This document shows, one piece after another, positions 1 through 64,000 of a DNA stretch of 64,000 bases. Numbering within the stretch: position 1 is the stretch's first letter; each line of letters begins with the position of its first letter. The stretch lies in the sequence record NC_054913.1; one strand, 5' to 3'. The position numbers were made by a program, and so were the translations under genes. The notes under the pieces were generated by a model. That model was not told where the DNA came from, ran no database searches, and was given only the letters and a program-made list of their open reading frames with translations. This DNA is from Escherichia phage F2.

Positions 1-546
1 ATCGAAAACCAGTTAGTTCGTAATCTTGACGAAGCTAAAGTGGTTTATAAAAAATATGTTGACCAAGGTCTTGAAGGTATTATCCTTAAAAACCGTGATT
101 CATACTGGGAAAACAAACGCTCTAAGAACCTAATTAAATTTAAAGAAGTTATTGATATCGCTTTAGAAGTTGTAGGATACTATGAACACTCTAAAGACCC
201 TAACAAATTAGGTGGTGTCGAACTCGTATCACGTTGTCGTCGTATTACAACCGATTGTGGTTCAGGGTTTAAAGATACAACTCATAAAACAGTTGATGGT
301 GTAAAGGTTCTTATTCCTTTAGATGAGCGTCATGATTTGGACCGTGAACGATTAATGACCGAAGCTCGTGAAGGTAAATTGATTGGACGTATTGCTGATT
401 GTGAATGCAATGGTTGGGTTCATTCTAAAGGACGTGAAGGCACTGTAGGTATTTTCCTTCCAATTATTAAAGGGTTCCGTTTTGATAAAACAGAAGCGGA
501 TTCGTTTGAAGACGTATTTGGACCGTGGTCCCAGACAGGTTTATAA
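1..546 (+). CDS. 30: DNA ligase (gp30), C-terminal part; 5' end lies outside the window
   Basis: Frame open from position 1 to stop at 544-546; translation matches the T4 DNA ligase C-terminus as I recall it; position next to alt as in T4. Confidence 0.85.
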   Translation: MENQLVRNLDEAKVVYKKYVDQGLEGIILKNRDSYWENKRSKNLIKFKEVIDIALEVVGYYEHSKDPNKLGGVELVSRCRRITTDCGSGFKDTTHKTVDGVKVLIPLDERHDLDRERLMTEAREGKLIGRIADCECNGWVHSKGREGTVGIFLPIIKGFRFDKTEADSFEDVFGPWSQTGL

Positions 547-734
547 TGAAAGCTTATTTAGAAACAGTTATTGTAGCTAAGAAGGATGGTGGAGATGTTT
601 CCACCTCTTGCTCTCAGATTATATTAGATTTTCCTAATGAAAATTCGTATCGGGTTTTCGTAGATAACGTTAATGGGTACGAAAAAGGCCCTAATTTTGA
701 AGTTTATCGTACTTTGCTCCCGATTGTGGATTAA
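546..734 (+). CDS. small hypothetical protein (alt.1-like position), 62 aa
   Basis: ATG at 546 overlaps the ligase stop (TAATG); ORF MKAYLETV...; followed by a terminator hairpin. Confidence 0.55.
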   Translation: MKAYLETVIVAKKDGGDVSTSCSQIILDFPNENSYRVFVDNVNGYEKGPNFEVYRTLLPIVD

Positions 735-755
735 GAGCCTTCGGGCTCTTTTTGG
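733..755 (+). terminator. rho-independent terminator hairpin (UUCG loop) with T-tract
   Basis: aagagcc-ttcg-ggctctt followed by tttt. Confidence 0.6.
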
Positions 756-789
756 CATAAATATAAATTATTACTAAAAGGAAAACACT

Positions 790-2877
790 ATGTCTGAACA
801 ATTAAATGAAGTGTTTGAATCTGAAGGCAGTCTTCCTGTCGTCAATTTGAACCCTAAAGCTAAAGTTCCACAAGTCTGGAAAATTGGTGATATCGATACA
901 AACATCGTAGTTCGCTTATTCTCTTACCTTTCTGAAGGCGATGCTGTAAAACAAGTTAAACTTGGCGACAAATACGCTCATGTTGTTATTATGAGTCTGT
1001 CTGAAAAGGGTAATCTCGCTGAATTGAAAAATGGCCTTGGTCCTGCTCCTATTGATGCAATCAACACCATTTTCAATACGGTATATGAACAGGTTAAAGC
1101 TCTTCGTATGGATGCAGTTCTGTTCCGGTTCCCTACCAAGAAATTGAAAGGACGTGGACAACAGCTTCAAACTCTTCTTGCTCGTTTAGTTTCTACTAAA
1201 ACTGGCGGTCGTTTTAAAGTATTGTCAGCAATGTATCAATTCACAGGTAAACACACCTATGTGATGATGGTTCGTAAAAATGCCAACATTGAAGATATTA
1301 AAGGCATCCCTAACATTAACACAGAGTTGTACACGAAAGTAGATTCTGATGTTGGCGAAGTTTATGTGAGTAAAAAGACTGGTGAAATGGTCACCAAAGA
1401 AGCGGCTATCGCTGGTTCTATTGCTGCTGTAGAAGAAAAACGTAAAGATAAGCCTGTTATTGCTCGTACTAAAATTTCTCGTCGTGCTATTGCAGCAAGT
1501 CAATCTTTAGAAGCTGACCGCCAAGAAGGTGAGTTATTCCAGAAATACGAAAATTCTGCTAAAGAAGTTAGTGGCCCAGCTACAGCCGAATTACTTCCTG
1601 AAGCATATGAAATCGTACTAGCCCAAGCATCGTCCACAGCAAAAGGCACTTTAGTTGCTGATATCGAAAATAAGATTTATAATCGTATTGATGAATCCTT
1701 TAGATTTGCTGATGAAGTTTCTTATGGTAGTGTTATTAAGCCAACTTTAGAAAAGTTTGCTAAGAAAATTAAAACTGAAAAAACAACATCTGTTAAAGCA
1801 TTAGCTGCTTTTGTTGAAGCTGCAAATGAAATTGCAGACTCTATTAAAGACGAATGGTTTGAAGATTTTAGACGTGATAATTTCCAACTGGCCGACGACG
1901 TTTTAGCTGAAGTATCTGAAAAAACTTGGAAACAACGTAAATCAGCGTTCTTGTCTAATGTGATGTATACTTATGCACGAGAATCGGCTAGAGGCACCTT
2001 TAATATAACAATGAATCGGGACCCTAAACAATACTCTGTTGCTGAAAAACGAGCTATTCGTGAATATGCCTCTTCTGCGTATACCGATATCAATAATATG
2101 TTGTTAGGTCGTTATAAACCAGATTTTTACGATGTTGCAGATGAAGATGAAGTTAAACGCGCTATTGATGGTCTTGATTCGGCGTTTTTAAATGGAGACC
2201 GTTTACCTGAAGGACTAACGTTATATAGAGCCCAGTCTATCAGAATGCCTATTTACGAAGCAATGGTTAAAAATAAGGTATTCTACTTCAGAAACTATGT
2301 TTCCACTTCACTAGCTCCTATTATTTTCGGTGGGTTTAAAGAGAACGTTGCCCTTGGACTTGCTCCTGAAGAAGTTCGCAAAGAGCTTAACATTGACAAT
2401 AATGACGAAGGTGTTACTATTTCTCCTAGTCAAGTAAGAACAGCTATGCATGCACCAGACCAAATCCGTGTTAACGTTGGATGGGCTATTGATGGCGCCC
2501 ATAAAGTTAACGTGATTTATCCTGGACAGTTGAGTAATCACCCTAATGAGCAAGAAATTATTTTGCCTAGAGGCATTCTCTTGCAGATAAATAAAATTAC
2601 GGATGCGTCATCTGACACTGGTGCAGGTTTAGAATCCAACCTTAAATTTATTCAAGCTGAAGTCATGTCCTCAGACCAGTTGGACGAAGTTGTCATTTAC
2701 GATGGTGATGTTCTCATGGAAACAGGCGAGGTGGTTGCTATGACTGGTGAAATCGAATCAGATGAGCCGATATCGTTCTCCTCATTTGTAGAAAAAACTA
2801 GTGCTCCTAAAGGATTGAAATTGTTAGCATCTTTAATGGATTTAGAATCAGTTCCGTTTAAATTTGTCCAAGGATAG
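790..2877 (+). CDS. alt: Alt ADP-ribosyltransferase (virion-packaged, modifies host RNA polymerase), 695 aa
   Basis: 695-aa ORF with AGGA-type RBS; N-terminus and length match my recollection of T4 Alt; synteny between gene 30 and gene 54. Confidence 0.85.
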   Translation: MSEQLNEVFESEGSLPVVNLNPKAKVPQVWKIGDIDTNIVVRLFSYLSEGDAVKQVKLGDKYAHVVIMSLSEKGNLAELKNGLGPAPIDAINTIFNTVYEQVKALRMDAVLFRFPTKKLKGRGQQLQTLLARLVSTKTGGRFKVLSAMYQFTGKHTYVMMVRKNANIEDIKGIPNINTELYTKVDSDVGEVYVSKKTGEMVTKEAAIAGSIAAVEEKRKDKPVIARTKISRRAIAASQSLEADRQEGELFQKYENSAKEVSGPATAELLPEAYEIVLAQASSTAKGTLVADIENKIYNRIDESFRFADEVSYGSVIKPTLEKFAKKIKTEKTTSVKALAAFVEAANEIADSIKDEWFEDFRRDNFQLADDVLAEVSEKTWKQRKSAFLSNVMYTYARESARGTFNITMNRDPKQYSVAEKRAIREYASSAYTDINNMLLGRYKPDFYDVADEDEVKRAIDGLDSAFLNGDRLPEGLTLYRAQSIRMPIYEAMVKNKVFYFRNYVSTSLAPIIFGGFKENVALGLAPEEVRKELNIDNNDEGVTISPSQVRTAMHAPDQIRVNVGWAIDGAHKVNVIYPGQLSNHPNEQEIILPRGILLQINKITDASSDTGAGLESNLKFIQAEVMSSDQLDEVVIYDGDVLMETGEVVAMTGEIESDEPISFSSFVEKTSAPKGLKLLASLMDLESVPFKFVQG

Positions 2878-2911
2878 TTTACAAACACATGGATGTGTGA
2901 TACTATCATCC
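2877..2911 (+). promoter_or_regulatory. early sigma70-type promoter (GTTTAC, 18 nt, TACTAT) with flanking inverted repeat (PeSL-like)
   Basis: gtttac at 2877-2882 overlapping the alt stop codon, tactat at 2901-2906, arms ggatg/catcc around the -10. Confidence 0.55.
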
Positions 2912-2935
2912 CATCAACAACACGAGGAAAACGTT

Positions 2936-3229
2936 ATGAAATCTATGCTTCGCTTTAATGGTCAAGAACTAGTAGTTGAAGATGTTATCCCAGCGGATGA
3001 TGCTTTTAACGAAGCTGTGATTGACGAATTGAATCGAGTATTCCCAGGTGCATTCCATATTGCTATGGAACCTCTTAAAAACTTTCGTGACCCTGAACAC
3101 ACTGATCAAATTTTTGTCGGTGTAGTGACGGGTCATTTAGAAACAGAGGTACCAATGGTCGTATTAGTTAAATACTCTAAAGATGATACTCCATTCCGAG
3201 CACCAGCATTCCTTTCATTCCGTAAATAA
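2936..3229 (+). CDS. alt.-1-like hypothetical protein, 97 aa
   Basis: ATG at 2936 with GAGGA RBS; downstream of alt as in T4. Confidence 0.6.
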   Translation: MKSMLRFNGQELVVEDVIPADDAFNEAVIDELNRVFPGAFHIAMEPLKNFRDPEHTDQIFVGVVTGHLETEVPMVVLVKYSKDDTPFRAPAFLSFRK

Positions 3230-3236
3230 ACCCCTA

Positions 3237-3262
3237 AAGGGAGACGTTGTCTCCCTTTTTCT
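3237..3262. terminator. hairpin terminator between convergent alt.-1 and gene 54
   Basis: gggagac-loop-gtctccc followed by ttttt on the plus strand. Confidence 0.55.
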
Positions 3263-4225
3263 TTATAGTCCTAAAACTCTTGACGCAGAATTCACCACAC
3301 CTGTCAATGTGTTTATATTAGACACACCTCCAGCAGTCCCACCTAATCTAGAAAGTCTTGATACTGCACTTCCTAGACCAGAATCATTCTGATTATTTCC
3401 AAACATTCCTGAAACACTACTAATAAGTCCTGATTCCAGCCATTCTAAAGCAGCCTGTCTATTTACAGCACCTGATTGCATAACGCGATAAGCAAATGTT
3501 ACATCAAAAACTGTTATCTGATTATCACCGTCATACGTTAACTCAGGAGAAGAGACACTAACAGGAATACATCCAGTGAACATGACAGCGGTATGTGGTA
3601 AACCATTTCGTGCATGTAAATTAACCTGAATATCTGCTTCGACGTCTTGTGGTAAAGCACGAAGACCTGTTACAGGGTCTTGGACTGAGTTTACCCAGTC
3701 TTGCATTGCTCTAAAGTTAGATGCTTCGGAATCCATTCTAAAGCTTATTACTAACGGGTCCATTTCACGGCCGGTAATTCGGATGTTCGGTGAGTTATAG
3801 TTGAAATCTGTTTCATAAGATAATCGGTTCTCAGGCATTTTTACAGAATAAATCATTAAACCTGTATTATTATATGCCATATTGAAGAAGTCTATCAGAT
3901 AAGATCCTACTGTGAACTCGCCTAACAAGCTTTGTACCGTACGTTGACTCATTGCTCCAATCAGATATTTACTTACACCTGATTTTCGAATTAATTTCTG
4001 TGTTCCTGCTGTAATCAGGGTTGTTACGCCCTGATTGATATCACCTTGAGTCAATCCTAGCCAATCAGAATCCAACCCTAAGTTATTATAAGCAAAACTA
4101 CCAATTGACGAAATTAGTGAAGATGATTTAGTCGACGGTGTAGTAGCAAATACACAACTAAACATATTGTTTCGTTGGAAATCTGCATTTATAGCTTGGT
4201 TATTAAATTCTTCTAAAGAGTACAT
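3263..4225 (-). CDS. 54: gp54 baseplate tail-tube initiator, 320 aa
   Basis: Length and synteny with T4 gene 54; overlaps gene 48 stop/start. Confidence 0.85.
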   Translation of the reverse strand: MYSLEEFNNQAINADFQRNNMFSCVFATTPSTKSSSLISSIGSFAYNNLGLDSDWLGLTQGDINQGVTTLITAGTQKLIRKSGVSKYLIGAMSQRTVQSLLGEFTVGSYLIDFFNMAYNNTGLMIYSVKMPENRLSYETDFNYNSPNIRITGREMDPLVISFRMDSEASNFRAMQDWVNSVQDPVTGLRALPQDVEADIQVNLHARNGLPHTAVMFTGCIPVSVSSPELTYDGDNQITVFDVTFAYRVMQSGAVNRQAALEWLESGLISSVSGMFGNNQNDSGLGSAVSRLSRLGGTAGGVSNINTLTGVVNSASRVLGL

Positions 4226-5334
4226 TAGAAAGTCCCCGCATAAAGTGAAGAACGGTTTAATGTAATAATTTCTCGCATTGTTATCTCTAACGTAAATGTT
4301 GACGGTAAGTTAGGAGCAACAGCAAGACCATTAAATTGTCCATTTGGAGTTTTATCAAAACGTACGCTTTGAATTTGGCATGGGCCAAATACGTCAGTTA
4401 ATCCATCAAATTTAGACGTATAACCAAAGTTTTTAACCATCCAAATTGTAGGGTTGCTTACAACTAATACGTTTGTTAATGACGCAGTAATCTTTTCAAA
4501 CAACGTCTTATTTTTTACTGCATCATCCGGCGTCATAGGCTCAATAAACGTTGAACGGTACCATTCGTCTAAATAACTTTTAATCTCTTGGGCGTACTGT
4601 GATTTACCGGTCTCACCATATGAGAAATAGTTAAAATACTGGTAAATGTTTATAATAGCCATAAGGTCTTCAGTTGAACGTGGAGTTAAATCCCATGTAA
4701 AGACTTTAGTACGGTTCTCAGCACCACCATACATACTACGAGAAGTCGTATAAATCTGTTCGTTATTATCAGCCATAAGCCCTTGAGTAATAGAATCTAA
4801 TGCACCAAAAACTGCAGTAGAAGCAATGTTACTTAAAACACCCGTAGCAGTACCTCCACCTTTAGTAATAAGGCTATCACCAACATCATTAAAACGATGT
4901 GAAGTTGTATCAACGTCAGATTTGGAACGCGGCAAAAGTATATTAGCAACAGGAGTTTTATTTATAGTAGGTTTATTAGCTCCGGCAGGAAGCAACCCAT
5001 TAGAGAATTTAGTCACTGCATCTTTCACATTATCAGTTAAATCTGATATGATACCATTAGATGAAGTGCCGGCGTATGCCGGACGTAAATTCCTGAGGGA
5101 TCCTGAATCGCGTGCAGACATATTGTACGCGGTAAATAATAATCCATTCTTATAAAGGTCTGTTACCTGGAAGTCTCCTGTGGAGTCATTTCCGGCTGCT
5201 CTTCCTGTAGGAAATTGAGCAACATAAGTTTTAGTAGTTGTTTCGGTTTTAGTGCTTTGCCCAGCACTTTCTGAGACTGGGATTGCTTTATTTAAATCCT
5301 TTGCATCTACTACTATTTCTTTTACACTAATCAT
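4225..5334 (-). CDS. 48: gp48 baseplate tail-tube junction protein, 369 aa
   Basis: Length and synteny with T4 gene 48. Confidence 0.85.
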   Translation of the reverse strand: MISVKEIVVDAKDLNKAIPVSESAGQSTKTETTTKTYVAQFPTGRAAGNDSTGDFQVTDLYKNGLLFTAYNMSARDSGSLRNLRPAYAGTSSNGIISDLTDNVKDAVTKFSNGLLPAGANKPTINKTPVANILLPRSKSDVDTTSHRFNDVGDSLITKGGGTATGVLSNIASTAVFGALDSITQGLMADNNEQIYTTSRSMYGGAENRTKVFTWDLTPRSTEDLMAIINIYQYFNYFSYGETGKSQYAQEIKSYLDEWYRSTFIEPMTPDDAVKNKTLFEKITASLTNVLVVSNPTIWMVKNFGYTSKFDGLTDVFGPCQIQSVRFDKTPNGQFNGLAVAPNLPSTFTLEITMREIITLNRSSLYAGTF

Positions 5335-5342
5335 GATAATCC

Positions 5343-7115
5343 TTAATTAACACCGGTGGCATGGAAAATTCCAGGAGCCGTTGTACTTGTTACAGGGGTC
5401 ATATTCTGGACTACGGTATTCTTTTTGACGACATTATTTGTGTTACTAATCGCCGCTACCGGTTGCTGTTGTTTAGATTCAGAAGCACGTCCTTTCTCTA
5501 TTGACTGAACTTGTTTTGCTTCAGGAGATTTAGTCGAAGATTCAGGCTTAACTGTTGTCTGGGCTTTTTTGGCTTCAGCCATTTTATTATTTAGCTTTTC
5601 AAATCTAGCATCCAATTCCTTTTTAACAACAGGAGTTTTATTAAGTTCAGGGTCTTTAATAAGTTTACTTAAATCAGCATAAGACTTCTCGACGTTTTTA
5701 GCATTTTCTGGATTAGTCATATCGATTTTATCGATATAATCCTCAAATCTAACTAGTGCCGCACGAGTTTCATTAGCTTTTATATACGCCTCTTTACGCT
5801 CCTCTTCAGGTAACTCTTTTAATTTTGCTGATTCCGCAGCACGCTCATCGCTTGTACTAAACTCTTCTTTATTGTCATTACCACGAACCCAGTTAGTAAC
5901 GAATGTTTTGCCGCGTTGTAACATATCAAGACCTTTAGAAACGGTTCCTAATTCCCCATCGTCACGCTTCATTTGATATTTAGCGACTTTCTCTTGGTCT
6001 TCTTTCTTTAATGTGTTCCCAGTAGTTTCTTGGAATCCTTCCAAAGCACGTCCTTCTATTTCGTCTGCGGTATCACCAAAACCTATAGCACGCAATATAG
6101 ACGCGGAGAGTTTAGCCATTCCTAATTGAATTAGTTCACCTAAGTTCATTAATGCTGTTCCTACACCTTTGACAATAGCAACGGTTAAACCACCCCAGTC
6201 TCCAGCTTCCCACAATTGTTTTATAGAGTCAATAGAAGTGAATATATCACTTAAGAATTTACCCCACTCTTTAGCTTCATCGGAGAATTTAGTAAAGTTT
6301 TCATCAAATAAATCCCAGGCAGAAGTGAACTTGTCTGTCCAATATTTGAAATGGACTATCAATAAATCAATACCGATAACAATACCAAGAATAAGTGCGG
6401 CCATTTTTGCTGCTTCAATAGCAGCCGTTATAGTGTATTTGAAAAGCATTCCAGCAATTCTGTCAGAAATTGATATTGATTTATTAAACCCGGCTTGAAC
6501 TGTTTTGGTGAGCATTGCAATTTTATCGCTCAATTTAAAGCTAATCCCGCCTTTAGAATCAGAAGTAGAATTAGCACTTTCTTGAACCGGGGCTGGGAAG
6601 AAATCTTCGTCTGGCTTATTATCAATCTTTTCAGGTGTAGGTAATGCTTTAAACAGCTCATCATAAGTTTCATTCTCAACCACTTTAACAGGTATTGCGT
6701 TCTCAATTACTTCAAGAGAGGTGCCTCCTGTATTTTGAATAGCGGTAGATGTTTGTAATTTTTGCTCTAATAATGTAGCTAATCGGTCTAACTTGGAGCT
6801 TATTGCACTAGAAACTTCGTTTATACTTTTAGTGACTTCAGTTTGTTTTTCAATAACTTCTGCGATAAGCTCTGTGCCTTCAGCAGTATTATCTGTCGAA
6901 TTCTTTAAGTCTCCAATTGATTCAATAATTCCATTGCCTTTATCTTCTACACTTTGTGATGTGAGTTCAGACGCGGCTTGGACATCGTCTAGTTTTGATG
7001 AAATATCATTCAATGCTTCTAATGAATCAGTAGCTGCTGTTGCAGCTACTTTTTGTGGTTTATTATCGGCAATGACCTTATTTCTACGCATGGATTTCAT
7101 TTCTTCAGGTTTCAT
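5343..7115 (-). CDS. 29: gp29 tail tape-measure / baseplate hub protein, 590 aa
   Basis: 590 aa as in T4 gp29; synteny. Confidence 0.85.
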   Translation of the reverse strand: MKPEEMKSMRRNKVIADNKPQKVAATAATDSLEALNDISSKLDDVQAASELTSQSVEDKGNGIIESIGDLKNSTDNTAEGTELIAEVIEKQTEVTKSINEVSSAISSKLDRLATLLEQKLQTSTAIQNTGGTSLEVIENAIPVKVVENETYDELFKALPTPEKIDNKPDEDFFPAPVQESANSTSDSKGGISFKLSDKIAMLTKTVQAGFNKSISISDRIAGMLFKYTITAAIEAAKMAALILGIVIGIDLLIVHFKYWTDKFTSAWDLFDENFTKFSDEAKEWGKFLSDIFTSIDSIKQLWEAGDWGGLTVAIVKGVGTALMNLGELIQLGMAKLSASILRAIGFGDTADEIEGRALEGFQETTGNTLKKEDQEKVAKYQMKRDDGELGTVSKGLDMLQRGKTFVTNWVRGNDNKEEFSTSDERAAESAKLKELPEEERKEAYIKANETRAALVRFEDYIDKIDMTNPENAKNVEKSYADLSKLIKDPELNKTPVVKKELDARFEKLNNKMAEAKKAQTTVKPESSTKSPEAKQVQSIEKGRASESKQQQPVAAISNTNNVVKKNTVVQNMTPVTSTTAPGIFHATGVN

Positions 7116-7645
7116 TCAAGCAATCCAATAATTTCTGCTATACCCTTAATAGGGCCATTAGGGCCTGGAATAGCAATAGTTGTCGAAAGGTCTTCTGCCC
7201 ATTTGATTACAAAAGCAGGCATCTCAAGGAAAGAAATTTCTTTCTCTTCGTCATTAACTTTTATTAAGCAATTTGATAGCATTTCACTGATTGTAGCGAA
7301 TTGTTCAAATTTGCCTGGGGGTCTAAAATAAAAAGTATTACCTTGAAATTGGAATTCTGTTCGTTGGCATACATAGACGTCATCTAGTTTATAAGTGAAT
7401 CCATCTTTTTCAACTTCAGACTTAAGTTTGTTATTAAATTCCAATATGTGTAGACATGCAAAATCAAAATCTGCTGGACTCATATTTTTACAAATAGAAT
7501 CTGCTAAGATTTTCATGTTTTCATCAGGGCCTTTAACGTCCTTTAAAAGATTATAATGTTTGAGCCCTAATTTGGGAATCATTACCTTTTTATTAGACTG
7601 TGGTAGAATTATTTTCTTTAGAGGTAGAATCAGATTTAAGTTCAT
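7112..7645 (-). CDS. 28: gp28 baseplate hub distal subunit, 177 aa
   Basis: 177 aa as in T4 gp28; start overlaps the 3' end of gene 27 by about 50 nt, an internal Met at 7582 is an alternative start. Confidence 0.8.
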
Positions 7646-8765
7646 TTTTAACCTTAACTGGGTTAACAGGTTCTAACACCATTGAGTTGGTAAACATGTA
7701 CAGATGAGTTTGTGAGTTGTTATTTGATAACTCATGAATAACTTCATCCACGTAAAATTCGGATTTGAATTGGTTCTTTTGGTCGACAAATATAATTTTA
7801 GTAGCAGGCGTTATGTTAAAATTACCTGTAGTAGTGCATTTAGCATATCCGTCGTATTGAGCCATTGTCTGAAGACGACTTGCTTCTTCAAATCCATTAC
7901 GATAGGTCATTTCTGAATATCCACCTGATCTTGACACAAGAATAGCATTATCACCATCACCTGTAACAATAACCGGAATAGATGTATCTAAAAATGAATG
8001 AGCGAATATCGTGGCGTTTTTAATAGGGTCTCTTGTAAATTGGTTAGCTTTAGTCATCCAGGTGAAATCCCATACTAATGGATACTCAAGCTCTTGAATA
8101 TACTGACCTACAGTATTTGGCTCGCCTACAACCATCTTAATGCCTTCCTGACCAATAAGAGTATCATAGTCAATCATGTTTACGCCTAAAATATCTTGCC
8201 ATACGAATACGAACTTATCACTCGCTGTAGCAAGTCCTAATTCTCTGACATATGCCAAATAATCGTCAAATGTGCTTGTCCAAGGGATATCAGGAACATA
8301 AGCATTAATAGTGTTTATTGGCGGAGTAATTAACGTACGGTCTTTATATATGACACCTAACATTTCACGTATAGATTCTCCTGCGTCTGAGAAGAATGGT
8401 CGCCCAAATTTAAGATTCTCTATAGAATGTATTGTTCCAAGCTCAATTGCAATAATATTGTCACCTTTTGAGTCCACAGACACAGAATAATGTCTACATC
8501 CATAAATTCGAGTTCTAACTTGGAGAGGTGTGTTTGAATTTGAAACAGAGATTTGAACTATCTGTCTACCGTCCATTTTAGTGTGGATGTTTTTAGTGTC
8601 ATAAAATTGAAGAATCCCTTCATTTCTTCCATATAGCGAATCTCGCATGGTTAAAGTTGTTATTGTTGCTGCGAGTTCAACGTATCTATTTTCTTGCCAA
8701 GCCGAATAATCTTGGTATAATTTAACGCTTAAGTTAGGATATCCTGGACGTTGGAATACTGTCAT
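7593..8765 (-). CDS. 27: gp27 baseplate hub subunit, 390 aa
   Basis: Length and synteny with T4 gene 27. Confidence 0.85.
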
Positions 8766-9514
8766 TTTTTATGGTCCTTTTCTACTAATGTTAAAGCAAT
8801 ACCACGTTCAACAGGAATCATTTGCATAATAGAATCCAATGTGTATTGACTCTTTACTAGTGAATGGTTTATCTGATAGAATGTAAAAATCTCATCAGGG
8901 TTAACTAACAATTTAAAAACCTCTAAGATATCAGTATATGTTTTAACATGGCGTTCACAACAACCTAATCTAAGGGTCAAATTAATAGGGTTCATAGAAG
9001 CAATAACCTTCTCGAGAGAGTCAATGTCTATTGCTTCTATTACTTGGATTTGGTTCTCTTCAGTCAAATCATTCCATGGGTACCATTCATCATTATAATA
9101 TATTTCTTTTATGTTTTCACTTATCATTAATGCTTTATTGTCATAAAACTTTTCAGGGAAAGAAAAACGTATTTTTATACCAGCAACATCAAGTTCAGGT
9201 TCGACTAGTTCTTTTTGATATATCTCAAATGGTGCAGTTTTTTCTTTAGAGCATTTAGGGCAAGTGAAAATAACGGGAACTTTTGTTTTGCCTATAGAGC
9301 CTGCAAAAACTTGCAGGAATATAAATGGTTGCCATGTTTTAGGGTACTCGCCAAAATAATCATCAATCAGATCGGCAATTATTTCTTTTTGTTCTTGCGG
9401 CGAACGATGTTCGATATCATTTCTAACTAGTAAAAAGTCTCTATAATCCGCCACAGTGAACGGCTTAAAACGATGAACACCATCCGGTAATTTACAACGA
9501 ATTATATTAGCCAT
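8762..9514 (-). CDS. 51: gp51 baseplate hub assembly catalyst, 250 aa
   Basis: Length and synteny; divergent from gene 26. Confidence 0.85.
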
Positions 9515-9531
9515 AATTACTCCTTTTCTAT

Positions 9532-9543
9532 TATTTATAAATA
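9532..9543. promoter_or_regulatory. palindromic divergent late promoters (TATTTATAAATA) for gene 51 (minus) and gene 26 (plus)
   Basis: TATAAATA on the plus strand at 9536-9543 and on the minus strand at 9532-9539, between divergent late genes. Confidence 0.7.
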
Positions 9544-9561
9544 CACAATAAAGGAGTTAAC

Positions 9562-10188
9562 ATGTACAAATATACGTTTACCGTACGTTTAGGCGATAAA
9601 GAAGTGAATTGTAGAGCCTTTACTTTAAAAGAATATTTAGGACTCATAGGTGCGCGGGCTACCGGTACTATTGAATCAGCAGTGAACAATATTATCACTA
9701 ATTGCTCTAACGCTAAAAACTTGACTAAACAAGAAGCCGAGCTATTGTTGGTAAATCTGTGGGCACATTCGTTAGGTGAAGTGAATCAAGAACACACCTG
9801 GAATTGTTCCTGTGGGCATTCATTTCAAGTCTATATGAATTTATTGCACACTCAATTAGATGAACAGGCCGATCCCTGGTATTCGTTCAGCGGTATTAAA
9901 ATTAAATTCCGTCAACCTAAATTATTTGACGATAAAAATATCGCATTAATGATTGCTTCATGTATTGAGGCCGTTTTTGTCAATGGAGAGTCCATCCCTG
10001 TTGAAGATTTAACTGAAGCAGAAATAAACGACCTTTACGGCCTTATAACAGAAGATGACATGATCAATATTAAAAATCTTTTAGTATCGCCATCAATTTA
10101 TCTGGCAACCCCTATTAAATGTCCCAAATGTGGGGCGTCACACGTTCACACAATACGAGGCCTCAAAGAATTCTTTGAGTTACTATAA
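9562..10188 (+). CDS. 26: gp26 baseplate hub subunit, 208 aa
   Basis: 208 aa as in T4; AGGAG RBS; synteny. Confidence 0.85.
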   Translation: MYKYTFTVRLGDKEVNCRAFTLKEYLGLIGARATGTIESAVNNIITNCSNAKNLTKQEAELLLVNLWAHSLGEVNQEHTWNCSCGHSFQVYMNLLHTQLDEQADPWYSFSGIKIKFRQPKLFDDKNIALMIASCIEAVFVNGESIPVEDLTEAEINDLYGLITEDDMINIKNLLVSPSIYLATPIKCPKCGASHVHTIRGLKEFFELL

Positions 10189-10586
10189 TGTCTAATATCA
10201 ATAAACTTTATTCAGATATCGACCCAGAAATGCGTATGGATTGGAACAAGGACGTTGCTCGTTCTGTAGGACTTCGTTCTATTAAAAATAGTCTTCTTGG
10301 CATAGTGACAACTAGAAAAGGCTCACGCCCCTTCGACCCTGAATTTGGATGCGATTTGGTCGACGAACTTTTCGAGAACATGACACCACTTACAGCCGAT
10401 ACGATTGAGCGTAATATCCAGGCAGCTGTTCGTAACTATGAGCCACGCATCGACAAACTTTCTGTGAGTGTAACGCCAGTATATGATGACTATACGGTTA
10501 TAGTAGAGATTAGATTTTCGGTCGTAGACAACCCTGACGATATTGAACAAATTAAACTTCAGTTAGCGTCAAGCAATAGAGTGTAA
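10188..10586 (+). CDS. 25: gp25 baseplate wedge subunit, 132 aa
   Basis: 132 aa as in T4; ATGA overlap with gene 26. Confidence 0.85.
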   Translation: MSNINKLYSDIDPEMRMDWNKDVARSVGLRSIKNSLLGIVTTRKGSRPFDPEFGCDLVDELFENMTPLTADTIERNIQAAVRNYEPRIDKLSVSVTPVYDDYTVIVEIRFSVVDNPDDIEQIKLQLASSNRV

Positions 10587-10611
10587 TGCTTCAAGGCAAC
10601 CTATGTATAAT
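10587..10611 (+). promoter_or_regulatory. MotA-dependent middle promoter upstream of uvsY
   Basis: MotA-box-like tgcttca at 10587-10593, 12 nt spacer, tataat at 10606-10611. Confidence 0.6.
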
Positions 10612-10666
10612 GGTTTTAGGTCCTTCCGATACAGCCGGGAGATTATTAGTTAAAAGAGAGAACATT

Positions 10667-11080
10667 ATGAAGCTGGAAGATTTACAGGAAGAGTTAGACG
10701 CAGACTTAGCTATTGATACGACAAAGTTGCAATATGAGACTGCGAATAATGTTAAGTTATACAGCAAATGGCTACGTAAGCACTCATTTATTCGTAAAGA
10801 AATGTTGCGTATAGAGACTCAGAAGAAAACTGCTCTAAAAGCAAGATTAGACTACTACTCGGGACGAGGTGACGGTGATGAATTCAGTATGGACCGATAC
10901 GAGAAGTCTGAAATGAAAACTGTCCTGGCTGCAGATAAAGATGTGCTTAAAATAGAGACTACTTTACAATACTGGGGAATTTTACTTGAGTTCTGTAGTG
11001 GTGCACTTGACGCAGTTAAGTCTCGTAGTTTTGCACTTAAACATATCCAAGATATGCGAGAATTTGAAGCGGGGCAATAA
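10667..11080 (+). CDS. uvsY: UvsY recombination mediator, 137 aa
   Basis: Translation from the ATG at 10667 (MKLEDLQEEL...) is recognisably T4 UvsY; the ORF-track start at 10586 is an upstream in-frame extension. Confidence 0.9.
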   Translation: MKLEDLQEELDADLAIDTTKLQYETANNVKLYSKWLRKHSFIRKEMLRIETQKKTALKARLDYYSGRGDGDEFSMDRYEKSEMKTVLAADKDVLKIETTLQYWGILLEFCSGALDAVKSRSFALKHIQDMREFEAGQ

Positions 11081-11304
11081 TGCGTTATTCAATTGAAGAT
11101 GCCTTTAATAATGATGAAGAATTTGAAACTGAAATTAAATTCTTAATGGAAAAGTATCATCTACGTCGTCAGGATATTCGTATTCTGGCAGACCACCCTT
11201 GTGGCGAAGACGTCCTTTATATTAAAGGGAAGTTTGCCGGGTACATCGATGAGTATTTTTATACAAAAGATATGGGTATCGATATGTGCATGCGAGTGGT
11301 ATAA
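11080..11304 (+). CDS. uvsY.-1-like hypothetical protein, 74 aa
   Basis: ATGA overlap with uvsY; synteny with T4 uvsY.-1. Confidence 0.65.
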   Translation: MRYSIEDAFNNDEEFETEIKFLMEKYHLRRQDIRILADHPCGEDVLYIKGKFAGYIDEYFYTKDMGIDMCMRVV

Positions 11305-11336
11305 ATAGATATGTAATTTCAACTTAGGAGGCAATC

Positions 11337-11504
11337 ATGTCAGATAAGATTTGTGTTGTCTGTAAAACTCCAATCGATTCTGCATTGGTTGTTGAAACAG
11401 ACAAAGGTCCAGCACATCCTGGTCCTTGTTATAATTATGTCCAACAAATGCCGGTTTCAGAAAGTTCAGAAGAGCAATTGAACGAAACCCAACTTTTACT
11501 ATAG
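11337..11504 (+). CDS. uvsY.-2-like small Cys-rich protein, 55 aa (below the ORF-track cut-off)
   Basis: ATG at 11337 preceded by AGGAGG; MSDKICVVCKTPIDS...; stop at 11502-11504. Confidence 0.6.
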   Translation: MSDKICVVCKTPIDSALVVETDKGPAHPGPCYNYVQQMPVSESSEEQLNETQLLL

Positions 11505-11523
11505 TGTTACCTTTTTTGCCTAT

Positions 11524-11559
11524 GGTTTTTGGCCCTTCCAAAAAGGTCGGGCCTTTTTT
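11524..11559. terminator. terminator between convergent uvsY.-2 and uvsW.1
   Basis: ggccc...gggcc stem followed by tttttt at 11554-11559. Confidence 0.5.
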
Positions 11560-11561
11560 AA

Positions 11562-11795
11562 TTAGAAGTCTTCTTCCTCATCCTCATCATCGTTGCCTTC
11601 AAGTTCGGCACGCTTACCTGCTAAGGCATCCCTGACAGAAATATCATCTGTATCTTTTAATTCCGTTTCTTTTATACGTTTCTTATAATAAGCTTCCAAT
11701 TCTTCAAGCCCTTCTAAGGTATGACAACTAGCAATTTTACCCATGAATTCGTCAATAGATGCTTCGTATAAAAATTGTTTAAATTCAAGTACCAT
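11562..11795 (-). CDS. UvsW.1, small acidic protein, 77 aa
   Basis: 77 aa, acidic C-terminus, directly downstream of uvsW as in T4. Confidence 0.75.
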   Translation of the reverse strand: MVLEFKQFLYEASIDEFMGKIASCHTLEGLEELEAYYKKRIKETELKDTDDISVRDALAGKRAELEGNDDEDEEEDF

Positions 11796-11820
11796 TTTTA
11801 TCTCCTAAGGGCCGAAGCCC

Positions 11821-13335
11821 TTATAAATTAATTGTTTTCATTACATAGTTAAATTTCTCATCAGCGTAACGTTGGATACGATCAATACCGTGTTTTAACA
11901 AGTAATTAAGATGAGTATACTTCTTTTTAGTATTTAATGATTTAGGTTTTACACCTGCGTCATCTATGAGATCCCAAACTGTAGCAACAGCTTTAGAACC
12001 ATGCTTACGAAGCACACGACCTACGGTTTGAAGTACGATAATTTTTGATTTAACACCATGGGCGAAAATAACATGATGAAGATTCTTGACTGAAATACCA
12101 GTAGAGAATACTCCATATGATGCGACAATAATAATGCCTTTACCATTTTCTGCCATGACTTTAAGCGCGTTACGTGTTTCAGTATCAACTTCACCTGATA
12201 CGTAATAAACTTTTTCGTATCCAAGCTCTTTAATAGCTTCAAATATTTCTTTACCGTGTGTAACGTGTTTAAACATTACAAAGGCGTTCTCGTCTTTCTT
12301 AGCCAATTTGACTGAAAGTTGAGCAATCCACTTTGTACGTCGTTTTAGTCCAGTAATAATTTTAACTTCTTCTTGGTATGTTTTACCTTTTAATTTAACG
12401 GCGAATTCGTCCGGATAACGAAGGAAAATACTATTAATCTTAAGCTCAGTTACCTGTCCGTCTTCCATTAATTTAGACGTGCTAACAGGACGGAAGATTT
12501 CGCCGAACATACCTACGTACTGCATTACATTAGCTTTTCCGTCTCTTAATGAGCCAGATAAACCGAATTTAAACATGCAATTATTTAATCCTGAGATGAT
12601 TGAAGAAATACTTTTGCCTGTGGCTAAGTGGCATTCATCGTTCATCATCATACCGAACTGAGAGAACCATTCTTTAGGCTGCTTAACTACTGTTTGCCAT
12701 GTACCAACAATAATTGGAGCGTCGTTTTTAGCTCTGTCCGCTTTATCAGCACCACCGCCAATTTTCTTAATCATCGAATGACTAAACAAACGATAATCAA
12801 CAAAATCATTAGCCATCTGGGTTGTCAATGCTGTTGTAGGGACGATAATGAGAATTTTACCTTCATAGTTCTCTAGATAATATCGAGCTAAAAGTGCTTG
12901 GATTAGTGATTTACCTGCTGATGTCGGAAGGTTTAAAATTCGACGACGATTAACTAGTCCTTCGTATACTGCATCTTTTTGATACCAATGTGGTTCGATT
13001 TTGGCGTTGCCCGAATAAATTTCTTGTTTAGAAAGCCATGCGTCAAAATCTTCCCTGGTAAGGTCTTCAGTCTCAAAGATTTTAGGGTCAATCCATACAG
13101 AATAACTCATATTGTTACAGAACTTTTTTATTTGTCCTACAAGTCCATATGGTAACAAACGGTTATAATCTAAAAGTCGAATTCTACCATCCCATTGCCC
13201 ATAGCGATATTTTGGGTTAAATTTATACCCGTCAGCTTCAAAGCTAAAAAAGTCACGAAGTTCGTAAAACGTACTTTCGTCGCATTCAATGCGCACGTGA
13301 CTAAAATCATAAAAATGTACTTTAATGTCAGTCAT
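11821..13335 (-). CDS. uvsW: UvsW DNA/RNA helicase, 504 aa
   Basis: 504 aa; helicase motifs (PTSAGKS Walker A, DECH box); synteny. Confidence 0.9.
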   Translation of the reverse strand: MTDIKVHFYDFSHVRIECDESTFYELRDFFSFEADGYKFNPKYRYGQWDGRIRLLDYNRLLPYGLVGQIKKFCNNMSYSVWIDPKIFETEDLTREDFDAWLSKQEIYSGNAKIEPHWYQKDAVYEGLVNRRRILNLPTSAGKSLIQALLARYYLENYEGKILIIVPTTALTTQMANDFVDYRLFSHSMIKKIGGGADKADRAKNDAPIIVGTWQTVVKQPKEWFSQFGMMMNDECHLATGKSISSIISGLNNCMFKFGLSGSLRDGKANVMQYVGMFGEIFRPVSTSKLMEDGQVTELKINSIFLRYPDEFAVKLKGKTYQEEVKIITGLKRRTKWIAQLSVKLAKKDENAFVMFKHVTHGKEIFEAIKELGYEKVYYVSGEVDTETRNALKVMAENGKGIIIVASYGVFSTGISVKNLHHVIFAHGVKSKIIVLQTVGRVLRKHGSKAVATVWDLIDDAGVKPKSLNTKKKYTHLNYLLKHGIDRIQRYADEKFNYVMKTINL

Positions 13336-13364
13336 GTCAAATTACCATGTAATAAATATAGTTA

Positions 13365-13372
13365 TATTTATA
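13365..13372 (-). promoter_or_regulatory. late promoter (TATAAATA) for uvsW
   Basis: reverse complement TATAAATA about 30 nt upstream of the uvsW start codon. Confidence 0.65.
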
Positions 13373-13385
13373 ATGAGGAAATATC

Positions 13386-14054
13386 ATGATCGATAAAGAC
13401 TATATTGAAGAGTTACGTGCTCTTTCTGATAAAAAGGAAGCCAAAGCTAAACTGTTTGAATATGCGGAACAATTTGGTATTAGTGTTAAGAAAACAAAAT
13501 CATTCGATAATATTGTTATTGATATCGAAGAAGCTCTTAACGCACTGGCTGATGAACCATTACCTGAAACTGATGGATTATCTATCACCGATTTAATTAC
13601 TGCAGCAGATGATGTGGACGGTGTTAATTTCACCAACGAAGAAGTTAAAGAAGAAGCTATTCTGTTGTTTGATTCTCCAACAGAACAAGTTGAAGTATTA
13701 GAAGTTGTCGAACAAGAAAAAGAATTCGACCATGATAAATTCGAAGAAGCAATTACTCAGGTTGTTGAATCTGAAAAAGAGCCTGAGGCAGAGGTAAATA
13801 AAGAAGTAAAATTTGTTCTGCCTGAAAATTTTAGTCCTACACTCATTAAATTAGGCAAAAGCCCAGGATATGTTACTGTTCCTTGGTGGATTTATCAATG
13901 GATAGCCGAAACCCCAGATTGGAAATCTCGCCCAACTAGTTTTGTGCATGCTTCTGCTCACCAAACATTATTTAGCTTAATTTATTATATTAATCGCGAT
14001 GGATCAGTTCTAATTCGTGAATCTCGTAATTCTTCTTTCGTAACATTAAAATAA
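13386..14054 (+). CDS. inh: Inh, inhibitor of prohead protease, 222 aa
   Basis: Length and position next to hoc as in T4. Confidence 0.75.
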   Translation: MIDKDYIEELRALSDKKEAKAKLFEYAEQFGISVKKTKSFDNIVIDIEEALNALADEPLPETDGLSITDLITAADDVDGVNFTNEEVKEEAILLFDSPTEQVEVLEVVEQEKEFDHDKFEEAITQVVESEKEPEAEVNKEVKFVLPENFSPTLIKLGKSPGYVTVPWWIYQWIAETPDWKSRPTSFVHASAHQTLFSLIYYINRDGSVLIRESRNSSFVTLK

Positions 14055-14063
14055 GGATAACTT

Positions 14064-14906
14064 ATGGCTTTTACAGTTGATATAACTCCTAAAACACCTA
14101 CTGGAGTTATAGATGAGACTAAGCAGTTTACTGCTACTCCCAGTGGTGAAACTGGAGGTGGAACTATTACCTATGCATGGAGTGTAGACGGTGCTCCTCA
14201 AGTAGGATCGGCAGAAACTTTTGATTATATGTTAAAAGGACCTGCTGGAACAAAAACAATTAAAGTTGTTGCAACAAATACTATTCCTGATACTGAAGCT
14301 GAAACAGCAGAAATTACTACGACTATCACGGTTAATAAGAAGACAATGAATCCACAGGTTACATTGACTCCTCCTTCTATTAACGTTCATCAAGATGCTT
14401 CGGCTACATTTACTGCTAATGTAACCGATGCTCCTGAAGAAGCGCAAATCGAATATTCATGGAAGAAAGATTCTTCTCCTGTAGAAGGGTCAACTAATGT
14501 ATATACCGTTGATACTTCATCTGTTGGAAGTCAAACTATTGAAGTTACTGCAACTATTACTGCAACTGATTACGATAGCAAAACTATTACAGCAGAAGGT
14601 CAAGTTCAAGTGACTGATAAAGTTGCTCAAGAACCAGAAGGTGAATTACCTTATGTTCATCCTCTTCCACATCGTACTTCAGCTTATATCTGGTGCGGTT
14701 GGTGGGTTATGGATGAAATCCAAAAAATGACTGAAGAAGGTAAAGATTGGAAAACTGACGACCCAGATAGTAAATATTACCTGCATCGTTACACCCTTCA
14801 GAAGATGATACAAGATTATCCAGAAGTTGATGTTCAAGAATCACGTAATGGATACATCATCCATAAAACTGCTTTAGAAACTGGTATCATCTATACCTAT
14901 CCATAA
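14064..14906 (+). CDS. hoc: Hoc, highly immunogenic outer capsid protein, short form of 280 aa
   Basis: N-terminal Ig-like domains and the C-terminal capsid-binding region match T4 Hoc as I recall it, but the protein is about 96 aa shorter than the 376-aa T4 protein. Confidence 0.85.
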   Translation: MAFTVDITPKTPTGVIDETKQFTATPSGETGGGTITYAWSVDGAPQVGSAETFDYMLKGPAGTKTIKVVATNTIPDTEAETAEITTTITVNKKTMNPQVTLTPPSINVHQDASATFTANVTDAPEEAQIEYSWKKDSSPVEGSTNVYTVDTSSVGSQTIEVTATITATDYDSKTITAEGQVQVTDKVAQEPEGELPYVHPLPHRTSAYIWCGWWVMDEIQKMTEEGKDWKTDDPDSKYYLHRYTLQKMIQDYPEVDVQESRNGYIIHKTALETGIIYTYP

Positions 14907-14910
14907 TCGT

Positions 14911-14939
14911 AAGGGGCTTCGGCCCCTTTCTTCGTTTTT
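14911..14939 (+). terminator. rho-independent terminator after hoc
   Basis: aggggc-ttcg-gcccct followed by a T-rich tract. Confidence 0.65.
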
Positions 14940-14993
14940 AAAGCATACAAAACACATCTTGAGATTGATGTATAATGGCACAAACCAAATGAT

Positions 14994-15200
14994 ATGGGAT
15001 TGATTATGAGAGTTGAAGTTGAAGTTTATACATTACATGAGGCGGGATTTTCATTCGTAGAAATTGCTCAAAAAATCGGTTTACAACCTAAAGAAGTTGG
15101 ATTACTATGGACTAAAGCCGAGACAGCTCGGTCAAAGTTTAAAGCAAAAGAAAAAGTTGTATACCGTAAACGTTTGATTAACAGAAAGGTGAAGAAATGA
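14994..15200 (+). CDS. small helix-turn-helix-like protein (24.3 position), 68 aa
   Basis: ORF with HTH-like segment FSFVEIAQKIGLQPKEVG; TGTATAAT extended -10 upstream. Confidence 0.55.
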   Translation: MGLIMRVEVEVYTLHEAGFSFVEIAQKIGLQPKEVGLLWTKAETARSKFKAKEKVVYRKRLINRKVKK

Positions 15201-15448
15201 GTTTTGCACAGGAATTAAGAGAAAGGGCCCTGGCCACTAAAGCCAATTTGTTGAAAGATTTTATTGCTAACTTCTCTGTGATGGCAGAGAAAGCCGCTGA
15301 CAAAGGCCAGACACAATTTACATACTATCCGTCAAAGAATGATTTAACTATCACCGAGCAAATCGGGGAGTGGTTCCGTGATAACGGCTTTCAGTACAAA
15401 ATTAATCACGACCAGCGTGATGGGCACTGGATAGAAATCAAGTTCTAG
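15197..15448 (+). CDS. hypothetical protein (24.2 position), 83 aa
   Basis: ATGA overlap with the preceding gene; synteny. Confidence 0.6.
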   Translation: MSFAQELRERALATKANLLKDFIANFSVMAEKAADKGQTQFTYYPSKNDLTITEQIGEWFRDNGFQYKINHDQRDGHWIEIKF

Positions 15449-15450
15449 TA

Positions 15451-15476
15451 TGCTTTACATTTTTTGATGGTATAAT
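15451..15476 (+). promoter_or_regulatory. MotA-dependent middle promoter upstream of rnlB
   Basis: MotA box tgcttta at 15451-15457, 13 nt spacer, tataat at 15471-15476. Confidence 0.65.
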
Positions 15477-15567
15477 GAATCTAGGTTCTATCCATTCAAA
15501 TTAAACATTGGGTCAGAGATAGAGTCTCTGCTAATTATTTTGATATTATTATTTATAATGGTGATTT

Positions 15568-16575
15568 ATGTTTAAGAAATACAGCAGTCTTGAAAACCAC
15601 TACAACTCTAAGTTTATTGAAAAACTCTACACTAATGGTTTGACTACTGGTGTTTGGGTAGCACGTGAGAAAATCCATGGGACCAACTTCTCGTTAATAA
15701 TTGAACGTGACAACGTCACATGCGCCAAGCGCACAGGCCCTATTCTTCCAGCAGAAGATTTTTACGGCTATGAAATCGTACTCAAGAAGTATGATAAAGC
15801 TATTAAAGGTGTTCAAGAAGTCATGGAAAGTATTTCAACTTCAGTGCCGGTGTCATATCAAGTCTTTGGTGAATTCGCCGGTGGTGGAATCCAGAAAGGT
15901 GTTGACTACGGTGAAAAAGATTTTTATGTGTTCGATATCATCATAAACACGGAAAGTGATGATACTTATTATATGAGTGATTACGAAATGCAAGATTTCT
16001 GTAATACGTTTGGTTTTAAAATGGCACCAATGCTTGGTCGTGGAACATTTGATTCTCTTATCATGATTCCAAATGACCTTGATTCCGTCTTAGCCGCTTA
16101 TAATGCTACTGCGTCAGAAGACCTTGTAGAAGCAAATAATTGTGTATTTGATGCTAATGTTATTGGCGATAATACGGCAGAAGGTTATGTTCTGAAGCCT
16201 TGTTTCCCTAAATGGCTGCCAAACGGTACTCGTGTAGCTATTAAGTGCAAGAACTCTAAATTCAGTGAAAAGAAAAAGTCAGATAAGCCTATTAAAACTC
16301 AGGTTCCATTATCCGAAATTGACAAAAACTTGCTTGATGTTCTAGCTTGTTATGTTACATTAAATCGTGTTAATAATGTGATTTCTAAGATTGGGACTGT
16401 AACGCCAAAAGATTTTGGCAAAGTGATGGGATTGACTGTTCAAGATATTCTGGAAGAAACTTCTCGTGAAGGTATTGTATTAACATCATCTGATAATCCG
16501 AATCTTGTTAAGAAAGAATTAGTCCGAATGGTGCAAGATGTTCTGCGTCCTGCATGGATTGAATTAGTATCATAA
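15568..16575 (+). CDS. rnlB: RNA ligase 2 (RnlB), 335 aa
   Basis: Near-identical to T4 Rnl2 as I recall it; nucleotidyltransferase lysine motif KIHGTN. Confidence 0.9.
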
Positions 16576-16579
16576 CGAA

Positions 16580-16606
16580 AAAGGGACCGTAAGGTCCCTT
16601 TGTTTT
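16580..16606. terminator. bidirectional terminator between convergent rnlB and gene 24
   Basis: agggacc-gtaa-ggtccct flanked by an A-tract upstream and a T-tract downstream. Confidence 0.7.
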
Positions 16607-17888
16607 ATTCATCAATAATAATTTTTGGTAGCTTAACACCTAATAAAACAGACAAATCTGAACGTCCTGCCATTTTATCCATGTCCCCACCATCAATTAC
16701 TCTCGCTTCTTTTTCATCTTTTGCTACTGTGTAAGGATTCGCAGATAAAGCATATCTAACCAATAATCCGATAGATGGTTGCAAGCTTTCTGGATCAACT
16801 ACGACTTTAAATGCACCGACATGTTCCGGGTCATCTAAATCTACTCCTTCAGTGTATGGAGCATAAAAGATGGACCCCACAATTTCTTTTTCGCCGATAT
16901 TTTCTACAACACCCACAATAACATAATCTAACGGACTGTTGGTATCGCAGTAAAGAGGTAATCCATTTGCCAAGAATCCATAAGCATTTTGTGAAAGATA
17001 CTTGTCATCTTCTGGCTTATGTTTTAACCAACCAGAAGCAGCAAGAATAGCAGCTGCACGAGCTGAGGCTACACAAAACGTTGCAGTATAAGTTGTCTCT
17101 TTTTGAATGTGTGATACCATTTCACACACCATTCGATATAATGAACGACCTGCTTCTGGAGCGGATGCATAGCTCAAGTCAATAAATCCGGTGTCAGTAA
17201 TTCCAGTAACTTTATAACGTTTCGATACAGTAATTAAAGACTGAAGAATATCTTTATTAATTTCATCAGCCATTTCAGTAGCAAGCAAATCTTCTAAGAA
17301 GTTAGGGGCATCAAATCCATTCGCTTCCAAATCTTGCGCTAATTCAACCGTGAGGCCAGTTTTAAGTTTACGAGATTTGACTGAAGTTTGCCATTTATTA
17401 ATCTGGAATCTTGCATCAGAAATTTCGCTATCAGAGCTTTCAAATTTGCTTGTTACCGCTGCATCTGAAAATAACCGTACCTTTAAATGAACGACTGCAA
17501 TCTGAAGAGCTAATTCTAGATCACTTTCTTGAATATCTGCAAATGGTGTATCTTCTAACACTTTATAGACGATATTATTATATTTGAAAAAATCGCCTTT
17601 ATTTAGTGTGACTTTTGATTCTTCTGTGAGCTCAGTAATTTTTTCTCGGTCTACATATCCAACTTCACCAGCATAAGTAGCACCAGTTTTAAATGTGAAT
17701 TCGTTATCTGGGTTAAGATATTTGATACCATAAAAAGCAGCAACAGGTTGATTAGTTCTTTGTGTTGCTACAATGTCAGAATATATTAATTTAGTCGTAG
17801 CGCGAGTCAAAGCAACGAGATTTGGGCGACCGATTGAGTTGCTAGTAGACGTTGTAGATTCACGCAATAATTTTTGGATTTTACTCAT
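16605..17888 (-). CDS. 24: gp24 head vertex protein, 427 aa
   Basis: 427 aa as in T4; paralog of gp23; synteny. Confidence 0.9.
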   Translation of the reverse strand: MSKIQKLLRESTTSTSNSIGRPNLVALTRATTKLIYSDIVATQRTNQPVAAFYGIKYLNPDNEFTFKTGATYAGEVGYVDREKITELTEESKVTLNKGDFFKYNNIVYKVLEDTPFADIQESDLELALQIAVVHLKVRLFSDAAVTSKFESSDSEISDARFQINKWQTSVKSRKLKTGLTVELAQDLEANGFDAPNFLEDLLATEMADEINKDILQSLITVSKRYKVTGITDTGFIDLSYASAPEAGRSLYRMVCEMVSHIQKETTYTATFCVASARAAAILAASGWLKHKPEDDKYLSQNAYGFLANGLPLYCDTNSPLDYVIVGVVENIGEKEIVGSIFYAPYTEGVDLDDPEHVGAFKVVVDPESLQPSIGLLVRYALSANPYTVAKDEKEARVIDGGDMDKMAGRSDLSVLLGVKLPKIIIDE

Positions 17889-17918
17889 TGCATTTTTTCC
17901 TTATTGAGAATATAATTT

Positions 17919-17926
17919 TATTTATA
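17919..17926 (-). promoter_or_regulatory. late promoter (TATAAATA) for gene 24
   Basis: reverse complement TATAAATA about 30 nt upstream of the gene 24 start. Confidence 0.7.
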
Positions 17927-17932
17927 AAAGTG

Positions 17933-17962
17933 GTTTACACACAAAAAGTGTTGTGTTACTAT
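17933..17962 (+). promoter_or_regulatory. early sigma70-type promoter (GTTTAC, 18 nt, TACTAT)
   Basis: gtttac at 17933-17938 and tactat at 17957-17962; same -10 core gtgttactatagacc as the regB promoter. Confidence 0.55.
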
Positions 17963-17991
17963 AGACCTATCAAAACATGAGGAGATTAAAA

Positions 17992-18258
17992 ATGAACAAA
18001 TTAAACTTTATCCGTACCACACTTTCTAACCTTGACAAAGACATCAAAGCTCTGGTAGAAAAATTTGGTACCAATCCTAATGGTAATGCAGTTAATGCAT
18101 TGGTTAAGAAATACGAAGCCCTGGCTTATGAAACTGACTTCTGGTGGAACGGTGAATATTCTACCCATACCAAAGACAAATCTGGTAACTGGCTGAAAAT
18201 CCAAGAAAATCGTATTGACTTCCGTGATATCATCAACCGTCGTGTCAAAGCAGCGTAA
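17992..18258 (+). CDS. hypothetical early protein, 88 aa
   Basis: ATG at 17992 with GAGGAG RBS, downstream of the early promoter; no family recognised. Confidence 0.5.
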   Translation: MNKLNFIRTTLSNLDKDIKALVEKFGTNPNGNAVNALVKKYEALAYETDFWWNGEYSTHTKDKSGNWLKIQENRIDFRDIINRRVKAA

Positions 18259-18261
18259 ATT

Positions 18262-18921
18262 ATGAATTATTTAATTTACAAAATAACCAATCTCATTAAT
18301 AACAAGATTTATATTGGAGCCCATGCCACTACAGATGTTAACGATTCTTATATGGGTTCCGGGGTTAACATAGTAAAATCCATAAAGAAATACGGCTTAG
18401 AGAATTTTAAAAAGGAAATCCTTTTCAATTTCGAAACATCTGAAGAGATGTATGCTAAGGAAGCCGAACTAGTTGACGAGGCTTTTGTCATGAGAACAGA
18501 TACTTATAATGCCGCCTTAGGCGGCAAGGGTAATCCTGTTATAGTAGCTTTACAGGAACCTGGGTATCGTGAGATGTTATCCGAAAAGACAAAAGCTGGT
18601 ATGACTGAAGAAGTTCGGGCCAAAATATCTAAAAAGAAATTAGGTTCTAAAGAATCTAAAGAACATCGAGAAAACAAATCTATATCAAATAAAAAGTTTT
18701 ATAAAAATAGAGATTCTCATCTTAAAGGTAGAAAACTATCAGAAGAGCATAAAGCAAAAATTAGAAAGAATTCTAATAAAGGTAAGAAATTTGTATTTGT
18801 GGATATTTCTATTAAAGGTCATGAATTTAACCACTACGATTACGCTGCCGAATTCTTTAACGTATCCGCAAAAACTATAAGAAATTGGATTAATGAACGC
18901 GATGATTGTTTTAAGCTATAG
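18262..18921 (+). CDS. GIY-YIG homing endonuclease (SegD-like), 219 aa
   Basis: N-terminal motif YLIYKITN...NKIYIG; located between genes 24 and 23 where T4 carries segD. Confidence 0.8.
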   Translation: MNYLIYKITNLINNKIYIGAHATTDVNDSYMGSGVNIVKSIKKYGLENFKKEILFNFETSEEMYAKEAELVDEAFVMRTDTYNAALGGKGNPVIVALQEPGYREMLSEKTKAGMTEEVRAKISKKKLGSKESKEHRENKSISNKKFYKNRDSHLKGRKLSEEHKAKIRKNSNKGKKFVFVDISIKGHEFNHYDYAAEFFNVSAKTIRNWINERDDCFKL

Positions 18922-18924
18922 AAA

Positions 18925-18951
18925 CAAGAATGGGAGACCGGAGTCTCCCAT
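18925..18951. terminator. hairpin terminator between the segD-like gene and gene 23
   Basis: tgggagac-loop-gtctccca, 8-bp stem. Confidence 0.55.
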
Positions 18952-18978
18952 AAGGTTATGTATTTTAACGTTAAAGCA

Positions 18979-20547
18979 TTAAATTCCTTTAACGTAGACG
19001 CGTCTAAAGTAAGCGTTCTTACCAAGGCTGTTCAGGATAGACGGCATACCGGACTGGATGCGAGCACCTGGAGCCTGCAGGGAACTTTCAGCAAACGGGT
19101 TAACACCGATACCGTAACGAGTTTTAAAGCCCATTACTGGCTGGAAGTTCTTAGGATCGGAACCACGTAGTGGGGTAAGTGCAACGTAAGGAGCATAGTA
19201 AATACCTGCATCCATTTCGTTAGCGCCTTTGTAACCAACGGTGAAGTAATCCTGTTTAGCATACTGGTCGATGTATACTCGGTATTTACCACCAAGTACA
19301 CCGGCAAATACAGATTTAGTAGTGTCGGTATTAAAACCAGAAGCCAGACCCTGTGCAGCATAAGAAATACCAGTATCAACTGAAGCCAGTACGTTAACTA
19401 CGTTACGGGAAGCGATAATGAAGTTACCTTCACCACGACCGGTTTGACGAGCAATTTCAACTGCTTCTTTATCAATCTGGAACAACAGAGCTTTAAAGCT
19501 TTCACCGGCCCAACGAGCACCACGGATATCAATCGGGTCCTGGAAGTCAAATACACCAGCTTTAGAACCAACGATATTAGTCATACCAGATTTACCAACC
19601 TGAGCGGAGTAGTTAATCCAGTCAACAACTTCACGGTTGATTTCCAGCATAATTTCAGTGGCAAGAATACCGCTCAGTTCAGCATCAGCATCCATACCGT
19701 GTACTGCACGGAGGTCTTGTGCCAATTCGATGGAGTAAGCTGCTTTCAGCTGACGAGATTTAGCTTCAATAACTTGTTTGTCGATACGGAAGCCCATTTC
19801 GTTCCACGGGTTGTCGGTAGAACCATTGAAGCCTTCCTGAAGTTCAGCGATAGAAGTAGCCATACCTTCAGCGATTTCTACCAGTACACCAGCTTCCATT
19901 TGTTTCTTAATTTCAGCATCCAGTTTAGTTGCATCGGTAGCGCCAGCATCGATTGTTACTACAGCGGAAGCTTGTAGATACACAGTACCAGTTTCCTGGA
20001 AGAAGTGAGTATAGATATCACCTACAACGGTTTGTGTGCTAGCAGCCAGAGCTGGGAATTTCTTAGCAGCACCCTGACCAGAGAACATCGCGTCTGGAGC
20101 ATACATCGGATGGAAAGCTTCTTTAGCGTCAGCAGCGATAGGGTCTTTACCATATACTGCACGGAGAGCAAATACCTGACCGGTAGGGCTGTTCATAGGC
20201 TGAACACCACAAATATCGAAAGCGATCAGATTAGGAATAGCACGACGAACCATACCCATAACTGCCGGCCCAATCTGGGTTACTGCACCAGAGGTTTGAC
20301 CTGCTGCGATGTTCTGAGCATTATAACCATGGTCGCCACCAATTTCAGCTTCGGTCAAGAAAGAACCAAATGCCTGAGCGATTTTCTCGTCTTTATATTC
20401 AGGGGATACTTCGAAATCTTTTTCCTGGTTTTCGAAGATTTTAGCGATAATAGCCTGCTTGCTATTAGCGATTTCCGGCAGGCCTTCACCTTCCAGCAGT
20501 TCTTTCCATTTGTCTACGAGCTGAGCTTTAGTTTTGATAGTAGTCAT
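18979..20547 (-). CDS. 23: gp23 major capsid protein, 522 aa
   Basis: Recognisably T4 gp23 (521 aa in T4); synteny. Confidence 0.95.
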   Translation of the reverse strand: MTTIKTKAQLVDKWKELLEGEGLPEIANSKQAIIAKIFENQEKDFEVSPEYKDEKIAQAFGSFLTEAEIGGDHGYNAQNIAAGQTSGAVTQIGPAVMGMVRRAIPNLIAFDICGVQPMNSPTGQVFALRAVYGKDPIAADAKEAFHPMYAPDAMFSGQGAAKKFPALAASTQTVVGDIYTHFFQETGTVYLQASAVVTIDAGATDATKLDAEIKKQMEAGVLVEIAEGMATSIAELQEGFNGSTDNPWNEMGFRIDKQVIEAKSRQLKAAYSIELAQDLRAVHGMDADAELSGILATEIMLEINREVVDWINYSAQVGKSGMTNIVGSKAGVFDFQDPIDIRGARWAGESFKALLFQIDKEAVEIARQTGRGEGNFIIASRNVVNVLASVDTGISYAAQGLASGFNTDTTKSVFAGVLGGKYRVYIDQYAKQDYFTVGYKGANEMDAGIYYAPYVALTPLRGSDPKNFQPVMGFKTRYGIGVNPFAESSLQAPGARIQSGMPSILNSLGKNAYFRRVYVKGI

Positions 20548-20564
20548 TTGTGTTAACCTTTAAA

Positions 20565-21377
20565 TTAGAAACGAGATGCGACTTTCGCATATAAACTTAC
20601 ATTAGAATTCTGTTCTACCTGAGTTGTGGTAGTGTCAACTGCTTCGGCAACAAAATTAAGACCGGCAGCGTCATTGTCAACTGTATTTATACCTTCGGTA
20701 ATAGCGGCTTCTTCTTTAGTAGAACCTTTAACCATTTCTACAATAGCAGTTAACTTAGTACCAAATGCGTCAGAATAATCCATACCTTCAACCAGGCCAA
20801 TAACTTTTTCTTTCTGAGATTCAGTCAGGTCTTTTACGCTTTCATTAATAGCGGTTTCACGCTGAACGTAATTGATATATGCATCACGTTTGGTAACTTC
20901 TTCGAACAAACGAGCGGTTTCTTCTTTATGTTCGGCCAGCTCTTCTTCCATTTCTGCTACAACATCTACAGATTCTTCTGGAACAACAACGTTATGTTCA
21001 ACAAACAGTTCTTTCAGACCACCAAGCATGGATTCGAACAAATCAGCTTTAATGCCTTTATCAACTGCGATTTGGTTTTCTGCGAGCCATTCTTTTGCAA
21101 GATGGTCTAGGAATTTAGAAGCTTGTTCAGCCAATTTTTTATCAGCTTTCTCTTCAGCATCTTCTTTAGCCTTTTCAACTTCTTCTTCGGCTTTTTCGGC
21201 GATGGCTTTGATATGAGATTCAGCCAGTTTGACTGCTTCCTGCTTAACGGTGGCTTCGAATACAGTGCTGAAATTAGCTTTAACGTCCGGAGACAGTTCT
21301 ACTGATTCGAAAACACTATTAAGAGCAACTGAAGTCTCGATGTTTTGAGCTTCTTTCAAAAGTTGTTCTTTGATCAT
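20565..21377 (-). CDS. 22: gp22 prohead core scaffold protein, 270 aa
   Basis: Acidic coiled-coil scaffold; length and synteny. Confidence 0.9.
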   Translation of the reverse strand: MIKEQLLKEAQNIETSVALNSVFESVELSPDVKANFSTVFEATVKQEAVKLAESHIKAIAEKAEEEVEKAKEDAEEKADKKLAEQASKFLDHLAKEWLAENQIAVDKGIKADLFESMLGGLKELFVEHNVVVPEESVDVVAEMEEELAEHKEETARLFEEVTKRDAYINYVQRETAINESVKDLTESQKEKVIGLVEGMDYSDAFGTKLTAIVEMVKGSTKEEAAITEGINTVDNDAAGLNFVAEAVDTTTTQVEQNSNVSLYAKVASRF

Positions 21378-21407
21378 TTTAGTGTCCTGTGGTTTAGATT
21401 ACATTAT

Positions 21408-21415
21408 TATTTATA
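21408..21415 (-). promoter_or_regulatory. late promoter (TATAAATA) for gene 22
   Basis: reverse complement TATAAATA about 30 nt upstream of the gene 22 start, overlapping the gene 21 stop. Confidence 0.65.
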
Positions 21416-22052
21416 ATGCTTTTAAACTCTCTGTGAGAGCTTTAAATGCTTCATCAGCACTGTTTTTGGTGATTTCCACCGAATTTTCTGATTCTGATAT
21501 TTGTTTAGGAGTAACCCAAGCATCTGGAGCAGAAGGTCCCCATACGGCATCTACGCCGACGGTTAATTTAAATCCTTCGTTCACGATACGGTACCCTTTA
21601 TTGGTGTCGGTTAAAGAACCAAGACCACGAGAGGAAACACCTGGAATCCAACCGGCGCGTATATTAGCAGCTAATTTATCGCCGGGACCATGGTCGCCTT
21701 CAATAATTCTAGCACGTCCATATACATCGTTTCCTTTCCACCACATATCTTCAATAATGATAGCGGCTTGCATAGGGTCAACATTTGCACGAGGTGGATG
21801 GTTTAATTCTCCAAGGGCTTGTTTGGTTTCGACTTGTTCTTTAATATAGTCACTTACTGCTTTTTCCAAAACACGTTTAGGATATAAACGTTTATTTCGG
21901 TTAACAACCTCTGCCTGAAGAAAAATACCTTCTATATAAAGCCCTGGTTTTAAGCCAGAATCTTTTCCATCATGAGATTCCAACATTGGAACGCCATCAA
22001 TAATCTCACCGGGTTGACCCCAAGTTTCAATAAGTAACTCGGGTTTATTCAT
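21411..22052 (-). CDS. 21: gp21 prohead core protease, 213 aa
   Basis: Length and synteny. Confidence 0.9.
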   Translation of the reverse strand: MNKPELLIETWGQPGEIIDGVPMLESHDGKDSGLKPGLYIEGIFLQAEVVNRNKRLYPKRVLEKAVSDYIKEQVETKQALGELNHPPRANVDPMQAAIIIEDMWWKGNDVYGRARIIEGDHGPGDKLAANIRAGWIPGVSSRGLGSLTDTNKGYRIVNEGFKLTVGVDAVWGPSAPDAWVTPKQISESENSVEITKNSADEAFKALTESLKAL

Positions 22053-22477
22053 TAGCTTAATCCTAATGCTTTACGACGTTTAAGAGCTTTTTTACGCTTA
22101 CGCAAGCCTTTAACTTGGCCTGAAGGGTTAGCTTTTTTAGCTTTAACGACCTTACGAGCGATTTGTCTACGTTTTGCTTTAGAAAGACCAGTTGTTTGGA
22201 ACGCGTTACGTTCACGAGTTTTACGGTCTTTAGTGCGAGTGACTTCACCACGAGAAGAAACATGTTTAACGATAAACTCATTTAACTGTTCTTCATTAAT
22301 AATGGAAGCCATTGCAACAGCTAAATCCGTTTCAGTTTCAAGCATGTTCTCGATAATAGTATTTATATCGTCAATATCGAGAGCAGAAGACAATGCATCG
22401 ATTCGGCCCTGTGCTTCAGGAATAAGTGCTTCGACATTTTCGAGTACCAATTCATAAGATTCAGGGATAAGATACAT
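22052..22477 (-). CDS. 68: gp68 prohead core protein, 141 aa
   Basis: Length and synteny. Confidence 0.85.
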
Positions 22478-22713
22478 TATTCATCGTCCTCATCATCTTC
22501 GTCTTCGTCGTCATCGCCTTCATCAGCGTCGTCTTCCGAAGCTTTAGCTTTCTTTTCTTCTTCAGGTTCTTCGCCTTCAATCAAAAATTGAGAAGCGATT
22601 TCTGCTTTGCGTGCTTCAATCAAACGAACCGTTTTTTCTGCCATTGCACTTTCAAAAAACTTTCGAGTAGCAACGAGGTCGTTTGATTTAATAGCTTGAA
22701 TTAAATCGTCCAT
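22477..22713 (-). CDS. 67: gp67 prohead core protein, 78 aa
   Basis: Short acidic protein; synteny. Confidence 0.85.
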
Positions 22714-24284
22714 TAAAAATCCTCTTGTTCTTGGTCGGGGTCTTGGAAACGAGCCTCTTTCGACTCTTCTTCAATTTGCTTAGCCTCTTGTTCAATTTCC
22801 TCGTCAGACATCTGAAGAATATCTTTCATAGCTGTTCTGTGAGAAATATATTTACCAATAAATGGTTCGGCCATCTGAAGCATATTAATGCGACGCTCCA
22901 GAATCTCAGCATCCTTTAATTCCGAGAAATAACTATCCCGATGAAATTTTATCTTAATATTATTTATTTCATCATTCCACTCATCTTCTGTAATAATTCC
23001 TTTAAGAATTAAATTAGTTTTAAGCGGGTCTAGGAATATCTCTTCAAATTTATGTTGCAGCTCACGAATAAATTTACCAAACGACAATTCATCTCGTGTA
23101 ATAGAAGTACCAGCATCAAACTGTATACCACCTTGGTCACTTGGAATACGGGTAATAGGAATACGTAAAGCCATATAAAGCGCATTACGGAACCAACGTA
23201 CATCTTCCATATTTCCAGTATTATCTGCACCTGGTAATGTGTCAACTTCTGTTACTGCTTTACCATCACGTCGTTGTAACCAATAATCTTCGGTCATCGA
23301 CATAATATGCTGCTGGTTTTTAATCTTGCCTGTAGTAGCATCATATGCAATACGGTTTTTCATAGTATTCATAACATGTTGCATATGTTCTGCTGCTTTT
23401 CTTGAAGGCATATTACCTGTATCAACGTACCATACACGACGATCAGGAGCACGAGTAATACGATAAATTACTACGGCATCCTCAAGAAGTTTTAATTGGT
23501 TCGCTGGCTTAATAGCCCGATGCAAATAACCGATGATATTTTTACCACAACAATCAACTAAACCAGAATGGGCATAAACAATCGCGGCTTTAGGGATTTT
23601 TATTTTTGTGCCAGCTTCATATATGCGACCATCACAAGCATAAGATTCGTGTGATGTGTCATAAATGAAATATTCTTTATAACCCTTGACTATTTTAACA
23701 CCGGCTTCAGTGGTTGTAATAACTTCACGGACATATTGAACTTGACGTGGGTCTAAACGACGAAGCTCTTTAATACCTTCTTTAGGGCGTTTAGGGTCAA
23801 TAATTTTATGGAAGAAAATTCGAGAATCCACATACCAACGTCTAAAATGATCTGAACCTTTACGTTGGAAAGATAAATGATTTAACACTTCGTTAAATTC
23901 ATCCAACATCATTGATTTGATGTTTGGACTAAATTTTGTGTTGTCTAAATTTATAGAAACGACTTCTGTATCATCTTCATACACGATAGCATCGGAAACT
24001 ATTTCAGAGACCGCGTTATCCACTTCATAGTTCGTCATCAAATTTCGATACGTATCGATTAATTCACGGGTTGATTTGAGCCCTGGTTCTTGACTACCGA
24101 ACATTCTCTGAAACATAGCATTATATGTTTGCTGTGCTTCATTTTCAGATACTTCGTATTCTTTAGCGCCGTCGTCTAATTTTGGTGTGGTGATAGATTC
24201 TAAATTTTCTTTTTCTTGGTCTTTGTAATCACGTTCGTCCATTTTTGCCCATGGAGCAAACAAACTTAAGATATTAAATTTCAT
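22713..24284 (-). CDS. 20: gp20 portal vertex protein, 523 aa
   Basis: Length and synteny. Confidence 0.9.
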
Positions 24285-24312
24285 TGTATTCTCCGAATGG
24301 GAATTATAGTTA

Positions 24313-24320
24313 TATTTATA
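24313..24320 (-). promoter_or_regulatory. late promoter (TATAAATA) for gene 20
   Basis: reverse complement TATAAATA 29 nt upstream of the gene 20 start; preceded by a tgggga-tttc-tcccca hairpin at 24347-24362. Confidence 0.65.
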
Positions 24321-24368
24321 TGGACTTCTCCGTCATCACGGGAAGCTGGGGATTTCTCCCCAACCAGA

Positions 24369-24860
24369 TTATTCCCACCAATCAAGAGCAAGAGTTACTT
24401 CGAACGTTTCAATCTCGTTATTGCTGTCCCAGTCAAGAGATACTTCACCAACGTTAGTAGGCCACAAGCCAACAATTTCAACTTCTTTAGTGACCGTTTT
24501 AGCATCACGAGCAAATTGACGAACGATAGCAGTCTTTTTATATTCAGCAGGTTTACCACCGGTAATTTCATTACCTTGTCCTGCTGCAATACCTTGCCAA
24601 TCAACAAATTTCTGACGAATGCTATGAGCATCATCGTTCATTACTGTAATAGTCCAATCATCGAATGTACGATCACCAGCCACGTTAATTTTACGGTTCA
24701 TATAAGAAACAGGAACCTTTTCAACGATCGCAGCAGGAAGAGCCGTAGCACGACACTGGAAGCTAAAGTTTTGCCCAAGATAAGAGATTTCTACTTCAAA
24801 CAGGTTAGGGCGAGCGAAATCACCTGATTCGAAGGCACGAGTTACGTCATCTACAAACAT
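24369..24860 (-). CDS. 19: gp19 tail tube protein, 163 aa
   Basis: 163 aa as in T4; synteny. Confidence 0.9.
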   Translation of the reverse strand: MFVDDVTRAFESGDFARPNLFEVEISYLGQNFSFQCRATALPAAIVEKVPVSYMNRKINVAGDRTFDDWTITVMNDDAHSIRQKFVDWQGIAAGQGNEITGGKPAEYKKTAIVRQFARDAKTVTKEVEIVGLWPTNVGEVSLDWDSNNEIETFEVTLALDWWE

Positions 24861-24933
24861 ATTAGCCTCTGTAGTAATATGGGCTTAGGATTAACCAGAT
24901 GCCCATAGAATTAATTTTTAAACGATATAGTTA

Positions 24934-24962
24934 TATTTATATGGGCTACCGAAATAGCCCAT
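24934..24962 (-). promoter_or_regulatory. 8-bp stem hairpin after gene 18 followed by the late promoter for gene 19
   Basis: atgggcta-loop-tagcccat at 24941-24962; reverse complement TATAAATA at 24934-24941. Confidence 0.6.
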
Positions 24963-24973
24963 CAGGCGTCTTA

Positions 24974-26956
24974 TTAGCCACTTACAGTACCAATTAGTTC
25001 GTCGAAATCGGCACCAGTTGCTGTTGCTACAAAGTTCAACGTAATATAATTTATCGAGCGGGCAGGTTGTAAGTAGAAAGTAGCTACAAATTCATTACGG
25101 TCGATAACTGCTGGGGTGTTATTGGTAGTATCACAAACAACTTTAAAGTTATATACACCACCAAGAGCTTTAATACCCTGTAGATATTGAGAAGTCTCTG
25201 TACGGAAAGAAGAACGGGTAAATGCGTTGTTCAATTCAAACAGGCGATATTTAGATGCTGAACCAATGTTCGTTTTAACCATATTGAACAAACGACGAAC
25301 GTTAATACGGTCAAATGGTGAAGGAACAGAAGTGGCAGTTTTATCACCATACAGAACATACCCATCACCACCGGTACCAGTAACAGGGTTAATAGCTTCC
25401 TGATACAAACGATCACGCTGTGGTTGGCGAGTTTCAATTGCAAGCTTAATAACGTTAAGAATTTGTCCACGGTTATAACCGGCAGGAGACATCCAAGGCT
25501 GAGAAATATTGTCTGTGCGAGCACAAAGACCAGCAATATCAGCAGCTAATGGAACCCAACGATTCACGTCATTATATTTGTCATATTGATATTTATAGTT
25601 ACCGTCAATAGCAGCATAAGTAGAACTTATATTAAAGTTATTATCAGTGTAAGTTCCTGACGCAGTACGCCAATCGACCAGATTATCAACTGCACGATTA
25701 ACAGGAATACCGACTACAGTTGCACGTGGCGGTGAGCAAAGAACCAAACAATCTTGGCGAGAATCACCAATTGCTACAACATGTTTCTGAACTGTAGAAG
25801 CAACTTCTAAAGATTCACCTGCACAAGAACCGGCAATAAACAACTGCGCATTAACAGATTCACGGTCAGCAAACAAATCCCAAGCTTCCATTAAATCACC
25901 AGCGTCAACCGTTTCATTAGATGATAAGCCACCACTCAGTTTGATTACGCCAGAGAAACCTTTTGGCCAACCTTGTGCAGTAGCGAAAATATAATTGCTT
26001 GCGCCTTTAGCAAAGAAATCATCAATAAAGATATTACTACCATAAATATCGCGTTCACCACGCTTAGTAGAAAGAATTACGCTCTGAACTACAGCATCGT
26101 TACGACGAACGATAATTGCATATTGGTCATCAGTTTGTGGGCCATATCCAAAGATTGCTTTAGCAGTAGATGCACGAGTACCACCATCAGGATAAATTTT
26201 TAACTGGGCTGAAGCACCTTTGTCATAGTCTGCTTTAGATACGATTTCAATTTCGAGCTGGTCGCCAAGTTCACCAGGATAAAGAGCAACTACGCCTGGG
26301 ACACCGTATTTTTTAATAGATTCTTGGAAAGTTAGAGAAGTAATAGCTTCTTCAGAAGTTTCAACTTCAGTTAACAGAATACCTGAATCGGTTACGATAG
26401 AACCAATTGTAATAACGCCAGAAAGTCCAGAAGAAGAACTGGCAACTTCGGCGGTCCAATTAGAACCCAATGCCGGATATTCATTAATTTCTTTTGCACG
26501 AGCAATAATTTTACCGGTTGGGATATAAATGTTAAGAATTTTACCATCGACATCAACTGAAGTGACATAACCATCTGCTTCAACAGTTTCGGTCAAATAC
26601 TTAACGATAATTTTATCACCAACTGCATAGTTACTACCAGCAGCAGAGATTGTGAATTCAATATTGCCTGCTACAGGAGATGAGTTCTTAGCAGCATCAC
26701 GATCAACTGCGCGTACAACACGAAGGTCATTACCATATTGAAGGAAGTTCATAGCAGACATGAAATAATCTGCTGTATCCGTATTAGGAGTACCAAACAT
26801 ATCAACCAATGCAACTTCATCAGTGATTTGTTTAATCTGGAATGCAGGTCCCCATTGGAATTTTCCAGCCAGGGCAGCGGTACCAGTGGAGTTATTAACT
26901 ACAGTACTCTGTACGGTAGTTTCTTTGAGCTCAACGCCCGGAGAGAGAAGTGCCAT
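24974..26956 (-). CDS. 18: gp18 contractile tail sheath protein, 660 aa
   Basis: Length and synteny. Confidence 0.9.
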   Translation of the reverse strand: MALLSPGVELKETTVQSTVVNNSTGTAALAGKFQWGPAFQIKQITDEVALVDMFGTPNTDTADYFMSAMNFLQYGNDLRVVRAVDRDAAKNSSPVAGNIEFTISAAGSNYAVGDKIIVKYLTETVEADGYVTSVDVDGKILNIYIPTGKIIARAKEINEYPALGSNWTAEVASSSSGLSGVITIGSIVTDSGILLTEVETSEEAITSLTFQESIKKYGVPGVVALYPGELGDQLEIEIVSKADYDKGASAQLKIYPDGGTRASTAKAIFGYGPQTDDQYAIIVRRNDAVVQSVILSTKRGERDIYGSNIFIDDFFAKGASNYIFATAQGWPKGFSGVIKLSGGLSSNETVDAGDLMEAWDLFADRESVNAQLFIAGSCAGESLEVASTVQKHVVAIGDSRQDCLVLCSPPRATVVGIPVNRAVDNLVDWRTASGTYTDNNFNISSTYAAIDGNYKYQYDKYNDVNRWVPLAADIAGLCARTDNISQPWMSPAGYNRGQILNVIKLAIETRQPQRDRLYQEAINPVTGTGGDGYVLYGDKTATSVPSPFDRINVRRLFNMVKTNIGSASKYRLFELNNAFTRSSFRTETSQYLQGIKALGGVYNFKVVCDTTNNTPAVIDRNEFVATFYLQPARSINYITLNFVATATGADFDELIGTVSG

Positions 26957-26983
26957 TTTAATTCCTCTTAATTTGCTTTATTT

Positions 26984-29309
<2,326 letters not shown>

Positions 29310-30134
29310 TTATTGTTTTCTAGGACCAGGAGGGGTTGGTGGAGTCGGGATTGGAATATCATGAGTATAAGTTTGTTCAACTTCGCCATTCCAATCTTGT
29401 GCTTCAACGTCTCTCGGTTTAATTTCTGTATCAACTGATTCAAAAACGCTGGCGGCTGATTGAAGGTCTCGTTCATTAGCATGAAAATCAAGATAAGTCG
29501 TTTTAATAAGGCCTTCTGCTGCGCCTACCGGAGGATACATCCATCCATTTACTTCAAATGTTAATGACCACTCTAAACGTCGACGGGATAAATTATCACC
29601 GTCTATTTGTTCATCCATTGCTGCTGCCATCCATACGACTTTAATATCCCTTTCAAATGGAATATCCTGCCCATATTGCTCAATCATAGTCGTATTAAAA
29701 TGCGGCTGAAAATATGGAATAATTTGCTCAACGATTTGGAACATATCATCTTCATAACGAGTAAAGATGCTCAGTTCAAAAATCATTTTAATTGGTGATG
29801 GGTTGTATTGGTCTACAATATCCTTAGTCGATTTACTCAAAAGAGAGTTATTCAATATATTCGTTTTAAACGTTGGGTTATAAACGAAATCTACCATTTG
29901 GAGATTTATACGTGGTAGAATAGTTTCGACTTTAGCCACATCTTCTTGTGAGTTTATAGAGGTCCATTTATTAAGTTTCATCATAAAGTGCTCTTTAGAT
30001 GCATACGTAATAGGAACTCTAATTAATTTATTGCCTGTAGACAATTGACGGTTAACTTGGATATTTGAAAACAAATCGCCCATCATTGTGATATATCGCC
30101 TGAACGACGAGTTGTAAAAATAACCAAACATCAT
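29310..30134 (-). CDS. 15: gp15 tail sheath stabiliser / tail terminator, 274 aa
   Basis: Length and synteny. Confidence 0.85.
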   Translation of the reverse strand: MMFGYFYNSSFRRYITMMGDLFSNIQVNRQLSTGNKLIRVPITYASKEHFMMKLNKWTSINSQEDVAKVETILPRINLQMVDFVYNPTFKTNILNNSLLSKSTKDIVDQYNPSPIKMIFELSIFTRYEDDMFQIVEQIIPYFQPHFNTTMIEQYGQDIPFERDIKVVWMAAAMDEQIDGDNLSRRRLEWSLTFEVNGWMYPPVGAAEGLIKTTYLDFHANERDLQSAASVFESVDTEIKPRDVEAQDWNGEVEQTYTHDIPIPTPPTPPGPRKQ

Positions 30135-30183
30135 TTCTCCTAACCGGCCTTTCGACCGGTGTTTGCTTTATCTTATCTATTTA

Positions 30184-30948
30184 TTAATTCATAAACCCAT
30201 CGTCAAATGGTGAATTTTGTCTACCACGGTTGTTAACTACTACATACGGCTCAACGTATTCACTTGCCTCTGAATTGATTTGCTCAACTTCAGAATATTC
30301 ATCGATATTAATGTCATGGATACCGTCAAGATTTCTAACAGGGTTAAGTTCCAAGTCACTAAATTCAGGTATATTGATACCTTCATTTTTCTGAAGCACC
30401 GGATTGATTTCTTCGCCAGAGTAAATAAACTTGCCTGCAGTAATTTTACGAATCGCATTTTTACCTACTTGATAGAATGGGTCATATGGTTCAACCCAGT
30501 TAATCTCAAACAAACTGTTATCCATTGGGAAGTATATTAAATCACCTTCCTTGGGCTCCTGATTGTTGACCTGGTGTTTGAAAAGACCTGGGTTAATAGA
30601 TAATGTAACTTCGTCTTGAACTTGCATTCCGAAGTTGCTGAAGAACGATTTCGCTCCTTCATAACCTTCAAAAGAGTTCAGATATGCAGCAAATTTCCAT
30701 GCTTTAGTAAATTTATTTTTAAGGTCCTCACCAAAGATAAGGTCCACGGCAACATATTCACGTGGAACATAAAAACATTCAATACCGCGCATCTGTATGC
30801 TTTCTGCTACTAACACATCAGCTAGGGTTTGACTATTTTCGTATTTGTTGAAGTTCACGTATTTGTTTAAAATCTCGGTTTCATTAGTTTTAGAATAGCC
30901 TTCTCGGTTTTCTAACTTTGCAAATAAATTTGAATTATACGTCGACAT
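30184..30948 (-). CDS. 14: gp14 neck protein, 254 aa
   Basis: Length and synteny. Confidence 0.85.
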
Positions 30949-31570
30949 AATTCCATCCTGCCCATTTAGGTTTGTTGTTTTTGCATCGGCCTATAACCGC
31001 GCTTGATGTGATATTAAATTCTTCACCACATTCTTTGCAGGTGTTAAATATTTTACCATTTACACTAACTTTTCGAGCTGCTGGATTTTTTGAACCAGAA
31101 AAATCAGGATGTCTATGTTTGAAATCTTTCCACATTCTTGCTGTAGATTCTTTACGTTTTCTTAACCCTTCTTCAGTCCATTTTCTTGATTTTGCGGCGT
31201 CAGACATTTTCTTTTTAGATTGGGCTGAACGTTTTTGTCCTATAGATGGATTATCTTCTGGGTTAATATACGACCTTCCGCCTGCACCACCTTTAACAAG
31301 ATTTGCGCAATTTTCTAAAATGGATAATTCATCTACCAGTAACTCTTCAGCTTCATCCATTAGAGCTTTAGATTCAAATGGCTTAGACCATATAATTTCT
31401 TTTATACAAGACGGACCGTATTTTCTTTTGGCCCTTCGTATAAAGGTACCAGACCCAGTATAAGGGTCTTTTGAAGGGTCTTCGTAAACTGATTTGTGTT
31501 TACCACCATAAATCTTTATACCGGTGGATGTTTCAAATGTTGTAATATACAATCTGTAGTATGTTGCCAT
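30935..31570 (-). CDS. free-standing GIY-YIG-like homing endonuclease inserted between genes 13 and 14, 211 aa
   Basis: N-terminal YRLYITTFE...IKIYGG with downstream conserved Glu/Asn ([15 protein letters not shown]), basic linker and a C-terminal Cys pair (CKECG...GRCK); starts 1 nt after the gene 13 stop and overlaps the gene 14 start by 14 nt. Confidence 0.65.
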
Positions 31571-31571
31571 A

Positions 31572-32498
31572 TTAACCTACCAAAATACCTGCAGGAGGGT
31601 CCAGTAAATATAACTCTTCTCGTAAAGCTTCTTTCTCTAAACGAGCTTCTTCAATTAATCGAACACCATCAACAGTGACGCCACCAGGTAACATCATACC
31701 TTGATGTCTAGCAAGAATTTGTCCGTTAAGCTCTTTAGCTAATGCAGTTGCATAATCTTTAACCCAGCGGTTGTTATATGCGCCTTGTTTAGTTGCAGGA
31801 TCTTCACCAACTCGACGTCCGACCAAATTATGGTCTGGATTATCATAACGTTCAGAAATAGACCATGAATCACGAGGACCGACCTGTCCGTACCCTACTG
31901 TATTTCCTACCATCTTATGGGTCTCGATATAAGAGCGAACATACGATTCAACGATAATGACATCTTTCTGTCTAAAGTTACCCATTACTTTTAATTGCTC
32001 GTTTGCAGAGTTAAACCAAAAATCTGGAAGAGGAGCAATCATATCTTGAAGCATACCCATATAAGATACTAATTGAGAATAATACCCGAGGTCAGCGCCA
32101 AAAGCGTTCGGACCGTAGAATTTACCACAATTACTACCCATACCACCTGAAACACCTGCCATTCCTAAAAGGAAATCAGTGAACCATGGATAAGTTGCAT
32201 TACCATCCATTGAAGTAATAGAGCCAACATTTGTTCTTATAATTCTTGTTACAGCAAATACGTTAGAACCGCGCATATCAAATACGCCGTGACGGTATTT
32301 TTCTTCGTCATCAACAAAAAATACATGGAAACCTTTATTCAACCCGTCAAAATGGTATTCGCCATAAAGTTCTAACGCTCGTGAAATACAATCATAAATT
32401 TGGTCTGTAGTTAATTCAACATTTACAATAGGAGCGCCTAAACGACGTAATATTACGTCCTTTAATTCTTTAGGGTTTTGTGCATTATAACCTGACAT
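31572..32498 (-). CDS. 13: gp13 neck protein, 308 aa
   Basis: Length and synteny. Confidence 0.85.
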
Positions 32499-32530
32499 AT
32501 AAATCCTTTAGGGCCCGAAGGCCCTTTTCA

Positions 32531-33979
32531 TTAAGCTGTAGGAAGTTCAACCCATGCACCATCTTTGCGAACATAGAATTTACCGTCTGAAGGAGCATCT
32601 TCAATATATCCAGCTTCCTTAAGAGTTTGGATTTCAGCTTCTGCAGCGGCCAAATCAGTTTCAAGAGTAGCAATTCTAGAAGTTAAACCATTAATTGTCG
32701 TATCATGACTTTTAACTGTAGGCAATATACCACGTTCTTCAACAGTCGAACCATTTGGGTTGGTGCCATTTATAAGAGTATTTAATGTGTTTACAGAACC
32801 CTTAATCCCTGTGGTATTAGTCCCAACATCAGTTTGAATGTTCTGAACGTCATTACTCATCTCACCGATAGATCCTTCAAGCGCTCGAGTACGATAAAGC
32901 AAAGAGCCGTCTGGTTCAGGTTTCCCACCTGAAGCGTCAACACCGACTACGTTATTTAACCATGACACATTAAAACGCAATCCTGACGAAGAATCAGAGC
33001 CGACAACAGTGTTCAATGCTCCGATAGCATCAGTATTGAGTTTAATACGTCCTTGGATTGTAGTAGGCAAATCATCGGTGCCGATGGCAGTTTCTACTGT
33101 AGTCAAACGAGGTTTAATACCACCTGATTGATTGAGCTCAAGATTAATGTCGTTTATTGCTGAACTATTCGCATTAGTTGTAGTAATAATGGAAGTCGTA
33201 TTAGGATACCCAATAGACTGTTTAATGCCATCTAAGTCAGCATTTTGTCGCGACAAAGTTAAATCAATACCGGAAAGACGACTAAATACTGGAGTAGTGA
33301 AAGAAGTGCGAGGTCCCATTTCTTCGCGTAAGTGTTCGACTTCACTAGTTAAAGAGCCGACGTCAGAATCAGCAAATTTAGTTTCTAAATCAGTTAATCG
33401 AACACCGTGGTCAACAATCACGGAGCTATTAGTCATAATACGGCGTTTCATACCAGTGCTATCATTTCCTGGAGTAGGAACCCCATTAATATCTTGACCG
33501 GTATATTGTCCTAATTCATTTTTAATCCAAAGCAGGTCGTTACGAACAGTTCTATAAACTGAATCTGTTTCCTGATTATAAACACCAATATCATCAGTAT
33601 TCGCATCAATATGTTCATTCAAATCATTCAATTCACTAGCATGGGTTTGAACTGTGACTTTAATGACATCGATATCTTGGGTGTTCTGACCTATCTGCGC
33701 AAGAGCATCAACATCCCCAGAAACATCTAAAATACCTTGAATAACTTTGATATCTTTATTGGCTGTATTCAGAGAAGATGCTATAGTTTTAATATTAACA
33801 TCTAACGCTTCTACGTTACGTTGAACTTCAACAATAGGACGGTTCATTACACCTTCAGAACCGTATTTTGTGTCAGCACCTGTTATTTCTTCATCGTTTT
33901 TAATCCATTCAATACGACTCTGACCCGCGTCTGGTGGGCCGTCAACATATGGTAAATCTACCAGAGTTATATCAGTCAT
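32531..33979 (-). CDS. wac: fibritin (whisker), 482 aa
   Basis: Coiled-coil repeats and a C-terminal foldon-like GYIEDAPSDGKFYVRKDGAWVEL. Confidence 0.9.
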   Translation of the reverse strand: MTDITLVDLPYVDGPPDAGQSRIEWIKNDEEITGADTKYGSEGVMNRPIVEVQRNVEALDVNIKTIASSLNTANKDIKVIQGILDVSGDVDALAQIGQNTQDIDVIKVTVQTHASELNDLNEHIDANTDDIGVYNQETDSVYRTVRNDLLWIKNELGQYTGQDINGVPTPGNDSTGMKRRIMTNSSVIVDHGVRLTDLETKFADSDVGSLTSEVEHLREEMGPRTSFTTPVFSRLSGIDLTLSRQNADLDGIKQSIGYPNTTSIITTTNANSSAINDINLELNQSGGIKPRLTTVETAIGTDDLPTTIQGRIKLNTDAIGALNTVVGSDSSSGLRFNVSWLNNVVGVDASGGKPEPDGSLLYRTRALEGSIGEMSNDVQNIQTDVGTNTTGIKGSVNTLNTLINGTNPNGSTVEERGILPTVKSHDTTINGLTSRIATLETDLAAAEAEIQTLKEAGYIEDAPSDGKFYVRKDGAWVELPTA

Positions 33980-35562
33980 TATTTTACCTTAATGATATAG
34001 TTTAAAGAAATATTCCATGGGCGAGTTTCATTTCCAATTAATTCCGGACGATTCATGGTATATTTAGAGTTACGCTGAGACGCTGGATCAATTTCATATC
34101 CCTCGTTAGTAAAATACGAACGGTTATCCCAGTCAAGTCCTTTACGAGTACCAACAAAGTTTGAACGACGAGTATTACCAAATGCACCGGAATCGTCATG
34201 TTCACCAAAACCACCAGCATGCTTATGATATGACATCTGTTGTTTTTGCACTTCACCAACATATCCACCAGTACAACCTACCGCCAGACGAGGCTTACCG
34301 AATTGGTCATTACCATTAACATTAGGGTTAGTTAAATGGTTACCACGACCTGAGCCGCGAACAAATAATCCACGCATATCAGGCAAGCCTGGGTTAGAAG
34401 AACTACCACCATATCGTGTCCCAATTCTGGAAGCATATACCGGACATTCTGAAGCAGAAACAGTCCCACCGTGACAGAAACGCCAGTCAGAACTCGGTAA
34501 ACTATCTGCAGCCCACATTGTAATAGCGCCAACTGGAAGAATTCGGTCTAATTCATTTTGAGTCACAATACGATTGCCTTGAATATAACCACCAGTCATA
34601 TTGACATTACCCGTTATATTAGCGCCACCAGAACCAACCGTCAACGTATTATTAATGCGAAGCGTGCCATTAATAGTTTGTCCACCTCGTTGGTGGATAA
34701 CATCAGCATTCCAAGCAAGGGCAGAAGAACCATCACCACCTGATTGGCTACCCGCTTGTGTAGTTAAACGAACAACTCCACGTAAAGAAGTTGTAGCCCC
34801 ACGCCCGTTTAATGTTGCGCCGGTCACTACAACTGAAGAGTTGTTACTATTTACTTCAGTCTGTGTCCCTAGTTTAACGACACCTTTATTAGTTTCTGAT
34901 GCTACTGAATTCATAAAGGTATAAGGTGAAATTGCATAGCCTTCACGCAGGGTGCCTTGTTGTGCTTGAGCAACTGTAGCCAAACGAACAACACCTGTAA
35001 TAGATTCGGTGGCGTCACTATTATTTGGAGCAATTTGCGAAATAAGTTTAATTGCTAATTGTTGCGTTTTTAACGGAGTCATTGCCGTTGTATCGTCAGA
35101 ACCAGCTAATGCCGCGGCAGAAGTTGAAATTTTAATTACACCATTTGTTGCTTCTGTTGACACTTTTGTCTGAAATACATTGTCTATTTTTTGATTCAAT
35201 TTAAGCGGAGTAATTGATGCATCGTCAATAGCTCCGGTTACTGCTTCATCTTCAGTAGCATAACGAGTTAAGCCATATTGTGTTTCGGTTGCATTAGGAT
35301 ATTGTAGACGAGCATTCAGTGTTGCCGGAGTAACAGCTTTACTATTATCTAATCCATCAATAACTTCTTGTGGAGTAGCTATTTGAATAATTCCTGGTGT
35401 AGTAGTTGTTGCTTCCGGTACGCCATTAACACCTGAAGGAGAAATAGCAGCTAATGCGGCTTGGACATTAGTGACTGTATCTGGAAAATTCGACCCCGTA
35501 GGGTCGAATTCAACGTAAATGGATTCGTTTGAAACGTGTTGGTATGTATTGTTATTACTCAT
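33979..35562 (-). CDS. 12: gp12 short tail fibre, 527 aa
   Basis: 527 aa as in T4; synteny. Confidence 0.9.
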
Positions 35563-36236
35563 GAGGCTCTCACAAAGTGGTAGAAAACGGTAGGAGTGTT
35601 ATGGTTATCAAGAGTAACCGTTTGGGCACCCAATAAATTCCATGTTCCGTATCCGGATTTTGCTTCAGACAAAATTTCTTGTGAAATTGTTACACCAAAC
35701 GAAGCATATGTTGGCAACACATGACGTTGGTTATCTAAATATGTCACCTGAAGTTTATTACCTTCGGTCGGATGGTCTTTATAAGAAGAAATAGCGATTT
35801 GATTAGCAATGGCTTCTTGTAAAGCTATACGAACTTGTGCCGTTAATTCGTTATCAGTCATACCGATTGTTGCTTTAACAGCAAGTCCAAATACGTTAAT
35901 AACGACCGGCGTTCCAGGGGCCAAAGTATCGTCGAGAACATCACCAGAAAAAGTCCAATAATCAACTTGTGCTGTACCTTCAGGCGATACGCCTGAAGTG
36001 TTTGTGACAACAGTACCAATATCAGCTCGTGCCATATTATGGACATCATTTATTGCAGATTCTACGTTAGCATCATAAAAACCGCGAGCTAACTGAGAAA
36101 TAGTCACTGAACCTACAGCTTGGTTGTTTAAAACATCAATTTGAGCTGGATTTTTTCTGTAATTCAAAAAATCAGCATGACGGGAAATAACTCCCGCCTT
36201 TGTATTAAGTACAGTCATTATGCAATCCTTACCCAA
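35559..36236 (-). CDS. 11: gp11 baseplate wedge / short-fibre attachment protein, 225 aa
   Basis: Length and synteny. Confidence 0.85.
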
Positions 36237-38023
36237 CGGTATACAGTTATAGATGGCTGAATATTAGTTATAGAACGCGCTGGAACATGAGATCCGTTAG
36301 TCTTTGCATGGTCTTCACGATATTTAGTGTAAATAGGACCTTCTTCATCTGGGTCATATTGGCAACCGCCTATAATTACTGTACCATTATCATCAGAAAT
36401 AAGAACCTTTTCATCGGTTTGCGTAGCTGGTAAATCAGCATTTTCTAATGTGATGGTTGTTACACCAACGGTACCACCTGCGGTATGAGTAGGGTTACCA
36501 TTGATGTCAAGGTCATTATTATTTAATGCAAAATTAGGATCCGACGCGTCGTCATTCCAACCTGCTAATACTTTGCCTTGTCCCCAAATTTTCCACGAAC
36601 CAAAACCTAAATAAGTTGCCGGATTATTAGGGTTAACCGCATTTTCGTAAATAGTCCCGACAGGATAAATTGTATCAAATATTGCTGAGATAGTCGAGAA
36701 TTCACGTTCATACTTAGGAACAGGTTCTACATTAGGCCATCCAATTTTATCGAAATCGGTTAATGCAACGTCACCAGTAATTTCAATGTTAGACCCTTGA
36801 GAAACATATTTCTCATCAGCGACATCAAGGATTTCGTCCATTTCAAGAAGAGTTCCTAAATCGTTATTAAACCATGTGATGGTAATAATGTCTTGGTCTT
36901 CAAATTGACGATCAAACAAAATTGCGCTAGGGATATTATCAGTATACTCAATCGCATAATCTGTATACGATTGAGTCCATGTCCCGCCGAGGTTTGTGCA
37001 TGACTCTTCAGAATCAGCATCCACACCTTCACAACGGAAAATAGGAGTACCAACAGTGCCAGCTAATTCTTGGAGAATACCATTGAAGCGAACTTCTAAC
37101 GAATTCGGGTTAGGTGGTTCCGTAGGATTAATACCAAATGCTGTAAATGGAATAGACCGGAACGTACTCAAATCAGTGACGTAAATACTTCCGTCAATAG
37201 ACTTTTTAGCAGTCAATTTACTATCTAAAATGCGAACTTGGCGACGAGTATATGAACTACGCCACTGAGAAACACCATCTAGGAATGTCTCAATTTGTAC
37301 GGTGTCCCCAACATTACATGGTTGGCGTAATCTGATATTAAATCCATCAAGTGCAACCAGTTCACCGGGATTAGCGCCTGGAGAACCAAAATCACTATTA
37401 TCACTGAATACATCACCATAATACAATTCGTTGCCACGATGTTTTACGCGAATGTTGTTAACGTTATAAGAGGTCCCGTTAAAAACATCCATGAAATCGG
37501 TCTGTCCTTGGGTTTCAACCAGATATTCTCTACGAGCAACATTACTAATGTCAGAGCTAACTATTTTATCAATTTGTTTGTTCTTGATATATTCCCAACG
37601 TCCAGGAGCACAATAAACTAATTCTAAATCAGAGAACTGAACGTTAATTTCTACCGGAGATGAAGAACCTTTAATCGTGTCTCCGTTTGCCGGAATTAAA
37701 GTAACAGGGTTAATGTTCCAAGTTGCAAATACGTCACGAGCACGAATAACTTTATTATAGTCTGCAATTGTCCCTTTAGGAAGATTTACCGAAACCCGGC
37801 CAGAAGTAGTATTAATTGCATAAGATTTACCCCAAGCCGCCTTAAGATTAAGACCATCAGCCGCATCATAAGTCTTCCATGCGCCAGCGGAATAAGGAAC
37901 TTCACCATCACCTAATTCATAATAGATTTCGTCAAAGTTCTCATTTATTTTTTCACCACCTCGACGAAGGTAATCGCCTTGTCCGTCATCAACGACGTTA
38001 CCAATTTTAATATTTTGTTTCAT
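36218..38023 (-). CDS. 10: gp10 baseplate wedge protein, 601 aa
   Basis: Length and synteny. Confidence 0.85.
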
Positions 38024-38895
38024 TATTGAGCGACCCCAATTTTCTGAGTTGAGATAATTTTAACTGCCGAACGTAATCCAATAATATCAGATGTAATCGT
38101 CATAGTAACAAAGTTGTTAATAATACTAAAGCTAATATTAGCAATCTCGTCGGTTTCATCTACATTACCAACTCGCATTACTGCAAATTCGGTAGAAAGA
38201 ACTTCTGAGTTAATTGTATCTATTAGAATATTTATTTCGCATGTTTTTATTTTTCTACCGTCAGCGGATTGGCATGTAACAAGCAATTTAGCCATGTTAT
38301 AATCTGTACGATAAAAGAGAGGAATAGAAACTGTGTTTCCTGTAAGACTCCAAGTCCCATCGACAGGAGATTCTTTCTGCCCAAACATGCTATCAGTAGA
38401 ATAATTCCATACTGAAGTTGGCCCATTAATTTCAATACAACGAAGAACAACATGGGTATAAGGGGTGGAAATAACAAGATTATTAAGAACGCCTTTAATT
38501 GAACCATCGGTTACTTGGATACTTAAAGGATTGTTAACAGAAATAGACCCATTAGAGTTTATGAATTCTACAGAGTCACCTAATTCAGGACGGTCAATAA
38601 TAACAATCACACCGCCATCAGAAGCATCAATATCATGCATGGTGCCAGGTTTAATAGGAGTTTGATAATCGACAGCCTTTCCTTTTTGATAATAGCCTGT
38701 GGCATGAATAGTTTGACCTGTTGGTCCGGTTCCATCTGCTACGGCCATTTTACGTTGATCGCCAAATGCATTGTAAATAGCGTTGATATCGTCATTTATT
38801 TTATTACCACCGTCGAATAAGATATCACCTGTTGAGGCATTACCAATTTCGCCGGTATCGATTAATTGTTTAGGAGTTTGCTTAAAAAATGCCAT
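38023..38895 (-). CDS. 9: gp9 baseplate wedge / long-fibre socket protein, 290 aa
   Basis: Length and synteny. Confidence 0.85.
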   Translation of the reverse strand: MAFFKQTPKQLIDTGEIGNASTGDILFDGGNKINDDINAIYNAFGDQRKMAVADGTGPTGQTIHATGYYQKGKAVDYQTPIKPGTMHDIDASDGGVIVIIDRPELGDSVEFINSNGSISVNNPLSIQVTDGSIKGVLNNLVISTPYTHVVLRCIEINGPTSVWNYSTDSMFGQKESPVDGTWSLTGNTVSIPLFYRTDYNMAKLLVTCQSADGRKIKTCEINILIDTINSEVLSTEFAVMRVGNVDETDEIANISFSIINNFVTMTITSDIIGLRSAVKIISTQKIGVAQ

Positions 38896-38928
38896 AATTC
38901 TGCCTTTTGTTGTCCGATATTATATTCT

Positions 38929-38964
38929 ATTTATAGATACAAAAATGGGAGCCCGAAGGCTCCC
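38929..38964 (-). promoter_or_regulatory. terminator hairpin after gene 8 followed by the late promoter for gene 9
   Basis: gggagcc-cgaa-ggctccc at 38947-38964 with a U-tract on the minus strand; reverse complement TATAAATA at 38929-38936. Confidence 0.65.
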
Positions 38965-38967
38965 TAA

Positions 38968-39972
38968 TTAAAACATAAACAAAATGTTAATTTCTTCTGT
39001 TTGGTCCATTGCCATAATAACAGGTGGTCGGTTTTCCATATAAATCATTTCACCGGAATGACGCTGCAGGTCTCTAGGGTCGTAATAATCCTTTTCTGCT
39101 TTAACATTAGGGTCATTTGGATTTTTCTTAGCTTCTAACGGGTTTGTGATAATTGATATCTGTCTAAAACCCTTGTTACCAGGCAAAGCTGCCTCAGGGA
39201 AATAAACAGAATCAAAATATGCTTTAAACCGCATCGTATTGGCTTTAACACGGTAAATCAAGCCGTAGTCATCTTGTTGCCAAGTTAAGTTATTTTCATA
39301 TCCCCAACGGGCGGGGTCTTCTTTAATTTCTTCCGGCCATGGAACTACAAGATATTCATTAGTGCAACGGTTAATTGACACATCGGCAGGAATCTCATAA
39401 AGGTATTCCCAAATATATCCATCACCGGTTTCGATAACCCCATTAGCATCGCCTCTGCCTTCAGGAGGAGACATAGAACGAACAGACGGAGTCCATTTAC
39501 CACCTAATTTAAGACATTCATCTTTATTATCTAAAGATTCTATTGAACAGAGCCCTACGTCAGGGACATCTAAACAACGGTAAATTAACCAACCAGCTCC
39601 AACTTCTGTCGCGTTGTACGGAGCAGTATTACATGCGACTATATCGTTAATTCTAAACGTGTAAGGGTCTGGATATCGCACATCTCCCCAATCACGTCTA
39701 GGAATAACAGAATCTAACATTGAAGGTAAAACTTTAACGGTACCCATCATATGGGACCACATATCAGTAACACCAAGAACAGAATCTGTAGGATAAGGTG
39801 GGGCGAAGCCCACCTCATTTTCATTTGACGCCCAAGGCTCTGAACGTCCAAACGTAATATAAATGGAGTTCTTATCATCTCCATCCCCAACTGAATTATA
39901 AAAATTCAGCATTTTCTCTGTTCTAAATTTTGATGTAACTATTGCACGATAGATAACACTTGAATCATTCAT
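38968..39972 (-). CDS. 8: gp8 baseplate wedge protein, 334 aa
   Basis: 334 aa as in T4; synteny. Confidence 0.85.
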   Translation of the reverse strand: MNDSSVIYRAIVTSKFRTEKMLNFYNSVGDGDDKNSIYITFGRSEPWASNENEVGFAPPYPTDSVLGVTDMWSHMMGTVKVLPSMLDSVIPRRDWGDVRYPDPYTFRINDIVACNTAPYNATEVGAGWLIYRCLDVPDVGLCSIESLDNKDECLKLGGKWTPSVRSMSPPEGRGDANGVIETGDGYIWEYLYEIPADVSINRCTNEYLVVPWPEEIKEDPARWGYENNLTWQQDDYGLIYRVKANTMRFKAYFDSVYFPEAALPGNKGFRQISIITNPLEAKKNPNDPNVKAEKDYYDPRDLQRHSGEMIYMENRPPVIMAMDQTEEINILFMF

Positions 39973-42900
39973 CTAATTTAACCTGTGGTGGATTCACGGG
40001 GTCTCTTGGATTTCCTACATTATCGATTAACCGTTGTTCAACCAAATCTCTAAATCTAGAGAATGTTGTTCCGGACGCATCAAATAATGGGCTCATCAGT
40101 TTACGTCGTTCCGATGGAAGTTGACCTTGAAATATAGAGTTATTGTTTTCAGCGTTATAATCTTCAGGCAATGGATAATCTTGACCAGCCATAGGGCCTA
40201 TTTCATATATCGCTTTACCTGTAATAGGGTCAAACTCAACATTTCCTTGTGGGTCTAATTTAGCCACTCGGTCTGCATATTTAGTCGGTAATCCAGAATC
40301 CCACTTATAGTTTTTGTATTTATTAATAATGGTTTCAACATGTTTAAGTGTTAATCCAGTGTTAATAAACATTGTGAGAAGGGTAATTGCGATAAATCCA
40401 AATCCAACCGGATGAACAAAACGTAATACGTCTGATTTCCAACGAGATGATGGAAGTTTAGATTTAATCTTCATTACGTAGTATGCTCTACCACGATTTA
40501 TGTAATCGATGTTGTTCTGAGAAAGCTCTTTACCTTTAATACCACGAACAATTTCACCTTCAAAACCAGGGAGTCTTTCAGCTTTAACTTCCTGTCCTTG
40601 GATTAAACGACCTAAGAGGTTGTGAATTGTTACAGCCCATTGTAATTTACCTTTAGAGTAACTTCTCTCGATATACGTCACATTACAACGTCCTGTAGCG
40701 GTGTATATGGTTTGTCCGACCAAATCTTCTGTCAACGAATCAGATTCAATGATGATATCATATTCGGTCCCGGAACTAGATTCAATTTCAATTTCAACAT
40801 CTTCATTATAAAGCACTTTAAACAAGAATTTATATGATGCTTCAGTTCCTTTAGTTGAATAGAAGTCATAACTTCTTGATTCAAAGAAACGAGACACTAA
40901 ATCGCGTTTTTCGGCGTTTAAGTAAATGTTTCGTTTATAAATCTCAGACCATAAATATTCCCACGCATGTTCTTCTCGTGGATATTGATTTTTAATAAGA
41001 TTTAAAAGGTTGTTATAATGGGTCCCATAACCGTCAGAAAGATACTGAATATAAGCCTCGCAGAATGCTTCGAAGTTTGTATTATCTAAAAGATAAGACT
41101 CCGGCATCATTGTAGTGAGCAATGGTCGTAAATCTGGGTCCGCAATACCATTCTCTTCCACAGGAGCCCATGTGGTATCTTTTTCTTGGTTTTGTAACGA
41201 TGCTGTTAAGAATACATTAGTAGGCTTCCAAATTATAGAAACATTATCTCTAACACGGTAACTAAAATCATAATAAGAAATAATCTCACCTGATGCTTTA
41301 TAGAAAATCATGCCGGATGCATATTTTTTAAATCCGGCGAAATCTACGTTAGGCATCACTATTGTACAGTCTCCATCATTCCAATATTCATGAACTTCAC
41401 GGTCTGAAGAACTAAGTGGGTGACTCTCAATAACCTTAGTGTAAAGTAAATCAGAATAAATTACAACGGCCTTGTCTGAGTTATTAATCCAACAACGAGT
41501 ACCAGACTTTCTAGAATAACTAAAGAATGGCTCAGCATAGTATTCCATCGGTTGAGGAGTGAACGATTCCCATTGAGAGTCTTCAGTTGAAATAAATGAC
41601 ATCATATGATAATGTTTATCAGCCAACCATTCGCGAGGATACTCGTATTTAACAGCACCGATTAAACCGTACTTGGTTTGTGTTTTTTGGTCATCAACAA
41701 TATCTGATTCTAAAAATTTAAAATTACTAGATGAAATAGATAACTCAACACCATCAGTAGACATACTGGTGTACCCAGGTTCAATACGACGGCGTTCTTC
41801 TTCAGTATTACCAAACACACGTTTAAATGTGCCAGCATCATGGTCTAGAACGTAAACACCTTTATCAGCAGAATCAACAATAGGAGTGGTCCTCGGGTCG
41901 TCATTAAGATTAACAACTTCACCGATAATCAGTGCAAATATTTTACCACCGACAGAATCCATTTTATAGCAAACTGCCTTAGGGTTACCTGTGATGTTAA
42001 ATGTTTCTTGTTCAAACAAACGTTCGGAATATGTCGGAGATAATGGGTCTGAATCAATAGGGGCATTACTAGTTTTAATAAAACGGACTTTATCTCGAGC
42101 AGCAACATATACATAATCGTCATTGCAAACGATAGCTTCTGCAATACGTGATACGTTAGCAGGTAATGATGCGTAGTTACCAAATATTTCTACATCAAAT
42201 CCTAAATTTAACTGGTCACCAATTTTAGCAAATGTTATATCTTGAGAACTAAATCTCACATCATCAGCAGACCAACGAACGTCAGTTGATTTACGGCCGT
42301 AAAATAATTTATCATACCCAAGAACATACGTGGTGTAATCTGTCTGGTAATACACTGTTCTTGATACAGGGTACCCTACACGGTCATTAAACAATTTAAC
42401 CGATTTCCAGGTTTGTCCCTTATCATTAGAGACTTTAACCACAGGCTGATACCGTTCAAACAAATAAAGAATTCCTTCGGATTCCATCAAATAAACACGG
42501 TTTATATCATGACACACCTGTTGAATCGAACCTTGAATTTCATGATACTCATTTTCACCAATAATGAAATTTTTAATAGATGAAATATCCGCATAAGCAG
42601 GGCTAAATTGGAACGATTCATTCATTAGAGCTGCCATTATAGTGTCGTTATTAAAATCGACATAAGCCGTGTTGTTATTTGTAAATTTTTCTCTAATAAA
42701 AGTATTAGCCAATTGCATTTCAATCATATGTTGAAATGTATACGCGTTAGTCTGAAATGATTCAAATATTTCGGTATATACCCAATCAGATCTCTCGAAG
42801 CCTTCAGCGGCAGTTGATACACGAATAATATAAGAAGTTAATGGGTCTAAGCTACTTTCGAACCAGTTGCTATTAGGAGTATATCCTAAATTTGTCCATC

Positions 42901-43063
42901 TGTAGCTGGCAGGGGGAATTATTTCCCCGTCTGCCGTTTTAGTCTCAGCGATTTCTACGAAATAGTAGAAATTAGCACCAACGTCATCCCAGCGTATTTG
43001 AACTTGGTTAGCGGACAACTTGGATATTCTGAGACTTGTGACTGCTGGCGCTTTTACTGTCAT
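39965..43063 (-). CDS. 7: gp7 baseplate wedge initiator, 1032 aa
   Basis: 1032 aa as in T4; synteny. Confidence 0.9.
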   Translation of the reverse strand: MTVKAPAVTSLRISKLSANQVQIRWDDVGANFYYFVEIAETKTADGEIIPPASYRWTNLGYTPNSNWFESSLDPLTSYIIRVSTAAEGFERSDWVYTEIFESFQTNAYTFQHMIEMQLANTFIREKFTNNNTAYVDFNNDTIMAALMNESFQFSPAYADISSIKNFIIGENEYHEIQGSIQQVCHDINRVYLMESEGILYLFERYQPVVKVSNDKGQTWKSVKLFNDRVGYPVSRTVYYQTDYTTYVLGYDKLFYGRKSTDVRWSADDVRFSSQDITFAKIGDQLNLGFDVEIFGNYASLPANVSRIAEAIVCNDDYVYVAARDKVRFIKTSNAPIDSDPLSPTYSERLFEQETFNITGNPKAVCYKMDSVGGKIFALIIGEVVNLNDDPRTTPIVDSADKGVYVLDHDAGTFKRVFGNTEEERRRIEPGYTSMSTDGVELSISSSNFKFLESDIVDDQKTQTKYGLIGAVKYEYPREWLADKHYHMMSFISTEDSQWESFTPQPMEYYAEPFFSYSRKSGTRCWINNSDKAVVIYSDLLYTKVIESHPLSSSDREVHEYWNDGDCTIVMPNVDFAGFKKYASGMIFYKASGEIISYYDFSYRVRDNVSIIWKPTNVFLTASLQNQEKDTTWAPVEENGIADPDLRPLLTTMMPESYLLDNTNFEAFCEAYIQYLSDGYGTHYNNLLNLIKNQYPREEHAWEYLWSEIYKRNIYLNAEKRDLVSRFFESRSYDFYSTKGTEASYKFLFKVLYNEDVEIEIESSSGTEYDIIIESDSLTEDLVGQTIYTATGRCNVTYIERSYSKGKLQWAVTIHNLLGRLIQGQEVKAERLPGFEGEIVRGIKGKELSQNNIDYINRGRAYYVMKIKSKLPSSRWKSDVLRFVHPVGFGFIAITLLTMFINTGLTLKHVETIINKYKNYKWDSGLPTKYADRVAKLDPQGNVEFDPITGKAIYEIGPMAGQDYPLPEDYNAENNNSIFQGQLPSERRKLMSPLFDASGTTFSRFRDLVEQRLIDNVGNPRDPVNPPQVKLDE

Positions 43064-45033
43064 TGTGAAATAGGCTCCAAATCTATAGTTAAGTACTGAG
43101 GACGTAAGTCATTTTCGAATACGATTAAAGAACCATCCTTTGTAAAAATAATATCATCTGCAGGGTCGGAATAAAGTTCAATTGTTTGAACTTCAAAACG
43201 GTCTGAAGTGAGGTCAATTTTAGCAATGTTCCAATAAATCGAATCGGCAGGATAATTCACTTCACCAATTGAATAGTATTTGTTTCGTCCGTCAGTAACA
43301 GTAAGTTTATTAAAATCATTACCTGTATAAGGTTGTATATTTTCGTTTTCAACAACATCACCGTCTGCAAATGGACCAATAATAACTTGACCTATGCCAC
43401 GGTCATTACGGTCAGAAGATACTATGCGAACACCGTATTTAATAGTTTCGTTTGCATTTTCTGGATTAGGTCTGTGCGAATCAAACGAGAATATATTAGA
43501 TTCCATCGATCTATCTTTAATCTGATTATTGTATTTAATACCGGCCTCAGGCGTTTTATAGAAGTTTTGTACTTCGCGAACCATTTGAATAGTAGCTGAA
43601 GAACCAATAATAGAAATATCTGCATCATCGACATAAGTTAGCATTTTAGATTTTGCAAATGATGAGTTAAAAATTTCTACATCTTCAATATAATAACGGT
43701 CTATTTTATTAATAATCTGCCCTTCAAGATATTGTTCTGATTCCTGGAGTTTATTCAACGCGTACGTAACTTTGATATTCATTTTGATAAACAAATAATC
43801 AGGCGAAATAACAACAGGTGTAATAGTCCCTAAGTTATAATCATTCAAATAGTTTTTGATATCATCACGTTGAACAGAAGTCAAATACAATCCAGATTTA
43901 GGCTTAGCAGCAATATATGCGTACCCTGGTTTAGATGAATCCGTGAATGTTTGAACAGCTTGAATAATAGAACCAAACCGCTCAGAGACGAATGTGTCAT
44001 AGTCGGAAGCGGTTACACAACGTTGTTGAGTTTCGCGTTTAATTGTGCCTAATTCGCGGATACGTTCAATATCTTCAGGGTCGCCGCCACCATCGGCCCC
44101 AACAAAGTCTGGGTTATTGCTAGGGTTCTCGTTAATACCGATTACCGTGATATTAGCTAATGTATCAGCATAAGAAAATCCTACAGCACCGTTAGCATCT
44201 GCGCCGTTAGTAGAAATATACTCAATTACGATTTTAGAACCCTGAACAGGTTTAAGGCCACCAATATAGTTAGATGTTAACGCACCTTCTGATGTGTTAA
44301 TAGAGATTTCGCCTTCACCAAAATAAAATTCAGTGTTCCCATCAACTGTTTCACGCATATAATAGATTGTTGACGTAGAACCAGCGTGAACCATCGACTT
44401 ACGAGTCCAGTTAATCCATTCTGCTCCGTCAACATACAACTTAACCAAATTACGGTCAATATTCTTATCACGAATAATGATAGGTTTTAATCTATCAAAT
44501 GTTAATTCAGTGCGAACAATACGTCCTTGAGCTAATCGAAGACGTGGAAAATATTGGTTATTTTTGTCTTTAACTACAATGACATCTTCAGTAGAAACAA
44601 AGTTATACGGGTTAACAGAAGTATCTTTAGCGTATGCTAAGAAACGAGTGCCACGTGGAATGGTGATATAGTTTCTATTTAATGCATCAGTACATGTGAG
44701 CATAATTTCTGTTTGTGCTGCTGATTTAGATGAAGGCAGATATCCGTTATCTTGAGCCGCTTGTACAACAGAACTACGCAAGTTTGCAGTACGCATAAAA
44801 CTTTCATACACTGCACTATTACTGAACTGTTGGATGTAAAGAGTGTTATATGCTAAAAGGTCACACAATACGTTTAAACGCGAACCTTCAAAATCATAAT
44901 CAAGAAATTCATTCTGTCCATTGAGCCATTCGATAATGTTCTGTTTGATTTCGGCAAATGTGCCCCCGATAAAAATCTCGGGAATAGCATTCGCTGTTCG
45001 GGTTAATTGATAATTTACAGGAGTGTTTGCCAT
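43060..45033 (-). CDS. 6: gp6 baseplate wedge protein, 657 aa from the MANTPVNYQ start
   Basis: The internal Met (start codon at 45031-45033) gives the T4-like N-terminus; the ORF track extends 19 codons further upstream. Confidence 0.85.
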   Translation of the reverse strand: MANTPVNYQLTRTANAIPEIFIGGTFAEIKQNIIEWLNGQNEFLDYDFEGSRLNVLCDLLAYNTLYIQQFSNSAVYESFMRTANLRSSVVQAAQDNGYLPSSKSAAQTEIMLTCTDALNRNYITIPRGTRFLAYAKDTSVNPYNFVSTEDVIVVKDKNNQYFPRLRLAQGRIVRTELTFDRLKPIIIRDKNIDRNLVKLYVDGAEWINWTRKSMVHAGSTSTIYYMRETVDGNTEFYFGEGEISINTSEGALTSNYIGGLKPVQGSKIVIEYISTNGADANGAVGFSYADTLANITVIGINENPSNNPDFVGADGGGDPEDIERIRELGTIKRETQQRCVTASDYDTFVSERFGSIIQAVQTFTDSSKPGYAYIAAKPKSGLYLTSVQRDDIKNYLNDYNLGTITPVVISPDYLFIKMNIKVTYALNKLQESEQYLEGQIINKIDRYYIEDVEIFNSSFAKSKMLTYVDDADISIIGSSATIQMVREVQNFYKTPEAGIKYNNQIKDRSMESNIFSFDSHRPNPENANETIKYGVRIVSSDRNDRGIGQVIIGPFADGDVVENENIQPYTGNDFNKLTVTDGRNKYYSIGEVNYPADSIYWNIAKIDLTSDRFEVQTIELYSDPADDIIFTKDGSLIVFENDLRPQYLTIDLEPISQ

Positions 45034-45041
45034 TTTAATTC

Positions 45042-45335
45042 CTATTTTATAAAGACTTTTGACGAGGCCTGAGAAACAGTATCCCCGCATGAAATTGGGT
45101 CAGCCATTTGAACAGCCTTTTTACCGGTGACATATACTTTAGATGTACGAGGTTCAGTAACACCTCCATGAGTCTCGTATGGTTTTTTAATTTCTGTATG
45201 AGGTGTTATTTGGTCTCCTGCCACAAGAACAGGAATACCGCCGGTGAATACTTTAGATTGGGAAGCATTTATTACAGTAGGAGGCCATGCTTCATGACCT
45301 GTTGTAACGCACTTGTCGTAACTTAAGCCAGACAT
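45042..45335 (-). CDS. 5.4: gp5.4 PAAR-repeat spike tip protein, 97 aa from the MSGLSYDKC start
   Basis: Recognisably T4 gp5.4; the ORF track has an 18-codon N-terminal extension. Confidence 0.85.
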
Positions 45336-45337
45336 TT

Positions 45338-45853
45338 TCACGGCCTCACATAAACATAGTTTCGTAATTGTTGAGCCCATTTGCTCCAATTTCCTACTAT
45401 AGTTTTTGTATAAACCTTAGTAAGAGTTTTTTGTACTGGAGCCGGTGGAGGTTCTGTACCAGAGTCACTTCTAGAACCGCCTGATGAACTTTCTTCTTGG
45501 TAGTTATAAATCATTTCAACCGTATAACTAAACACTTTACGAAGATTCTGAGGAGCTCTCCACAAATATAACTGTGTGGATTCATCTTTTGGTAAATCAT
45601 CCCATGAAGATGCGGTTTCAAAATCATCATTTAATCGGTATTTCAATGCATCCGAAGAAAAGCTAAACACACTTTCATATGTTCCATATAAACGATTACC
45701 ATCTACCGTAATGCCTTGTGTCGGTTCATAATCTGTTATATTTATTGACACTAAAGTTTCGGTTGTTTCTAACTGTGGAGTAAAAAGGACGTCAATAGAC
45801 GCCCCTTCCATGTCTTCTCCTAAGTCGGTATTTAAAGGAAGTATATTAGCCAA
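45338..45853 (-). CDS. hypothetical protein in the gene 5 to gene 6 interval (5.1/5.3-like), 171 aa
   Basis: ORF in a syntenic position; no motif recognised. Confidence 0.6.
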
Positions 45854-46709
45854 TTACTGAATTCTCCAATGGTGTAAATTTATAATCACATTTTTTCAAT
45901 GCTTTTAAAATTGCGTTATAACTTACATCCGGTAGATTATGTTCAATTGCTTTTTCTCTAAACCATTTATATTTCTGCGGATGAGGTTTTCCCAAATCCT
46001 CCCAAAGTTTTTTGACTTTTTCAATACTAATCCAAGGTTCAACTGATCTTAGTTTTTTATTTCTAGTATCTAATCTTGATTTTCTTATTAAAGGATTATT
46101 CCAGGATTTTTTCGTTCCTTCTATTTTTCCTGGATGATTAATTAATTTGTTTCTATATTCATCGGATTTCCATAAAGATTTGACAGTATTAGAAATACGA
46201 ATTTTTAATGTGGGATCATTTTCAAAAGCAGTTTTCATCGCATTACTCATTTTCTTTCGATATTCCGATTCCGAACATCTAAGTTTATTAATTTTTGAAA
46301 TTTTTTCTGAAAATTCTTTTGTAGATTTTCCTTTTGCCAAAGCTTTAAGTTGAGTTTCTCGATACTCAGGATTAGACCACATTCGTTTTAAATCGTTTGA
46401 AGAAAATCCATCTCCACCGTCTTTTATATTAACACACTGGCCTGTTTTTCTATATTCAGATATCCAAAATTTTTCTCTTTCATTTAAAACATCGAGTGTT
46501 GAAACGAATTCGATAATTTCGAAATCTATAGCATAGCCTGGTTTGTTTTTAATCTTTTGTATATAATCCCCGCTTCCTACGTAATTATCATCCTCTAGAT
46601 TAAAATATCTGGATTCATGCTTTCCTATATATATTCGAACCAACCCCTTTGGGTTGGTTACTGTTGATTTATAAATGTAACGGAATTGTATGGTTTTGGA
46701 TTTCTTCAT
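45846..46709 (-). CDS. GIY-YIG homing endonuclease with NUMOD-like repeats (SegC-like position), 287 aa
   Basis: N-terminal FRYIYKSTVTN...VRIYIGKH; repeated motifs ending in W.NPEYR / WKSDEYR; late promoter TATAAATA (reverse complement) at 46725-46732. Confidence 0.8.
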   Translation of the reverse strand: MKKSKTIQFRYIYKSTVTNPKGLVRIYIGKHESRYFNLEDDNYVGSGDYIQKIKNKPGYAIDFEIIEFVSTLDVLNEREKFWISEYRKTGQCVNIKDGGDGFSSNDLKRMWSNPEYRETQLKALAKGKSTKEFSEKISKINKLRCSESEYRKKMSNAMKTAFENDPTLKIRISNTVKSLWKSDEYRNKLINHPGKIEGTKKSWNNPLIRKSRLDTRNKKLRSVEPWISIEKVKKLWEDLGKPHPQKYKWFREKAIEHNLPDVSYNAILKALKKCDYKFTPLENSVIG

Positions 46710-46727
46710 AATTTACCTCTGAATTAT

Positions 46728-48464
46728 TTATAACCCGACATCCACACGGCTACCATCAATTGTGTATTGACCAGATGAAATAGAACTCATAGATGCCATT
46801 GTTTCTGCCCAATCCCCGGCAACAGTCATATCAACATTACCATTAACAGTCCATTTAACGTTTCCGTTGACGGTGTAATCATGATTCCCTTCGACCTGAG
46901 TTTTAGCATCACCTTTAACAAGAATATCTGCATTTCCGTCAACAACTATTTTGATATTACCCTTAACGTAAAGAGTTCCATCGCCTTCAACAGTTTTAGA
47001 TTGGTTACCGCGAATAAAGATTGTGTCATTGCCATCTATTTGATGGAGGCGGTCTGCCATGTTATAATATATTTCATTAGCACCAACGTTAACAAGCTTA
47101 TCGCCAGAAATCAAGAAGTTCCCATCACCATTAGTGATGTCAAAAAGGTCTTCTACAGTTTTACGAGTACGACGCCCAGACGGAGAAACTTCCTCATATG
47201 ACCCTGTTGGATGAACTAAGCGATAACGTTCATTACCTGGAGTATCGTCAAATTCTTGGATATGGCCGCTTTCTGTTTCCATAGCATGAACGTATGGATA
47301 CTCACCACGATAACTTGATTCCGGTTCTTTAAAAAGGATACGTGAATCTAATGGAACAGGAGGACCAGCCGGGTCTTCTGGATCGGTATTTCTAGTAACT
47401 AAATCGGCACCAACTCCTGGTGAAGGCGGTGTTTTAACAGGAACGCCATATGATTCCATGTTACCAGTTAAAATAATTGTTGTTACACGTGAAGCACGCC
47501 CTTTAGTCTGTTGGAACCATAACGAATCGCGTCCAGATTTGTATGCAGTTTTCCAATCACCTGTGGCCATTGCTTTAAGCATAGTATTGAATTTTGCTAC
47601 ACCACCAACGCCCATCTGGAAGCACATGTTTTCTAATGCCATTTGGCGAGATCTGTTCATTTTAGCATAAACAGGACCTACTTTAGAATTAGAACGAATG
47701 TCTTTTTGCATCTTAGCAAGGTCCTTCTCAAATAACGCTGTTGCTTCTTCTAATGTAATAGTTCCCGGATTTCCTGTTACTTCACGCCCTACTTGATCAG
47801 ATAACAATTTATTAATTCGAGACATATCTCGGGTTTTTTCCATTACTATAAGGTGTCCAATACCTACTGTAGGATATCCGAGATGGTCCCAATACACTTT
47901 ATCACGAAGACCTTCGTCACGACGTAACATTTCTGTTATTGTAAAATTAGGGTCATCATCTTCTGGAATATTTGCTAAATCTGTATCGTCTGGGTTTATA
48001 CCATAATCCAAGTTGTTATCTTGAATTACGTTAGAGTTTGAATAATAACCAGCTTCGCCGCCTTGGTTTAATACGTTCGTATCATTACCTAAACGTCGCG
48101 GATACTGGCCTGTCGGGTCTGAAAAACCTTCAAGTCTATTAGGCTTTTCACGTACTATTCCGCCATATGTACCAAGTACAATCCCGTTTGTTTTCCATTT
48201 GTCTAAAAAATGACCATATACTCGAGTTCCTTCAACAGGACCTGTAACAGAACCACCAATACCTGACATTGATGCAGACGTAATAGGTTGAATAACAGTC
48301 ATCCATGGAAGTTTTTCTGTAGGAATACCTTGTACATCACCTTGTGTTCTCTGCGCCGGATGAAGACCAACGACTCGAACTCGAACTCGCCCTTGTTTTA
48401 ATGGGTCCATTCTATCCTCGACAACACCCACGAACCAATTAAGGCTACTGCTAATCATTTCCAT
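46728..48464 (-). CDS. 5: gp5 baseplate hub subunit with tail lysozyme domain, 578 aa
   Basis: N-terminal OB domain, central T4-lysozyme-like domain, C-terminal beta-helix repeats. Confidence 0.95.
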   Translation of the reverse strand: MEMISSSLNWFVGVVEDRMDPLKQGRVRVRVVGLHPAQRTQGDVQGIPTEKLPWMTVIQPITSASMSGIGGSVTGPVEGTRVYGHFLDKWKTNGIVLGTYGGIVREKPNRLEGFSDPTGQYPRRLGNDTNVLNQGGEAGYYSNSNVIQDNNLDYGINPDDTDLANIPEDDDPNFTITEMLRRDEGLRDKVYWDHLGYPTVGIGHLIVMEKTRDMSRINKLLSDQVGREVTGNPGTITLEEATALFEKDLAKMQKDIRSNSKVGPVYAKMNRSRQMALENMCFQMGVGGVAKFNTMLKAMATGDWKTAYKSGRDSLWFQQTKGRASRVTTIILTGNMESYGVPVKTPPSPGVGADLVTRNTDPEDPAGPPVPLDSRILFKEPESSYRGEYPYVHAMETESGHIQEFDDTPGNERYRLVHPTGSYEEVSPSGRRTRKTVEDLFDITNGDGNFLISGDKLVNVGANEIYYNMADRLHQIDGNDTIFIRGNQSKTVEGDGTLYVKGNIKIVVDGNADILVKGDAKTQVEGNHDYTVNGNVKWTVNGNVDMTVAGDWAETMASMSSISSGQYTIDGSRVDVGL

Positions 48465-49039
48465 TATGCAATCTCCATCTCACGAATCAAATCAGTAATA
48501 AACGAGTTTATATCTTCTTTTGCAACAATTTTTATTTTACGAAGTTTTTCATTATTTAATATTGCCGCTTCATAAGTATCTACTGCAGCTAAAGGTCCTT
48601 TATATTGCGGGTACTTACGAGCTTCATCACCTTTATCATACCACACTAAAGGCTCATCAGGATATGAAACTAAATTGTAAAATTTCTCACGGTTCTCGTT
48701 AATATGGTAAAGAATTTGGTCTCCACCAGCATTTGCATATTTCTGAATAGACGCTTGATACGCTGCTTCCTGAGATGTAATCCAACCATAATACGGATCA
48801 TAGTTATCATTACACATCAAAAGGACCCAGTATAATTGAGGGTTGCCATAAATTATGTTTGCTAGTTCTTCAGGACGTGGAGAGCCTTTAATGTAATAAG
48901 AACGTAATCTATAATTGGCAGCAACACGTTTAAAGTACTCTTTATAGTTACGAAATATGTCTGTCATAGGAATAGTAGGTGCATTCTTATCAACTGTTTT
49001 AGCACTATATCCTATTGGGTCGAAGAATGTAAATAACAA
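48464..49039 (-). CDS. 53: gp53 baseplate wedge protein, 191 aa
   Basis: Length and synteny. Confidence 0.85.
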   Translation of the reverse strand: MLFTFFDPIGYSAKTVDKNAPTIPMTDIFRNYKEYFKRVAANYRLRSYYIKGSPRPEELANIIYGNPQLYWVLLMCNDNYDPYYGWITSQEAAYQASIQKYANAGGDQILYHINENREKFYNLVSYPDEPLVWYDKGDEARKYPQYKGPLAAVDTYEAAILNNEKLRKIKIVAKEDINSFITDLIREMEIA

Positions 49040-49066
49040 AATAGTCTCCTTCCAATATGAAATTGG

Positions 49067-49089
49067 TATAAATAATAATACTATTTATA
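49067..49089. promoter_or_regulatory. divergent late promoters for gene 4 (plus) and gene 53 (minus)
   Basis: TATAAATA on the plus strand at 49067-49074 and reverse complement at 49082-49089. Confidence 0.65.
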
Positions 49090-49100
49090 AGGAGGACAAC

Positions 49101-49550
49101 ATGGCCTACTCTGGTAAATGGGTCCCGAAAAATTTAAAAAAATACCGTGGAGACCATACCAAAATAACGTATCGTTCAAACTGGGAAAAATTCTTTTTCG
49201 AATGGTTGGATAAAAATCCAGAAATTATTGCATGGGGCAGCGAAACGGCAGTAATTCCATATTTTTGTAATGCTGAAGGTAAGAAACGTCGATACTATAT
49301 GGACATATGGATGAAAGATGCATCAGGTCAAGAGTTCTTTGTAGAAATAAAACCAAAGAAAGAAACTCAGCCACCTATTAAGCCTGCAAATCTTACTACC
49401 GCAGCAAAGAAACGTTATATGAATGAAATATACACCTGGTCTGTGAACTGCGACAAATGGAAAGCTGCTTCTGCTGTCGCAGAAAAGAGAAATATAAAAT
49501 TTCGAGTTCTAACCGAAGACGGACTTAGGAAACTCGGATACAAGGGGTAA
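49101..49550 (+). CDS. 4: gp4 head completion protein, 149 aa
   Basis: ATG at 49101 with AGGAGG RBS; recognisably T4 gp4; the ORF track extends upstream. Confidence 0.9.
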
Positions 49551-49552
49551 TT

Positions 49553-50374
49553 ATGAGCATATTCCAAATTATATCTGAAGGCGTACAAGCCCCTAAGATT
49601 GCTCAGTCTATGAATGAAAGAAAATGGATTGAGATAGGATTAGAATACAAGAAAGCTAAAGAGAAAGGAATCACTGCAAAAGCATTTGCAGAATCAAAAG
49701 GAATAAAATACTCGTCGTTTACATCTGCAATGTCTAGATATGCATCATCTATTAAGACTGCACAGAAAATTGAAACACTTGAATCTAAACCTAAAAATAA
49801 ACTCAATAAGCAAGAACGTCAACTTCTGATGATAAACTCGTTTCGCAGTTCAATACGAGAAAAGATTAGAAATGAAGGCGCAGCAGTAAACAACAAATCA
49901 TCGAAGTGGTTTGTTGAAACAATTAAGAAAAGTGTAAAAGGTCATAAAGTAGTCAAGCCTACGCCAGGCAAAATTTATACTTACGTGTATGATGCTAAAC
50001 ATAAAGATACTCTGCCATACTGGGACCGATATCCTTTGATTATTTATTTAGGATTAGGTAAACATAATTTGATGTATGGGTTAAACTTGCACTATATCCC
50101 ACCTAAAGCACGACAACAGTTTCTTGAAGAATTGCTGAAGCAATATGCTAGCACAACTACTATTACTAATAACACAAAGTTGAAGATAGACTGGAGCAAG
50201 GTGAAAGGATTTCAAGGTGCTGACAAAATGATTAAAGCATACCTGCCAGGCCACATTAGAGGAACAATAACAGAAATCGCTCCTAAAGACTGGGCTAACA
50301 TAATCATGTTACCTACTCAGCAATTTATGTCAAAAGGAAAACGTTTCTCTGCGAATACTGTTTGGAAATCTTAA
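49553..50374 (+). CDS. 2: gp2 DNA end-protector protein, 273 aa
   Basis: Length and synteny. Confidence 0.85.
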
Positions 50375-50476
50375 TTCTATTCTCTTCCGTTCTTCTGATA
50401 TTCTGTTGAACCAGATTAATGGAAGAGACCTAAAACCATTATACTGCATTTTTATTAAAGCGTTTTTGAGGTGCTT

Positions 50477-51061
50477 ATGACTCGTCCAACGAGACAGATT
50501 TTTAACCAAACAAATATAACAAACTTTGTTGTGGATATCCCGGATAGTACACGAACTTCAGGTTTTGTGCTCAATGCCCAAACGGCACCGTTGCCAGGTG
50601 TGAGAATTCCTGTTGTTGAAACCGTGACAGGCACAATGGGGTTAGGACGTGCAATGCGCGCAGGCACCACATTTGAATATGACCCTTTTGTTGTACGATT
50701 TATAGTTGATGAAGACATGACGTCCTGGATGAACATGTATAAATGGATGCTCAGCACTAATAACTATATAACCGGACATAATACGGCCCACTCCGATGGT
50801 CCTGAGTTTGTTACTTTGCACATTTTAAACAACAATAAGACCGAAGTAGTTTTGACGGCAAATTTCTATAAACCATGGATTTCTGATTTGAGTGAAATTG
50901 AATTTAGTTACACCGAAGACTCTGACCCTGCCGTTACGTGCGTAGCAACTATTCACTACGCGTATATGACGATAGAAAAGGATGGCGAAGTCATTGTATC
51001 TCAACAACCACGTCAAGCAGTCGAATCTAAATCCATTTCTAGACACCCTTCCTTGCGTTAA
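50477..51061 (+). CDS. 3: gp3 tail completion / tube terminator protein, 194 aa
   Basis: ATG at 50477 with GAGGTG RBS (the ORF track starts at GTG 50471); recognisably gp3. Confidence 0.85.
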   Translation: MTRPTRQIFNQTNITNFVVDIPDSTRTSGFVLNAQTAPLPGVRIPVVETVTGTMGLGRAMRAGTTFEYDPFVVRFIVDEDMTSWMNMYKWMLSTNNYITGHNTAHSDGPEFVTLHILNNNKTEVVLTANFYKPWISDLSEIEFSYTEDSDPAVTCVATIHYAYMTIEKDGEVIVSQQPRQAVESKSISRHPSLR

Positions 51062-51114
51062 TCGCTTCTAGCTCCGTATGTTATAATCACTCATAAATTA
51101 TATGAGGAAAACCT

Positions 51115-51849
51115 ATGGAGCTAATCTTTTTAAGCGGCATCAAACGTAGTGGTAAAGACACCACTGCCGATTACATCAATTCAAACTTTAAATCCGTAAA
51201 ATACCAATTGGCCTATCCGATTAAAGACGCCCTAGCAATAGCCTGGGGACGTAGACATGCCGAAAACCCTGATGTATTCACTGAGTTGAAATATGAATAC
51301 TTTGAAGGCATTGGATACGACCGTGAAACACCATTAAATCTCAATAAGTTGGATGTTATTGAATTATTGGAAGAAGCGCTAATTTATTTACAAAGTCAAT
51401 ATTTACCAATTAATAATGTTAAAGTATTATCATCATTAGAAGGTGGGTATTCATATCTAGATATTAAACCATATGAAGCCCTGCGTGAAGCTATAAATAA
51501 TATCAACGACACATGGTCAATCCGCCGTCTTATGCAAGCCCTCGGTACGGATGTTGTCGTTAATTTATTTGACCGTATGTATTGGGTTAAACTTTTTGCA
51601 TTAAACTATATGGATTATATTGGAAGTGATTTCGATTACTATGTTGTAACCGATACACGCCAAGTCCATGAAATGGAAACCGCTAGAGCGATGGGTGCTA
51701 CAGTTATTCATGTGGTTCGCTCTGGTACGGAATCCACTGATAAACATATTACAGAAGCTGGGTTGCCTATTGAAGAAGGCGATTTAGTTATTACAAACGA
51801 CGGCTCTTTAGAAGAGCTTTATTCTAAAATTGAAACAATCTTAAGGTAA
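51115..51849 (+). CDS. 1: gp1 deoxynucleoside monophosphate kinase, 244 aa
   Basis: P-loop GIKRSGKDT; recognisably T4 gp1; TGTTATAAT extended -10 upstream at 51079-51087. Confidence 0.9.
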   Translation: MELIFLSGIKRSGKDTTADYINSNFKSVKYQLAYPIKDALAIAWGRRHAENPDVFTELKYEYFEGIGYDRETPLNLNKLDVIELLEEALIYLQSQYLPINNVKVLSSLEGGYSYLDIKPYEALREAINNINDTWSIRRLMQALGTDVVVNLFDRMYWVKLFALNYMDYIGSDFDYYVVTDTRQVHEMETARAMGATVIHVVRSGTESTDKHITEAGLPIEEGDLVITNDGSLEELYSKIETILR

Positions 51850-51853
51850 TAAA

Positions 51854-52539
<686 letters not shown>

Positions 52540-52552
52540 TTTTCACAAAACA

Positions 52553-52588
52553 GTTTACATAAGGATGATGGTGTGTTACTATCATCCT
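52553..52588 (+). promoter_or_regulatory. early promoter with inverted repeat (PeSL-like)
   Basis: gtttac at 52553-52558, 18 nt, tactat at 52577-52582; arms aggatgat at 52562-52569 and atcatcct at 52581-52588. Confidence 0.6.
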
Positions 52589-52616
52589 ATCAAATAAACG
52601 ACCTCAAGGAAATAAA

Positions 52617-52904
52617 ATGAAAACCTATAAAGAATTTATATCACCTGTTGCTAACGTTTCTACTCTGACCGAAGCAACCCTTACTTCCGAAGTTATTAAA
52701 GCAAATAAAGGACGTGAGGGTAAACCAATGATTAGTCTGGTTGACGGCGAAGAAGTAAAAGGTACTGTTTACTTAGGGGATGGATGGTCTGCTAAGAAAG
52801 ATGGCGCTACTATTGTTATCTCTCCGGCTGAAGAGACTGCACTGTTTAAAGCTAAGCATATTTCTGTAGCTCAGCTTAAAATTATTGCAAAAACTCTTCT
52901 GTAA
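52617..52904 (+). CDS. internal protein with capsid-targeting leader (IpI-like), 95 aa
   Basis: N-terminus MKTYKEFIS resembles the T4 internal-protein capsid-targeting sequence MKTYQEFIAE; position after 57B as for T4 ipI. Confidence 0.7.
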   Translation: MKTYKEFISPVANVSTLTEATLTSEVIKANKGREGKPMISLVDGEEVKGTVYLGDGWSAKKDGATIVISPAEETALFKAKHISVAQLKIIAKTLL

Positions 52905-52908
52905 AGTA

Positions 52909-52946
52909 GTTTACATGCTGATAGGACTATGTTATAGTAGTCCTAT
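52909..52946 (+). promoter_or_regulatory. early promoter with inverted repeat (PeSL-like)
   Basis: gtttac at 52909-52914, 18 nt, tatagt at 52933-52938; arms ataggacta at 52921-52929 and tagtcctat at 52938-52946. Confidence 0.6.
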
Positions 52947-52975
52947 CAAATCAAATGAGTAAATGGAGAAATAAA

Positions 52976-53161
52976 ATGAAACGCGCTGAACTGATTCGTA
53001 ATGTTGCTGTAGTAATTGCTTCAATGGCTTTTAGTTTTTCGATGTTTGTAGGATTCATTTGTGGACTACTGACAACAACAGAAAATTCTATCTCATTGGT
53101 AGTAGCATTTCTAATCGGTTTAATCGCTATCGTTATGGATAAAATTTCTAAAGGTGAATAG
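52976..53161 (+). CDS. small membrane protein with two predicted transmembrane segments, 61 aa
   Basis: ATG at 52976 with GGAG RBS; two hydrophobic stretches. Confidence 0.55.
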   Translation: MKRAELIRNVAVVIASMAFSFSMFVGFICGLLTTTENSISLVVAFLIGLIAIVMDKISKGE

Positions 53162-53162
53162 A

Positions 53163-53537
53163 ATGTATAAAGTGTACGCGGATTATCAGGCTAATCCATC
53201 TGAAAAGCCAGATTGCCAAATTGGATGGGCTCATGATACCCTGCTTGAAGCAGTAGATGCTGCTCAAAAATTAGGATATAGTTATGTGGATATTGTTCAA
53301 CCTGGTGGAACAGTTATTACTCTTGAAGAGTTTAATAATATTAAACCAAACTTTTTACTTTTTGCAGGTGATAATTATTATCCTCGTGGTGGATATGCTG
53401 ATTTAATCGCGAAAGCCGCTACTGAAGATGAATTACGCCAAATTATTGAAGACAATAAATCAAAACGATTTGGCGATAGTTTTGACTGGTGGCAAATCGT
53501 AAATGCCCATACACATACTATTGTTGATAAAGGTTAA
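53163..53537 (+). CDS. hypothetical protein, about 125 aa
   Basis: ORF with AGGTGA RBS; no motif recognised. Confidence 0.55.
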   Translation: MYKVYADYQANPSEKPDCQIGWAHDTLLEAVDAAQKLGYSYVDIVQPGGTVITLEEFNNIKPNFLLFAGDNYYPRGGYADLIAKAATEDELRQIIEDNKSKRFGDSFDWWQIVNAHTHTIVDKG

Positions 53538-53539
53538 TA

Positions 53540-53830
53540 ATGATTCTTTATGCGAAAGTATCATCCATTGAAAATGGATATAAATATGATCAAGAAGCAG
53601 CTAAAGCCTTGATTGATGATTATGGCATTTTAACATGTTTTGAAGTTGAAAAGGTTTACATCGACCGTTCGTCTTCACAGGTTAAATTACTCTGTGAAGA
53701 TGATAAATTTAACACAGTTAACTTTGATTTCTTTATTGAAACAGAAAAAGGTCCTCTTGAATATGATATTTTCAAGAATCCTTTGAAATTACGTTGCATT
53801 GAATATAATTACATTAATACGGTACGGTGA
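53540..53830 (+). CDS. hypothetical protein, 96 aa
   Basis: Tightly packed ORF; no motif recognised. Confidence 0.5.
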   Translation: MILYAKVSSIENGYKYDQEAAKALIDDYGILTCFEVEKVYIDRSSSQVKLLCEDDKFNTVNFDFFIETEKGPLEYDIFKNPLKLRCIEYNYINTVR

Positions 53831-53834
53831 TTAA

Positions 53835-54350
53835 ATGAATATTTGTTTAGGCAGTACAATTCCTAAAGGTTATGTAATTGATGTCACTACTTGGGAAAAT
53901 GACGGTGACAACTATAAAACCAAAACATTATTTGGTGTAGAAGAGCATGAGCTCCAACAGTTTAAATATCTCTTGAAGAAATTTAAGAGTCGTCATTCTA
54001 GTACTAAAGCTGAACGTTACTGTGGTAATACACTATTCAGTGATTGCTCGCTTTTAATCTATGAATACTTGGTTGAAGGACTGTTCTCAGACCAGCTTTA
54101 TCCAGAATTCATTAAAAAGGTCTTTGATATTGAAGTCGACCTCGGTAATAAATCTGAAGAAGACGAATCACGTGTATTTGACCTGTTCCGTGAGAATGGA
54201 TATTTGGTATCAGAAGGTCTCACTGATATTCTTGGCCATGCTTCCGAATATTATGATTATGATTTCTTGCGTGTAGTTGAACGTGTCGAATTTGCTTATA
54301 TTGAAGAAGAAATCGTTTTGCCAACCGTTAAAATGATTGATTTGCTTTAA
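53835..54350 (+). CDS. hypothetical protein, 171 aa
   Basis: ORF with GGTGA RBS; no motif recognised. Confidence 0.55.
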   Translation: MNICLGSTIPKGYVIDVTTWENDGDNYKTKTLFGVEEHELQQFKYLLKKFKSRHSSTKAERYCGNTLFSDCSLLIYEYLVEGLFSDQLYPEFIKKVFDIEVDLGNKSEEDESRVFDLFRENGYLVSEGLTDILGHASEYYDYDFLRVVERVEFAYIEEEIVLPTVKMIDLL

Positions 54351-54429
54351 GAATTATGTGTTATTATTAATTCATACCCTCTATTACCAAAGGTGCTCTA
54401 AAGTGCCTTTCATAATAGAAAGTTATTTA

Positions 54430-54504
54430 GGCCCTGTAGCTCAATGGGAGAGCTGTCAGCTCATAACTGATAGGTAGCTGGATCGAAACCAGCCAGGGCC
54501 ACCA
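54430..54504 (+). tRNA. tRNA with CAU anticodon (Met, or Ile if lysidine-modified), CCA encoded
   Basis: Manual cloverleaf: 7-bp acceptor GGCCCTG/CAGGGCC, D stem GCTC/GAGC, anticodon loop CTCATAA, T arm GCTGG-ATCGAAA-CCAGC, ACCA 3' end. Confidence 0.8.
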
Positions 54505-54510
54505 AACAAA

Positions 54511-54582
54511 TGGTGCATCGTATAAAGGTTATTACGGGGAGCTGTTAACTCCTTTATCTTGGTTCGAGTCCAAGTGCGCCAG
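54511..54582 (+). tRNA. tRNA-Asn (GUU)
   Basis: Manual cloverleaf: acceptor TGGTGCA/TGCGCCA with one G-U pair, anticodon stem GGGAG/CTCCT, loop CTGTTAA, T arm CTTGG-TTCGAGT-CCAAG; no CCA encoded. Confidence 0.7.
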
Positions 54583-54627
54583 TAATTTAAACGAAGTAAA
54601 TTAAGTGCTCTATCCAAATAATAAATA

Positions 54628-54646
54628 CTCCTATATTTTATAGGAG
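54628..54646 (+). promoter_or_regulatory. hairpin that sequesters the Shine-Dalgarno sequence of the downstream endonuclease gene
   Basis: ctcctat-atttt-ataggag; the 3' arm contains AGGAG 10 nt upstream of the ATG at 54657. Confidence 0.5.
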
Positions 54647-54656
54647 ATAATTGGTA

Positions 54657-55322
54657 ATGAGCATTTGTAAACATTGTAATATGGAATTTGATATTTCTAA
54701 TAAACCTAAAGGATGGATGGCTAACCACACTAGATGGTGTAAATCCAACCCTAAATTGGAATTGTATAAAGAAAGTTCTAAATCAGCCATTGCAGCAATG
54801 AATAAAGCACGTATAGCTTCAGGTAATTTAAACCAGTATGTTGTATCTAAAAAGACTGGTGTCCCTGTAGTAATTTCGGAAGAGACTAGACAAAAATTGT
54901 CAGCCGCTTCATTAGGTAGAGAACACTCTGAGGAATCTAGAATAAAAATATCTAATGCTCGGAAAAAATGGTTGAATGAAAACCCTGATAAACATCCTTG
55001 GAAGAAAAATACAAAATTTAAATCTGTGCCTTGTGAATTTTTGAAATCTAAATTAATAGAAAACGGAATTTCATTTATTGAAGAATACCAACCGGTTAAA
55101 AACCGAGCGTATTGCACGGATATTGCTTTAATAGATAAAAAGATTATTATTGAAGTTAATGGAAACCAACATTACTCCAATCCTAAGAAAAAGATTTTGG
55201 CCCCTTATTATAAAGAACGCCATGATATTATAAAATCATTAGGATGGGAAATATATGAACTTCATTATGCTGAAGTTTATAAAGAAGATATTGTAAATAA
55301 TTTAATTGCCTCTATAGTGTAA
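54657..55322 (+). CDS. free-standing endonuclease, non-GIY-YIG: N-terminal Cys/His cluster, NUMOD3-like repeats, C-terminal PD-(D/E)xK-like (Vsr/DUF559-type) domain; 221 aa
   Basis: CKHC...HTRWC; repeats SEETRQKLSAASLG and SEESRIKISNARKKW; C-terminal IIIEVNGNQH...KERHDIIKSLGWEIYEL; lies between tRNA-Asn and tRNA-Arg, last 5 codons overlap tRNA-Arg. Confidence 0.6.
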   Translation: MSICKHCNMEFDISNKPKGWMANHTRWCKSNPKLELYKESSKSAIAAMNKARIASGNLNQYVVSKKTGVPVVISEETRQKLSAASLGREHSEESRIKISNARKKWLNENPDKHPWKKNTKFKSVPCEFLKSKLIENGISFIEEYQPVKNRAYCTDIALIDKKIIIEVNGNQHYSNPKKKILAPYYKERHDIIKSLGWEIYELHYAEVYKEDIVNNLIASIV

Positions 55323-55383
55323 TGGATAGCATATAATCGTTCTAAGGTTAATGGTGAGAGTTCAAATCTTTCTAGAGGCACCA
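55308..55383 (+). tRNA. tRNA-Arg (UCU), CCA encoded
   Basis: Manual cloverleaf: acceptor GCCTCTA/TAGAGGC, anticodon loop GTTCTAA, T arm GAGAG-TTCAAAT-CTTTC, ACCA 3' end; T4 also encodes tRNA-Arg(UCU). Confidence 0.75.
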
Positions 55384-55401
55384 ACTTTAAGTGAGGAAAA
55401 T

Positions 55402-55746
55402 ATGAAAGGCAATATTTATCTGGTAGTTCATGATTTAACGTTTTATTTTAACGAACATGATACAGTTATTTCAGACCGATTGATTAATTTGTTATACCAA
55501 CATGCAGATTACATCTATGTTCAAAATGAATTCGGACATTGGAAGTTCATTAAAAATCGTTCTGGGTTAACTAGTTTTGAATACTTTGACCGTAAAGACC
55601 TTTTAAACGAAATCCCATTGCAACATCGGTTCCAGAAACGCGAATCATTATATTATTGCCGCCATATACCAAACGCAGAATGCGTTAATGAAGCGATTAA
55701 TCTATGGCGTCAGCGTCGAGAGCAAATTGATGATATGTCAAAATAA
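55402..55746 (+). CDS. hypothetical protein, 114 aa
   Basis: ATG at 55402 with GAGGA RBS; the ORF track extends into the tRNA. Confidence 0.5.
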   Translation: MKGNIYLVVHDLTFYFNEHDTVISDRLINLLYQHADYIYVQNEFGHWKFIKNRSGLTSFEYFDRKDLLNEIPLQHRFQKRESLYYCRHIPNAECVNEAINLWRQRREQIDDMSK

Positions 55747-56057
55747 GAAGCCGGGTCGCTACCGGCAAGTCGTCGGACTGATGTTCCCTGCGTAAGGACT
55801 GGTCTTAATAAATCTTTACGATTTGTTAATATCCCCTTACATCACAGCAGAAACGGCGCACCGAATTATCGATTCGAGGAAATATCTTTGCCGTAAGCCG
55901 AGTAGCGTTTTTGACGGAACGTTCGGATATGGTCGAGATATGGCCTTTTAAAAATATTGAGTAGCGTCAACTACTTAATAACCGGGTTCGAATCCCGGCG
56001 TTTCGTACAAACACTTGCCTTAGCAGGTGGAACCCCTACAAGGTTGCCGCAAGGCTT
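55747..56057 (+). ncRNA. putative small stable RNA locus (T4 rnaC/rnaD-like), boundaries not resolved
   Basis: About 310 nt with no credible ORF, downstream of tRNA-Arg; T-arm-like CCGGG-TTCGAAT-CCCGG at 55982-55998; several short hairpins; ends at a strong terminator. Confidence 0.4.
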
Positions 56058-56059
56058 AG

Positions 56060-56085
56060 CCCCGACCGAAAGGTCGGGGTTTTTT
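56060..56085 (+). terminator. rho-independent terminator (GNRA loop) ending the tRNA/stable-RNA transcription unit
   Basis: ccccgacc-gaaa-ggtcgggg followed by tttttt. Confidence 0.8.
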
Positions 56086-56219
56086 GATATCTAGGCCTTT
56101 CTGGACCTCTCTAGGCATCATTTAGTTTATACCCTTTATAATATATTATCCTATCTTTTAATTGCCCCTCCCCGCCCTAGAATTCCCTAAAAACTTTTTA
56201 AAAATTTTTTCACAAAACT

Positions 56220-56249
56220 GTTTACATCCTTGTTCTTCCATGGTACTAT
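56220..56249 (+). promoter_or_regulatory. early sigma70-type promoter
   Basis: gtttac at 56220-56225, 18 nt, tactat at 56244-56249. Confidence 0.55.
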
Positions 56250-56292
56250 ACAACTATCAACTACTGATACAGAAAACAACTTGGAGAATGAA

Positions 56293-56556
56293 ATGGATAA
56301 TTACGGTGAGCTGTTCAACTTCTTTATGAAATGCGTTTCAGAAGATTTCGGTCGTACAGTGAATGATATTAAAGTTATCGGTCCTGACCATCCGATGTTT
56401 GAAACTTACGCAGTAATGGGTAATGAAGATGGTCAGTGGTATACTGTAAAGGTTGTGATTAACATGTTCACAGCAGAAGGTTATGTTAAACTGTCTTCTA
56501 AAGTTTACCACGATAACGACGAAATCGCAGAAGAATATTTCAATAATATGAAATAA
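56293..56556 (+). CDS. hypothetical early protein, 87 aa
   Basis: ATG at 56293 with GGAGAA RBS. Confidence 0.5.
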   Translation: MDNYGELFNFFMKCVSEDFGRTVNDIKVIGPDHPMFETYAVMGNEDGQWYTVKVVINMFTAEGYVKLSSKVYHDNDEIAEEYFNNMK

Positions 56557-56592
56557 GTTTACACAGGCTCATGATTGAGATATTATGAGCCT
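56557..56592 (+). promoter_or_regulatory. early promoter with inverted repeat (PeSL-like)
   Basis: gtttac at 56557-56562, 18 nt, tattat at 56581-56586; arms aggctcat at 56565-56572 and atgagcct at 56585-56592. Confidence 0.6.
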
Positions 56593-56611
56593 ATAACTTG
56601 AGGAAACTGTT

Positions 56612-57142
56612 ATGTCTCTTTATACTGAACTGAATGAAACTTCCGAAAAATCTTTTGATGGTATTTTATCAATAATGCAAAAGCAGGTATTAGAACAGCT
56701 TAGTGAAGCCGCAAGCAACGGACATAAGGCTTGTCGAATCCCAAGCCCACATCGTCGCCTGTATGAACGCCCTCTTATTAATTGGCTAGAAAGCGAAGGT
56801 CTTACGGTTAAGATTTGTCCTGCCAAATTTGATGTTCCACGTATTCTTAATATTTACTGGGATAAACCGATTGAGAAACCGATTGAGAAAAGTGACCCTT
56901 GGGTTGTTAATGTAAAAACATGTGATAATGGATGCTCACTTGAGGTGTCTGCTGTAATTAAAGGCACTCACGGTGAAAAATCGTGGGGTTGGCCTGGTAA
57001 AGATAAAGAAATCGTGTTAAGTGTAAAAGCTACTAGTATTAGTACTCCTATAGCTAAAAGCATTATTAATGCTGCTATCGATGAAGCTGAACGAATTTGT
57101 AAAATTAAAAATAGTTTACATCTCTCAAATAATGGGATATAA
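56612..57142 (+). CDS. hypothetical protein with a PIEKPIEK tandem repeat, 176 aa
   Basis: ORF with GAGGAAA RBS; 12-bp unit ccgattgagaaa repeated twice at 56867-56890. Confidence 0.55.
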   Translation: MSLYTELNETSEKSFDGILSIMQKQVLEQLSEAASNGHKACRIPSPHRRLYERPLINWLESEGLTVKICPAKFDVPRILNIYWDKPIEKPIEKSDPWVVNVKTCDNGCSLEVSAVIKGTHGEKSWGWPGKDKEIVLSVKATSISTPIAKSIINAAIDEAERICKIKNSLHLSNNGI

Positions 57143-57143
57143 T
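57114..57143 (+). promoter_or_regulatory. early sigma70 promoter with consensus -10
   Basis: gtttac at 57114-57119, 18 nt, tataat at 57138-57143; lies within the 3' end of the preceding ORF. Confidence 0.6.
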
Positions 57144-57185
57144 TCTTCCGCAGATTTTAAATCTCAATTAACCTAAGGAAATACT

Positions 57186-57779
57186 ATGAACACACTGAAG
57201 AAAATTGTTGAGTTTATTCGCACTAAACTTGGTTCTGCTATGGCTAAAAATCTATCTGTCGAAGAACAGTATACTGCTGCAGCAGCAAAACTTCTTGATA
57301 AAATTAAAGACCTAAAAACTGCTTCTGTTAAATCTATTAATGAAGAAAAACGTATTCGTGAACTTGTTATCGAAAAGAATCGACAAGCCGAATCAAAAGA
57401 GCGTGAAATTCGCAAACTTCTTTCCGAAGGTCAAGATGTAACAATGCATGCTAAGCTCGGTTTACTATATCGTCGAACAGCTGAGCAGTTGACTACTAAA
57501 GCTGATGGTTATGCTGAAATGCGAATTGAAATCGCCAAGAAAGTAGTTGAGTTAGATGATGCTCGCCAAGAACTTGCAGTTAAATTGGAATATATCCGTG
57601 AAACTCGTGCGGCAAATGCCCTTGGAATTAGTACTGCTGATGATGTAGTTGAAATCGCAGCACTGACTAAGGTTGATATTGAAGATACTCTTGCTCGAGT
57701 TGAAACCTTTAACGGTAATATTTCCGGGGTTGAAACTACCTCTGCCGATGTTCAGGAATACATTAATTCTCTGAAATAA
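57186..57779 (+). CDS. coiled-coil protein, possibly PspA/IM30-like, 197 aa
   Basis: Long charged heptad-rich helices resembling PspA architecture; assignment by pattern only. Confidence 0.45.
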
Positions 57780-57783
57780 TGAT

Positions 57784-57801
57784 AAGGGGCTTCGGCCCCT
57801 T
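57784..57801 (+). terminator. UUCG-loop hairpin (terminator or RNA-stabilising element)
   Basis: aaggggc-ttcg-gcccctt; no clear U-tract. Confidence 0.4.
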
Positions 57802-57820
57802 ATACTTGGAGTAAATAGGA

Positions 57821-58435
57821 ATGAAAATGAAAATGCAAAGTGATTTCAATTCAATGTTTGAAGAGTTCCAAAGACAGGTTGATGTTCCAGACCAATTACT
57901 AAATGCTCTTAAACGTATGGCAGAAGGACGTAATTACTATTGGGGGTCTTCATATGAAACTGATGAAAGTCTTTCTGGAAGATTTTCTAGAGGTAAAAAG
58001 TCTTTAATACGTCCTGGAATACTCATTAACAGTATTGAATCAATTCATTCATTGACGTGTGATTTTGATGTTGAATTTACTGATTTCATTTCTCCTGAAT
58101 GGACGGTTTGTTATTTAAACGACGATTATGATTATCTTGGCGTTTATAGTTTAAGTGATGCATGGTTTAAACGTAATTTACAAAAGTCAAATTTGTTCTA
58201 TATTGATACTACGGTAAAATTTCAGGGAAAGAAATATTTCTTTACTCTTATAGTTGATTCTGAAACAAAATATGAAAATAAGCGTATTCTTAGTAAAAAG
58301 AATATCTTGACTATTGTTGATGATCTTTTTGATAAATTCGTGGAAAATCCTAATTTTGAAAGCGATTTATTACTAGAAAAATTTGTTAAGGAATGTAGAG
58401 AATATGTCAAAGCCATCACTATACCTTCCAAGTAA
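57821..58435 (+). CDS. hypothetical protein sharing a C-terminal FVKECRE tail with the downstream paralogs, 204 aa
   Basis: ORF; C-terminal codons contain the RBS of the next gene. Confidence 0.55.
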   Translation: MKMKMQSDFNSMFEEFQRQVDVPDQLLNALKRMAEGRNYYWGSSYETDESLSGRFSRGKKSLIRPGILINSIESIHSLTCDFDVEFTDFISPEWTVCYLNDDYDYLGVYSLSDAWFKRNLQKSNLFYIDTTVKFQGKKYFFTLIVDSETKYENKRILSKKNILTIVDDLFDKFVENPNFESDLLLEKFVKECREYVKAITIPSK

Positions 58436-58796
58436 ACCCGTGAAGTATGAACTAAAGCGTCAGCTAATTCCTACTGATGTATTAATAGGTCCTGTGGTAG
58501 CTGTATCATTTGTGATTCTGCTGATTGCTGGAATGGTTATAGACGTTATGACTGATATTGAATCTGGTGCAATATTTGGAGCAACACTAATTCTTCCATT
58601 AATAATTCCGCTTTTATTAGTACCTGTAAATTGGGTAGGATACTGGTATCAAGGAAGACATTATCGTAAACGCGTACGTGAGTGGAAAGCCCAGTGCAAA
58701 AAGATTAAAAAAGAACATCAGCTTAAACTTGCTGCGTATGAATTTGATGAAATTATGAAATTTGTTAAGGAATCACGATGCAAAAGCCAAAACTAA
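58404..58796 (+). CDS. small two-transmembrane protein, paralog 1 of 3, 130 aa
   Basis: ATG at 58404 with AAGGAA RBS inside the upstream gene; two hydrophobic helices, basic region, tail FVKESRCK. Confidence 0.6.
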   Translation: MSKPSLYLPSKPVKYELKRQLIPTDVLIGPVVAVSFVILLIAGMVIDVMTDIESGAIFGATLILPLIIPLLLVPVNWVGYWYQGRHYRKRVREWKAQCKKIKKEHQLKLAAYEFDEIMKFVKESRCKSQN

Positions 58797-59140
58797 ATAA
58801 AGTCAAATATTCGTTTCCTGAGGCACTATTAATTCTTGCTGTATCAGTATTTACAGCTCTTGCGGGTAGTCTTATTGGATTAATGATTGACTGTATTATT
58901 TTAAACATCGATGGTTCAGCAATTATAACAGAGGTTTGGAGTGAACTTCGTTTTACTATAGCGATTTCATTATTTTCATTCTTTGGTACCATGTTATATT
59001 TTCATTATGATAATTTTAAAATAAATTGGCAAAGAAAAAAGGATTACAAAATACAATTAAAAGAATATAATAACTACATGTCTTATATTGAAAATGAATC
59101 AATGAAAGAGTTTGTAAGTGATTGTAGGAAAATCAGATGA
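58778..59140 (+). CDS. small two-transmembrane protein, paralog 2 of 3, 120 aa
   Basis: N-terminus MQKPKL similar to paralog 1 (MSKPSL); two hydrophobic helices; tail FVSDCRKIR. Confidence 0.6.
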   Translation: MQKPKLNKVKYSFPEALLILAVSVFTALAGSLIGLMIDCIILNIDGSAIITEVWSELRFTIAISLFSFFGTMLYFHYDNFKINWQRKKDYKIQLKEYNNYMSYIENESMKEFVSDCRKIR

Positions 59141-59625
59141 TTTTAAAAACTCGCTGGTATGATTTAGATGATGGGGATGATGGCATTCCAGTTGATAGAG
59201 TTGACTGGAATGGCTGTTCCGAAGATATGAAAAATTTGCTGATTAGGGAGTTTAGAATGGGATATCAACCAGTTAAGCCATCTACTGCAACAGATGATAA
59301 ATTCGTGTGTATTCATAATGGTCGCGCTAAATTAACGAACGCTGATTGGTTCACAGATAAGATTATGATTCTGTGGTATATTATTAGTCTTCCTGTGACA
59401 TCATTCGTATTTTACTTTTTTATAAAAAATCCAATGGACAGAATAGGAGATTGGATTCTTTTAACCATACTTGTTAATATTTTTACAGCAGCAATATTAT
59501 CTGGGATATGGTACACGTTCATTGAAATGCCATGGCGGCTACGCAGACAACAAAAGATTTTTGATGAAAAGAAATATACTCAAAATTTAAATAACTTTAT
59601 CACTGAATGCAGGAAATTAAAATGA
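59137..59625 (+). CDS. small two-transmembrane protein, paralog 3 of 3, 162 aa
   Basis: ATGA overlap; two hydrophobic helices; tail FITECRKLK whose codons tgc agg aaa supply the nudE RBS. Confidence 0.6.
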   Translation: MILKTRWYDLDDGDDGIPVDRVDWNGCSEDMKNLLIREFRMGYQPVKPSTATDDKFVCIHNGRAKLTNADWFTDKIMILWYIISLPVTSFVFYFFIKNPMDRIGDWILLTILVNIFTAAILSGIWYTFIEMPWRLRRQQKIFDEKKYTQNLNNFITECRKLK

Positions 59626-60062
59626 AAACACTATCAGCTGGTATTATCTTTATGACCGAAGATAAAGATTTATTCATGGGACGGGTTACTGGTTCTCGTA
59701 AGCCTGGAATGATGGCACATCGCTGGGATATCCCAAAGGGCCGCGTAGAAAATTCTGATTTAAGCGCACTAGATGCAGCACGAAGAGAATGTTTAGAAGA
59801 GACTGGTTTTAGCAATTATAATCCAGACCTTCTAGAAGACCTAGGTGTATTTAAATATTCTAGTAATAAAGACTTACAGTTATTTTATTATACGATTCCA
59901 GTAGAGCATGAGATGTTTAGAAATTGCCATTGCGAGTCTTATTTTGAAAATAAAGATGGCGTTATGATTCCAGAGATGGACGCTTTTGCTCTTATTCCTC
60001 GTACTCAGTGGCAATATGTGATGGGTCCTTCACTTTACCGAATAATGAACAACCTCTTTTAA
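59622..60062 (+). CDS. nudE: NudE Nudix hydrolase (e.1), 146 aa
   Basis: Nudix box GRVENSDLSALDAARRECLEETGF; directly upstream of lysozyme as in T4. Confidence 0.85.
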   Translation: MKTLSAGIIFMTEDKDLFMGRVTGSRKPGMMAHRWDIPKGRVENSDLSALDAARRECLEETGFSNYNPDLLEDLGVFKYSSNKDLQLFYYTIPVEHEMFRNCHCESYFENKDGVMIPEMDAFALIPRTQWQYVMGPSLYRIMNNLF

Positions 60063-60593
<531 letters not shown>

Positions 60594-60597
60594 AGTT

Positions 60598-60637
60598 GTT
60601 TACTTTCTCCTAGAACTGTGATAGTATATTCACAGTT
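60598..60637 (+). promoter_or_regulatory. early promoter with inverted repeat (PeSL-like)
   Basis: gtttac at 60598-60603, 18 nt, tagtat at 60622-60627; arms aactgtga at 60614-60621 and tcacagtt at 60630-60637. Confidence 0.6.
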
Positions 60638-60670
60638 ACTAATTAAAATATTTACATTTAAAGGAAACAT

Positions 60671-61144
60671 ATGAAAACATATCAAGAATTTATTACTGAA
60701 GCAGCTATTAATTCTCAAATTATTGCTGAATCTTTTACTGATCTTTTGAAATTTAAAAAAGGACAGAAAATTACTGCTGTATTAGATGATGGTACAGAAG
60801 TTGAGATGGATGTACAGGGATATAATTATGCAGTAGATGGAAAACTGTATAATAAATCTCATGCTAAATTTGATTCATTTGATGATTTTGTTAATACAGT
60901 TGAAGATGAAAAAACTCGTCGATCCATTGCAACTGGTGATGCTAAGGTTCTTATGGCGCATGGGCATGAACGTATTCGCGCTAAACAGAATAAAATGGGT
61001 GAAGATAATTTCGCATTAGTTGGTTATCAATCTGGTAAACAAACTTATGGTTATCAGCGTACTGCTACCATGTATAATAAAAATGGTAAAATCGCTTTCG
61101 TGAATAGTAAAGGTTCTATTCAGTACGTTAAATCGTTCAAATAA
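60671..61144 (+). CDS. internal protein with capsid-targeting leader (IpII/IpIII-class variant), 157 aa
   Basis: N-terminus MKTYQEFITEA matches the T4 capsid-targeting sequence; position next to e as for T4 ipIII/ipII; length differs from T4 IpII (100 aa) and IpIII (194 aa). Confidence 0.7.
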   Translation: MKTYQEFITEAAINSQIIAESFTDLLKFKKGQKITAVLDDGTEVEMDVQGYNYAVDGKLYNKSHAKFDSFDDFVNTVEDEKTRRSIATGDAKVLMAHGHERIRAKQNKMGEDNFALVGYQSGKQTYGYQRTATMYNKNGKIAFVNSKGSIQYVKSFK

Positions 61145-61201
61145 CATGGGAACAACCTGGACCTCATGATTCTGTGAGGGATTCCCGCCAACCTGTAATA
61201 A

Positions 61202-61223
61202 GGTCGAGCCCAAGTGCGGTAAT
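61202..61223 (+). pseudogene. tRNA 3'-end remnant (T arm plus acceptor) related to tRNA-Asn
   Basis: ggtcgagcccaagtgcggtaat versus ggttcgagtccaagtgcgccagtaat at 54561-54586; no matching 5' half upstream. Confidence 0.45.
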
Positions 61224-61285
61224 GGGTAAATACAGAAATGGACAATTCATGCGCCATGGAATGGCCCAAATTTAGAGAGAATAAA

Positions 61286-61828
61286 ATGAGAACATTTTTA
61301 ACTGGTCCTTATCTATCCCTGATGAATGCTTTTACACACCATTCTGATGCTAGAGTAGAAGAAATTTGTAATAGTGGATTTTATGTACCTGATTCGTCGC
61401 ATTTATTTAAAGAATATTGTACACTTCGTTTAGATGGTGGCAGACAATCTGGTAAATCAACTGCAGTAACTAATTTTGCCGCTAATTGGTTGTATGATGG
61501 TGGAACAGTTATTGTTCTTTCTAATACTTCAGCTTACGCTAAAATTTCTGCGGGCCGCATTAAAAAAGAATTTTCTCGTTATTCTAGCGATGATATTCGA
61601 TTCCGTTTATTTACTGATTCTGTCCGTAGTTTTGTTGGTAATAGAGGTAGCAAGTTCAGAGGTTTATCGCTTTCTCGAATTTTGTATATAATCGATGAGC
61701 CTGTTAAATCTCCTGATATGGATAAAATTTACGATATTCATATTGAAACTGTGCACCACTGTTGCAATAGTAAATGCTGCATTGGTGGTATTACTCGTCC
61801 TCAATTTTTTGTGATTGGAATGCAATGA
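61286..61828 (+). CDS. P-loop NTPase-like hypothetical protein with C-terminal Cys cluster, 180 aa
   Basis: Walker A GGRQSGKST, Walker B-like ILYIIDEP, HHCCNSKCC; start set at the ATG at 61286. Confidence 0.5.
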   Translation: MRTFLTGPYLSLMNAFTHHSDARVEEICNSGFYVPDSSHLFKEYCTLRLDGGRQSGKSTAVTNFAANWLYDGGTVIVLSNTSAYAKISAGRIKKEFSRYSSDDIRFRLFTDSVRSFVGNRGSKFRGLSLSRILYIIDEPVKSPDMDKIYDIHIETVHHCCNSKCCIGGITRPQFFVIGMQ

Positions 61829-62133
61829 TGACCACTATTGAAGTTTTTGAGTATTGTTATAACAGTCCAGTATGCAATAAAAGGGCTCTTGTAGAAAATT
61901 ACGAGATTTACCATTTTAAACCTAAACGATATCGTTTGACTAAAGGTCCATTCGCAGGTCAGCAGGTTCTTTGTACTGCTCCTAATGCACGGCTAATGAA
62001 TAAAATTCCATATTTTACCATGGAATTTATTGATGGACCTTTTAAAGGATTAATTACGCAAAGTTTAATGGCATATGATTCTGAGCCATTTTTAATTAAA
62101 GAACAATCTTGGATAAATTTATTTTCTAATTGA
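61825..62133 (+). CDS. hypothetical protein, 102 aa
   Basis: ATGATG start overlapping the upstream gene; no motif recognised. Confidence 0.5.
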
Positions 62134-62140
62134 GGTTTAT

Positions 62141-62503
62141 ATGAAAGCATATCAAATTCTTGAAGGTGCACATAAAGGCACTATTTATTTTGAAGACGGT
62201 ATTCAAGCCCGGATTATTGTCTCTAAGACTTTTAAAGAAGACGATATTGTAGACCCGGAAATTTTCTACGGTTTGAATGCTCGTGAAATTGAAATTGAAC
62301 ATCAACCTAAAGTTAAAATTGAAGGTGGTCAACACCTGAACGTTAACGTTCTGCGTCGTGAAACTCTGGAAGATGCAGTTAAGCATCCTGAAAAATATCC
62401 GCAGCTGACCATCCGTGTATCTGGTTATGCAGTTCGCTTTAACTCTCTGACTCCGGAACAGCAGCGCGACGTTATCGCTCGCACCTTTACTGAGAGTCTA
62501 TAA
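62141..62503 (+). CDS. autonomous glycyl-radical cofactor (GrcA/YfiD-like), 120 aa
   Basis: C-terminal 60 aa carry the glycyl-radical motif RVSGYAV and end in TFTESL, matching E. coli GrcA as I recall it; T4 is reported to encode such a homolog (Y06I). Confidence 0.8.
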
Positions 62504-62727
62504 TGGCTAAATTGATTATAGAAGGGTCCGAAGATGTTTTAAAATGTTTTGCCGCCTGGTTTAGTTGCTCAGGCGAGCAATCATTCATTGAAGCATTTAG
62601 AACGGGTGATATTACTGGAAAATATCCGACAACTGATATCACTGTACGCGGATATGGTATTAATGAGCCTATCCAATTGGTTGAATATGACCTTGCCACC
62701 GATGAGGAAATTCCTTATGTCGATTGA
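62503..62727 (+). CDS. hypothetical protein, 74 aa
   Basis: TAATG overlap with the upstream gene. Confidence 0.5.
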   Translation: MAKLIIEGSEDVLKCFAAWFSCSGEQSFIEAFRTGDITGKYPTTDITVRGYGINEPIQLVEYDLATDEEIPYVD

Positions 62728-62983
62728 AGACATCAAAGGCTACAAGCCACATACCGATGATAAAATCAGTAAAGTGAACGCTATTAAAGACGCAGAAGTC
62801 CGTCTTGGATTGATGTTTGATGCTCTGATTGAAGAAGCATATATCTTGAAAGAAAATGAATCAGAGCAACAAACCAAAGAAGATATGGATGCAGTGCAGG
62901 CTCTTAAGTATGCTAAGCAACATCTAAAAGAAGCCAGCATGTGGGCATGCCGTGCGGTATTTCGACCAGAGGAAAAATACTAA
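62717..62983 (+). CDS. hypothetical protein, 88 aa
   Basis: ATG at 62717 with GAGGAA RBS; the ORF track extends upstream in frame. Confidence 0.5.
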
Positions 62984-63282
62984 TGGCTCAAATCCTATCA
63001 GGCTTTGGAACTCATTATGAAGCATCTCGACGCATAACTGAAAGCAATCCTTTTGGCCTTGTTCCGAAGCACAAGAAAATTCAAAGCCTTGATGACTTTG
63101 AGAATCGCCTATGGGCCCTCTTTAATGAGTACAAGGCATATCTGAAAGAAGACGCTGACGATTGTCTTGAAGAAGATGAGATTGCGTATTACGAACAACG
63201 CCTTGAACAGCTCAAGAACTTCCACCAGGTTCGTGACGAAGTATCTAAAGCAGTTAAAAAGTTAATTCCTTTCAAAGAGTAG
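62983..63282 (+). CDS. hypothetical protein, 99 aa
   Basis: TAATG overlap; acidic helical protein. Confidence 0.5.
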
Positions 63283-63330
63283 TTTACTTCTCCTCTAGTT
63301 GTGTTACTATAGACCTGTCAACTAGAGGAG
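63282..63330 (+). promoter_or_regulatory. early promoter embedded in a 12-bp-arm inverted repeat (PeSL-like); the 3' arm carries the regB Shine-Dalgarno
   Basis: gtttac at 63282-63287, 17 nt, tactat at 63305-63310; arms ctcctctagttg at 63290-63301 and caactagaggag at 63319-63330. Confidence 0.65.
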
Positions 63331-63339
63331 AAATCAAAA

Positions 63340-63786
63340 ATGACTATCAATTCTGACGTTTTTATCCGCCGTAATAAACTCCGTCGAATCTTTGAAACGG
63401 AGTTCCGCAAAATAAATGCCGGTATAAAAGATGCTGCAAAGTCTCTTGGACTACCAGGCTTTCATATCAAGTATTCTCAACATCTCTTAGATCGTGCTAT
63501 CCAGAGAGAAATAGATGAGAACTACGTTTTTGAATTATTTCGTAAAGTAAAAAATCATGTTAAAGAAGTTGCAGAATTTTTATCAATGCCGGCACGTCCA
63601 GATGTTGATGAAGATTTTGTCGAAGGTGTCGAATATCGTCCAGGCCGTTTAGAAATAACTGATGGAAATCTTTGGCTAGGACTTACAGTTTGTCGCGAAA
63701 ATCCAGCATTCATTCAATGCAGAATGGCTATTATTAACAGTAAACGACTACCAGGAAAAGCTTCTAAAGCAGTGATTAAAATCTAG
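63340..63786 (+). CDS. regB: RegB sequence-specific endoribonuclease, 148 aa
   Basis: Recognisably T4 RegB (MTINSDVFIRRNKLRR...CRMAIINSKRLPGKASKAVIKI). Confidence 0.85.
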   Translation: MTINSDVFIRRNKLRRIFETEFRKINAGIKDAAKSLGLPGFHIKYSQHLLDRAIQREIDENYVFELFRKVKNHVKEVAEFLSMPARPDVDEDFVEGVEYRPGRLEITDGNLWLGLTVCRENPAFIQCRMAIINSKRLPGKASKAVIKI

Positions 63787-63794
63787 AGGTAAAC

Positions 63795-64000
63795 ATGAGA
63801 AAAGCACTACTCGCTGGTCTATTTGCTCTTTCGTTATCAGCACATAGCTCCGAGCATACTTTTAGTAATGTCCAACTCGATAACTTGAATTATGCTTATC
63901 AGTTTGGGGAACAGTTTTCTAAGGATGGAAAATTTAAAACGCATGAAAATATGCATAAGAAAGGACTTGGATACATAATGGCCGCAATACTATGGCAGGA
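63795..64000 (+). CDS. secreted or periplasmic protein with signal peptide, N-terminal part only; runs off the window
   Basis: ATG at 63795 with GAGGT RBS; MRKALLAGLFALSLSAHS signal-peptide-like N-terminus. Confidence 0.5.
   Translation, partial: MRKALLAGLFALSLSAHSSEHTFSNVQLDNLNYAYQFGEQFSKDGKFKTHENMHKKGLGYIMAAILWQ

What the first reader, a model, noticed from the sequence alone, without database searches (positions are those of the whole stretch)
55747..56085. ORF-free 310-nt structured region after tRNA-Arg ending in a strong terminator: likely small stable RNAs
T4 encodes two stable RNAs of unknown function (rnaC and rnaD) distal to its tRNAs. This region has no credible ORF, contains a T-arm-like CCGGG-TTCGAAT-CCCGG and several short hairpins, and ends at the strongest terminator in the window. 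Exact RNA ends cannot be called from sequence.
Basis: partly seen in the sequence, partly recalled or inferred. Interest (0 to 1): 0.4.

Follow-up and report, generated by a model that had tools for sequence, protein, structure and literature searches.

The report
Orthologues of T4 stable RNAs rnaD/rnaC
This stretch is the end of a T4-type phage's tRNA operon and carries this phage's copies of two small stable RNAs (species 2/rnaD and species 1/rnaC), known in T4 since the 1970s and still without a known function.

Summary
Window 55743-56085 aligns end to end with T4 rnaD, rnaC, a 3' trailer and the terminator. rnaC (55869-56007) matches T4 at 138 of 139 bases. rnaD (55743-55862) matches at about 86%. 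The window comes from an RB69-like (Mosigvirus) phage.

Covariation across Tevenvirinae genera supports both as structured RNAs rather than ORFs:
- rnaC is a four-way junction. It has a 7-bp acceptor-like stem stacked next to a canonical T arm, two further arms with complementary 6-nt loops, no anticodon loop and no encoded CCA.
- rnaD is a 5' hairpin followed by a rod with an invariant base and a swappable apical hairpin.

rnaC, rnaD and the trailer occur independently of each other in other phages, almost always inside tRNA clusters.

Function remains unknown in the literature I could search. One lead: a published convergent adaptive SNP in phage BW-1 restores a base pair in the rnaD apical hairpin, returning it to the allele apparently shared by about 143 of 148 related records.

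Verdict: a real feature, already known as a kind, correctly identified. Interest is modest.

The parts
55743..55862 (+). rnaD orthologue (T4 species 2 RNA), about 120 nt. The 5' end is uncertain by about 10 nt because an ORF, not tRNA-Arg, lies upstream here.
   Evidence: Local alignment to T4 rnaD gives 104 of 121 columns identical. The covariance model R1 scores it 151.5 bits (though this sequence was in the training set).
55750..55766 (+). rnaD P1 hairpin, GCCGG-GUCGCUA-CCGGC.
   Evidence: 4 of 5 pairs show compensatory changes across 19 distinct sequences. The whole stem is replaced by UCAGAA-GACG-UUCUGA in Karamvirus-type copies.
55769..55861 (+). rnaD rod, from base to tip:
- basal stem GUCGUCG (55769-75) x CGGCG(C)AC (55854-61)
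- internal loop GACUGA (55776-81) / GAAA (55850-53)
- P2 UGUU (55782-85) x AGCA (55846-49)
- CCC bulge (55786-88)
- UG x CA
- variable apical hairpin P3 (55792-55840)
   Evidence: RNAalifold consensus. On the 20-sequence alignment 98.1% of cells are paired against 31-43% when partners are slid, and 13 of 23 pairs have compensatory changes. P3 exists in at least four unrelated versions.
55863..55868 (+). AU-rich spacer GAAUUA between the two RNAs. I infer it is an endonucleolytic processing site.
   Evidence: It corresponds to the 6-nt gap AAAUUA between the annotated T4 rnaD and rnaC. The cleavage itself is inferred, not tested.
55869..56007 (+). rnaC orthologue (T4 species 1 RNA), 139 nt, a tRNA-like four-way junction.
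   Evidence: 138 of 139 bases identical to T4 rnaC. The minimum-free-energy fold equals the RNAalifold consensus. 94.9% of cells are paired against 36-47% when slid, and 25 of 51 pairs are compensatory.
55870..55876 (+). rnaC acceptor-like stem, 5' strand CGAUUCG. It pairs with CGUUUCG at 55999-56005 (7 bp, with two U.U mismatches in T4-type copies).
   Evidence: The third pair changes A-U to G-C (9 versus 11 sequences). The two U.U positions become U-A and C-G in the Tegunavirus lineage.
55877..55946 (+). rnaC arm 1, a long irregular hairpin whose apical loop contains UUGACG (55911-55916).
   Evidence: 13 of its 20 variable-helix pairs show compensatory change (helices 3 and 4).
55955..55980 (+). 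rnaC arm 2, a 10-bp stem with the 6-nt loop CGUCAA (55965-55970). The loop is fully complementary to the arm 1 loop UUGACG, so this is a candidate kissing-loop contact.
   Evidence: Stem: 8 of 10 pairs compensatory. Loop-loop: all 6 pairs form in all 20 sequences. 5 pairs are invariant and 1 changes C-G to U-A in the Tegunavirus lineage, a single event. The contact is inferred.
55982..55998 (+). rnaC T arm CCGGG-UUCGAAU-CCCGG, directly abutting the acceptor 3' strand as in tRNA.
   Evidence: 2 of 5 pairs are compensatory (G-C to U-A or A-U) and 100% of cells are paired.
56008..56057 (+). Conserved 3' trailer, CAAACACUUGCC..GCAGGUGGAACCCCUACAAGGUU plus a small GNRA hairpin. It behaves as a separate module.
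   Evidence: It is nearly invariant over 14 distinct phage sequences. It follows rnaD directly where rnaC is absent (JS98, L017) and follows an inserted ORF in L011. Fold z-score -4.4.
56058..56085 (+). Intrinsic terminator of the tRNA operon.
   Evidence: 10-bp stem with 7 G-C pairs, GAAA loop and T6. Strongest in the window. The stem varies by compensatory changes among phages.
54340..54367 (+). Context: middle-promoter-like site (MotA box ATTTGCTTTA, 12 nt, TATTAT), 60 nt upstream of tRNA-Met. It is the probable start of the roughly 1.7-kb operon transcript that ends at 56085.
   Evidence: Pattern match only. It agrees with the T4 description in PMC2330249.

Best explanation
**What it is (shown by homology).** The segment is the distal end of the phage's tRNA operon. 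It encodes the orthologues of T4 species 2 RNA (rnaD, 55743-55862) and species 1 RNA (rnaC, 55869-56007). A conserved trailer and the operon's intrinsic terminator (to 56085) follow.

**How the RNAs are made (inferred; about 0.7).** This part rests on T4 literature and on the anatomy.
- The RNAs are transcribed together with tRNA-Met, tRNA-Asn, a homing-endonuclease-like ORF, tRNA-Arg and a 114-aa ORF.
- The promoter is upstream of tRNA-Met, possibly with internal promoters as well.
- Host tRNA-processing nucleases then cut the RNAs out. rnaC offers a 7-bp acceptor-like stem stacked on a 5-bp T stem, the unit that RNase P and 3' trimming enzymes recognise.
- The AU-rich spacer GAAUUA is the kind of site RNase E cuts.
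- Trimming back to closed helices would leave compact, nuclease-resistant molecules. The annotated T4 ends sit 1-2 nt outside the terminal helices of my models, which fits this.

**What they do (inferred; about 0.4 overall, about 0.2 for a tRNA-decoy role).** I think they act in trans on host factors rather than in decoding.
- rnaC copies only the acceptor/T half of a tRNA. It has no anticodon loop and no CCA, and its two other arms appear locked by complementary loops. That suits binding or titrating a protein that reads the tRNA 'top half', such as a processing or modification enzyme or a tRNA-directed defence nuclease.
- rnaD is a rod with an invariant base and an exchangeable tip. The integrity of its apical hairpin appears to matter for growth on a natural E. 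coli isolate.
For: **Identity**
- The region is collinear with the annotated T4 record, and synteny matches T4 and RB69.
- About 800 phage records carry the region, and 677 of them cover at least 80% of it.
- Some records annotate it as rnaC/rnaD (RB7, RB27, ATK47, T2L).

**Structured RNA**
- rnaC: 25 of 51 pairs compensatory, 94.9% paired against about 38% when slid.
- rnaD: 13 of 23 pairs compensatory on 19 distinct sequences. These include copies from four further Tevenvirinae lineages, found by the covariance model at E 1e-7 to 1e-2.

**Operon context**
- The terminator is confirmed, and a MotA-box promoter-like site lies upstream of tRNA-Met.
- PMC2330249 says the T4 transcript runs through the whole cluster, ends after the species I gene and is the precursor of the tRNAs and of species I and II RNAs.
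- PMC9697503 detected RNAC by northern blot in T4 infection.

**Trans function**
- The modules occur separately, embedded between tRNAs in Karamvirus, Kanagawavirus and Jiaodavirus. rnaD also occurs in Vequintavirinae phages W70 and A73.
- The convergent BW-1 SNP that raised virulence on ECOR34 (PMC12685909) maps to the rnaD apical hairpin. In RNA sense it is A to G, turning a C.A mismatch into C-G.
- Only 5 of 148 records with this hairpin type match the A allele exactly. For nearly all the rest, identity rises by one mismatch when the query carries G.
Against: - There is no expression or end-mapping data for this phage. All ends are transferred from the T4 annotation.
- The held literature states that the function is unknown (PMC3014915, PMC9697503).
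- From my own knowledge, not checked here: T4 deletions that remove the tRNA region are viable on laboratory strains, so any function is conditional.
- The BW-1 SNP comes from one study. The same base changed in all three lines, so it may have been a standing variant in the stock, and its effect could act through something other than rnaD structure.
- The loop-loop contact in rnaC rests on one compensatory event. Its geometry is untested and could equally be intermolecular.
- The annotated T4 5' end of rnaC lies 1 nt upstream of where canonical RNase P cleavage of my model would fall.
- The T loop is not canonical in the Kanagawavirus copies (UGCAUGC).
Confidence: 0.85

Rival explanations
1. 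The elements act only in cis. They would be processing, stability or termination structures that protect or punctuate the tRNA operon transcript, and the excised RNAs would be inert by-products.
For: They are nearly always inside or at the end of tRNA clusters. rnaD usually starts right after a tRNA 3' end. The trailer and terminator close the operon.
Against: The selection seen goes well beyond what a spacer needs. There are invariant internal loops, a canonical T loop, complementary loops, and about 40 invariant trailer bases across phages. The modules move independently of any particular tRNA. The T4 RNAs accumulate as discrete species (PMC9697503).
Confidence: 0.2
2. They are decayed tRNA genes (pseudo-tRNAs) with no present function, still processed only because remnants of tRNA structure persist.
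For: rnaC has a tRNA-like acceptor and T arm. ARAGORN calls a 95-nt 'tRNA-Met' inside the rnaC homologue of Enterobacter phage id4496. Rfam gives a weak tRNA-Sec-like hit at 17 bits.
Against: Compensatory evolution maintains the non-tRNA arms across genera. The nested tRNA-like fold cannot form in the VPA32 and KLB31 copies and is contradicted by arm 1 covariation in id4496. rnaC is 99% identical between T4 and this Mosigvirus, while rnaD and the neighbouring sequence diverge more.
Confidence: 0.05
3. The region encodes one or more small proteins. Automated annotations in many related records place 'hypothetical protein' features here.
For: Many GenBank records list hypothetical proteins under the match. 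TTG-start ORFs of 42 and 45 aa exist on the + strand.
Against: No ORF that starts inside the region on the + strand begins with ATG. The 45-aa ORF would run through the T arm, trailer and terminator hairpin. In Karamvirus copies the homologous frame reads ATG TAG. JS98 and L017 lack rnaC altogether yet keep the trailer. The substitution pattern is helix-compensatory.
Confidence: 0.02
4. rnaC is a chargeable tRNA-like or tmRNA-like molecule that enters translation.
For: It has an acceptor stem, a T arm and a large insertion, which is superficially the layout of the tmRNA tRNA-like domain.
Against: ARAGORN finds no tmRNA or tRNA here, and there is no Rfam tmRNA or tRNA hit. No CCA is encoded: the tail is UACAA in all 20 sequences, and the T4 annotation ends at UA. 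The third acceptor pair is A-U or G-C, not the G.U of tmRNA. There is no 7-nt anticodon loop and no conserved tag frame.
Confidence: 0.03

Closest known systems
Bacteriophage T4 rnaC (species 1 RNA; NC_000866 70908-71046)
   Same: 138 of 139 bases are identical. It has the same position (after rnaD, before the trailer and terminator, upstream of e.8), the same strand as the tRNAs, and the same predicted fold.
   Different: One substitution (window C55934, T in T4). Expression and ends are not verified for this phage.
Bacteriophage T4 rnaD (species 2 RNA; NC_000866 71053-71171) and T2L 'species II RNA' (AJ880101)
   Same: The conserved 5' hairpin, invariant basal stem and internal loops match, and the apical hairpin is the T4/RB69 type. 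It lies immediately upstream of rnaC.
   Different: About 86% identity with three 1-nt indels. In T4 it begins 1 nt after the tRNA-Arg CCA, whereas here a 114-aa ORF separates them, so the 5' end must be made differently. T2-type phages carry an unrelated apical hairpin.
tRNA
   Same: A 7-bp acceptor stem continuous with a 5-bp T stem, a UUCGAAU T loop, a four-way junction, and residence in a tRNA operon.
   Different: No D arm or anticodon arm of normal size, no 7-nt anticodon loop, no encoded CCA, 139 nt long. It is not detected by ARAGORN or by the Rfam tRNA model.
tRNA-like domains of tmRNA and of bacterial Y RNAs (YrlA)
   Same: The general design is shared: an acceptor/T-arm mimic joined to a non-tRNA module and made by tRNA-processing enzymes. 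This is a resemblance recalled from memory, used only as a lead.
   Different: No Rfam hit to tmRNA or Y RNA families even at E up to 10. There is no tag reading frame, no G3.U70, and no Ro-binding helix with a bulged C.
3' external transcribed spacer RNAs of bacterial tRNA operons (e.g. 3'ETS-leuZ)
   Same: The trailer (56008-56085) is a conserved segment ending in the terminator that would be released when the upstream RNA is matured.
   Different: There is no evidence that the trailer accumulates or binds anything. This is analogy only.

Membership tests
T4 rnaC (species 1 RNA) | Full-length sequence homology to the T4 RNA | tested here: met
   138 of 139 bases identical with no gaps.
T4 rnaC (species 1 RNA) | Location at the distal end of the tRNA operon, after rnaD and before the terminator and e.8 | tested here: met
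T4 rnaC (species 1 RNA) | Accumulates as a stable RNA of about 140 nt in infected cells | not testable with these tools
   Shown for T4 only (northern blot in PMC9697503).
T4 rnaD (species 2 RNA) | Full-length sequence homology and the shared fold | tested here: met
   104 of 121 aligned columns identical. All consensus helices are present.
T4 rnaD (species 2 RNA) | Begins immediately 3' of tRNA-Arg | tested here: not met
   A 114-aa ORF (55402-55746) lies between them, as in RB69, BW-1 and other T-even phages. This is a feature of T4's layout rather than of the RNA itself. JS98, W70 and Karamvirus copies do follow a tRNA directly.
T4 rnaD (species 2 RNA) | Accumulates as a stable RNA of about 120 nt | not testable with these tools
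   No expression data exist for this phage.
tRNA (Rfam RF00005 / ARAGORN) | Cloverleaf with D arm, anticodon arm with a 7-nt loop, and T arm, scoring above the family threshold | tested here: not met
   No tRNA is called in 55743-56085. The best related hit is tRNA-Sec at 17 bits against a threshold of 47.
tmRNA | tRNA-like domain with G3.U70 and CCA, plus a tag reading frame | tested here: not met
   ARAGORN finds none and there is no Rfam hit. The third acceptor pair is A-U or G-C, and no CCA is encoded.
Hammerhead ribozyme (considered for rnaD because of CUGAUG ... GAAAC) | Three helices around the CUGANGA / GAAA / NUH core | tested here: not met
   No Rfam hammerhead hit at E up to 10. Stem III cannot be drawn. 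The covarying U/A lies where the invariant core G8/A9 would be.
Intrinsic (Rho-independent) terminator | GC-rich hairpin followed by a U tract on the transcribed strand | tested here: met
   56058-56085: 10-bp stem, 7 G-C pairs, T6.

The most novel reading that the evidence does not exclude
rnaC and rnaD are host-range or counter-defence RNAs. rnaC would be an anticodon-less mimic of the acceptor/T half of tRNA that titrates a host protein reading that half, for example a tRNA-directed defence nuclease or a processing enzyme. rnaD would be a rod-shaped RNA whose apical hairpin must be intact for efficient growth on some natural E. coli isolates, as the BW-1/ECOR34 allele suggests. The conserved trailer might be a third, terminator-bearing small RNA.
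Probability: 0.25. Interest if true: 0.7.

Novelty: already known. Interest (0 to 1): 0.3.

Why it matters
As a finding it mainly confirms good annotation. Most related GenBank records leave these RNAs unannotated or cover them with spurious 'hypothetical protein' calls, and Rfam has no family for them.

The wider point is that the role of T4 species 1 and 2 RNAs has been open for about 50 years. The covariation-backed models here, the independent movement of rnaC, rnaD and the trailer among phage genera, and the re-reading of the BW-1 adaptive SNP as a base-pair-restoring change give concrete mutants and hosts with which to test the question.

Tried and rejected
1. **Rfam.** At gathering thresholds and at E up to 10, no family matches. 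The only hits are a weak tRNA-Sec hit and chance sRNA hits.
2. **Hammerhead reading of rnaD** (CUGAUG...GAAAC). Rejected because stem III cannot form and covariation falls in the would-be core.
3. **Kink-turn or sarcin-ricin reading of the GACUGA/GAAA loop.** It does not fit the canonical patterns, and the loop differs in Karamvirus copies.
4. **Two alternative partners for the rnaC 3' strand.** These were the rnaD 3' end AGAAACG and the internal ACGGAACG that ARAGORN uses in one phage. Neither is supported by covariation.
5. **Y RNA / Ro-binding helix idea,** prompted by GGUCCGAGG in one lineage. There is no bulged-C helix and no Rfam hit.
6. **Scan of bacterial genomes for the rnaD motif.** 0 hits.
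7. **Scans of bacterial genomes and metagenomes with a loose rnaC pattern.** After filtering for a T stem and an acceptor partner, only chance matches remained. These scans therefore say nothing about absence.
8. **Literature.** Only three held papers mention both RNAs, and none gives a function. The 2003 T4 genome review was not available.

Full report
**1. Observation**

- CCGGG-TTCGAAT-CCCGG lies at 55982-55998.
- The only ORFs that start inside 55747-56085 begin with TTG (one with ATG, 21 aa, lies on the - strand over the terminator), and all are 45 aa or shorter.
- A GC-rich hairpin followed by a T run lies at 56058-56085. In my own ranking of every hairpin-plus-T-run site on both strands of the 64-kb window, it is the most stable at -19.6 kcal/mol.
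- The region is 47.5% GC in a 37.5% GC window.
- It folds much better than shuffled sequence. The rnaC part has z -4.9, the trailer z -4.4 and the rnaD part z -2.6.

Two details need correcting. The span is 339 nt, not 310. It is also separated from tRNA-Arg (55308-55383) by a real 114-aa ORF at 55402-55746 (phrog_3355, E 6e-50; the RB69ORF150c position).

**2. Identity**

blastn places the window in an RB69-like Mosigvirus. About 800 phage records carry the region.

The annotated T4 record lists, on the tRNA strand, tRNA-Arg, then rnaD ('species 2 RNA', 119 nt), a 6-nt gap, then rnaC ('species 1 RNA', 139 nt). The window aligns end to end with that whole block and with the sequence beyond it up to the terminator.

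By pairwise alignment:
- rnaD corresponds to window 55743-55862 (104 of 121 columns identical, three 1-nt indels).
- rnaC corresponds to 55869-56007 (138 of 139 identical).

The first four bases of the rnaD orthologue overlap the TAA stop of the upstream ORF.

**3. Distribution and modularity**

The three parts behave as separate modules.
- JS98-type phages and L017 have rnaD joined directly to the trailer, with rnaC cleanly absent (...GAAACGGCGCAC|AGAACACTTGCC...).
- In L011 an ORF sits between rnaD and the trailer.
- Karamvirus, Kanagawavirus and Tegunavirus phages carry an rnaC homologue embedded between tRNA genes, for example between tRNA-Trp and tRNA-Gly.
- The same Karamvirus and Kanagawavirus genomes, together with a Jiaodavirus and Citrobacter phage Ursula, carry a divergent rnaD elsewhere in the array. 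It usually lies between tRNA-Asn and tRNA-Asp. I found these copies by blastn from the W70 copy and with a covariance model (E 1e-7 to 1e-2).
- Two Vequintavirinae phages, W70 and A73, carry an rnaD directly after a tRNA-Met, with no rnaC and no trailer.

**4. rnaC structure**

I aligned twenty distinct sequences (A3). The RNAalifold consensus equals the minimum-free-energy fold of the window sequence. It is a four-way junction with these parts:
- A 7-bp acceptor-like stem, 55870-76 pairing with 55999-56005.
- A long arm 1, 55877-55946.
- An A/U-rich single strand.
- A 10-bp arm 2 with a 6-nt loop, 55955-80.
- A T arm, 55982-98, abutting the acceptor 3' strand exactly as in tRNA.
- A 3' tail UACAA with no CCA.

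Pair counts on this model give 94.9% of cells paired, against 36-47% when partners are slid by 1-3 columns. 25 of 51 pairs show compensatory changes, and no shuffle out of 500 reached the observed values.

The acceptor stem shows A-U to G-C at its third pair. Its two U.U positions become U-A and C-G in the Tegunavirus lineage.

The apical loop of arm 1 (UUGACG, 55911-16) and the loop of arm 2 (CGUCAA, 55965-70) are perfectly complementary in all 20 sequences. This holds even in VPA32 and KLB31, whose arm 1 sequence is otherwise different. In the Tegunavirus lineage the pair changes together, to UUGAUG and CAUCAA. I read this as a loop-loop contact. It rests on one compensatory event, and its geometry (within one molecule or between two) is untested.

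Two other possible partners for the 3' acceptor strand are not supported by covariation. One of them underlies a 95-nt 'tRNA-Met' call by ARAGORN in a single phage.

**5. rnaD structure**

The consensus has these parts:
- A 5' hairpin P1.
- A rod with an invariant basal stem, GUCGUCG pairing with CGGCG(C)AC.
- An internal loop GACUGA/GAAA.
- A short helix P2, with a U-A to A-U exchange among T-even copies and a complete replacement by UUUAAU/AUUAAA in Karamvirus copies.
- A CCC bulge.
- A UG/CA step.
- An apical hairpin P3.

On the 20-sequence alignment made by the covariance model, 98.1% of cells pair and 13 of 23 pairs have compensatory changes. That alignment is fitted to the model, so it leans towards it. 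The independent MAFFT alignment gives 7 of 23.

P3 exists in at least four unrelated versions (T4/RB69, JS98, T2/BW-1, Karamvirus/W70), all of them hairpins. The annotated T4 ends of both RNAs fall 1-2 nt outside the terminal helices of these models. That is what trimming back to a closed helix would produce.

**6. Trailer, terminator and operon**

The trailer (56008-56057) is nearly invariant in 14 distinct phage sequences. The small hairpin and the terminator stem that follow vary by compensatory changes.

A MotA-box middle-promoter-like site lies 60 nt upstream of tRNA-Met. From there to the terminator is about 1.7 kb. This matches the description of T4 in PMC2330249: a primary transcript of about 1.75 kb from a middle promoter, running through the whole cluster, ending after the species I gene, and serving as precursor of the tRNAs and of species I and II RNAs.

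**7. Not coding**

Several observations argue against the small ORFs that many automated annotations place here:
- The helix-compensatory substitution pattern.
- The gain and loss of whole RNA modules.
- An immediate stop in the homologous frame of the Karamvirus copies.
- The absence of ATG starts.

**8. Function**

The held literature says the roles are unknown (PMC3014915; PMC9697503, which confirmed RNAC by northern blot and classed both RNAs as late).

[quoted passage not shown] Their virulence measure (relative bacterial growth) rose from 0.17 to 0.98.

I fetched that locus. The RNAs lie on the reverse strand in the order rnaD then rnaC, which is the opposite of the order stated in the paper. 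In RNA sense the SNP is A to G, at about nt 73 of rnaD. It falls in the apical hairpin CACAG-UUUUA-CU[A>G]UG, where it converts a C.A mismatch into a C-G pair. The predicted energy changes from -25.9 to -31.0 kcal/mol.

Searching with each allele shows that 148 records carry this T2-type hairpin. Only 5 match the A allele exactly. For nearly all the others, identity rises by one mismatch when the query carries G. The adaptive change therefore restores the common, base-paired state. This is indirect evidence that rnaD acts through its structure and affects growth on some natural hosts. It comes from a single study, and the variant may already have been present in the stock.

**9. Mechanism and rivals**

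- Shown: identity with the T4 RNAs, conserved structures, operon context and the terminator.
- Inferred, with moderate confidence: co-transcription with the tRNAs and excision by host tRNA-processing nucleases. From my own knowledge of the 1970s-80s T4 work, not checked here, this involves RNase P-type recognition of the acceptor/T-stem stack of rnaC and RNase E-type cleavage in the AU-rich spacer.
- Inferred, with low confidence: a trans-acting role on host factors, with rnaC as an anticodon-less mimic of the tRNA top half.

The main rival is a purely cis-acting role in processing or stability of the operon transcript (about 0.2). Relic pseudo-tRNAs, small ORFs and a chargeable tRNA/tmRNA-like molecule are each unlikely, for the reasons listed under rivals.

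**10. Comparison, novelty and verdict**

These are members of the T4 rnaC and rnaD families by sequence, synteny and fold. They are not tRNAs, tmRNAs or members of any Rfam family.

- Coordinates for each RNA and its structural parts.
- Covariation-backed models for both RNAs.
- The modular distribution of rnaC, rnaD and the trailer among phages.
- A structural reading of the BW-1 SNP.

Interest is modest (0.3).

**11. Dead ends**

The Rfam, hammerhead, kink-turn and Y RNA ideas led nowhere. A bacterial-genome scan for rnaD returned nothing.

Noticed in passing
window 54657-55322: A 221-aa ORF lies between tRNA-Asn and tRNA-Arg, at the position SegB occupies in T4. It has only weak homing-endonuclease-type hits (NUMOD3, DUF559, RAP; phrog_9084 'homing endonuclease', E 1.6e-5), so it is not the SegB GIY-YIG family. 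Its last 15 nt, including the stop codon, overlap the 5' end of tRNA-Arg (55308-55383).
   Followed up: partly
window 56008-56057 (also L003 1619-1670, L011 3530-3600): The trailer between rnaC and the terminator is almost invariant across phages and travels as its own module. It follows rnaD directly where rnaC is missing, and it follows an inserted ORF in L011. It could be a third small RNA carrying the terminator, or a processing signal.
   Followed up: partly
L008 1499-1597 (Escherichia phage W70; identical in A73): Vequintavirinae phages carry an rnaD copy directly after a tRNA-Met. Its base is the T4 type and its apical loop is the Karamvirus type (GAGUUCYCUCAACGAUAAC). This suggests transfer and recombination of the RNA between phage families.
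   Followed up: partly
L045 777-916, L006 425-564, L009 508-647: In Karamvirus-type phages the rnaD-like element is followed by about 140 nt more of conserved, hairpin-rich, ORF-free sequence before tRNA-Asp (CCGAAAG-UUUA-CUUUCGG ...). This may be a further uncharacterised RNA.
   Followed up: no
L009 1554-1648 (Enterobacter phage vB_Ecl_id4496): ARAGORN and the GenBank record call a 95-nt 'tRNA-Met(CAT)' inside the rnaC homologue. The call is not reproduced in any other rnaC copy, and the fold it needs is contradicted by covariation. It is probably an annotation artefact or an evolutionary relic.
   Followed up: yes
L044 675 (phage BW-1 record position 164264): The paper describing the convergent SNP places rnaC upstream of rnaD and puts the SNP at about position 41 near the 3' end of rnaD. 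On the transcribed strand the order is rnaD then rnaC, and the SNP is at about nt 73, in the apical hairpin.
   Followed up: yes
window 54340-54367 and 56221-56249: Two promoter-like sites flank the finding. One is a MotA-box middle-promoter-like site upstream of tRNA-Met. The other is an early-promoter-like site (GTTTACA, 17 nt, TACTAT with an upstream TG) ahead of the ORF just downstream of the terminator (ATG at 56293).
   Followed up: no
window 55750-55766, minus strand: The terminator scan also flags the reverse complement of the rnaD P1 hairpin followed by TTCTTATTTT as terminator-like on the - strand. No converging - strand ORF of 60 aa or more lies in the ~1 kb listed (shortest ORF listed 20 aa), so this is probably incidental.
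   Followed up: no

Follow-up and report, generated by a model that had tools for sequence, protein, structure and literature searches.

Unrelated phage proteins can dock on one partner through a short C-terminal motif: in T4, the C-terminal tails of gp43, gp33 and gp55 bind the sliding clamp gp45. In Vipp1 and CHMP1B, the α5C helix binds the hairpin tip of the next subunit. Among small inner-membrane proteins, class II holins and T4 Imm and Sp have two transmembrane (TM) segments and charged cytoplasmic ends, and T4 possesses its own holin (t) in addition to Imm and Sp. The genes analysed here, e.5, e.4, e.3 and e.2, are filed in databases as four unrelated families of uncharacterised function. 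The database records consulted for these families annotate neither a tail common to them, nor its spread, nor the Shine-Dalgarno sequence (SD) overlaid on it, and literature searches by gene name returned nothing specific to e.2-e.6.

The window (the whole 64-kb stretch of DNA that was analysed) comes from a Tequatrovirus that is 99.9% identical to phage IME537; in agreement with the T4 map, the four genes studied are T4 e.5, e.4, e.3 and e.2, with the T4 order and overlaps kept. However, T4 e.2 is annotated as 102 aa and is interrupted in the reference, whereas e.2 of the window is intact. The features of the locus are the following:

57186..57779, + strand: e.6, 197 aa, helical, conserved, directly 5' of e.5
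57782..57803, + strand: GC-rich stem-loop, core GGGGCTTCGGCCCC, between e.6 and e.5
57821..58435, + strand: e.5, 204 aa, soluble, no TM segment; phrog_2607, precomputed PF26876
58367..58402, + strand: predicted tail helix of e.5, LLLEKFVKECRE; FVKECR core at 58382-58399; SD AAGGAA at 58388-58393 for e.4
58404..58796, + strand: e.4, 130 aa; TM segments 31-49 and 57-75, predicted N-in/C-in; phrog_2604, precomputed PF26873
58755..58781, + strand: e.4 tail MKFVKESRC; SD AAGGAA at 58767-58772 for e.3
58778..59140, + strand: e.3, 120 aa; two TM segments; paralogue of e.4; phrog_2330
59105..59131, + strand: e.3 tail KEFVSDCRK; Arg AGG plus AAA form the SD (59126-59131) for e.2
59137..59625, + strand: e.2, 162 aa; phrog_2203, precomputed PF26896
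59590..59616, + strand: e.2 tail NNFITECRK; Arg AGG plus AAA form the SD (59611-59616) for nudE
59622..60062, + strand: nudE (e.1), Nudix hydrolase (Pfam NUDIX, E 9.6e-14), coupled to e.2, without the tail
60099..60593, + strand: e, T4-type lysozyme (context)

The overlaps e.5/e.4, e.4/e.3, e.3/e.2 and e.2/nudE measure 32, 19, 4 and 4 nt respectively; the last two are ATGA stop/start overlaps (59137-59140 and 59622-59625), and the e.3 start codon (ATG 58778) falls within the Arg-Cys codons of the e.4 tail. The four genes are evidently translationally coupled on one mRNA. An alternative start of e.5, used in T4, is the ATG at 57827. Searches of Pfam, NCBIfam and PADLOC gave no match for the four proteins. 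GenBank carries the labels 'sulfurtransferase' for e.4 and 'host specificity protein' for e.6; no family model backs either.

An earlier note on this DNA had reported that the four consecutive genes end in a shared peptide, and all four tails were found as quoted: EKFVKECRE for e.5 and, for e.4, e.3 and e.2, those given above. Their common pattern is Φ-x-x-F-[IV]-x-[ED]-[C/S]-R, which broadens across carriers to Φ-x-x-[FW]-[IVL]-x-x-[C or hydrophobic]-[RK]. The regular expression F[VIL].[ED][CS]R matches only five times in the six frames of the window, and four of these matches are the tails. In the complete genome of a relative (KNP1, 165.8 kb), four ORFs of at least 50 aa match the strict motif F[IVL]xxC[RK], three of them at the e.5, e.3 and e.2 tails, and a position-specific scoring matrix (PSSM) built from 118 unique tails places the four genes at ranks 1-4 of 344 ORFs.

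The spread of the tail was followed in about 50 loci that represent at least 12 genera of the Straboviridae, collected by anchoring on the conserved e.6 gene; this anchoring performed far better than a single-sequence search for e.4 homologues, which returned only near-identical Tequatrovirus proteins. In 50 of 51 loci, the product of the gene immediately following e.6 is soluble and carries the strict motif. In the e.5 family (12 members from 12 genera, aligned at 11-47% identity), no column is invariant except M1, F188 and C192, and R193 is conserved in at least 90%. The e.5 motif is internal, ending 11 residues before the stop in the window and 5-30 residues from the C-terminal end across genera. 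The e.4 family keeps F120 and R125 without exception, and the e.3 family, whose gene is carried by roughly 650 genomes, keeps F112 and C116. The chemistry of the tail cysteine is not universal, because e.4-type proteins carry S, I, V or M in its place. In the copy-number comparison that had been proposed, the tailed TM proteins of a locus numbered between 0 and about 6. In other genera, further two-TM families and small soluble ones carry this tail at their end as well, and genomes with a single tailed gene (Aeromonas phages, RB43) retain the motif. With a profile of the two-TM proteins, only 17 cluster representatives match among 1.84 billion. Among the matches listed, the 14 small ones (69-162 aa) are all of T4 type, and among those inspected, every one that reaches the C-terminus retains the tail.

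The locus had been described as a tandem array of diverged two-TM proteins, three of them with two hydrophobic helices, a basic segment and the tail. This layout was recovered in e.4, e.3 and e.2, and the similarity of the N-termini of e.4 (MSKPSL) and e.3 (MQKPKL) is as reported. Pairwise and profile alignments established that e.4 and e.3 are homologous beyond the tail, over the full length by BLASTP (E 0.002) and over 43 columns when the family profiles are compared with hhalign (probability 96.9%, E 1.6e-10); these two proteins are true paralogues. The array description does not extend to all four genes, since e.5 is soluble, and e.2 and e.5 have nothing but the tail in common with the paralogues: hhalign aligns the 12-14-residue tail alone between e.4 and e.2 (E 6.8e-6) and between e.3 and e.2 (E 5e-4), and again the tail alone between e.5 and the two-TM proteins (E 2.6e-4), and comparison of the family profiles found no homology of e.2 or e.5 to e.4/e.3 outside it. 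The e.2 protein has a 75-aa N-terminal soluble part followed by TM segments at 78-96 and 106-124, the basic segment and the tail, an architecture that matches e.4 and e.3, but from which common ancestry is not demonstrable. The positive-inside pattern of the three membrane proteins indicates an N-in/C-in topology that would leave the tail, located about 40-55 residues past TM2, in the cytoplasm. The tail itself may form a C-terminal α-helix with the conserved residues on one face, as weakly suggested by an AF2 model of e.5 (pLDDT 57.5), in which the tail helix spans 182-198 at low confidence. A Foldseek comparison of this low-confidence model with the PDB was meaningless (best E 0.07), and the tails do not significantly exceed shuffles in hydrophobic moment (a fraction of 0.08-0.53 of the shuffles reaches their value).

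We confirmed that the nucleotides encoding each tail form the SD of the next gene, as the earlier note had proposed, at 10 (e.5 tail), 5 (e.4), 7 (e.3) and 7 nt (e.2) from the following ATG. The codons used differ between genes: AAGGAA occupies Lys-Glu codons in e.5 and e.4, whereas AGGA (59126-59129 and 59611-59614) occupies Arg-Lys codons in e.3 and e.2. Since the genes abut or overlap, the SD of the next gene must fit within the tail codons, and it does so through codon choice, Lys-Glu being written AAG GAA and Arg AGR, with the peptide unaltered. Among 192 distinct gene ends, the SD is located 3' of the motif in 98, at codon 6 in 34, at codons 3-5 in 27, and is absent in 28; the Arg codon is of the AGR type in 45 of 67 tails with the next ATG at most 12 nt away and in 16 of 47 tails with a more distant ATG (Fisher p = 6e-4; AGR background about 30%), counts and test which overstate independence, as tail instances are phylogenetically related. 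Both aspects of dual coding are thus found at the locus, an SD inside the tail codons at a functional spacing and a peptide conserved whatever the SD position.

Could the tail be conserved for its nucleotides? That it merely carries the ribosome-binding and coupling signal for the gene downstream, and that the peptide plays no part, would account for the SD that every tail of the window holds 5-10 nt from the ATG and for the bias of the Arg codon towards AGR when the ATG is close. However, an SD constrains about 4-6 nt, whereas F, I/V, C and R are conserved over six codons; the SD is found 3' of the motif both across the e.5 family and in e.6; some tailed genes have no gene closely downstream; the SD shifts between codons 3-4 and codon 6 with the peptide unchanged; and synonymous codons are freely used in the tails for Cys (TGT 48, TGC 44) and Phe (TTT 85, TTC 41). 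The earlier note had itself named an explanation by the ribosome-binding site alone, together with a lack of membrane localisation, as the result that would sink its proposal, and neither the displaced SDs nor the varying Cys and Phe codons agree with such an explanation, which we regard as hardly credible. Folding of the junction RNAs gave z-scores of -0.07 to 0.86, no better than shuffles, and an Rfam search matched no family. Because synonymous codons vary, the SD moves within or leaves the tail, and F, C and R are invariant in the divergent e.5 family, the tail is, to judge from the sequences compared, a peptide-level motif under selection on the peptide and not on the nucleotides. A second nucleotide-level reading, also put forward in the earlier note, holds that the tail is a DNA junction kept for recombination that adds, deletes and swaps cassettes. 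Anecdotal cases speak for it, as does the variable copy number of tailed genes: some Tequatroviruses show a precise loss of e.2 that breaks within the tail, one of them (L015) having the e.3 body joined exactly at TGCAGGAAATTAAAATG to nudE, and T2 and RB32 also lack e.2 by annotation; a natural e.4/e.2 chimera exists (P0099), as does an e.4 from which the two TM segments have been deleted (P0155). However, the crossover of the chimera lies in TM1, outside the tail, codons differ among tails and genera while the amino acids are kept, and the motif persists where a single tailed gene exists. The only DNA repeat among the tails is one exact 16-mer common to those of e.5 and e.4, and we consider this reading highly improbable; because the tails share just this 16-mer as DNA, recombination is apparently a by-product and not the cause of tail conservation. 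The two-TM genes would have multiplied by tandem duplication (e.4 and e.3) and fusion (e.2), with losses. The region is dispensable in the laboratory, and any function is conditional, because e.2 is interrupted in the T4 reference and absent in some relatives.

Two further explanations accept a peptide role. The two-TM proteins had been proposed to be a holin/antiholin-like or superinfection-exclusion family; as lysis regulators, or as Imm- or Sp-like exclusion or immunity proteins, they would have the tail as a regulatory cytoplasmic domain. Their small size, predicted N-in/C-in topology and charged cytoplasmic C-terminus are in keeping with this proposal, and so are the position of the array 5' of e in the window and a variable copy number typical of host-interaction genes. 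Nevertheless, no holin or antiholin model matched (Pfam at E up to 1, PHROGs at E up to 0.01), no homology to Imm or Sp was found in Pfam, PHROGs or PADLOC, and NCBIfam likewise gave no holin, Imm or Sp match; moreover, the same tail is carried by soluble proteins. The array does sit directly upstream of nudE and e in the window, as had been noted, but this adjacency holds in only some genera: linkage to e via nudE is restricted to Tequatrovirus, a Jiaodavirus (L008) has the array near nudE and e but separated from them by additional genes, and in other genera 2-4 kb of unrelated genes precede e, or e is not found within the locus. A lysis or exclusion role is quite unlikely in our estimate. 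Slightly less so, though still unlikely, is that the tails bind a host factor, such as a chaperone, an AAA+ protease (as a degron or recruitment signal) or PspA/PspF, the array then acting as decoys or adaptors. The motif persists in genomes with only e.6 and e.5, and many two-TM tails finish in basic residues (CRK or VRRK just before the stop), which may resemble C-terminal recognition signals; however, the e.5 motif is internal, unlike terminal degrons.

The reading that we prefer is that the tail is a protein-protein handle, common to e.5 and to e.4, e.3 and e.2, that probably joins them in one complex, with the SD overlaid on its codons. Across T4-like phages, e.6, e.5 and, after them, e.4-like membrane proteins in varying number form an old block. 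According to this proposal, the tail would tie the soluble e.5 and the hairpins e.4, e.3 and e.2 to one partner or to each other, so that a single complex would arise at the inner membrane early in infection. As partner, e.6 would be the most economical choice, because it is always adjacent. The C-terminal end of e.6 is a relaxed form of the tail. An AF2 single-sequence model of e.6 consists of helices 2-80 and 86-145 at pLDDT >90 and of helices 151-161, 165-179 and 186-196 at low confidence, which fits the long α1-α2/3 hairpin followed by shorter helices of PspA, Vipp1 and ESCRT-III. An e.6 profile run against PDB sequences aligns with Vipp1 collinearly over 7-142 (E 0.2-0.4), and hhalign against 78 PspA/Vipp1 sequences gave E 0.009 (local) and 0.001 (global), with a probability of 5-8%; in the global profile alignment, the end of e.6 falls on PspA ADDAISEQLAQLK. 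The Pfam PspA_IM30 model matched none of 12 e.6 members. The tail PSSM, the training regular expression of which excluded Tyr, scored about 0 on e.6, PspA and Vipp1, where it was uninformative, and about 0 or below on the α5C segments of PspA and Vipp1. We tentatively suggest that e.6 is a PspA/Vipp1/ESCRT-III-like hairpin protein. By analogy, e.6 might further be a phage membrane remodeller of the ESCRT-III/PspA type, with tails (also those of the further carriers in other genera) that mimic α5C, two-TM proteins that serve as anchors or nucleators and e.5 as a soluble cap or regulator of the e.6 polymer on the inner membrane; we hold this extension to be speculative and rather improbable.

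A large part of the T4 genome is unexplained, and this includes the e.2-e.6 block, the genes of which were until now treated as separate families. One peptide motif links a soluble protein, several membrane families and small proteins over a dozen genera, and turns the e.2-e.6 ORFans into one testable module in which F, C and R offer a handle for mutagenesis and partner fishing. In addition, nature offers here a clean case of dual coding, in which a peptide and a ribosome-binding site occupy the same bases and the conflict is solved by codon choice; annotators who meet conservation of this kind should not read it as an RNA signal. Should the link to an ESCRT-III-like e.6 hold, it would point to membrane remodelling by a viral system in the best-studied phage; if the polymer model is true, it would amount to a viral Psp-like or ESCRT-like membrane-maintenance module with variable adaptors.

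Compared with class II holins and with Imm and Sp, e.4, e.3 and e.2 have no detectable homology and across genera are linked to e.6 and e.5, not to lysis genes. The likeness to the phage-shock proteins PspA, PspB and PspC is one of architecture only, a tentatively PspA-like e.6 lying beside small membrane proteins, the cytoplasmic helices of which could recruit the hairpin protein; the PspC domain (PF04024) is absent from the Pfam matches at E up to 1. The α5C of ESCRT-III and Vipp1 and the MIM-type docking helices are, like the putative tail helix, short C-terminal amphipathic helices with a hydrophobic residue followed by Lys/Arg; however, the α5C and the tail are alike in heptad pattern only, and the tail helix would sit on non-ESCRT proteins. 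The gp45-binding tails would share with the e.5-e.2 tail the same concept, that of unrelated phage proteins docking on one partner via a short C-terminal motif, but the tail described here has another sequence, is confined to one gene cluster, includes membrane proteins among its carriers and would act on a partner that is, in the case of e.6, putative.

Over 57700-60100, identity to Escherichia phage vB_EcoM_IME537 is 99.9%, and about 500 T4-type genomes match this stretch at more than 90%; the window is assigned to Tequatrovirus. On position and sequence, the four consecutive genes whose products end in a common peptide tail (EKFVKECRE, MKFVKESRC, KEFVSDCRK and NNFITECRK) are identified as T4 e.5, e.4, e.3 and e.2, flanked by e.6 and by nudE (e.1) and e:

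57821-58435, plus strand: e.5, 204 aa
58404-58796, plus strand: e.4, 130 aa
58778-59140, plus strand: e.3, 120 aa
59137-59625, plus strand: e.2, 162 aa
59622-60062, plus strand: nudE (e.1)
60099-60593, plus strand: e (lysozyme)

From e.5 through nudE, each gene runs into the next, by 32, 19, 4 and 4 nt in turn, as is usual for translationally coupled genes. No hydrophobic segment is found in e.5; e.4, e.3 and e.2 have two apiece, with Lys/Arg-rich N- and C-termini and an acidic loop, which by the positive-inside rule indicates that they are probably N-in/C-in hairpins with a cytoplasmic tail. Databases keep the four proteins apart, in families of unknown function (PHROGs 2607, 2604, 2330 and 2203 for e.5, e.4, e.3 and e.2; precomputed PF26876, PF26873 and PF26896). 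Several public records name e.4 (58404-58796) a 'sulfurtransferase' and e.6 (57186-57779) a 'host specificity protein'; no family model backs either name, and both are probably propagated mis-annotations. A literature search that scarcely covered subscription journals found no paper on the four genes, and a prior description is possible. A near-consensus sigma-70-type promoter (TTTACA-17-TATAAT) lies within 57115-57143, immediately 5' of e.6, and a GC-rich stem-loop at 57782-57803 separates e.6 from e.5; this arrangement is reminiscent of the promoter/stem-loop cassettes known at module borders of T4-type genomes. Farther 5', before e.8/e.7, a 223-aa ORF (54651-55322, plus strand) beginning MVMSICKHCNMEFDISNKPKGW resembles a homing-endonuclease-type insertion.

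The pattern F[VIL].[ED][CS]R occurs five times in the six frames of the 64-kb window, and four of these matches are the ends of the four genes. In the complete 165.8-kb genome of KNP1, a close relative, four ORFs of 50 aa or more match the strict form F[IVL]xxC[RK], three of them being e.5, e.3 and e.2. When 344 ORFs were ranked with a position-specific matrix trained on 118 distinct tails from related phages, e.5, e.2, e.3 and e.4 took ranks 1-4 (25.0, 24.2, 19.8 and 12.7 bits; next ORF, 11.6). The tail of the four genes thus exceeds chance occurrence. A 96-aa ORF at 53540-53830 (plus strand) carries a relaxed form of the tail at its extreme C-terminus (IEYNYINTVR), kept in the Mosigvirus-like loci L020 and L053 (YNYINMVR); it may be a chance match or a distant member.

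The sharing of the tail, noticed in the earlier note for this array, extends to other genera. Because e.6 is highly conserved, it served as the anchor for collecting downstream regions from 11 other named genera (Mosigvirus, Gaprivervirus, Kanagawavirus, Marfavirus, Jiaodavirus, Winklervirus, Moonvirus, Tegunavirus, Biquartavirus, Roskildevirus and Pseudotevenvirus) and from 39 added IMG/VR loci. Directly 3' of e.6, 50 of 51 usable loci encode a soluble protein that carries the strict motif close to its C-terminus, e.5 being fragmented in the single exception. Split e.5 genes were seen at 5136-5751 of locus L015 and 5156-5824 of locus L044. Members of the e.5 family span 95-306 aa at just 11-47% identity; their alignment is invariant only at the initiator Met, F188 and C192, and R193 reaches at least 90%. 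Downstream of e.5, each locus has from 0 to about 6 tailed membrane proteins (two-TM examples end, before the stop codon, in FIKECRK, FIKEVRRK, WIRSCRK or FLKEIRK), at times split into two clusters, and several genera have extra small soluble proteins with the tail ending (for example, LESFIQMCRG near the end; LDMFIAKCRAK before the stop). The motif is retained where only e.6 and e.5 occur (Aeromonas phages, RB43). A profile search with the two-TM proteins matched only 17 of 1.84 billion cluster representatives. The small matches listed, 14 in number at 69-162 aa, are T4-type, with the tail kept in all those read that reach the C-terminus; three long, repetitive matches are probably spurious. 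The motif thus belongs to the gene block as an old, lineage-restricted feature and is no peculiarity of this window.

Most non-Tequatrovirus genera carry a second tandem family 3' of the array, with 3-6 small soluble proteins of 65-100 aa (L003 3357-4151; L004 3351-4619; L006 5710-6776; L007 5567-6616; L010 6066-6835). Every member has the C-terminus G-x-W-[VI]-S-S-S-x-x-C or W-x-x-S-S-C, and the next Shine-Dalgarno (SD) sequence is often made by the stop codon (TGC TAA GGA AA). A gene nearby encodes a conserved protein of about 310 aa that contains the domains DUF7277 and DUF7275.

That the tail codons double as the SD of the next gene, as previously noted, was borne out: e.5 and e.4 carry AAGGAA where they encode Lys-Glu, e.3 and e.2 carry AGGA(AA) where they encode Arg-Lys, and in each case the following ATG is 5-10 nt away. 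This overlap is real but secondary. Across the 192 distinct gene ends that carry a tail, the next gene's best SD lay downstream of the motif in 98, at codon 6 in 34 and at codons 3-5 in 27, and was absent in 28; in the e.5 family the two middle motif residues are usually other than Lys-Glu and the SD is elsewhere. Synonymous codons at conserved residues are close to genomic usage (Cys, TGT 48 and TGC 44; Phe, TTT 85 and TTC 41), junction RNAs fold no better than shuffled sequences (z -0.07 to 0.86), no Rfam family was matched, and the sole exact 16-mer shared among the four tail DNAs is AAATTTGTTAAGGAAT, between e.5 and e.4. The SD positions, free synonymous codons, unremarkable folds and single 16-mer therefore point to a tail conserved as a peptide, not as a nucleotide signal. 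Codon choice nevertheless fits the SD: the motif Arg is AGA or AGG in 45 of 67 tails with the next ATG within 12 nt versus 16 of 47 farther away (background about 30%; Fisher p = 6e-4, an optimistic value as tail instances are related by descent). Taken together, a C-terminal peptide motif found lineage-wide is common to unrelated proteins of one gene block, and an SD is overlaid on it through dual coding.

Sequence comparison shows e.4 and e.3 to be paralogues: BLASTP aligns their full length at E 0.002, their family profiles match at 96.9% (E 1.6e-10 over a 43-column cytoplasmic region), and both have an N-terminal M-x-K-P. Profile alignments with e.2 or e.5 are limited to the 12-14-residue tail; e.2 repeats the e.4/e.3 layout behind an extra 75-residue N-terminal part, and e.5 appears unrelated to the others apart from the tail. 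The suggestion that the tail is a junction for cassette shuffling fits occasional events: at 6094-6456 of L015, e.2 is precisely missing, lost at the tail junction, and the e.3 body joins an e.2-type junction, TGCAGGAAATTAAAATG, before nudE, and P0099 of phage vB_EcoM-UFV05 is an in-frame chimera of e.4(1-30) and e.2(86-162). It does not, however, account for the conservation. The array is plastic in other phages too: by annotation, T2 and RB32 also lack e.2, and P0155 is an e.4 variant without either TM segment. Compared with 59137-59625, e.2 of the T4 reference (NC_000866) has lost 1 nt from an A-run and gained 1 nt about 100 nt further on, hence its annotation as 102 aa instead of 162; the two indels reflect either damage in a laboratory strain or a mistake in the old sequencing, and the downstream part, tail included, is still readable. 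A 25-nt imperfect direct repeat (80% identity) links 58330-58354 (DKFVEN, e.5) and 59295-59319 (DKFVCI, N-terminal part of e.2), possibly a relic of common ancestry of e.5 and e.2 or of recombination between them.

A holin/antiholin or exclusion function for the array, raised earlier, is unsupported: none of the four proteins matched holin, antiholin, Imm/Sp, PspC or defence-related models, and lysozyme e is not consistently linked to the array from genus to genus. We favour a role for the tail as a shared docking or assembly handle, which would gather e.5 and the membrane hairpins into one complex at the cytoplasmic face. The conserved positions, Φ(-3), F(0), I/V(+1), C(+4) and R/K(+5), share one side of an α-helix, and the AF2 model of e.5 has a low-confidence helix there. 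Since the motif is kept in genomes with only e.6 and e.5, the two-TM proteins alone cannot be the partner; only e.5 itself, e.6 or a host protein can fill that place.

The always adjacent e.6 itself ends in a relaxed tail, [DE]-[VIL]-x-[ED]-Y-[IL]-x-[SAG]-L-K. Single-sequence AF2 modelling of e.6 gives a long helical hairpin (2-80, 86-145; pLDDT >90) followed by short helices; for this model, Foldseek against the PDB placed Vipp1 at ranks 1-9 (best E 3.5e-4), then CHMP1B, CdvB and PspA. The e.6 profile matched Vipp1 collinearly, with E no better than 0.2-0.4; hhalign against 78 PspA/Vipp1 sequences returned a probability of 5-8%, with E 0.009 (local) and 0.001 (global); and Pfam PspA_IM30 found no match in e.6. 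On this mixed evidence, we rate membership of e.6 in the ESCRT-III superfamily slightly below even. The tail PSSM scored neither PspA nor Vipp1 α5C above background, so a model built on this likeness remains a lead: the global alignment sets the end of e.6 against PspA ADDAISEQLAQLK, and the analogy suggests, speculatively, that the tails could act as α5C-like plugs for e.6.

Follow-up and report, generated by a model that had tools for sequence, protein, structure and literature searches.

Ip4 of Escherichia phage F2, a known and conserved T-even internal protein in a variable gene array beside the lysozyme gene

Background

Three internal proteins of T-even phages are known as inhibitors of modification-dependent restriction. 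Silas et al. 2025 (PMC12373910), who credit the ip genes to Repoila et al. 1994, report that Ip1, Ip2 and Ip3 are each active against a single GmrSD type IV enzyme, without cross-protection, and they suggest that every protein encoded at the two ip loci has a GmrSD variant as its target. In that study 15 GmrSD groups were synthesised and five further active ones were found; when ten ip genes, including ip4-10, were assayed against the five newly active groups the authors "identified no new inhibitory interactions", and instances of apparent inhibition were irreproducible (PMC12373910). The "ip4" construct of that work is equated here with Ip4 by name. Since the three internal proteins of known function disarm modification-dependent restriction, these phages can be said to spend head space on pre-made countermeasures that are active before phage gene expression.

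We report on a stretch of 64,000 nucleotides from Escherichia phage F2 (sequence record NC_054913.1; hereafter the window), in which an earlier note, made from the letters of the sequence, had singled out a 157-aa ORF next to the lysozyme gene e as a variant internal protein and candidate injected anti-restriction effector. Judged by its sequence, this ORF is ip4 (ipIV), one of the known T-even internal-protein genes, which has long had a name, is annotated in many genomes and was part of a 2025 functional panel; the outcome of the genome scan is the correct identification of a known gene, not a discovery. Our additions are modest, namely a pattern of conservation and synteny in which Ip4 stands out as the constant first gene of an array that otherwise varies, and a confident predicted model of Ip4 that has no close structural relative.

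Results

Identification of ip4

60671 to 61144, plus strand: ip4 (ipIV) coding sequence for a 157-aa precursor, assigned by DUF7412, PHROG 3155 and identity to the T2 and K3 proteins.

The ORF is real: it starts with ATG 77 nt after the e stop codon, has an AAGGA ribosome-binding site 6 nt 5' of the ATG, and encodes 157 aa with the N-terminus MKTYQEFITEAAINSQ (MKTYQEFITEA), as first read. Its product matches the Pfam family DUF7412 (PF24183) over residues 1-157 of the 158-position model (E 5.7e-96, 319 bits, the Pfam gathering threshold being 27 bits) and, over its full length, PHROG 3155 "internal virion protein" (E 6e-102). In tblastn searches of phage records it was 100% identical to the proteins of T2, RB18 and RB33, and it is 99% identical to UniProt Q38388 "Ip4 [Enterobacteria phage K3]", which is also its sole structural neighbour in BFVD. 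Some phage records label the gene "Ip4" or "ipIV: internal head protein 4", and a T2 preprint (10.1101/2025.10.21.683753) uses the name ipIV. Because the family match, the T2/K3 identity and the names in the records agree, we assign the gene to the known Ip4; being identical to the T2 protein, it is not the novel variant that it was first taken for.

The body is neither that of IpII nor that of IpIII, and here the earlier note was right. In BLASTP comparisons Ip4 and IpIII have nothing in common beyond the leader, and IpII gives a weak gapped alignment (31%, residues 1-70) that is carried mainly by the leader. Neither the IPI_T4 (PF11634) profile nor the IPI* fold matched Ip4. An exhaustive profile search of 1.84 billion proteins returned seven cluster representatives only, all Ip4-like or fragments, with no link to an enzyme family; NCBIfam gave sub-threshold noise only ("curli synthesis inhibitor", 17 bits, the cut-off being 300), and a sequence search of the PDB gave no meaningful match. 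The homology search that had been suggested as a check leads to an internal protein that is characterised in name only, since no published function for Ip4 was found in the literature searched.

Organization of the locus

60099 to 60593, plus strand: lysozyme gene e, the constant left neighbour of ip4, which aligns with T4 e.
61146 to 61285, plus strand: GC-rich element with its core at 61192-61222, the right boundary of the ip array, where T4 homology resumes.

The window is part of a T4-type genome whose orientation is reversed relative to the T4 reference record NC_000866, with the gene order 1, 57A, 57B, ipI, three tRNA genes, nudE, e, ip4, vs.8, vs.7, vs.6. In T4 the order at this locus is e-ipIII-ipII-denV-vs.8. 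On the left, near-identity to T4 e-ipIII extends from the 3' end of e across the intergenic DNA and through the first ~40 nt of ip4, and homology ends right after the leader; on the right, T4 homology resumes directly after the ip4 stop codon, at the GC-rich segment that follows the denV stop codon in T4. Given these sharp boundaries on both sides, the Ip4 body replaces the T4 block made up of the IpIII body, ipII and denV, and the ORF does lie, as had been proposed, in the polymorphic internal-protein locus adjoining e. Unlike in T4, denV (endonuclease V, a pyrimidine-dimer glycosylase) is absent from the e-to-vs.8 interval (60594-61290).

Two other parts of the window are recorded for completeness. 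The segment 54430-55383 (plus strand) has three tRNA genes only (Met/CAT, Asn/GTT and Arg/TCT); the T4 tRNA cluster comprises eight genes, and the tRNA set therefore appears reduced. At 62141-62503 (plus strand) lies a 120-aa ORF, the positional counterpart of T4 vs.6, which the T4 record gives as autonomous glycyl radical cofactor GrcA. The C-terminus of its product contains RVSGY, presumably the glycyl-radical motif.

The content of the array differs among related phages:

Klebsiella phage Shinkou, after e: ip4, denV, ipIII, a 101-aa leader-bearing gene, vs.8.
Klebsiella phage 15882-6-3, after e: ip4, vs.8.
Salmonella phage STML-198, after e: ip4, an 87-aa leader-bearing gene, vs.8.

In addition, 20 T4-like contigs from IMG/VR carry between one and three genes with the leader before the same downstream element, and the bodies of these genes are of at least eight kinds. 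The leader-bearing bodies in the e-to-element array range from 87 to 198 aa (L011-L032 from IMG/VR, and L005, L007 and L008), and across 20 related genomes the distance from the end of the last ip gene to the element core is 47-83 nt or 410-540 nt. Tequatrovirus, Jiaodavirus and Gelderlandvirus all retain the order e-ip4, and ip4, where present, comes first after e. It is the set of cassettes that is polymorphic, within a frame formed by the shared leader and the downstream element. In the surroundings of a distant metagenomic Ip4 relative (L004) we also observed a weak Pyr_excise-family gene just upstream.

Within ip4 there is one homopolymer tract:

60755 to 60760, plus strand: A6 tract inside ip4, read in the sequence.

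A 39-aa truncated variant in public data (P0020) diverges from Ip4 right after the A6 tract, and a Jiaodavirus-like genome (L022) has an Ip4 truncated to 35 aa. The idea that the tract is a contingency (phase-variable) device is unsupported, the frequency of slippage mutants being 0 for the repeat scored in T2 ipIV (10.1101/2025.10.21.683753).

The GC-rich element and vs.8

The core of the element is an invariant stretch of 31 nt at 61192-61222, CCTGTAATAAGGTCGAGCCCAAGTGCGGTAA, which occurs once in the window, with no occurrence expected by chance. Using blastn the GC-rich segment was detected in 1031 phage records; more than 1000 T4-like genomes conserve the element, upstream of vs.8, and in Gelderlandvirus, Jiaodavirus and Mosigvirus it falls in unannotated intergenic DNA. 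The core is also present within a tRNA gene cluster of Pseudomonas phage PsgM04F, and "Campylobacter phage C14" has it upstream of such a cluster. It occurs in or beside tRNA clusters of unrelated phages, i.e. PsgM04F, a Vequintavirinae record and three IMG/VR contigs of 46-47 kb, and in these contigs it is located 200-360 nt upstream of the tRNA genes and co-oriented with them.

RNAalifold and pair counting on 15 sequences gave an enclosing 3-bp stem with compensatory changes in all three of its pairs, together with two small hairpins; pairing was kept in 97% of cells compared with 11-50% in slid controls, and the covariation score was reached in none of 500 shuffles. Rfam 15 gave no match to the element even at E <= 10, and folding of the window element as a single sequence gave no unusual stability (z = +0.49). 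We consider the element a candidate for an undescribed structured RNA; it may resemble conserved stretches of twister-type ribozymes.

In T4 the element is annotated as an N-terminal extension of vs.8 (219 aa), with T4 positions 64830-64912 corresponding to 61174-61285 of the window. Here the frame of the extension starts with GTG and is closed by TAG (a 33-aa ORF, 61174-61275), and there is a 7-nt deletion before the ATG at 61286 (MRTFLTG...); the frame is likewise closed by a stop codon in STML-198. Translation of vs.8 therefore probably begins at the internal ATG, and the gene has probably been annotated too long in T4. That vs.8 has a fixed position just downstream of an RNA-like element may be meaningful. 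Inspection by eye shows a Walker A-like (GGRQSGKST) and a Walker B-like (ILYIIDEP) motif in the vs.8-like protein (61286-61828, plus strand), which had no match in NCBIfam.

Leader, expression and predicted processing

60065 to 60085, plus strand: two exact T4 late-promoter motifs (TATAAATA at 60065 and 60078) 5' of e, the probable source of late e-ip4 transcripts.
60671 to 60700, plus strand: capsid-targeting leader, residues 1-10 (MKTYQEFITE), ending I-T-E|A, assigned by similarity to T4 IpIII and IpII.
60701 to 60730, plus strand: residues 11-20, with a second candidate cleavage site I-A-E|S by the [LIM]-x-E motif.
60731 to 61141, plus strand: predicted mature body of ~137 aa, pI 9.3, with a beta-rich core and a three-helix insert.
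52617 to 52904, plus strand: ipI orthologue, the second leader-bearing gene, 95 aa (Pfam IPI_T4 over residues 20-95, E 1.3e-50; 88% to T4 IpI).
21411 to 22052, minus strand: prohead protease gp21, the expected leader-removing enzyme (Pfam Peptidase_S77, E 2.5e-107).
20565 to 21377, minus strand: scaffolding core protein gp22, the destination of leader-bearing proteins (Pfam T4_CASP, E 9.5e-90).

The capsid-targeting leader reported earlier is borne out. It is identical to the leader of T4 IpIII and IpII (MKTYQEFIAE) in nine of its ten residues, and the N-termini of Ip4 and T4 IpIII agree in 10 of 13; the leader DNA and the e-ip4 intergenic region are nearly identical to T4 e-ipIII. The T4 record X04567 marks residues -10 to -1 of IpIII and IpII as a leader that is removed. 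When all six frames of the 64 kb were scanned, a leader of the Ip4 type turned up in two ORFs only, ip4 and the ORF at 52617-52904. The latter, which follows 57B and had been noticed as a second leader-bearing gene, is confirmed as an internal protein and corresponds to IpI, the mature part of which begins at residue 20 after L-T-E, analogous to the second site of Ip4.

The [L/I]-x-E sequence motif of the prohead-protease type is present in Ip4 at residues 8-10 and 18-20. At residues 18-20 [LIM]-x-E is kept in all close homologues, and E10 and E20 are nearly invariant in the family, including relatives with 34-36% identity; the leaders of the distant relatives P0015 and P0016 read MNFEQFLNES and MNFKDFLNES. 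Residues 1-20 have low confidence in the AlphaFold2 model, and most of the body is above 90. Trimmed Ip4 is predicted to have about 137-147 residues and a pI of 9.1-9.3. Besides gp21 and gp22 the window encodes gp23, gp24 and the portal.

No terminator-like site was found between e and ip4, and ip4 of the Klebsiella and Salmonella relatives begins right at the e stop codon or overlaps it. A sigma-70 scan near ip4 gave promoter-like sites no more numerous than in shuffled sequence; a T4-early-like motif spotted by eye at ~60599-60627 is below the threshold of that scan.

The leader, the two protease-type sites and the genes for gp21 and gp22 support packaging and processing of Ip4. Since the searchable literature yielded no virion proteomics for Ip4, packaging is what we infer from these features. 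If Ip4 behaves like T4 IpI, IpII and IpIII, its precursor would be made late and co-transcribed with e, and the leader would carry it into the scaffolding core of the prohead, where gp21 would cleave it behind E10 and probably a second time behind E20; the ~15.5-kDa basic protein would then remain, in many copies, in the head with the DNA and be injected together with it.

Distribution and conservation

With tblastn Ip4 was found in 469 phage records, in 289 of them at an identity of at least 99%, and ~160 T4-like phages of Klebsiella, Salmonella and Serratia have relatives with 61-71% identity directly after e. The corresponding numbers of records are 289 for IpI, 261 for IpIII and 198 for IpII, and Ip4 is the most widespread of these four internal proteins in sequenced T-even-type phages.

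Between this phage and Jiaodavirus/Gelderlandvirus the identity is 69-71% for Ip4, 65-68% for lysozyme and 55% for NudE, and dN is 0.22-0.24 for ip4 compared with 0.30-0.36 for e, with dS saturated. The Ip4 family is under purifying selection, and as it is conserved as tightly as lysozyme it is not hypervariable; what varies at the locus, which the earlier note called hypervariable, is cassette occupancy. With at least 99% identity in 289 genomes, 69-71% across genera and dN below that of e, Ip4 does not look like a protein in an arms race. IpIII of Klebsiella phages, in contrast, is ~87% identical to that of T4, the backbone proteins (lysozyme and gp42) being at 65-71%, which suggests that ipIII recently spread horizontally between genera.

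Klebsiella phages with Ip4 also carry a homologue of gp42 (dCMP hydroxymethylase; 71% identity) beside glycosyltransferase genes, and among Klebsiella records gp42 is present in 136 and Ip4 in 135, a co-distribution that holds at the level of genus and host name rather than as a record-by-record intersection. Whether phages with Ip4 have a DNA-modification gene was a check that could have undermined the idea of an anti-type-IV function, and the idea was not undermined.

Predicted structure and conserved residues

The better AlphaFold2 model of Ip4 has a pLDDT of 83.8 and a pTM of 0.78. No close match to the whole-domain fold was found among solved structures, and the weak matches are to small nucleic-acid-binding barrels (Sm/Hfq, bL19, Tudor and CarD). 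Residues that are invariant also in the 34-36% relatives are G, K, N, Q, Y and T in loops (K58, N61, K62, N107, K108, Q120, Y128 and T131).

An enzymatic role is unlikely, as H64, H99, D47, E111 and D112 are lost in the 34-36% relatives; because histidines and acidic residues are not kept across the family, we regard Ip4 as a binding protein rather than an enzyme. Mature Ip4 is basic, with 22 K+R against 17 D+E and a pI of 9.3, and this charge rules out a DNA-mimic anti-restriction protein of the Ocr/ArdA type. No similarity in fold or sequence was found to IPI* or any other inhibitor.

Discussion

The proposal that ip4 encodes an anti-restriction effector has a precedent in Ip1, Ip2 and Ip3, which act against GmrSD, and is an argument by analogy; as ip4-10 gave no reproducible GmrSD inhibition (PMC12373910), such a role is plausible but unproven. 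In its specific form, the proposal is that Ip4 is injected and, by binding, blocks a host enzyme whose substrate is glycosylated hydroxymethylcytosine DNA, a reading to which we give somewhat less than an even chance. Ip4 would then act stoichiometrically in the cell before any phage gene is expressed, binding and blocking a host nuclease or glycosylase that attacks such DNA, and its target would lie outside the eight E. coli GmrSD groups already assayed. The analogy with Ip1, Ip2 and Ip3 and the co-distribution with gp42-bearing phages count for it, and the absence of Ip4 from T4 fits an accessory, host-directed function. Against it count the negative GmrSD panel, the restriction of T2, the missing signature of an arms race, the lack of likeness to an inhibitor, the inferred status of packaging, and also the contrast with IpIII, which is 87% identical between Klebsiella phages and T4. 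With respect to T2, the stock used in PMC12373910 was restricted by GmrSD from ECOR21 and from ECOR17, and since the T2 genome record carries Ip4 this stock should natively carry it.

The other readings differ in where they place Ip4 and what they let it bind. That its leader is vestigial and Ip4 an ordinary, unpackaged cytoplasmic phage protein is very improbable: the literature search yielded no direct packaging data, as this reading would have it, but the leader and both Glu sites are conserved even in P0015 and P0016, and the leader DNA closely matches that of T4 ipIII. Mullaney and Black reportedly found in 1996 that this 10-residue leader suffices to bring foreign proteins into T4 heads, which speaks against a vestigial leader as well. 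If Ip4 is packaged, it might still be mainly phage-intrinsic, i.e. a basic protein of the head interior that attaches to the packaged DNA, to the inner wall of the capsid or to both, with no specific host enzyme as target, and serves in charge neutralisation, packing, ejection or the coating of the first DNA to enter. We think this unlikely, yet several observations speak for it: the strong and vertical-looking conservation, as tight as that of lysozyme or tighter, in a fixed slot after e in three genera; the basic mature protein (pI 9.3) with invariant K, N, Q, Y, T and G in loops and no His or acidic catalytic set; the weak fold matches to small nucleic-acid-binding barrels; and the negative result for Ip4 in the GmrSD panel (PMC12373910). 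Moreover, Ip3 has been fitted to cryo-EM density on the major capsid protein, beside residual DNA, in emptied T4 heads (2026 preprint, 10.64898/2026.03.06.709160), and lysines of internal proteins contact DNA phosphates in T4 heads (PMC3012670). T4 is entirely without Ip4, however, so any structural role must be dispensable or replaceable, and the presence/absence polymorphism of ip4 and the truncated copies (P0020 and L022) point the same way; furthermore, Ip3 binds the capsid and yet inhibits GmrSD, and capsid or DNA contact is therefore compatible with a host target.

Slightly less likely again is that Ip4, once injected, acts on some host function outside modification-dependent restriction, for example another early-acting defence system or a conserved enterobacterial nuclease, protease or transcription component. 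Its conservation across phages of E. coli, Klebsiella, Salmonella and Serratia would fit a conserved target, unlike the hyper-diverse GmrSD, and both the negative GmrSD panel (PMC12373910) and a whole-domain fold with no close solved relative agree with it; but nothing positive points to a particular target, all three internal proteins of known function act on GmrSD (PMC12373910), and Ip4 tracks gp42-carrying phages, which indicates a function linked to DNA modification.

Ip4 is perhaps not a further GmrSD inhibitor. It could be an ancestral, vertically inherited first member of the array with a novel fold, binding either the incoming glycosylated DNA as a protective coat or a factor common to Escherichia, Klebsiella, Salmonella and Serratia; we offer this tentatively, as a possibility well short of even. 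If true, it would define a second functional class of injected T-even proteins. Identifying the target of Ip4 would show whether the rule "one internal protein, one GmrSD variant" is general, and would help to predict the host range of T2-type therapeutic phages.

Comparison with known systems

The Dar proteins of phage P1 (DarA, Hdf and DarB) are unrelated to Ip4, use another targeting mechanism and act against type I restriction. Their general strategy (PMC12810830) resembles that proposed for Ip4 in that protective proteins are packed in the head and delivered with the DNA.

Compared with Ip4 of K3 and T2, the present protein is the same (99-100% over the full length), and the T2 record has it in the same slot after e. 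There is no substantive difference between them; the surrounding genome is a mosaic, the segment 56000-64000 of the window having only 94-95% identity to the nearest records.

T4 IpI (IPI*), an injected inhibitor of the GmrSD of E. coli CT596, is like Ip4 in the type of leader, in having a protease site ~20 residues in, and in being a small basic mature protein from a non-essential accessory gene, and it is the model for the probable mode of Ip4. The two have no similarity in sequence or fold, and the ipI locus lies after 57B, not after e. T4 IpII and IpIII, which inhibit the GmrSD enzymes of ECOR21 and ECOR17, share with Ip4 the locus adjacent to e and near-identical leader DNA, and all three belong to the same cassette array, bounded by e and by the conserved element upstream of vs.8. 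Their bodies, in contrast, are not detectably related to that of Ip4, and of the three it is IpII and IpIII for which GmrSD targets have been shown; the divergence of Ip4 follows that of the phage backbone, while IpIII gives the impression of horizontal mobility. Ip4 is thus probably delivered like IpI, IpII and IpIII, and possibly serves a purpose like theirs.

Follow-up and report, generated by a model that had tools for sequence, protein, structure and literature searches.

The large terminase gp17 (TerL) of T4 is encoded in the late packaging operon and is a protein of 611 aa, in which the ATPase core forms the N-terminal subdomain I. A second T4 protein, Vs.8, has been brought into connection with it through work on immune sensing. 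In an AlphaFold 3 screen that set T4 proteins against EcAvs2, a sensor of terminases, vs.8 was described as terminase-ATPase-like and as toxic together with EcAvs2, and Vs.8 was modelled inside the Avs2 terminase pocket with a bridging ATP (Evans et al. 2026, PMC13601566). Ksap1 and Ksap2 are non-terminase activators of Avs2, and activators of this kind were suggested to be anti-defence proteins that Avs2 may have learned to recognise (PMC13601566). By their description Ksap1 and Ksap2 resemble Vs.8, as they are small phage proteins, built of a central beta-sheet flanked by helices, with a predicted position in the terminase pocket of Avs2, but they are confined to other phage taxa and it is vs.8 that has recognisable Walker motifs (PMC13601566). 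The products Vs.3 to Vs.8 have also been tested singly against type IV Thoeris, with the genes expressed from 'the promoter of vs.8'. Vs.3 alone worked and is TadIV-1, a sponge against this system, and Vs.8 gave no inhibition (PMC13243611).

We examined an ORF in a stretch of 64 000 nucleotides from Escherichia phage F2 (sequence record NC_054913.1), referred to here as the window, which is a segment of a T4-like (Tequatrovirus) genome. The Vs.8 family and its TerL-like nature are already described, and the window adds one more ortholog. The RNA leader of the gene is a more novel lead than the protein, and the pairing of vs.8 with vs.7 is also worth following up.

Identification of the gene and its start codon

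The ORF (Table 1) is a real gene, as its product matches the PHROG profile phrog_1488 ('unknown function') over residues 3–180 of 180 (E=5.3e-78), has tblastn matches in 1008 phage records and is 88% identical to T4 Vs.8 (NP_049732) across all 180 residues (BLASTP, E=3e-122). Gene vs.8 occupies the corresponding place in the T4 reference, and the ORF is almost certainly an ortholog of T4 vs.8 with a TerL-like ASCE ATPase domain. A preliminary description, made from the letters of the window, had delimited the ORF exactly and had correctly set it apart from T4 thymidine kinase (Tk) and DenV. It left the function unassigned, which still stands, and failed to recognise the product of a named T4 gene; the T4 homolog is clear, and vs.8 is itself no characterised enzyme.

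Table 1. Coordinates of features at the vs.8 locus in the window
Feature	Position	Strand	Remarks
Internal protein DUF7412 / phrog_3155	60671..61144	+	flanked by lysozyme e and the vs.8 leader
Pseudoknotted RNA element, vs.8 leader	61148..61267	+	120 nt, GC-rich
RNA element P1	61148-52/61182-86	+	5 bp
RNA element pseudoknot strands	5' 61156-60, 3' 61232-36	+
RNA element hairpin	61162-79	+	inside P1, variable
RNA element P2	61187-89/61225-27	+	3 bp
RNA element invariant core	61192-61219	+	28 nt, CCUGURRNAAGGUCGAGCCNAAGNGCGG
RNA element 3' extension	61237-61267	+	T4-like phages
Shine-Dalgarno-like GAGAG	61275..61279	+	6 nt 5' of the vs.8 ATG; read from sequence
vs.8 ortholog CDS	61286..61828	+	180 aa, ATG 61286 to TGA 61826-61828
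Walker A / P-loop GGRQSGKST	61436..61462	+	residues 51-59
F124-R125-G126	61655..61663	+	R125 and G126 invariant; 12 residues before Walker B
Walker B ILYIIDEP	61679..61702	+	residues 132-139; catalytic Glu E138
Cys cluster HHCCNSKCC	61754..61780	+	residues 157-165; lineage-specific
vs.7 ortholog CDS	61825..62133	+	102 aa; start overlaps the vs.8 stop (ATGA, 61825-61828)
vs.4 ortholog	62720-62983	+	64% identity to T4 vs.4
vs.3 ortholog	62983-63282	+	59% identity to T4 vs.3

The records that carry vs.8 belong mostly to Escherichia, Klebsiella, Shigella, Enterobacter, Yersinia and Salmonella phages, and the family is near-universal, rather than patchy, in the enterobacterial Tevenvirinae. Vs.8 is approximately 40% identical in Moonvirus, Karamvirus, Dhakavirus and Klebsiella phages, where the gene order is kept. 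One round of exhaustive profile searching against 1.84 billion representatives found 55 relatives, all of 93–259 aa.

A longer reading of vs.8 from an ATG at 61238 is possible. The start at 61286 is supported by the GAGAG upstream of it, by the divergent homologs, all of which begin at a Met aligned with this position, and by the presence upstream of a conserved non-coding element in which the frame differs. In a comparison of T4 with the window, the DNA 5' of vs.8 is conserved as nucleotides and not as a reading frame, with an 8-nt indel 5' of the Met and a stop in the window. The T4 record (NC_000866) annotates vs.8 as 219 aa with a GTG start. The 40-aa N-terminal extension that this gives (NC_000866 4794–4913, minus strand, equivalent to 61174–61275 in the window) overlaps the RNA element described below and is probably an annotation artefact, since in the window the equivalent stretch is out of frame with vs.8 and runs into a stop. 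The true start of T4 vs.8 is probably the Met that aligns with 61286.

Conserved residues in the Vs.8 family

Conservation was assessed in an alignment of 24 Vs.8 homologs, down to 41% identity. The segment D50-G-G-R-Q-S-G-K57 is invariant, and Walker A is also kept in the wider family. Further invariant positions are R114, R125-G126, I135, E138, K147, Y149, G178 and Q180, while I136, D137, P139 and F174-F175-V176 are conserved in at least 90% of the homologs. Walker B falls on a strand (E132-137) of the structure model. The two Walker motifs and the Cys-rich segment that follows them had all been reported, and each is found as given (Table 1). As both Walker motifs show little or no variation in the 24 homologs and in the wider family, and were not lost on alignment, the description of a small P-loop NTPase-like protein is borne out.

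The Arg-Gly ahead of Walker B occupies the place of the 'VRG' of gp17, and R125 is a candidate arginine finger that would be supplied by a neighbouring subunit. The Cys cluster, which had been put forward as a feature of the C-terminus, fared less well. It is missing from the homologs in Yersinia, Klebsiella, Enterobacter and Salmonella phages, and in homologs other than close relatives its place is taken by WPSMLG, YACV, CSSF or similar. Residues 162–168 are the sole stretch with pLDDT <50 in the Vs.8 model, and the lone profile match of the cluster is to a conotoxin, below the Pfam threshold. The cluster is a red herring, confined to close relatives.

A set of remote relatives (P0058, P0063, P0068, P0069, P0071–P0073 and P0075–P0078) was retrieved with E values from 1e-9 to 1e-3. 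In these the Walker A Lys is replaced by His (xRxSGH[ST]) and the catalytic Glu is lost, and they may represent a non-catalytic sister family of Vs.8.

Relationship to large terminases and other ASCE ATPases

Vs.8 is terminase-like, and is a stand-alone minimal form of the ATPase core of the large terminase (TerL/gp17 type) made up of one ASCE/RecA-like domain. Within the window, the pattern RQxGK[ST] is found only in vs.8 and in gp17 (SRQLGKT), which is encoded at 26987..28822 on the other strand. The Walker motifs of the two proteins, SRQLGKT and MIYIDE in gp17 and GGRQSGKS and LYIIDE in Vs.8, have the same form, and when the sequences were read side by side FRGLSLSRILYIIDE in Vs.8 was seen to parallel a segment of gp17. 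A PHROG terminase profile matches Vs.8 with E=1.9e-6, and some GenBank records name Vs.8 homologs 'large terminase subunit'.

Other searches returned less. The match to Pfam PF03237 (Terminase_6N) reaches 15.1 bits where the cut-off is 22 (E=0.018), and it covers residues 51–99 alone. The Pfam search gave sub-threshold matches only, and those to AAA_14, Terminase_6N and AAA_30 stem from the P-loop. An hhalign comparison of Vs.8 with the gp17 of the window aligned the P-loop alone, with a probability of 15%, and BLASTP aligned nothing beyond it, which argues that vs.8 is not a recent duplicate of the gp17 gene. In one exhaustive round against the 1.84 billion representatives, no protein of TerL length was reached, and no significant match was found when PDB chains were searched with the Vs.8 family profile. 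At the level of sequence, the link between Vs.8 and TerL is weak and remote.

The Vs.8 model resembles the gp17 ATPase domain and solved TerL structures, and the top structural matches are the RecA1 domains of helicases and the ATPase domains of terminases, with KaiC also listed. The Foldseek matches in the PDB are weak and of a generic ASCE kind (TM about 0.45–0.5), and the RecA1 domains of SF2 helicases score as well as TerL. The resemblance to the helicases is at the level of the fold: SF2 helicases such as DDX1, Mfd and RIG-I have two tandem RecA domains and motifs I–VI, whereas Vs.8 has a single domain and shares only Walker A and B with them. Profile and structure searches, which had been recommended, led to the phrog_1488 family and to helicase RecA1 and terminase ATPase folds as the best matches.

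Vs.8 ends at residue 180, directly after the fifth core strand and approximately where the TerL coupling motif would sit. It follows that Vs.8 is without the lid and nuclease domains of TerL and without the second RecA domain of helicases. Compared to gp17, the approximately 180 aa of Vs.8 do not include the N-terminal region, the lid subdomain II or the RNase H-like nuclease domain. The location also differs, as gp17 is part of the late packaging operon and vs.8 of an early-gene block.

Gene neighbourhood and pairing with vs.7

The order vs.8-vs.7-vs.6-vs.5-vs.4-vs.3-regB is conserved between the window and T4. Identities to T4 are 71% for vs.7, 94% for vs.6, 64% for vs.4, 59% for vs.3 and 75% for regB, and vs.5 is also present. 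The gene had been placed in a variable stretch, but synteny with T4 extends from vs.8 through to regB, and the difference is confined to the upstream part, with ipII, ipIII and denV. Upstream of vs.8, T4 has ipIII-ipII-denV and the window has one internal protein gene instead (Table 1). T4 ipII matches weakly (31% identity) at the start of this DUF7412 protein, and ipIII and the UV-repair gene denV are absent from the whole 64-kb window. In Moonvirus, Karamvirus, Dhakavirus and Klebsiella phages the order is e / IP / denV, then vs.8, vs.7 and onwards to regB.

The overlap of the vs.8 stop and the vs.7 start in ATGA indicates that vs.7 is translationally coupled to vs.8. A vs.7 homolog was found 3' of vs.8 in all 29 T4-like loci with downstream DNA, even in those without vs.6, and the tblastn alignments of vs.8 and vs.7 abut in 20 of the 29. 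The constant pairing, together with the abutting, is the signature of a two-protein module. The fold of Vs.7 gave weak SH3/KOW-like matches.

Further downstream, vs.4 and vs.3 are co-oriented with vs.8 and the stop codon of vs.4 overlaps the start codon of vs.3. Gene vs.4 encodes Acb2, an anti-CBASS sponge, and with TadIV-1 the block includes two nucleotide sponges of proven anti-defence activity.

Possible roles of Vs.8

The role that we favour builds on the terminase likeness. Vs.8 would bind Mg-ATP in a TerL-like active site, and hydrolysis would probably require an oligomer or a partner such as Vs.7. Vs.8 would act early in infection as a look-alike of the terminase ATPase and engage TerL-directed immune sensors or host factors, as an accessory counter-defence protein or decoy, and some sensors, EcAvs2 for example, would in turn read it as a trigger. 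Taken jointly, the identity of the protein and a role as an ATP-binding accessory protein at the phage–host defence interface seem to us evenly poised between right and wrong. The decoy or counter-defence mechanism of a terminase-ATPase look-alike, considered alone, is a tentative proposal that we think more probably wrong than right. Vs.8 has a complete and strongly conserved TerL-type nucleotide site within a single domain, heads a block that includes two counter-defence sponges and pairs with Vs.7. Against this mechanism, the sole known phenotype of Vs.8, the activation of EcAvs2, harms the phage, Vs.8 gave no inhibition of type IV Thoeris, the sequence link to TerL is weak, SF2 helicase RecA1 domains match the fold as well as TerL does, and an invariant catalytic Glu exceeds what a passive decoy needs. 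The family is also near-universal in the enterobacterial Tevenvirinae, and a counter-defence gene would usually be patchier.

The same two properties, the invariant Glu and the near-universal presence in enterobacterial Tevenvirinae, somewhat favour the explanation that survives best among the alternatives. Vs.8 would then be a true small oligomeric ATPase that works with Vs.7 on a DNA, RNA or nucleoprotein target early in infection, for example in remodelling or loading, and would resemble TerL only through common ancestry. We consider this unlikely, though still a serious competitor to the look-alike.

It is improbable that Vs.8 modulates the packaging motor of the phage itself, as a paralog of the TerL ATPase that mixes or competes with gp17/gp16, for example by restraining premature terminase activity. 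The TerL-type P-loop, the gp17-like arrangement of Arg-Gly and Walker B, the structural similarity to the gp17 ATPase domain and the 'large terminase subunit' label would all fit such a role, but vs.8 is in an early-gene block far from genes 16 and 17, there is no significant similarity to gp17 past the P-loop, and Vs.8 stops short of the gp17 regions that follow the ATPase core, the nuclease domain among them. A nucleotide or nucleoside kinase, for which assays had been proposed, or an NTPase that binds metal through the Cys cluster, is very improbable, since despite a P-loop, a size near that of small kinases and a Cys-rich segment that could bind metal, Vs.8 has an ASCE/RecA-like fold in which a catalytic Glu follows Walker B, and no kinase was among the Pfam and PHROG matches or the structure matches listed (ASCE helicase, terminase, KaiC).

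With its identification as vs.8, what had been an orphan P-loop protein becomes a member of a family tied to terminase-sensing immunity (Avs2; PMC13601566). The complete catalytic site, the constant pairing with Vs.7 and the position at the head of a block that includes anti-defence sponges sharpen the questions to be asked, namely whether Vs.8 works as a decoy or as an enzyme, whether it partners with Vs.7 and which sensors of the host it encounters.

A conserved pseudoknotted RNA in the vs.8 leader

The leader of vs.8 had been taken for a tRNA remnant. ARAGORN finds only a tRNA-Arg at 55308–55383 in the window, and there is no match to the Rfam tRNA family (RF00005) at E up to 1 in 60900–61500. 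What is found instead is a conserved pseudoknotted RNA, and 61148–61267 is likely to be an undescribed structured RNA. No Rfam 15 family matched at the element at E up to 1, either in the window or in the copies from four further loci (L004, L005, L007 and L009), and no paper was found when the literature was searched by the sequence of the element or by keyword. The T4 RNAs rnaC and rnaD were considered and are unrelated to the element.

The architecture was derived from 31 distinct real copies. P1 (5 bp) is followed by 3 nt, the 5' strand of the pseudoknot (5 nt), a variable loop or hairpin and the 3' strand of P1. P2 (3 bp) then opens, and is followed by NA, the core, UAA.., the 3' strand of P2, 0–9 nt and the 3' strand of the pseudoknot. 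The stems vary in sequence between copies. For P1 the variants include GGGAA/UUCCC, GGGAG/CUCCC, AAAGC/GCUUU, AAAGG/CCUUU, GAGGG/CCCUC, GAAUG/CAUUC, GAGUG/CACUC and GGAAC/GUUCC, and for P2, where they are likewise complementary, UGG/CCA, CCC/GGG, GCG/CGC, ACC/GGU, ACU/AGU and GCC/GGC. The pseudoknot is represented, for example, by CCUGG/UCAGG, ACACG/UGUGU, UCCGG/CCGGA, CCAGC/GCUGG and GCGGA/UCCGU.

In an alignment hand-fitted to the proposed structure, with N padding, 89.3% of the cells are paired compared to 60.8% after shuffling, and all 13 pairs have changed on both sides. The covariation score in the same hand-fitted alignment is 0.784, against 0.221 +/- 0.023 for shuffled alignments, and none of 500 shuffles reached 0.784. 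When the 3' partners were slid by 1–3 columns, the score was 0.21 or less. RNAalifold, applied to an automatic MAFFT alignment of 11 copies, recovered P1 and P2 with compensatory changes and proposes the core as an extended hairpin, CUGUA/UGCGG around GGU-CGA-GCC. The G.U pairs in P2 and in the pseudoknot place the element on the gene-sense strand. The single-sequence folding z-score of the leader is +0.49, which is uninformative because the leader contains a pseudoknot. A GCCC/GGGU hairpin inside the core had been considered and was given up for P2 after further variants were found.

The element is nearly identical in T4 although the preceding gene differs. It is also better conserved than the neighbouring Vs.8, as ACCTGTAATAAGGTCGAGCCCAAGTGCGGTAA persists where Vs.8 is only about 40% identical.

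Distribution and possible function of the RNA element

The element was detected by blastn in 1116 phage records, among them Vequintavirus (rV5-like) phages, a 45-kb phage and about-46-kb phages, which are without vs.8. An exact-pattern scan found it in 24 IMG/VR contigs, and a scan of the same type gave no match in 185 579 species genomes of bacteria and archaea. It was also not found by blastn in any of 5426 complete E. coli genomes. A metagenome scan with an 18-base core pattern yielded mostly chance or coding matches in high-GC soil contigs, and approximately 20 genuine copies.

In the T4-like phages the element lies directly 5' of vs.8. An exception is one locus (L022), where a gene resembling an internal protein gene lies between them. 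A scan for sigma-70 promoters and terminators around the leader revealed no convincing conserved promoter in the gap. In phages unrelated to T4, namely the about-46-kb phages (L013, L017, L023 and L027) and the rV5-like phages (L007, phage nimi), the element is 250–570 nt upstream of tRNA clusters and on the same strand. The rV5-like phages have a promoter-like TTGACA-17-TAAAAT between the element and the next gene, and there it is therefore not simply a 5' UTR. Reading by eye, we found complementary flanks, GUUGUGAC ... GUCACAAC, around the element in the 46-kb contigs. These could close a long processing stem around it and point to a small RNA that is processed and stable. The complementary flanks in the 46-kb contigs also read GTTGTGAC ... 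GTCACAAC.

The element may belong to an undescribed pseudoknotted class common to virulent enterobacterial phages that are not related to one another (T4-like, rV5-like and about-46-kb), acting either as a cis-regulator or as a stand-alone processed small RNA, and we rate this possibility at a little short of even. One candidate function is that of a small stable RNA, released by processing, with a conserved host factor as its binding partner. A second candidate is a cis-regulator (riboswitch-like) or stabiliser of the vs.8-vs.3 counter-defence operon, which in the T-even phages the element heads and which encodes the TerL-like Vs.8, Acb2 and TadIV-1.

A ribozyme is a third candidate. The order of the strands (P1 5', pseudoknot 5', hairpin, P1 3', a second hairpin domain and pseudoknot 3') resembles that of HDV-like ribozymes, with their nested double pseudoknot. 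The conservation is reversed compared to HDV-like ribozymes, as here the invariant 28-nt core is in the second hairpin domain and the hairpin within P1 is variable. Unlike those ribozymes, the element is without a conserved G.U at the base of P1, and it has no Rfam HDV-like match. If real, the element would represent a new class of phage RNA, concealed until now within a stretch that is annotated as coding in the best-studied phage.

In the T4-like phages, the 3' extension includes two GGA motifs in contexts that resemble hairpin loops. The contexts are AAUGGAC and CCAUGGAAUGG, with ACAUGGAUG in other phages, and we presume a resemblance to CsrA binding sites.

Two tandem copies of the element were found in Karamvirus-like contigs (about 5000–5314 (-) in L021 and about 8957–9260 (+) in L025). 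In the second copy the core is shortened and diverged (CCTGTAATAAGGTCAGCCCGCGGCGG). This copy keeps P1 (AAAGG/CCTTT) and P2 (CCC/GGG) and has new pseudoknot pairs, ACCA/TGGT.

Follow-up and report, generated by a model that had tools for sequence, protein, structure and literature searches.

Does the small host-like gene vs.6 of Escherichia phage F2 supply the infected cell with a spare part for a host enzyme, or does its N-terminus send the product into the phage head, and how did half of the gene come to be nearly identical to host DNA? We studied this locus in a stretch of 64,000 nucleotides (sequence record NC_054913.1), hereafter the window. A preliminary description, made from the letters of this DNA, had read the gene as coding for a glycyl-radical cofactor that replaces a damaged part of oxygen-cleaved pyruvate formate-lyase (PFL), and had speculated that its N-terminus is a capsid-targeting leader through which the protein is packaged and injected. 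The gene was delimited from the ORF listing, a Pfam match and orthology:

62141..62503 (stop codon included), plus strand: vs.6, the phage grcA, orthologue of T4 Y06I.

The vs.6 ORF had an ATG start, 120 codons and a TAA stop, and its product was a protein of 120 aa and 13.8 kDa. It was a stand-alone ORF with its own ribosome site, a GAGG Shine-Dalgarno sequence 6 nt 5' of the ATG, and its stop codon overlapped the ATG of vs.5 (ATAATG). The F2 region corresponded to that of an RB69-like T-even phage (RB69 group, Mosigvirus): vs.6 was 97.5% identical in nucleotide sequence to the RB69 gene, and the order vs.8-vs.7-vs.6-vs.5-vs.4-regB was common to both genomes, with the genes vs.8-vs.7-vs.6-vs.5-vs.4 likewise arranged in T4. 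The T4 protein Vs.6 (NP_049730), which by our own equation we take to be the Y06I of the biochemical literature, was 94% identical to that of F2 and had the same N-terminus. The exact protein match was YP_010069019.1 of Escherichia phage F2, labelled 'autonomous glycyl radical cofactor GrcA' in RefSeq. These results confirmed that vs.6 is the T-even phage homologue of host GrcA (YfiD), a gene already annotated and, like its function, already known.

Several other features were recorded around the gene. Two genes 3' of vs.6, the vs.4 homologue (62717..62983, plus strand) contained a Pfam Acb2/Tad1 hairpin domain (E=8e-18) and belongs to the Acb2/Tad1 anti-defence family. The vs.8 homologue (61286..61828, plus strand; PHROG 1488) showed a weak match over residues 46-149 to the large-terminase family phrog_2 (E=2e-6). 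In the spacer of ~140 nt between the internal-protein gene described below and vs.8 (61145..61285), the GC content reached 0.475 as compared with 0.375 for the whole window, and neither an Rfam match nor a clear terminator was found there. The Rfam search over the whole window revealed only three tRNA genes (RF00005), located at 54430..54582 and 55308..55380 of the plus strand, and nothing in or near vs.6.

The cofactor function was assessed through the motif that carries the radical, identified from the translation and from alignments to GrcA (6OWR) and PFL (1CM5/1H16):

62414..62434, plus strand: glycyl radical motif RVSGYAV, residues 92-98.

Vs.6 matched the Pfam family Gly_radical (PF01228) with E=2.3e-18. 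The best phmmer matches in the PDB were GrcA 6OWR (E=1e-42) and the C-terminus of PFL 1CM5/1H16 (residues 658-759, E=5.6e-27), and no NrdD chain was present among the 33 PDB matches with E up to 0.001. The radical glycine G95 (62423..62425) aligned with G102 of E. coli GrcA, and we take it, from the literature, to be equivalent to G734 of PFL; the RVSGYAV columns were invariant in an alignment of 26 phage and bacterial homologues. In BLASTP against the GrcA of the annotated E. coli chromosome, overall identity was 74% over residues 22-120 of Vs.6, and its last 59 residues (62-120) were 100% identical to GrcA residues 69-127. The protein thus combined the features of this class of cofactors: a small separate ORF, the radical motif, a PFL-type C-terminus and orthology with a validated member.

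Only two PFL spare-part proteins have been validated, E. coli YfiD and T4 Y06I (PMC8683613, the JBC 2021 YfiD paper). According to Wagner et al. 2001, as related in PMC8683613, both are radicalised by the PFL activase and restore oxygen-cleaved PFL. The N-terminal half of E. coli GrcA is needed for binding cleaved PFL and for efficient activation, and NMR showed that this half of YfiD is disordered in solution (PMC8683613). In this respect the preliminary description was borne out: the Pfam match, the PDB alignments and the T4 orthology agree with a glycyl-radical cofactor gene, the C-terminal half is nearly identical to that of E. coli GrcA, and T4 does encode such a protein. The alignments to the C-termini of GrcA and PFL that it had proposed as a check could both be made, with the radical glycine retained. 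The proposed role as a spare part for oxygen-cleaved PFL gains support by analogy from the biochemistry of T4 Y06I (PMC8683613), assuming that Y06I is Vs.6. We consider the cofactor call confirmed, the function of the F2 protein being transferred from the T4 orthologue.

Comparison of vs.6 with E. coli grcA divided the gene into three parts:

62141..62320, plus strand: codons 1-60, the phage-type N-terminal half, with GC 0.33 and GC3 0.22, homologous to the N-terminal half of GrcA and strongly diverged from it.
62321..62491, plus strand: codons 61-117, the host-identical tract, which encodes the glycyl radical domain and has E. coli codon usage.
62492..62503, plus strand: the last three codons and the stop (GAG AGT CTA TAA), of phage type, forming the 3' border of the host-like tract.

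Codons 61-117 were identical to E. coli grcA at 168 of 171 nt in the window and at 170 of 171 in T4, whereas codons 31-60 matched at only 47 of 90 (Fisher p=2e-20 for the contrast). The codon-by-codon comparison showed abrupt borders on both sides of the tract, and GC3 was higher in the 3' half of vs.6 (0.40) than in the 5' half (0.22). Among other enterobacteria encoding the same 60 residues, nucleotide identity to the phage tract was only 84-91%; synonymous sites can thus vary freely, which marks the phage tract as specifically Escherichia DNA. In T4 and the window the flanking DNA was ~78% identical, i.e., about 22% of positions differed, and each tract was 98-99% identical to that of E. 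coli.

The same arrangement was found with another host in the Klebsiella Jiaodavirus UTI-K4. Its 5' half was of phage type (74% identical to the window), and its 3' tract matched Klebsiella grcA at 164 of 171 nt as against 148 of 171 for E. coli, the two bacterial tracts being identical to each other at 150 of 171. GC3 in UTI-K4 was 0.23 for the 5' half and 0.60 for the 3' half, and the gut bacterial grcA of 57% GC that it matches was identified as encoding Klebsiella GrcA (GRCA_KLEP7) by exact-sequence look-up of the protein. Searched against the phage database, the E. coli tract matched 377 records at 99% or more, 264 at 95-99%, 2 at 90-95% and 107 at 80-90%, which amounts to 641 phage records at 95% or more; the rows sampled from the 80-90% band were Klebsiella phages. 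Conversely, the Klebsiella tract matched 106 records at 95-99%, of which all those sampled were Klebsiella phages; the 527 records that it matched at 80-90% were for the most part E. coli phages. The two host tracts divide the phages bimodally by host genus. Tequatroviruses propagated on Salmonella and Yersinia carried the E. coli tract. Single representatives of Slopekvirus, Karamvirus, Krischvirus, the Aeromonas phages and the T5-like phages showed no host-identical tract, with at most 83% identity to any sampled bacterium, and the conserved motifs were retained, with some amino acid substitutions, in Slopekvirus, Karamvirus, Krischvirus and the T5-like phages.

These sequences are most simply read as the outcome of repeated replacement: in one lineage after another, homologous recombination would have exchanged the 3' module of an ancestral phage vs.6 for the grcA of the local host. 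We think it somewhat probable that recurrent conversion from the host gene keeps the radical half in step with the current host, the Escherichia T-even phages carrying the E. coli tract (98-100% nucleotide identity) and the Klebsiella Jiaodavirus the Klebsiella tract, with both groups retaining one and the same diverged N-terminal half of phage type. A transfer from phage to host is unlikely, given that codon usage in the tract is that of the host and that divergence among the bacterial genes follows that of the species. A limited literature search found no description of this host-tracking mosaic, which is the only element of the locus that might be new.

Overall, 1586 phage records matched Vs.6, T5-like phages among them. 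One hit (H101), considered as a T5-like carrier of the E. coli tract, was rejected since it is an incompletely assembled Tequatrovirus. The grcA homologues of Aeromonas phage 31 and of the T5-like phage DT57C adjoined tRNA gene arrays. In Aeromonas phage Ah1 the homologue was located directly after nrdD-nrdG and before nrdC-nrdH (1022..2447 of the locus examined, L091), that is, within the anaerobic ribonucleotide reductase cluster and not in the vs cluster as in T4 and RB69; this placement is a hint that, in some lineages, the gene is connected with anaerobic ribonucleotide reduction. A record titled Vagococcus sp. WN89Y contained an enterobacterial-type grcA whose protein fell in the Klebsiella GrcA cluster, and this assembly is probably mislabelled or contaminated.

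The supposed leader of Vs.6 was compared with those of two internal virion proteins encoded in the window:

62141..62164, plus strand: codons 1-8 of vs.6, MKAYQILE, the leader-like N-terminus, assessed by alignments, bacterial N-termini, profile searches (no internal-protein match) and an AF2 prediction.
60671..61144, plus strand: internal virion protein used as comparator (Pfam DUF7412, E=6e-96; PHROG 3155 'internal virion protein', E=6e-102).
52617..52904, plus strand: second internal virion protein used as comparator, with the leader MKTYKEFISPVANVSTLTE (PHROG 4363 'internal virion protein', E=6e-48).

The first comparator begins with the capsid targeting sequence MKTYQEFITE (60671..60700), 1.5 kb 5' of vs.6. 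Its first 24 aa matched 12 PHROG families via profile positions 1-12 to 1-24, and 8 of these 12 carry an annotation as internal virion or head protein. The N-terminus of the second comparator matched three PHROG families. The leader MKTYKEFISPVANVSTLTE is without Glu at position 10 and has LTE at positions 17-19, and its sequence suggests a longer propeptide of ~19 residues.

Vs.6 was identical to MKTYQEFITE at M1, K2, Y4 and Q5, and its I6-L7-E8 fitted the I-x-E motif. The window contained 139 ORFs with an ATG start and a length of 50 aa or more; MKxYQ occurred in two of them, those of the internal protein and vs.6, and [LI]xE ending at positions 6-12 was common (20 ORFs, 14%). In ungapped BLOSUM62 comparison over the ten leader residues, Vs.6 scored 8, against 47 and 33 for the real leaders of the first and second comparators, and ranked 10th of 578; this ten-residue likeness is within noise. 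Searched against the PHROG profiles at a permissive threshold (E up to 10), the N-terminal 24 aa of Vs.6 matched phrog_1209, the family of Vs.6 itself, and no other family, those of the internal proteins included. As to the targeting positions 4 and 7 of IPIII, where Tyr4 and Phe7 are reported as the most important residues (PMC9026906), Vs.6 presented Tyr4, and its position 7 was Leu, not Phe.

The beginning of Vs.6 aligned with that of its bacterial relatives. Its A-Y-Q-I-L shared columns with G-I-Q-I-T of E. coli GrcA, and Q5 was conserved in at least 90% of the 26 phage and bacterial sequences of the alignment. Bacterial GrcA starts with M-I-[TKQ]-G-I-Q-I-T in more than 60 genomes, GIQIT being near-invariant, and intermediate homologues begin with MKAIQII, MKALQIK and MIKGIQIL. 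Because they are shared with bacterial GrcA and with these intermediates, K2, Q5, I6 and the hydrophobic position 4 are read as inherited from a non-packaged family. Glu8, and with it I6-L7-E8, was present in the Tequatrovirus, Mosigvirus and Jiaodavirus copies; elsewhere position 8 was Asn (Kosakonia and Karamvirus type), Ser or Thr (Yersinia and other T4-like phages) or Ser or Asn (T5-like phages). An AF2 prediction, made from an input alignment without the T4 row, assigned residues 2-6 to strand 1 of an N-terminal sheet of four strands with a pLDDT of ~86, which is a weak point given the disorder of YfiD in NMR.

Expression classes were taken from T4. In time-resolved omics of this phage, vs.6 is an early RNA and a middle protein, and the products of ipI, ipII, ipIII and e are late proteins (PMC9697503 supplement). 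In the window, the plus-strand late boxes TATAAATA nearest vs.6 were those at 60065 and 60078, 5' of gene e, and this box was absent from the plus strand between 60085 and 64000. A pattern scan revealed no MotA-type middle promoter near vs.6, and scans for sigma-70 promoters and terminators around the gene gave results at chance level. Transcription of vs.6 may also occur by read-through from the late promoters of gene e.

With this evidence the competing explanations can be weighed. If MKAYQILE were a capsid targeting sequence, Vs.6 would enter the prohead core, be cut by gp21 after Glu8, be packaged, and be injected at the start of infection. The literal residues that prompted the idea are real: the four identities, the restriction of MKxYQ to vs.6 and a true internal protein among the 139 ORFs, Tyr4 followed by a hydrophobic residue at position 7 (Leu for Phe; PMC9026906), and a tripeptide that fits the L/I-x-E motif of the protease. 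Moreover, vs.6 lies only ~1 kb 3' of the internal-protein gene, and very different short leaders also function, such as that of Alt, cut at ITE-6 (PMC5694885). Beyond these residues the likeness to a leader did not hold, since the full ten-residue similarity scored at noise level and no internal-protein profile was matched at E up to 10, as opposed to 12 families for the true leader. The segment aligns instead with the GIQIT start of non-packaged bacterial GrcA, including the conserved Q5, and other T4-like orthologues have N, S or T in place of Glu8, the proposed cleavage site, as do the T5-like homologues. Residues 2-6 make up the first strand of a folded sheet in the prediction, T4 vs.6 gives an early RNA and a middle protein as against the late internal proteins, and Vs.6 is acidic (pI 5.8) as compared with the neighbouring internal protein (pI 8.9). 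T4 mass-spectrometry data show only IPII, IPIII and Alt (PMC5694885), and a literature search found no virion-protein listing that names Vs.6, nor one that rules it out. The preliminary description had named an N-terminus conserved with non-packaged homologues as an observation that speaks against packaging, and such conservation is what was found. With six independent lines from sequence and literature against it, capsid packaging of Vs.6 is not supported, and we consider this explanation extremely improbable. The case also serves as a caution: four shared N-terminal residues are weak evidence when they are inherited from non-packaged homologues.

Two further explanations concern the host-like half. 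Without recombination, extreme purifying selection together with convergent codon choice on an anciently captured gene would have to account for the identity of the tract. The peptide of codons 61-117 is near-invariant across Enterobacterales, grcA is a highly expressed gene with biased codon usage, and with a protein so strongly conserved, constraint could explain some of the DNA similarity. Even so, 9-16% of the bases of the phage tract differ in bacteria whose 60 residues are exactly the same, as compared with about 2% in E. coli, the lineages that lack the signature keep the motifs and yet reach at most 83% identity to any sampled bacterium, UTI-K4 has a Klebsiella-specific match with GC3 of 0.60 next to 0.23 in its 5' half, and the borders of the tract are abrupt on both sides; we therefore regard this possibility as quite unlikely. 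It is also highly improbable, in our judgement, that Vs.6 serves as spare part or partner of the phage's own anaerobic ribonucleotide reductase NrdD, itself a glycyl radical enzyme, and not of host PFL. An early comparative paper proposed a role in nucleotide metabolism from the shared Gly_radical domain (PMC1524935), and the position of the Ah1 homologue directly after nrdD-nrdG and before nrdC-nrdH agrees with it. Against this, the radical domain is identical to that of host GrcA and aligns with PFL residues 658-759 (E=6e-27), the PDB matches contained no NrdD chain, the tract follows host grcA and not a phage gene, and T4 Y06I works with PFL and the PFL activase (PMC8683613).

The explanation that best accounts for the locus as a whole, and that we hold with high confidence, is that Vs.6 is an intracellular, unpackaged PFL spare part of the GrcA type, encoded by a mosaic gene formed through repeated gene conversion from the host. 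Vs.6 would be made in the infected cell as an early/middle product, with no delivery by the capsid. By analogy with T4 and E. coli, when oxygen cleaves host PFL at its radical glycine, the C-terminal domain of the 14-kDa Vs.6 would slot into the damaged enzyme, the host activase PflA would install the radical on G95, and the conversion of pyruvate to acetyl-CoA and formate would resume. This would presumably sustain the fermentative energy supply during infection under low or fluctuating oxygen. The first 60 codons would represent an old, AT-rich, phage-type GrcA N-terminal half, and codons 61-117, the part that has to fit host PFL and its activase, would be kept host-identical by repeated gene conversion from the host chromosome. 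Since the N-terminal half is strongly diverged, and since that half is needed for PFL binding in E. coli (PMC8683613), the phage protein may bind PFL or be regulated differently from its host counterpart.

As a phage gene for a host-derived metabolic helper vs.6 is a textbook case, and the gene itself adds nothing new. If the mosaic is confirmed, it would mean that T-even phages, which destroy host DNA early, still copy a 171-nt host patch repeatedly into their own homologue, and it would mark off the region of the spare part that must match the host from the N-terminal half that the phage keeps. The mosaic would in this way be a natural experiment on how GrcA recognises damaged PFL. If true, it would also be a clear case, among enterobacteria, of a metabolic gene in a phage that keeps up with its host through replacement of homologous patches, and it would imply that a protein fitting host PFL and activase exactly is selected for.

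Among known systems, T4 Vs.6 is the closest to the F2 protein, having the same length of 120 aa, the N-terminus MKAYQILEG, the vs.7-vs.6-vs.5 neighbourhood and the E. coli-identical 3' tract, in addition to 94% amino acid identity. The differences are few substitutions, located in the N-terminal half and the linker, and F2 being a phage of the RB69 group (Mosigvirus) with flanks only ~78% identical to those of T4. E. coli GrcA (YfiD, 6OWR) has the identical C-terminal 59 residues, RVSGYAV included, and a homologous N-terminal half with the Q-I motif at the start and an A-R-x-I-V segment. The phage protein, however, is 7 residues shorter, its AT-rich N-terminal 60 residues are so diverged that BLASTP aligns only from residue 22, and its gene lies in a phage early cluster, whereas the host gene is found between ung and eamB. 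With the T4 internal proteins IPI, IPII and IPIII and their capsid targeting sequence (Mullaney and Black 1996), Vs.6 shares the M-K-x-Y-Q start and an [IL]-x-E within the first 10 residues. It differs from them in having no profile similarity to the leaders and no Phe7, in the displacement of the motif by two residues, in a segment inherited from bacterial GrcA, and in the expression class of the T4 orthologue; in addition, vs.6 is a conserved, core-like ORF outside the hypervariable internal-protein locus. Finally, psbA of cyanophages is a host-derived metabolic gene in T4-like phages which has exchanged segments with the host copy, giving rise to patchwork genes. The vs.6 gene is likewise a host-derived metabolic gene with a patchwork of host segments, but only the half that docks into the host enzyme is replaced, the segment covers ~171 nt, and the phages split cleanly between Escherichia and Klebsiella.
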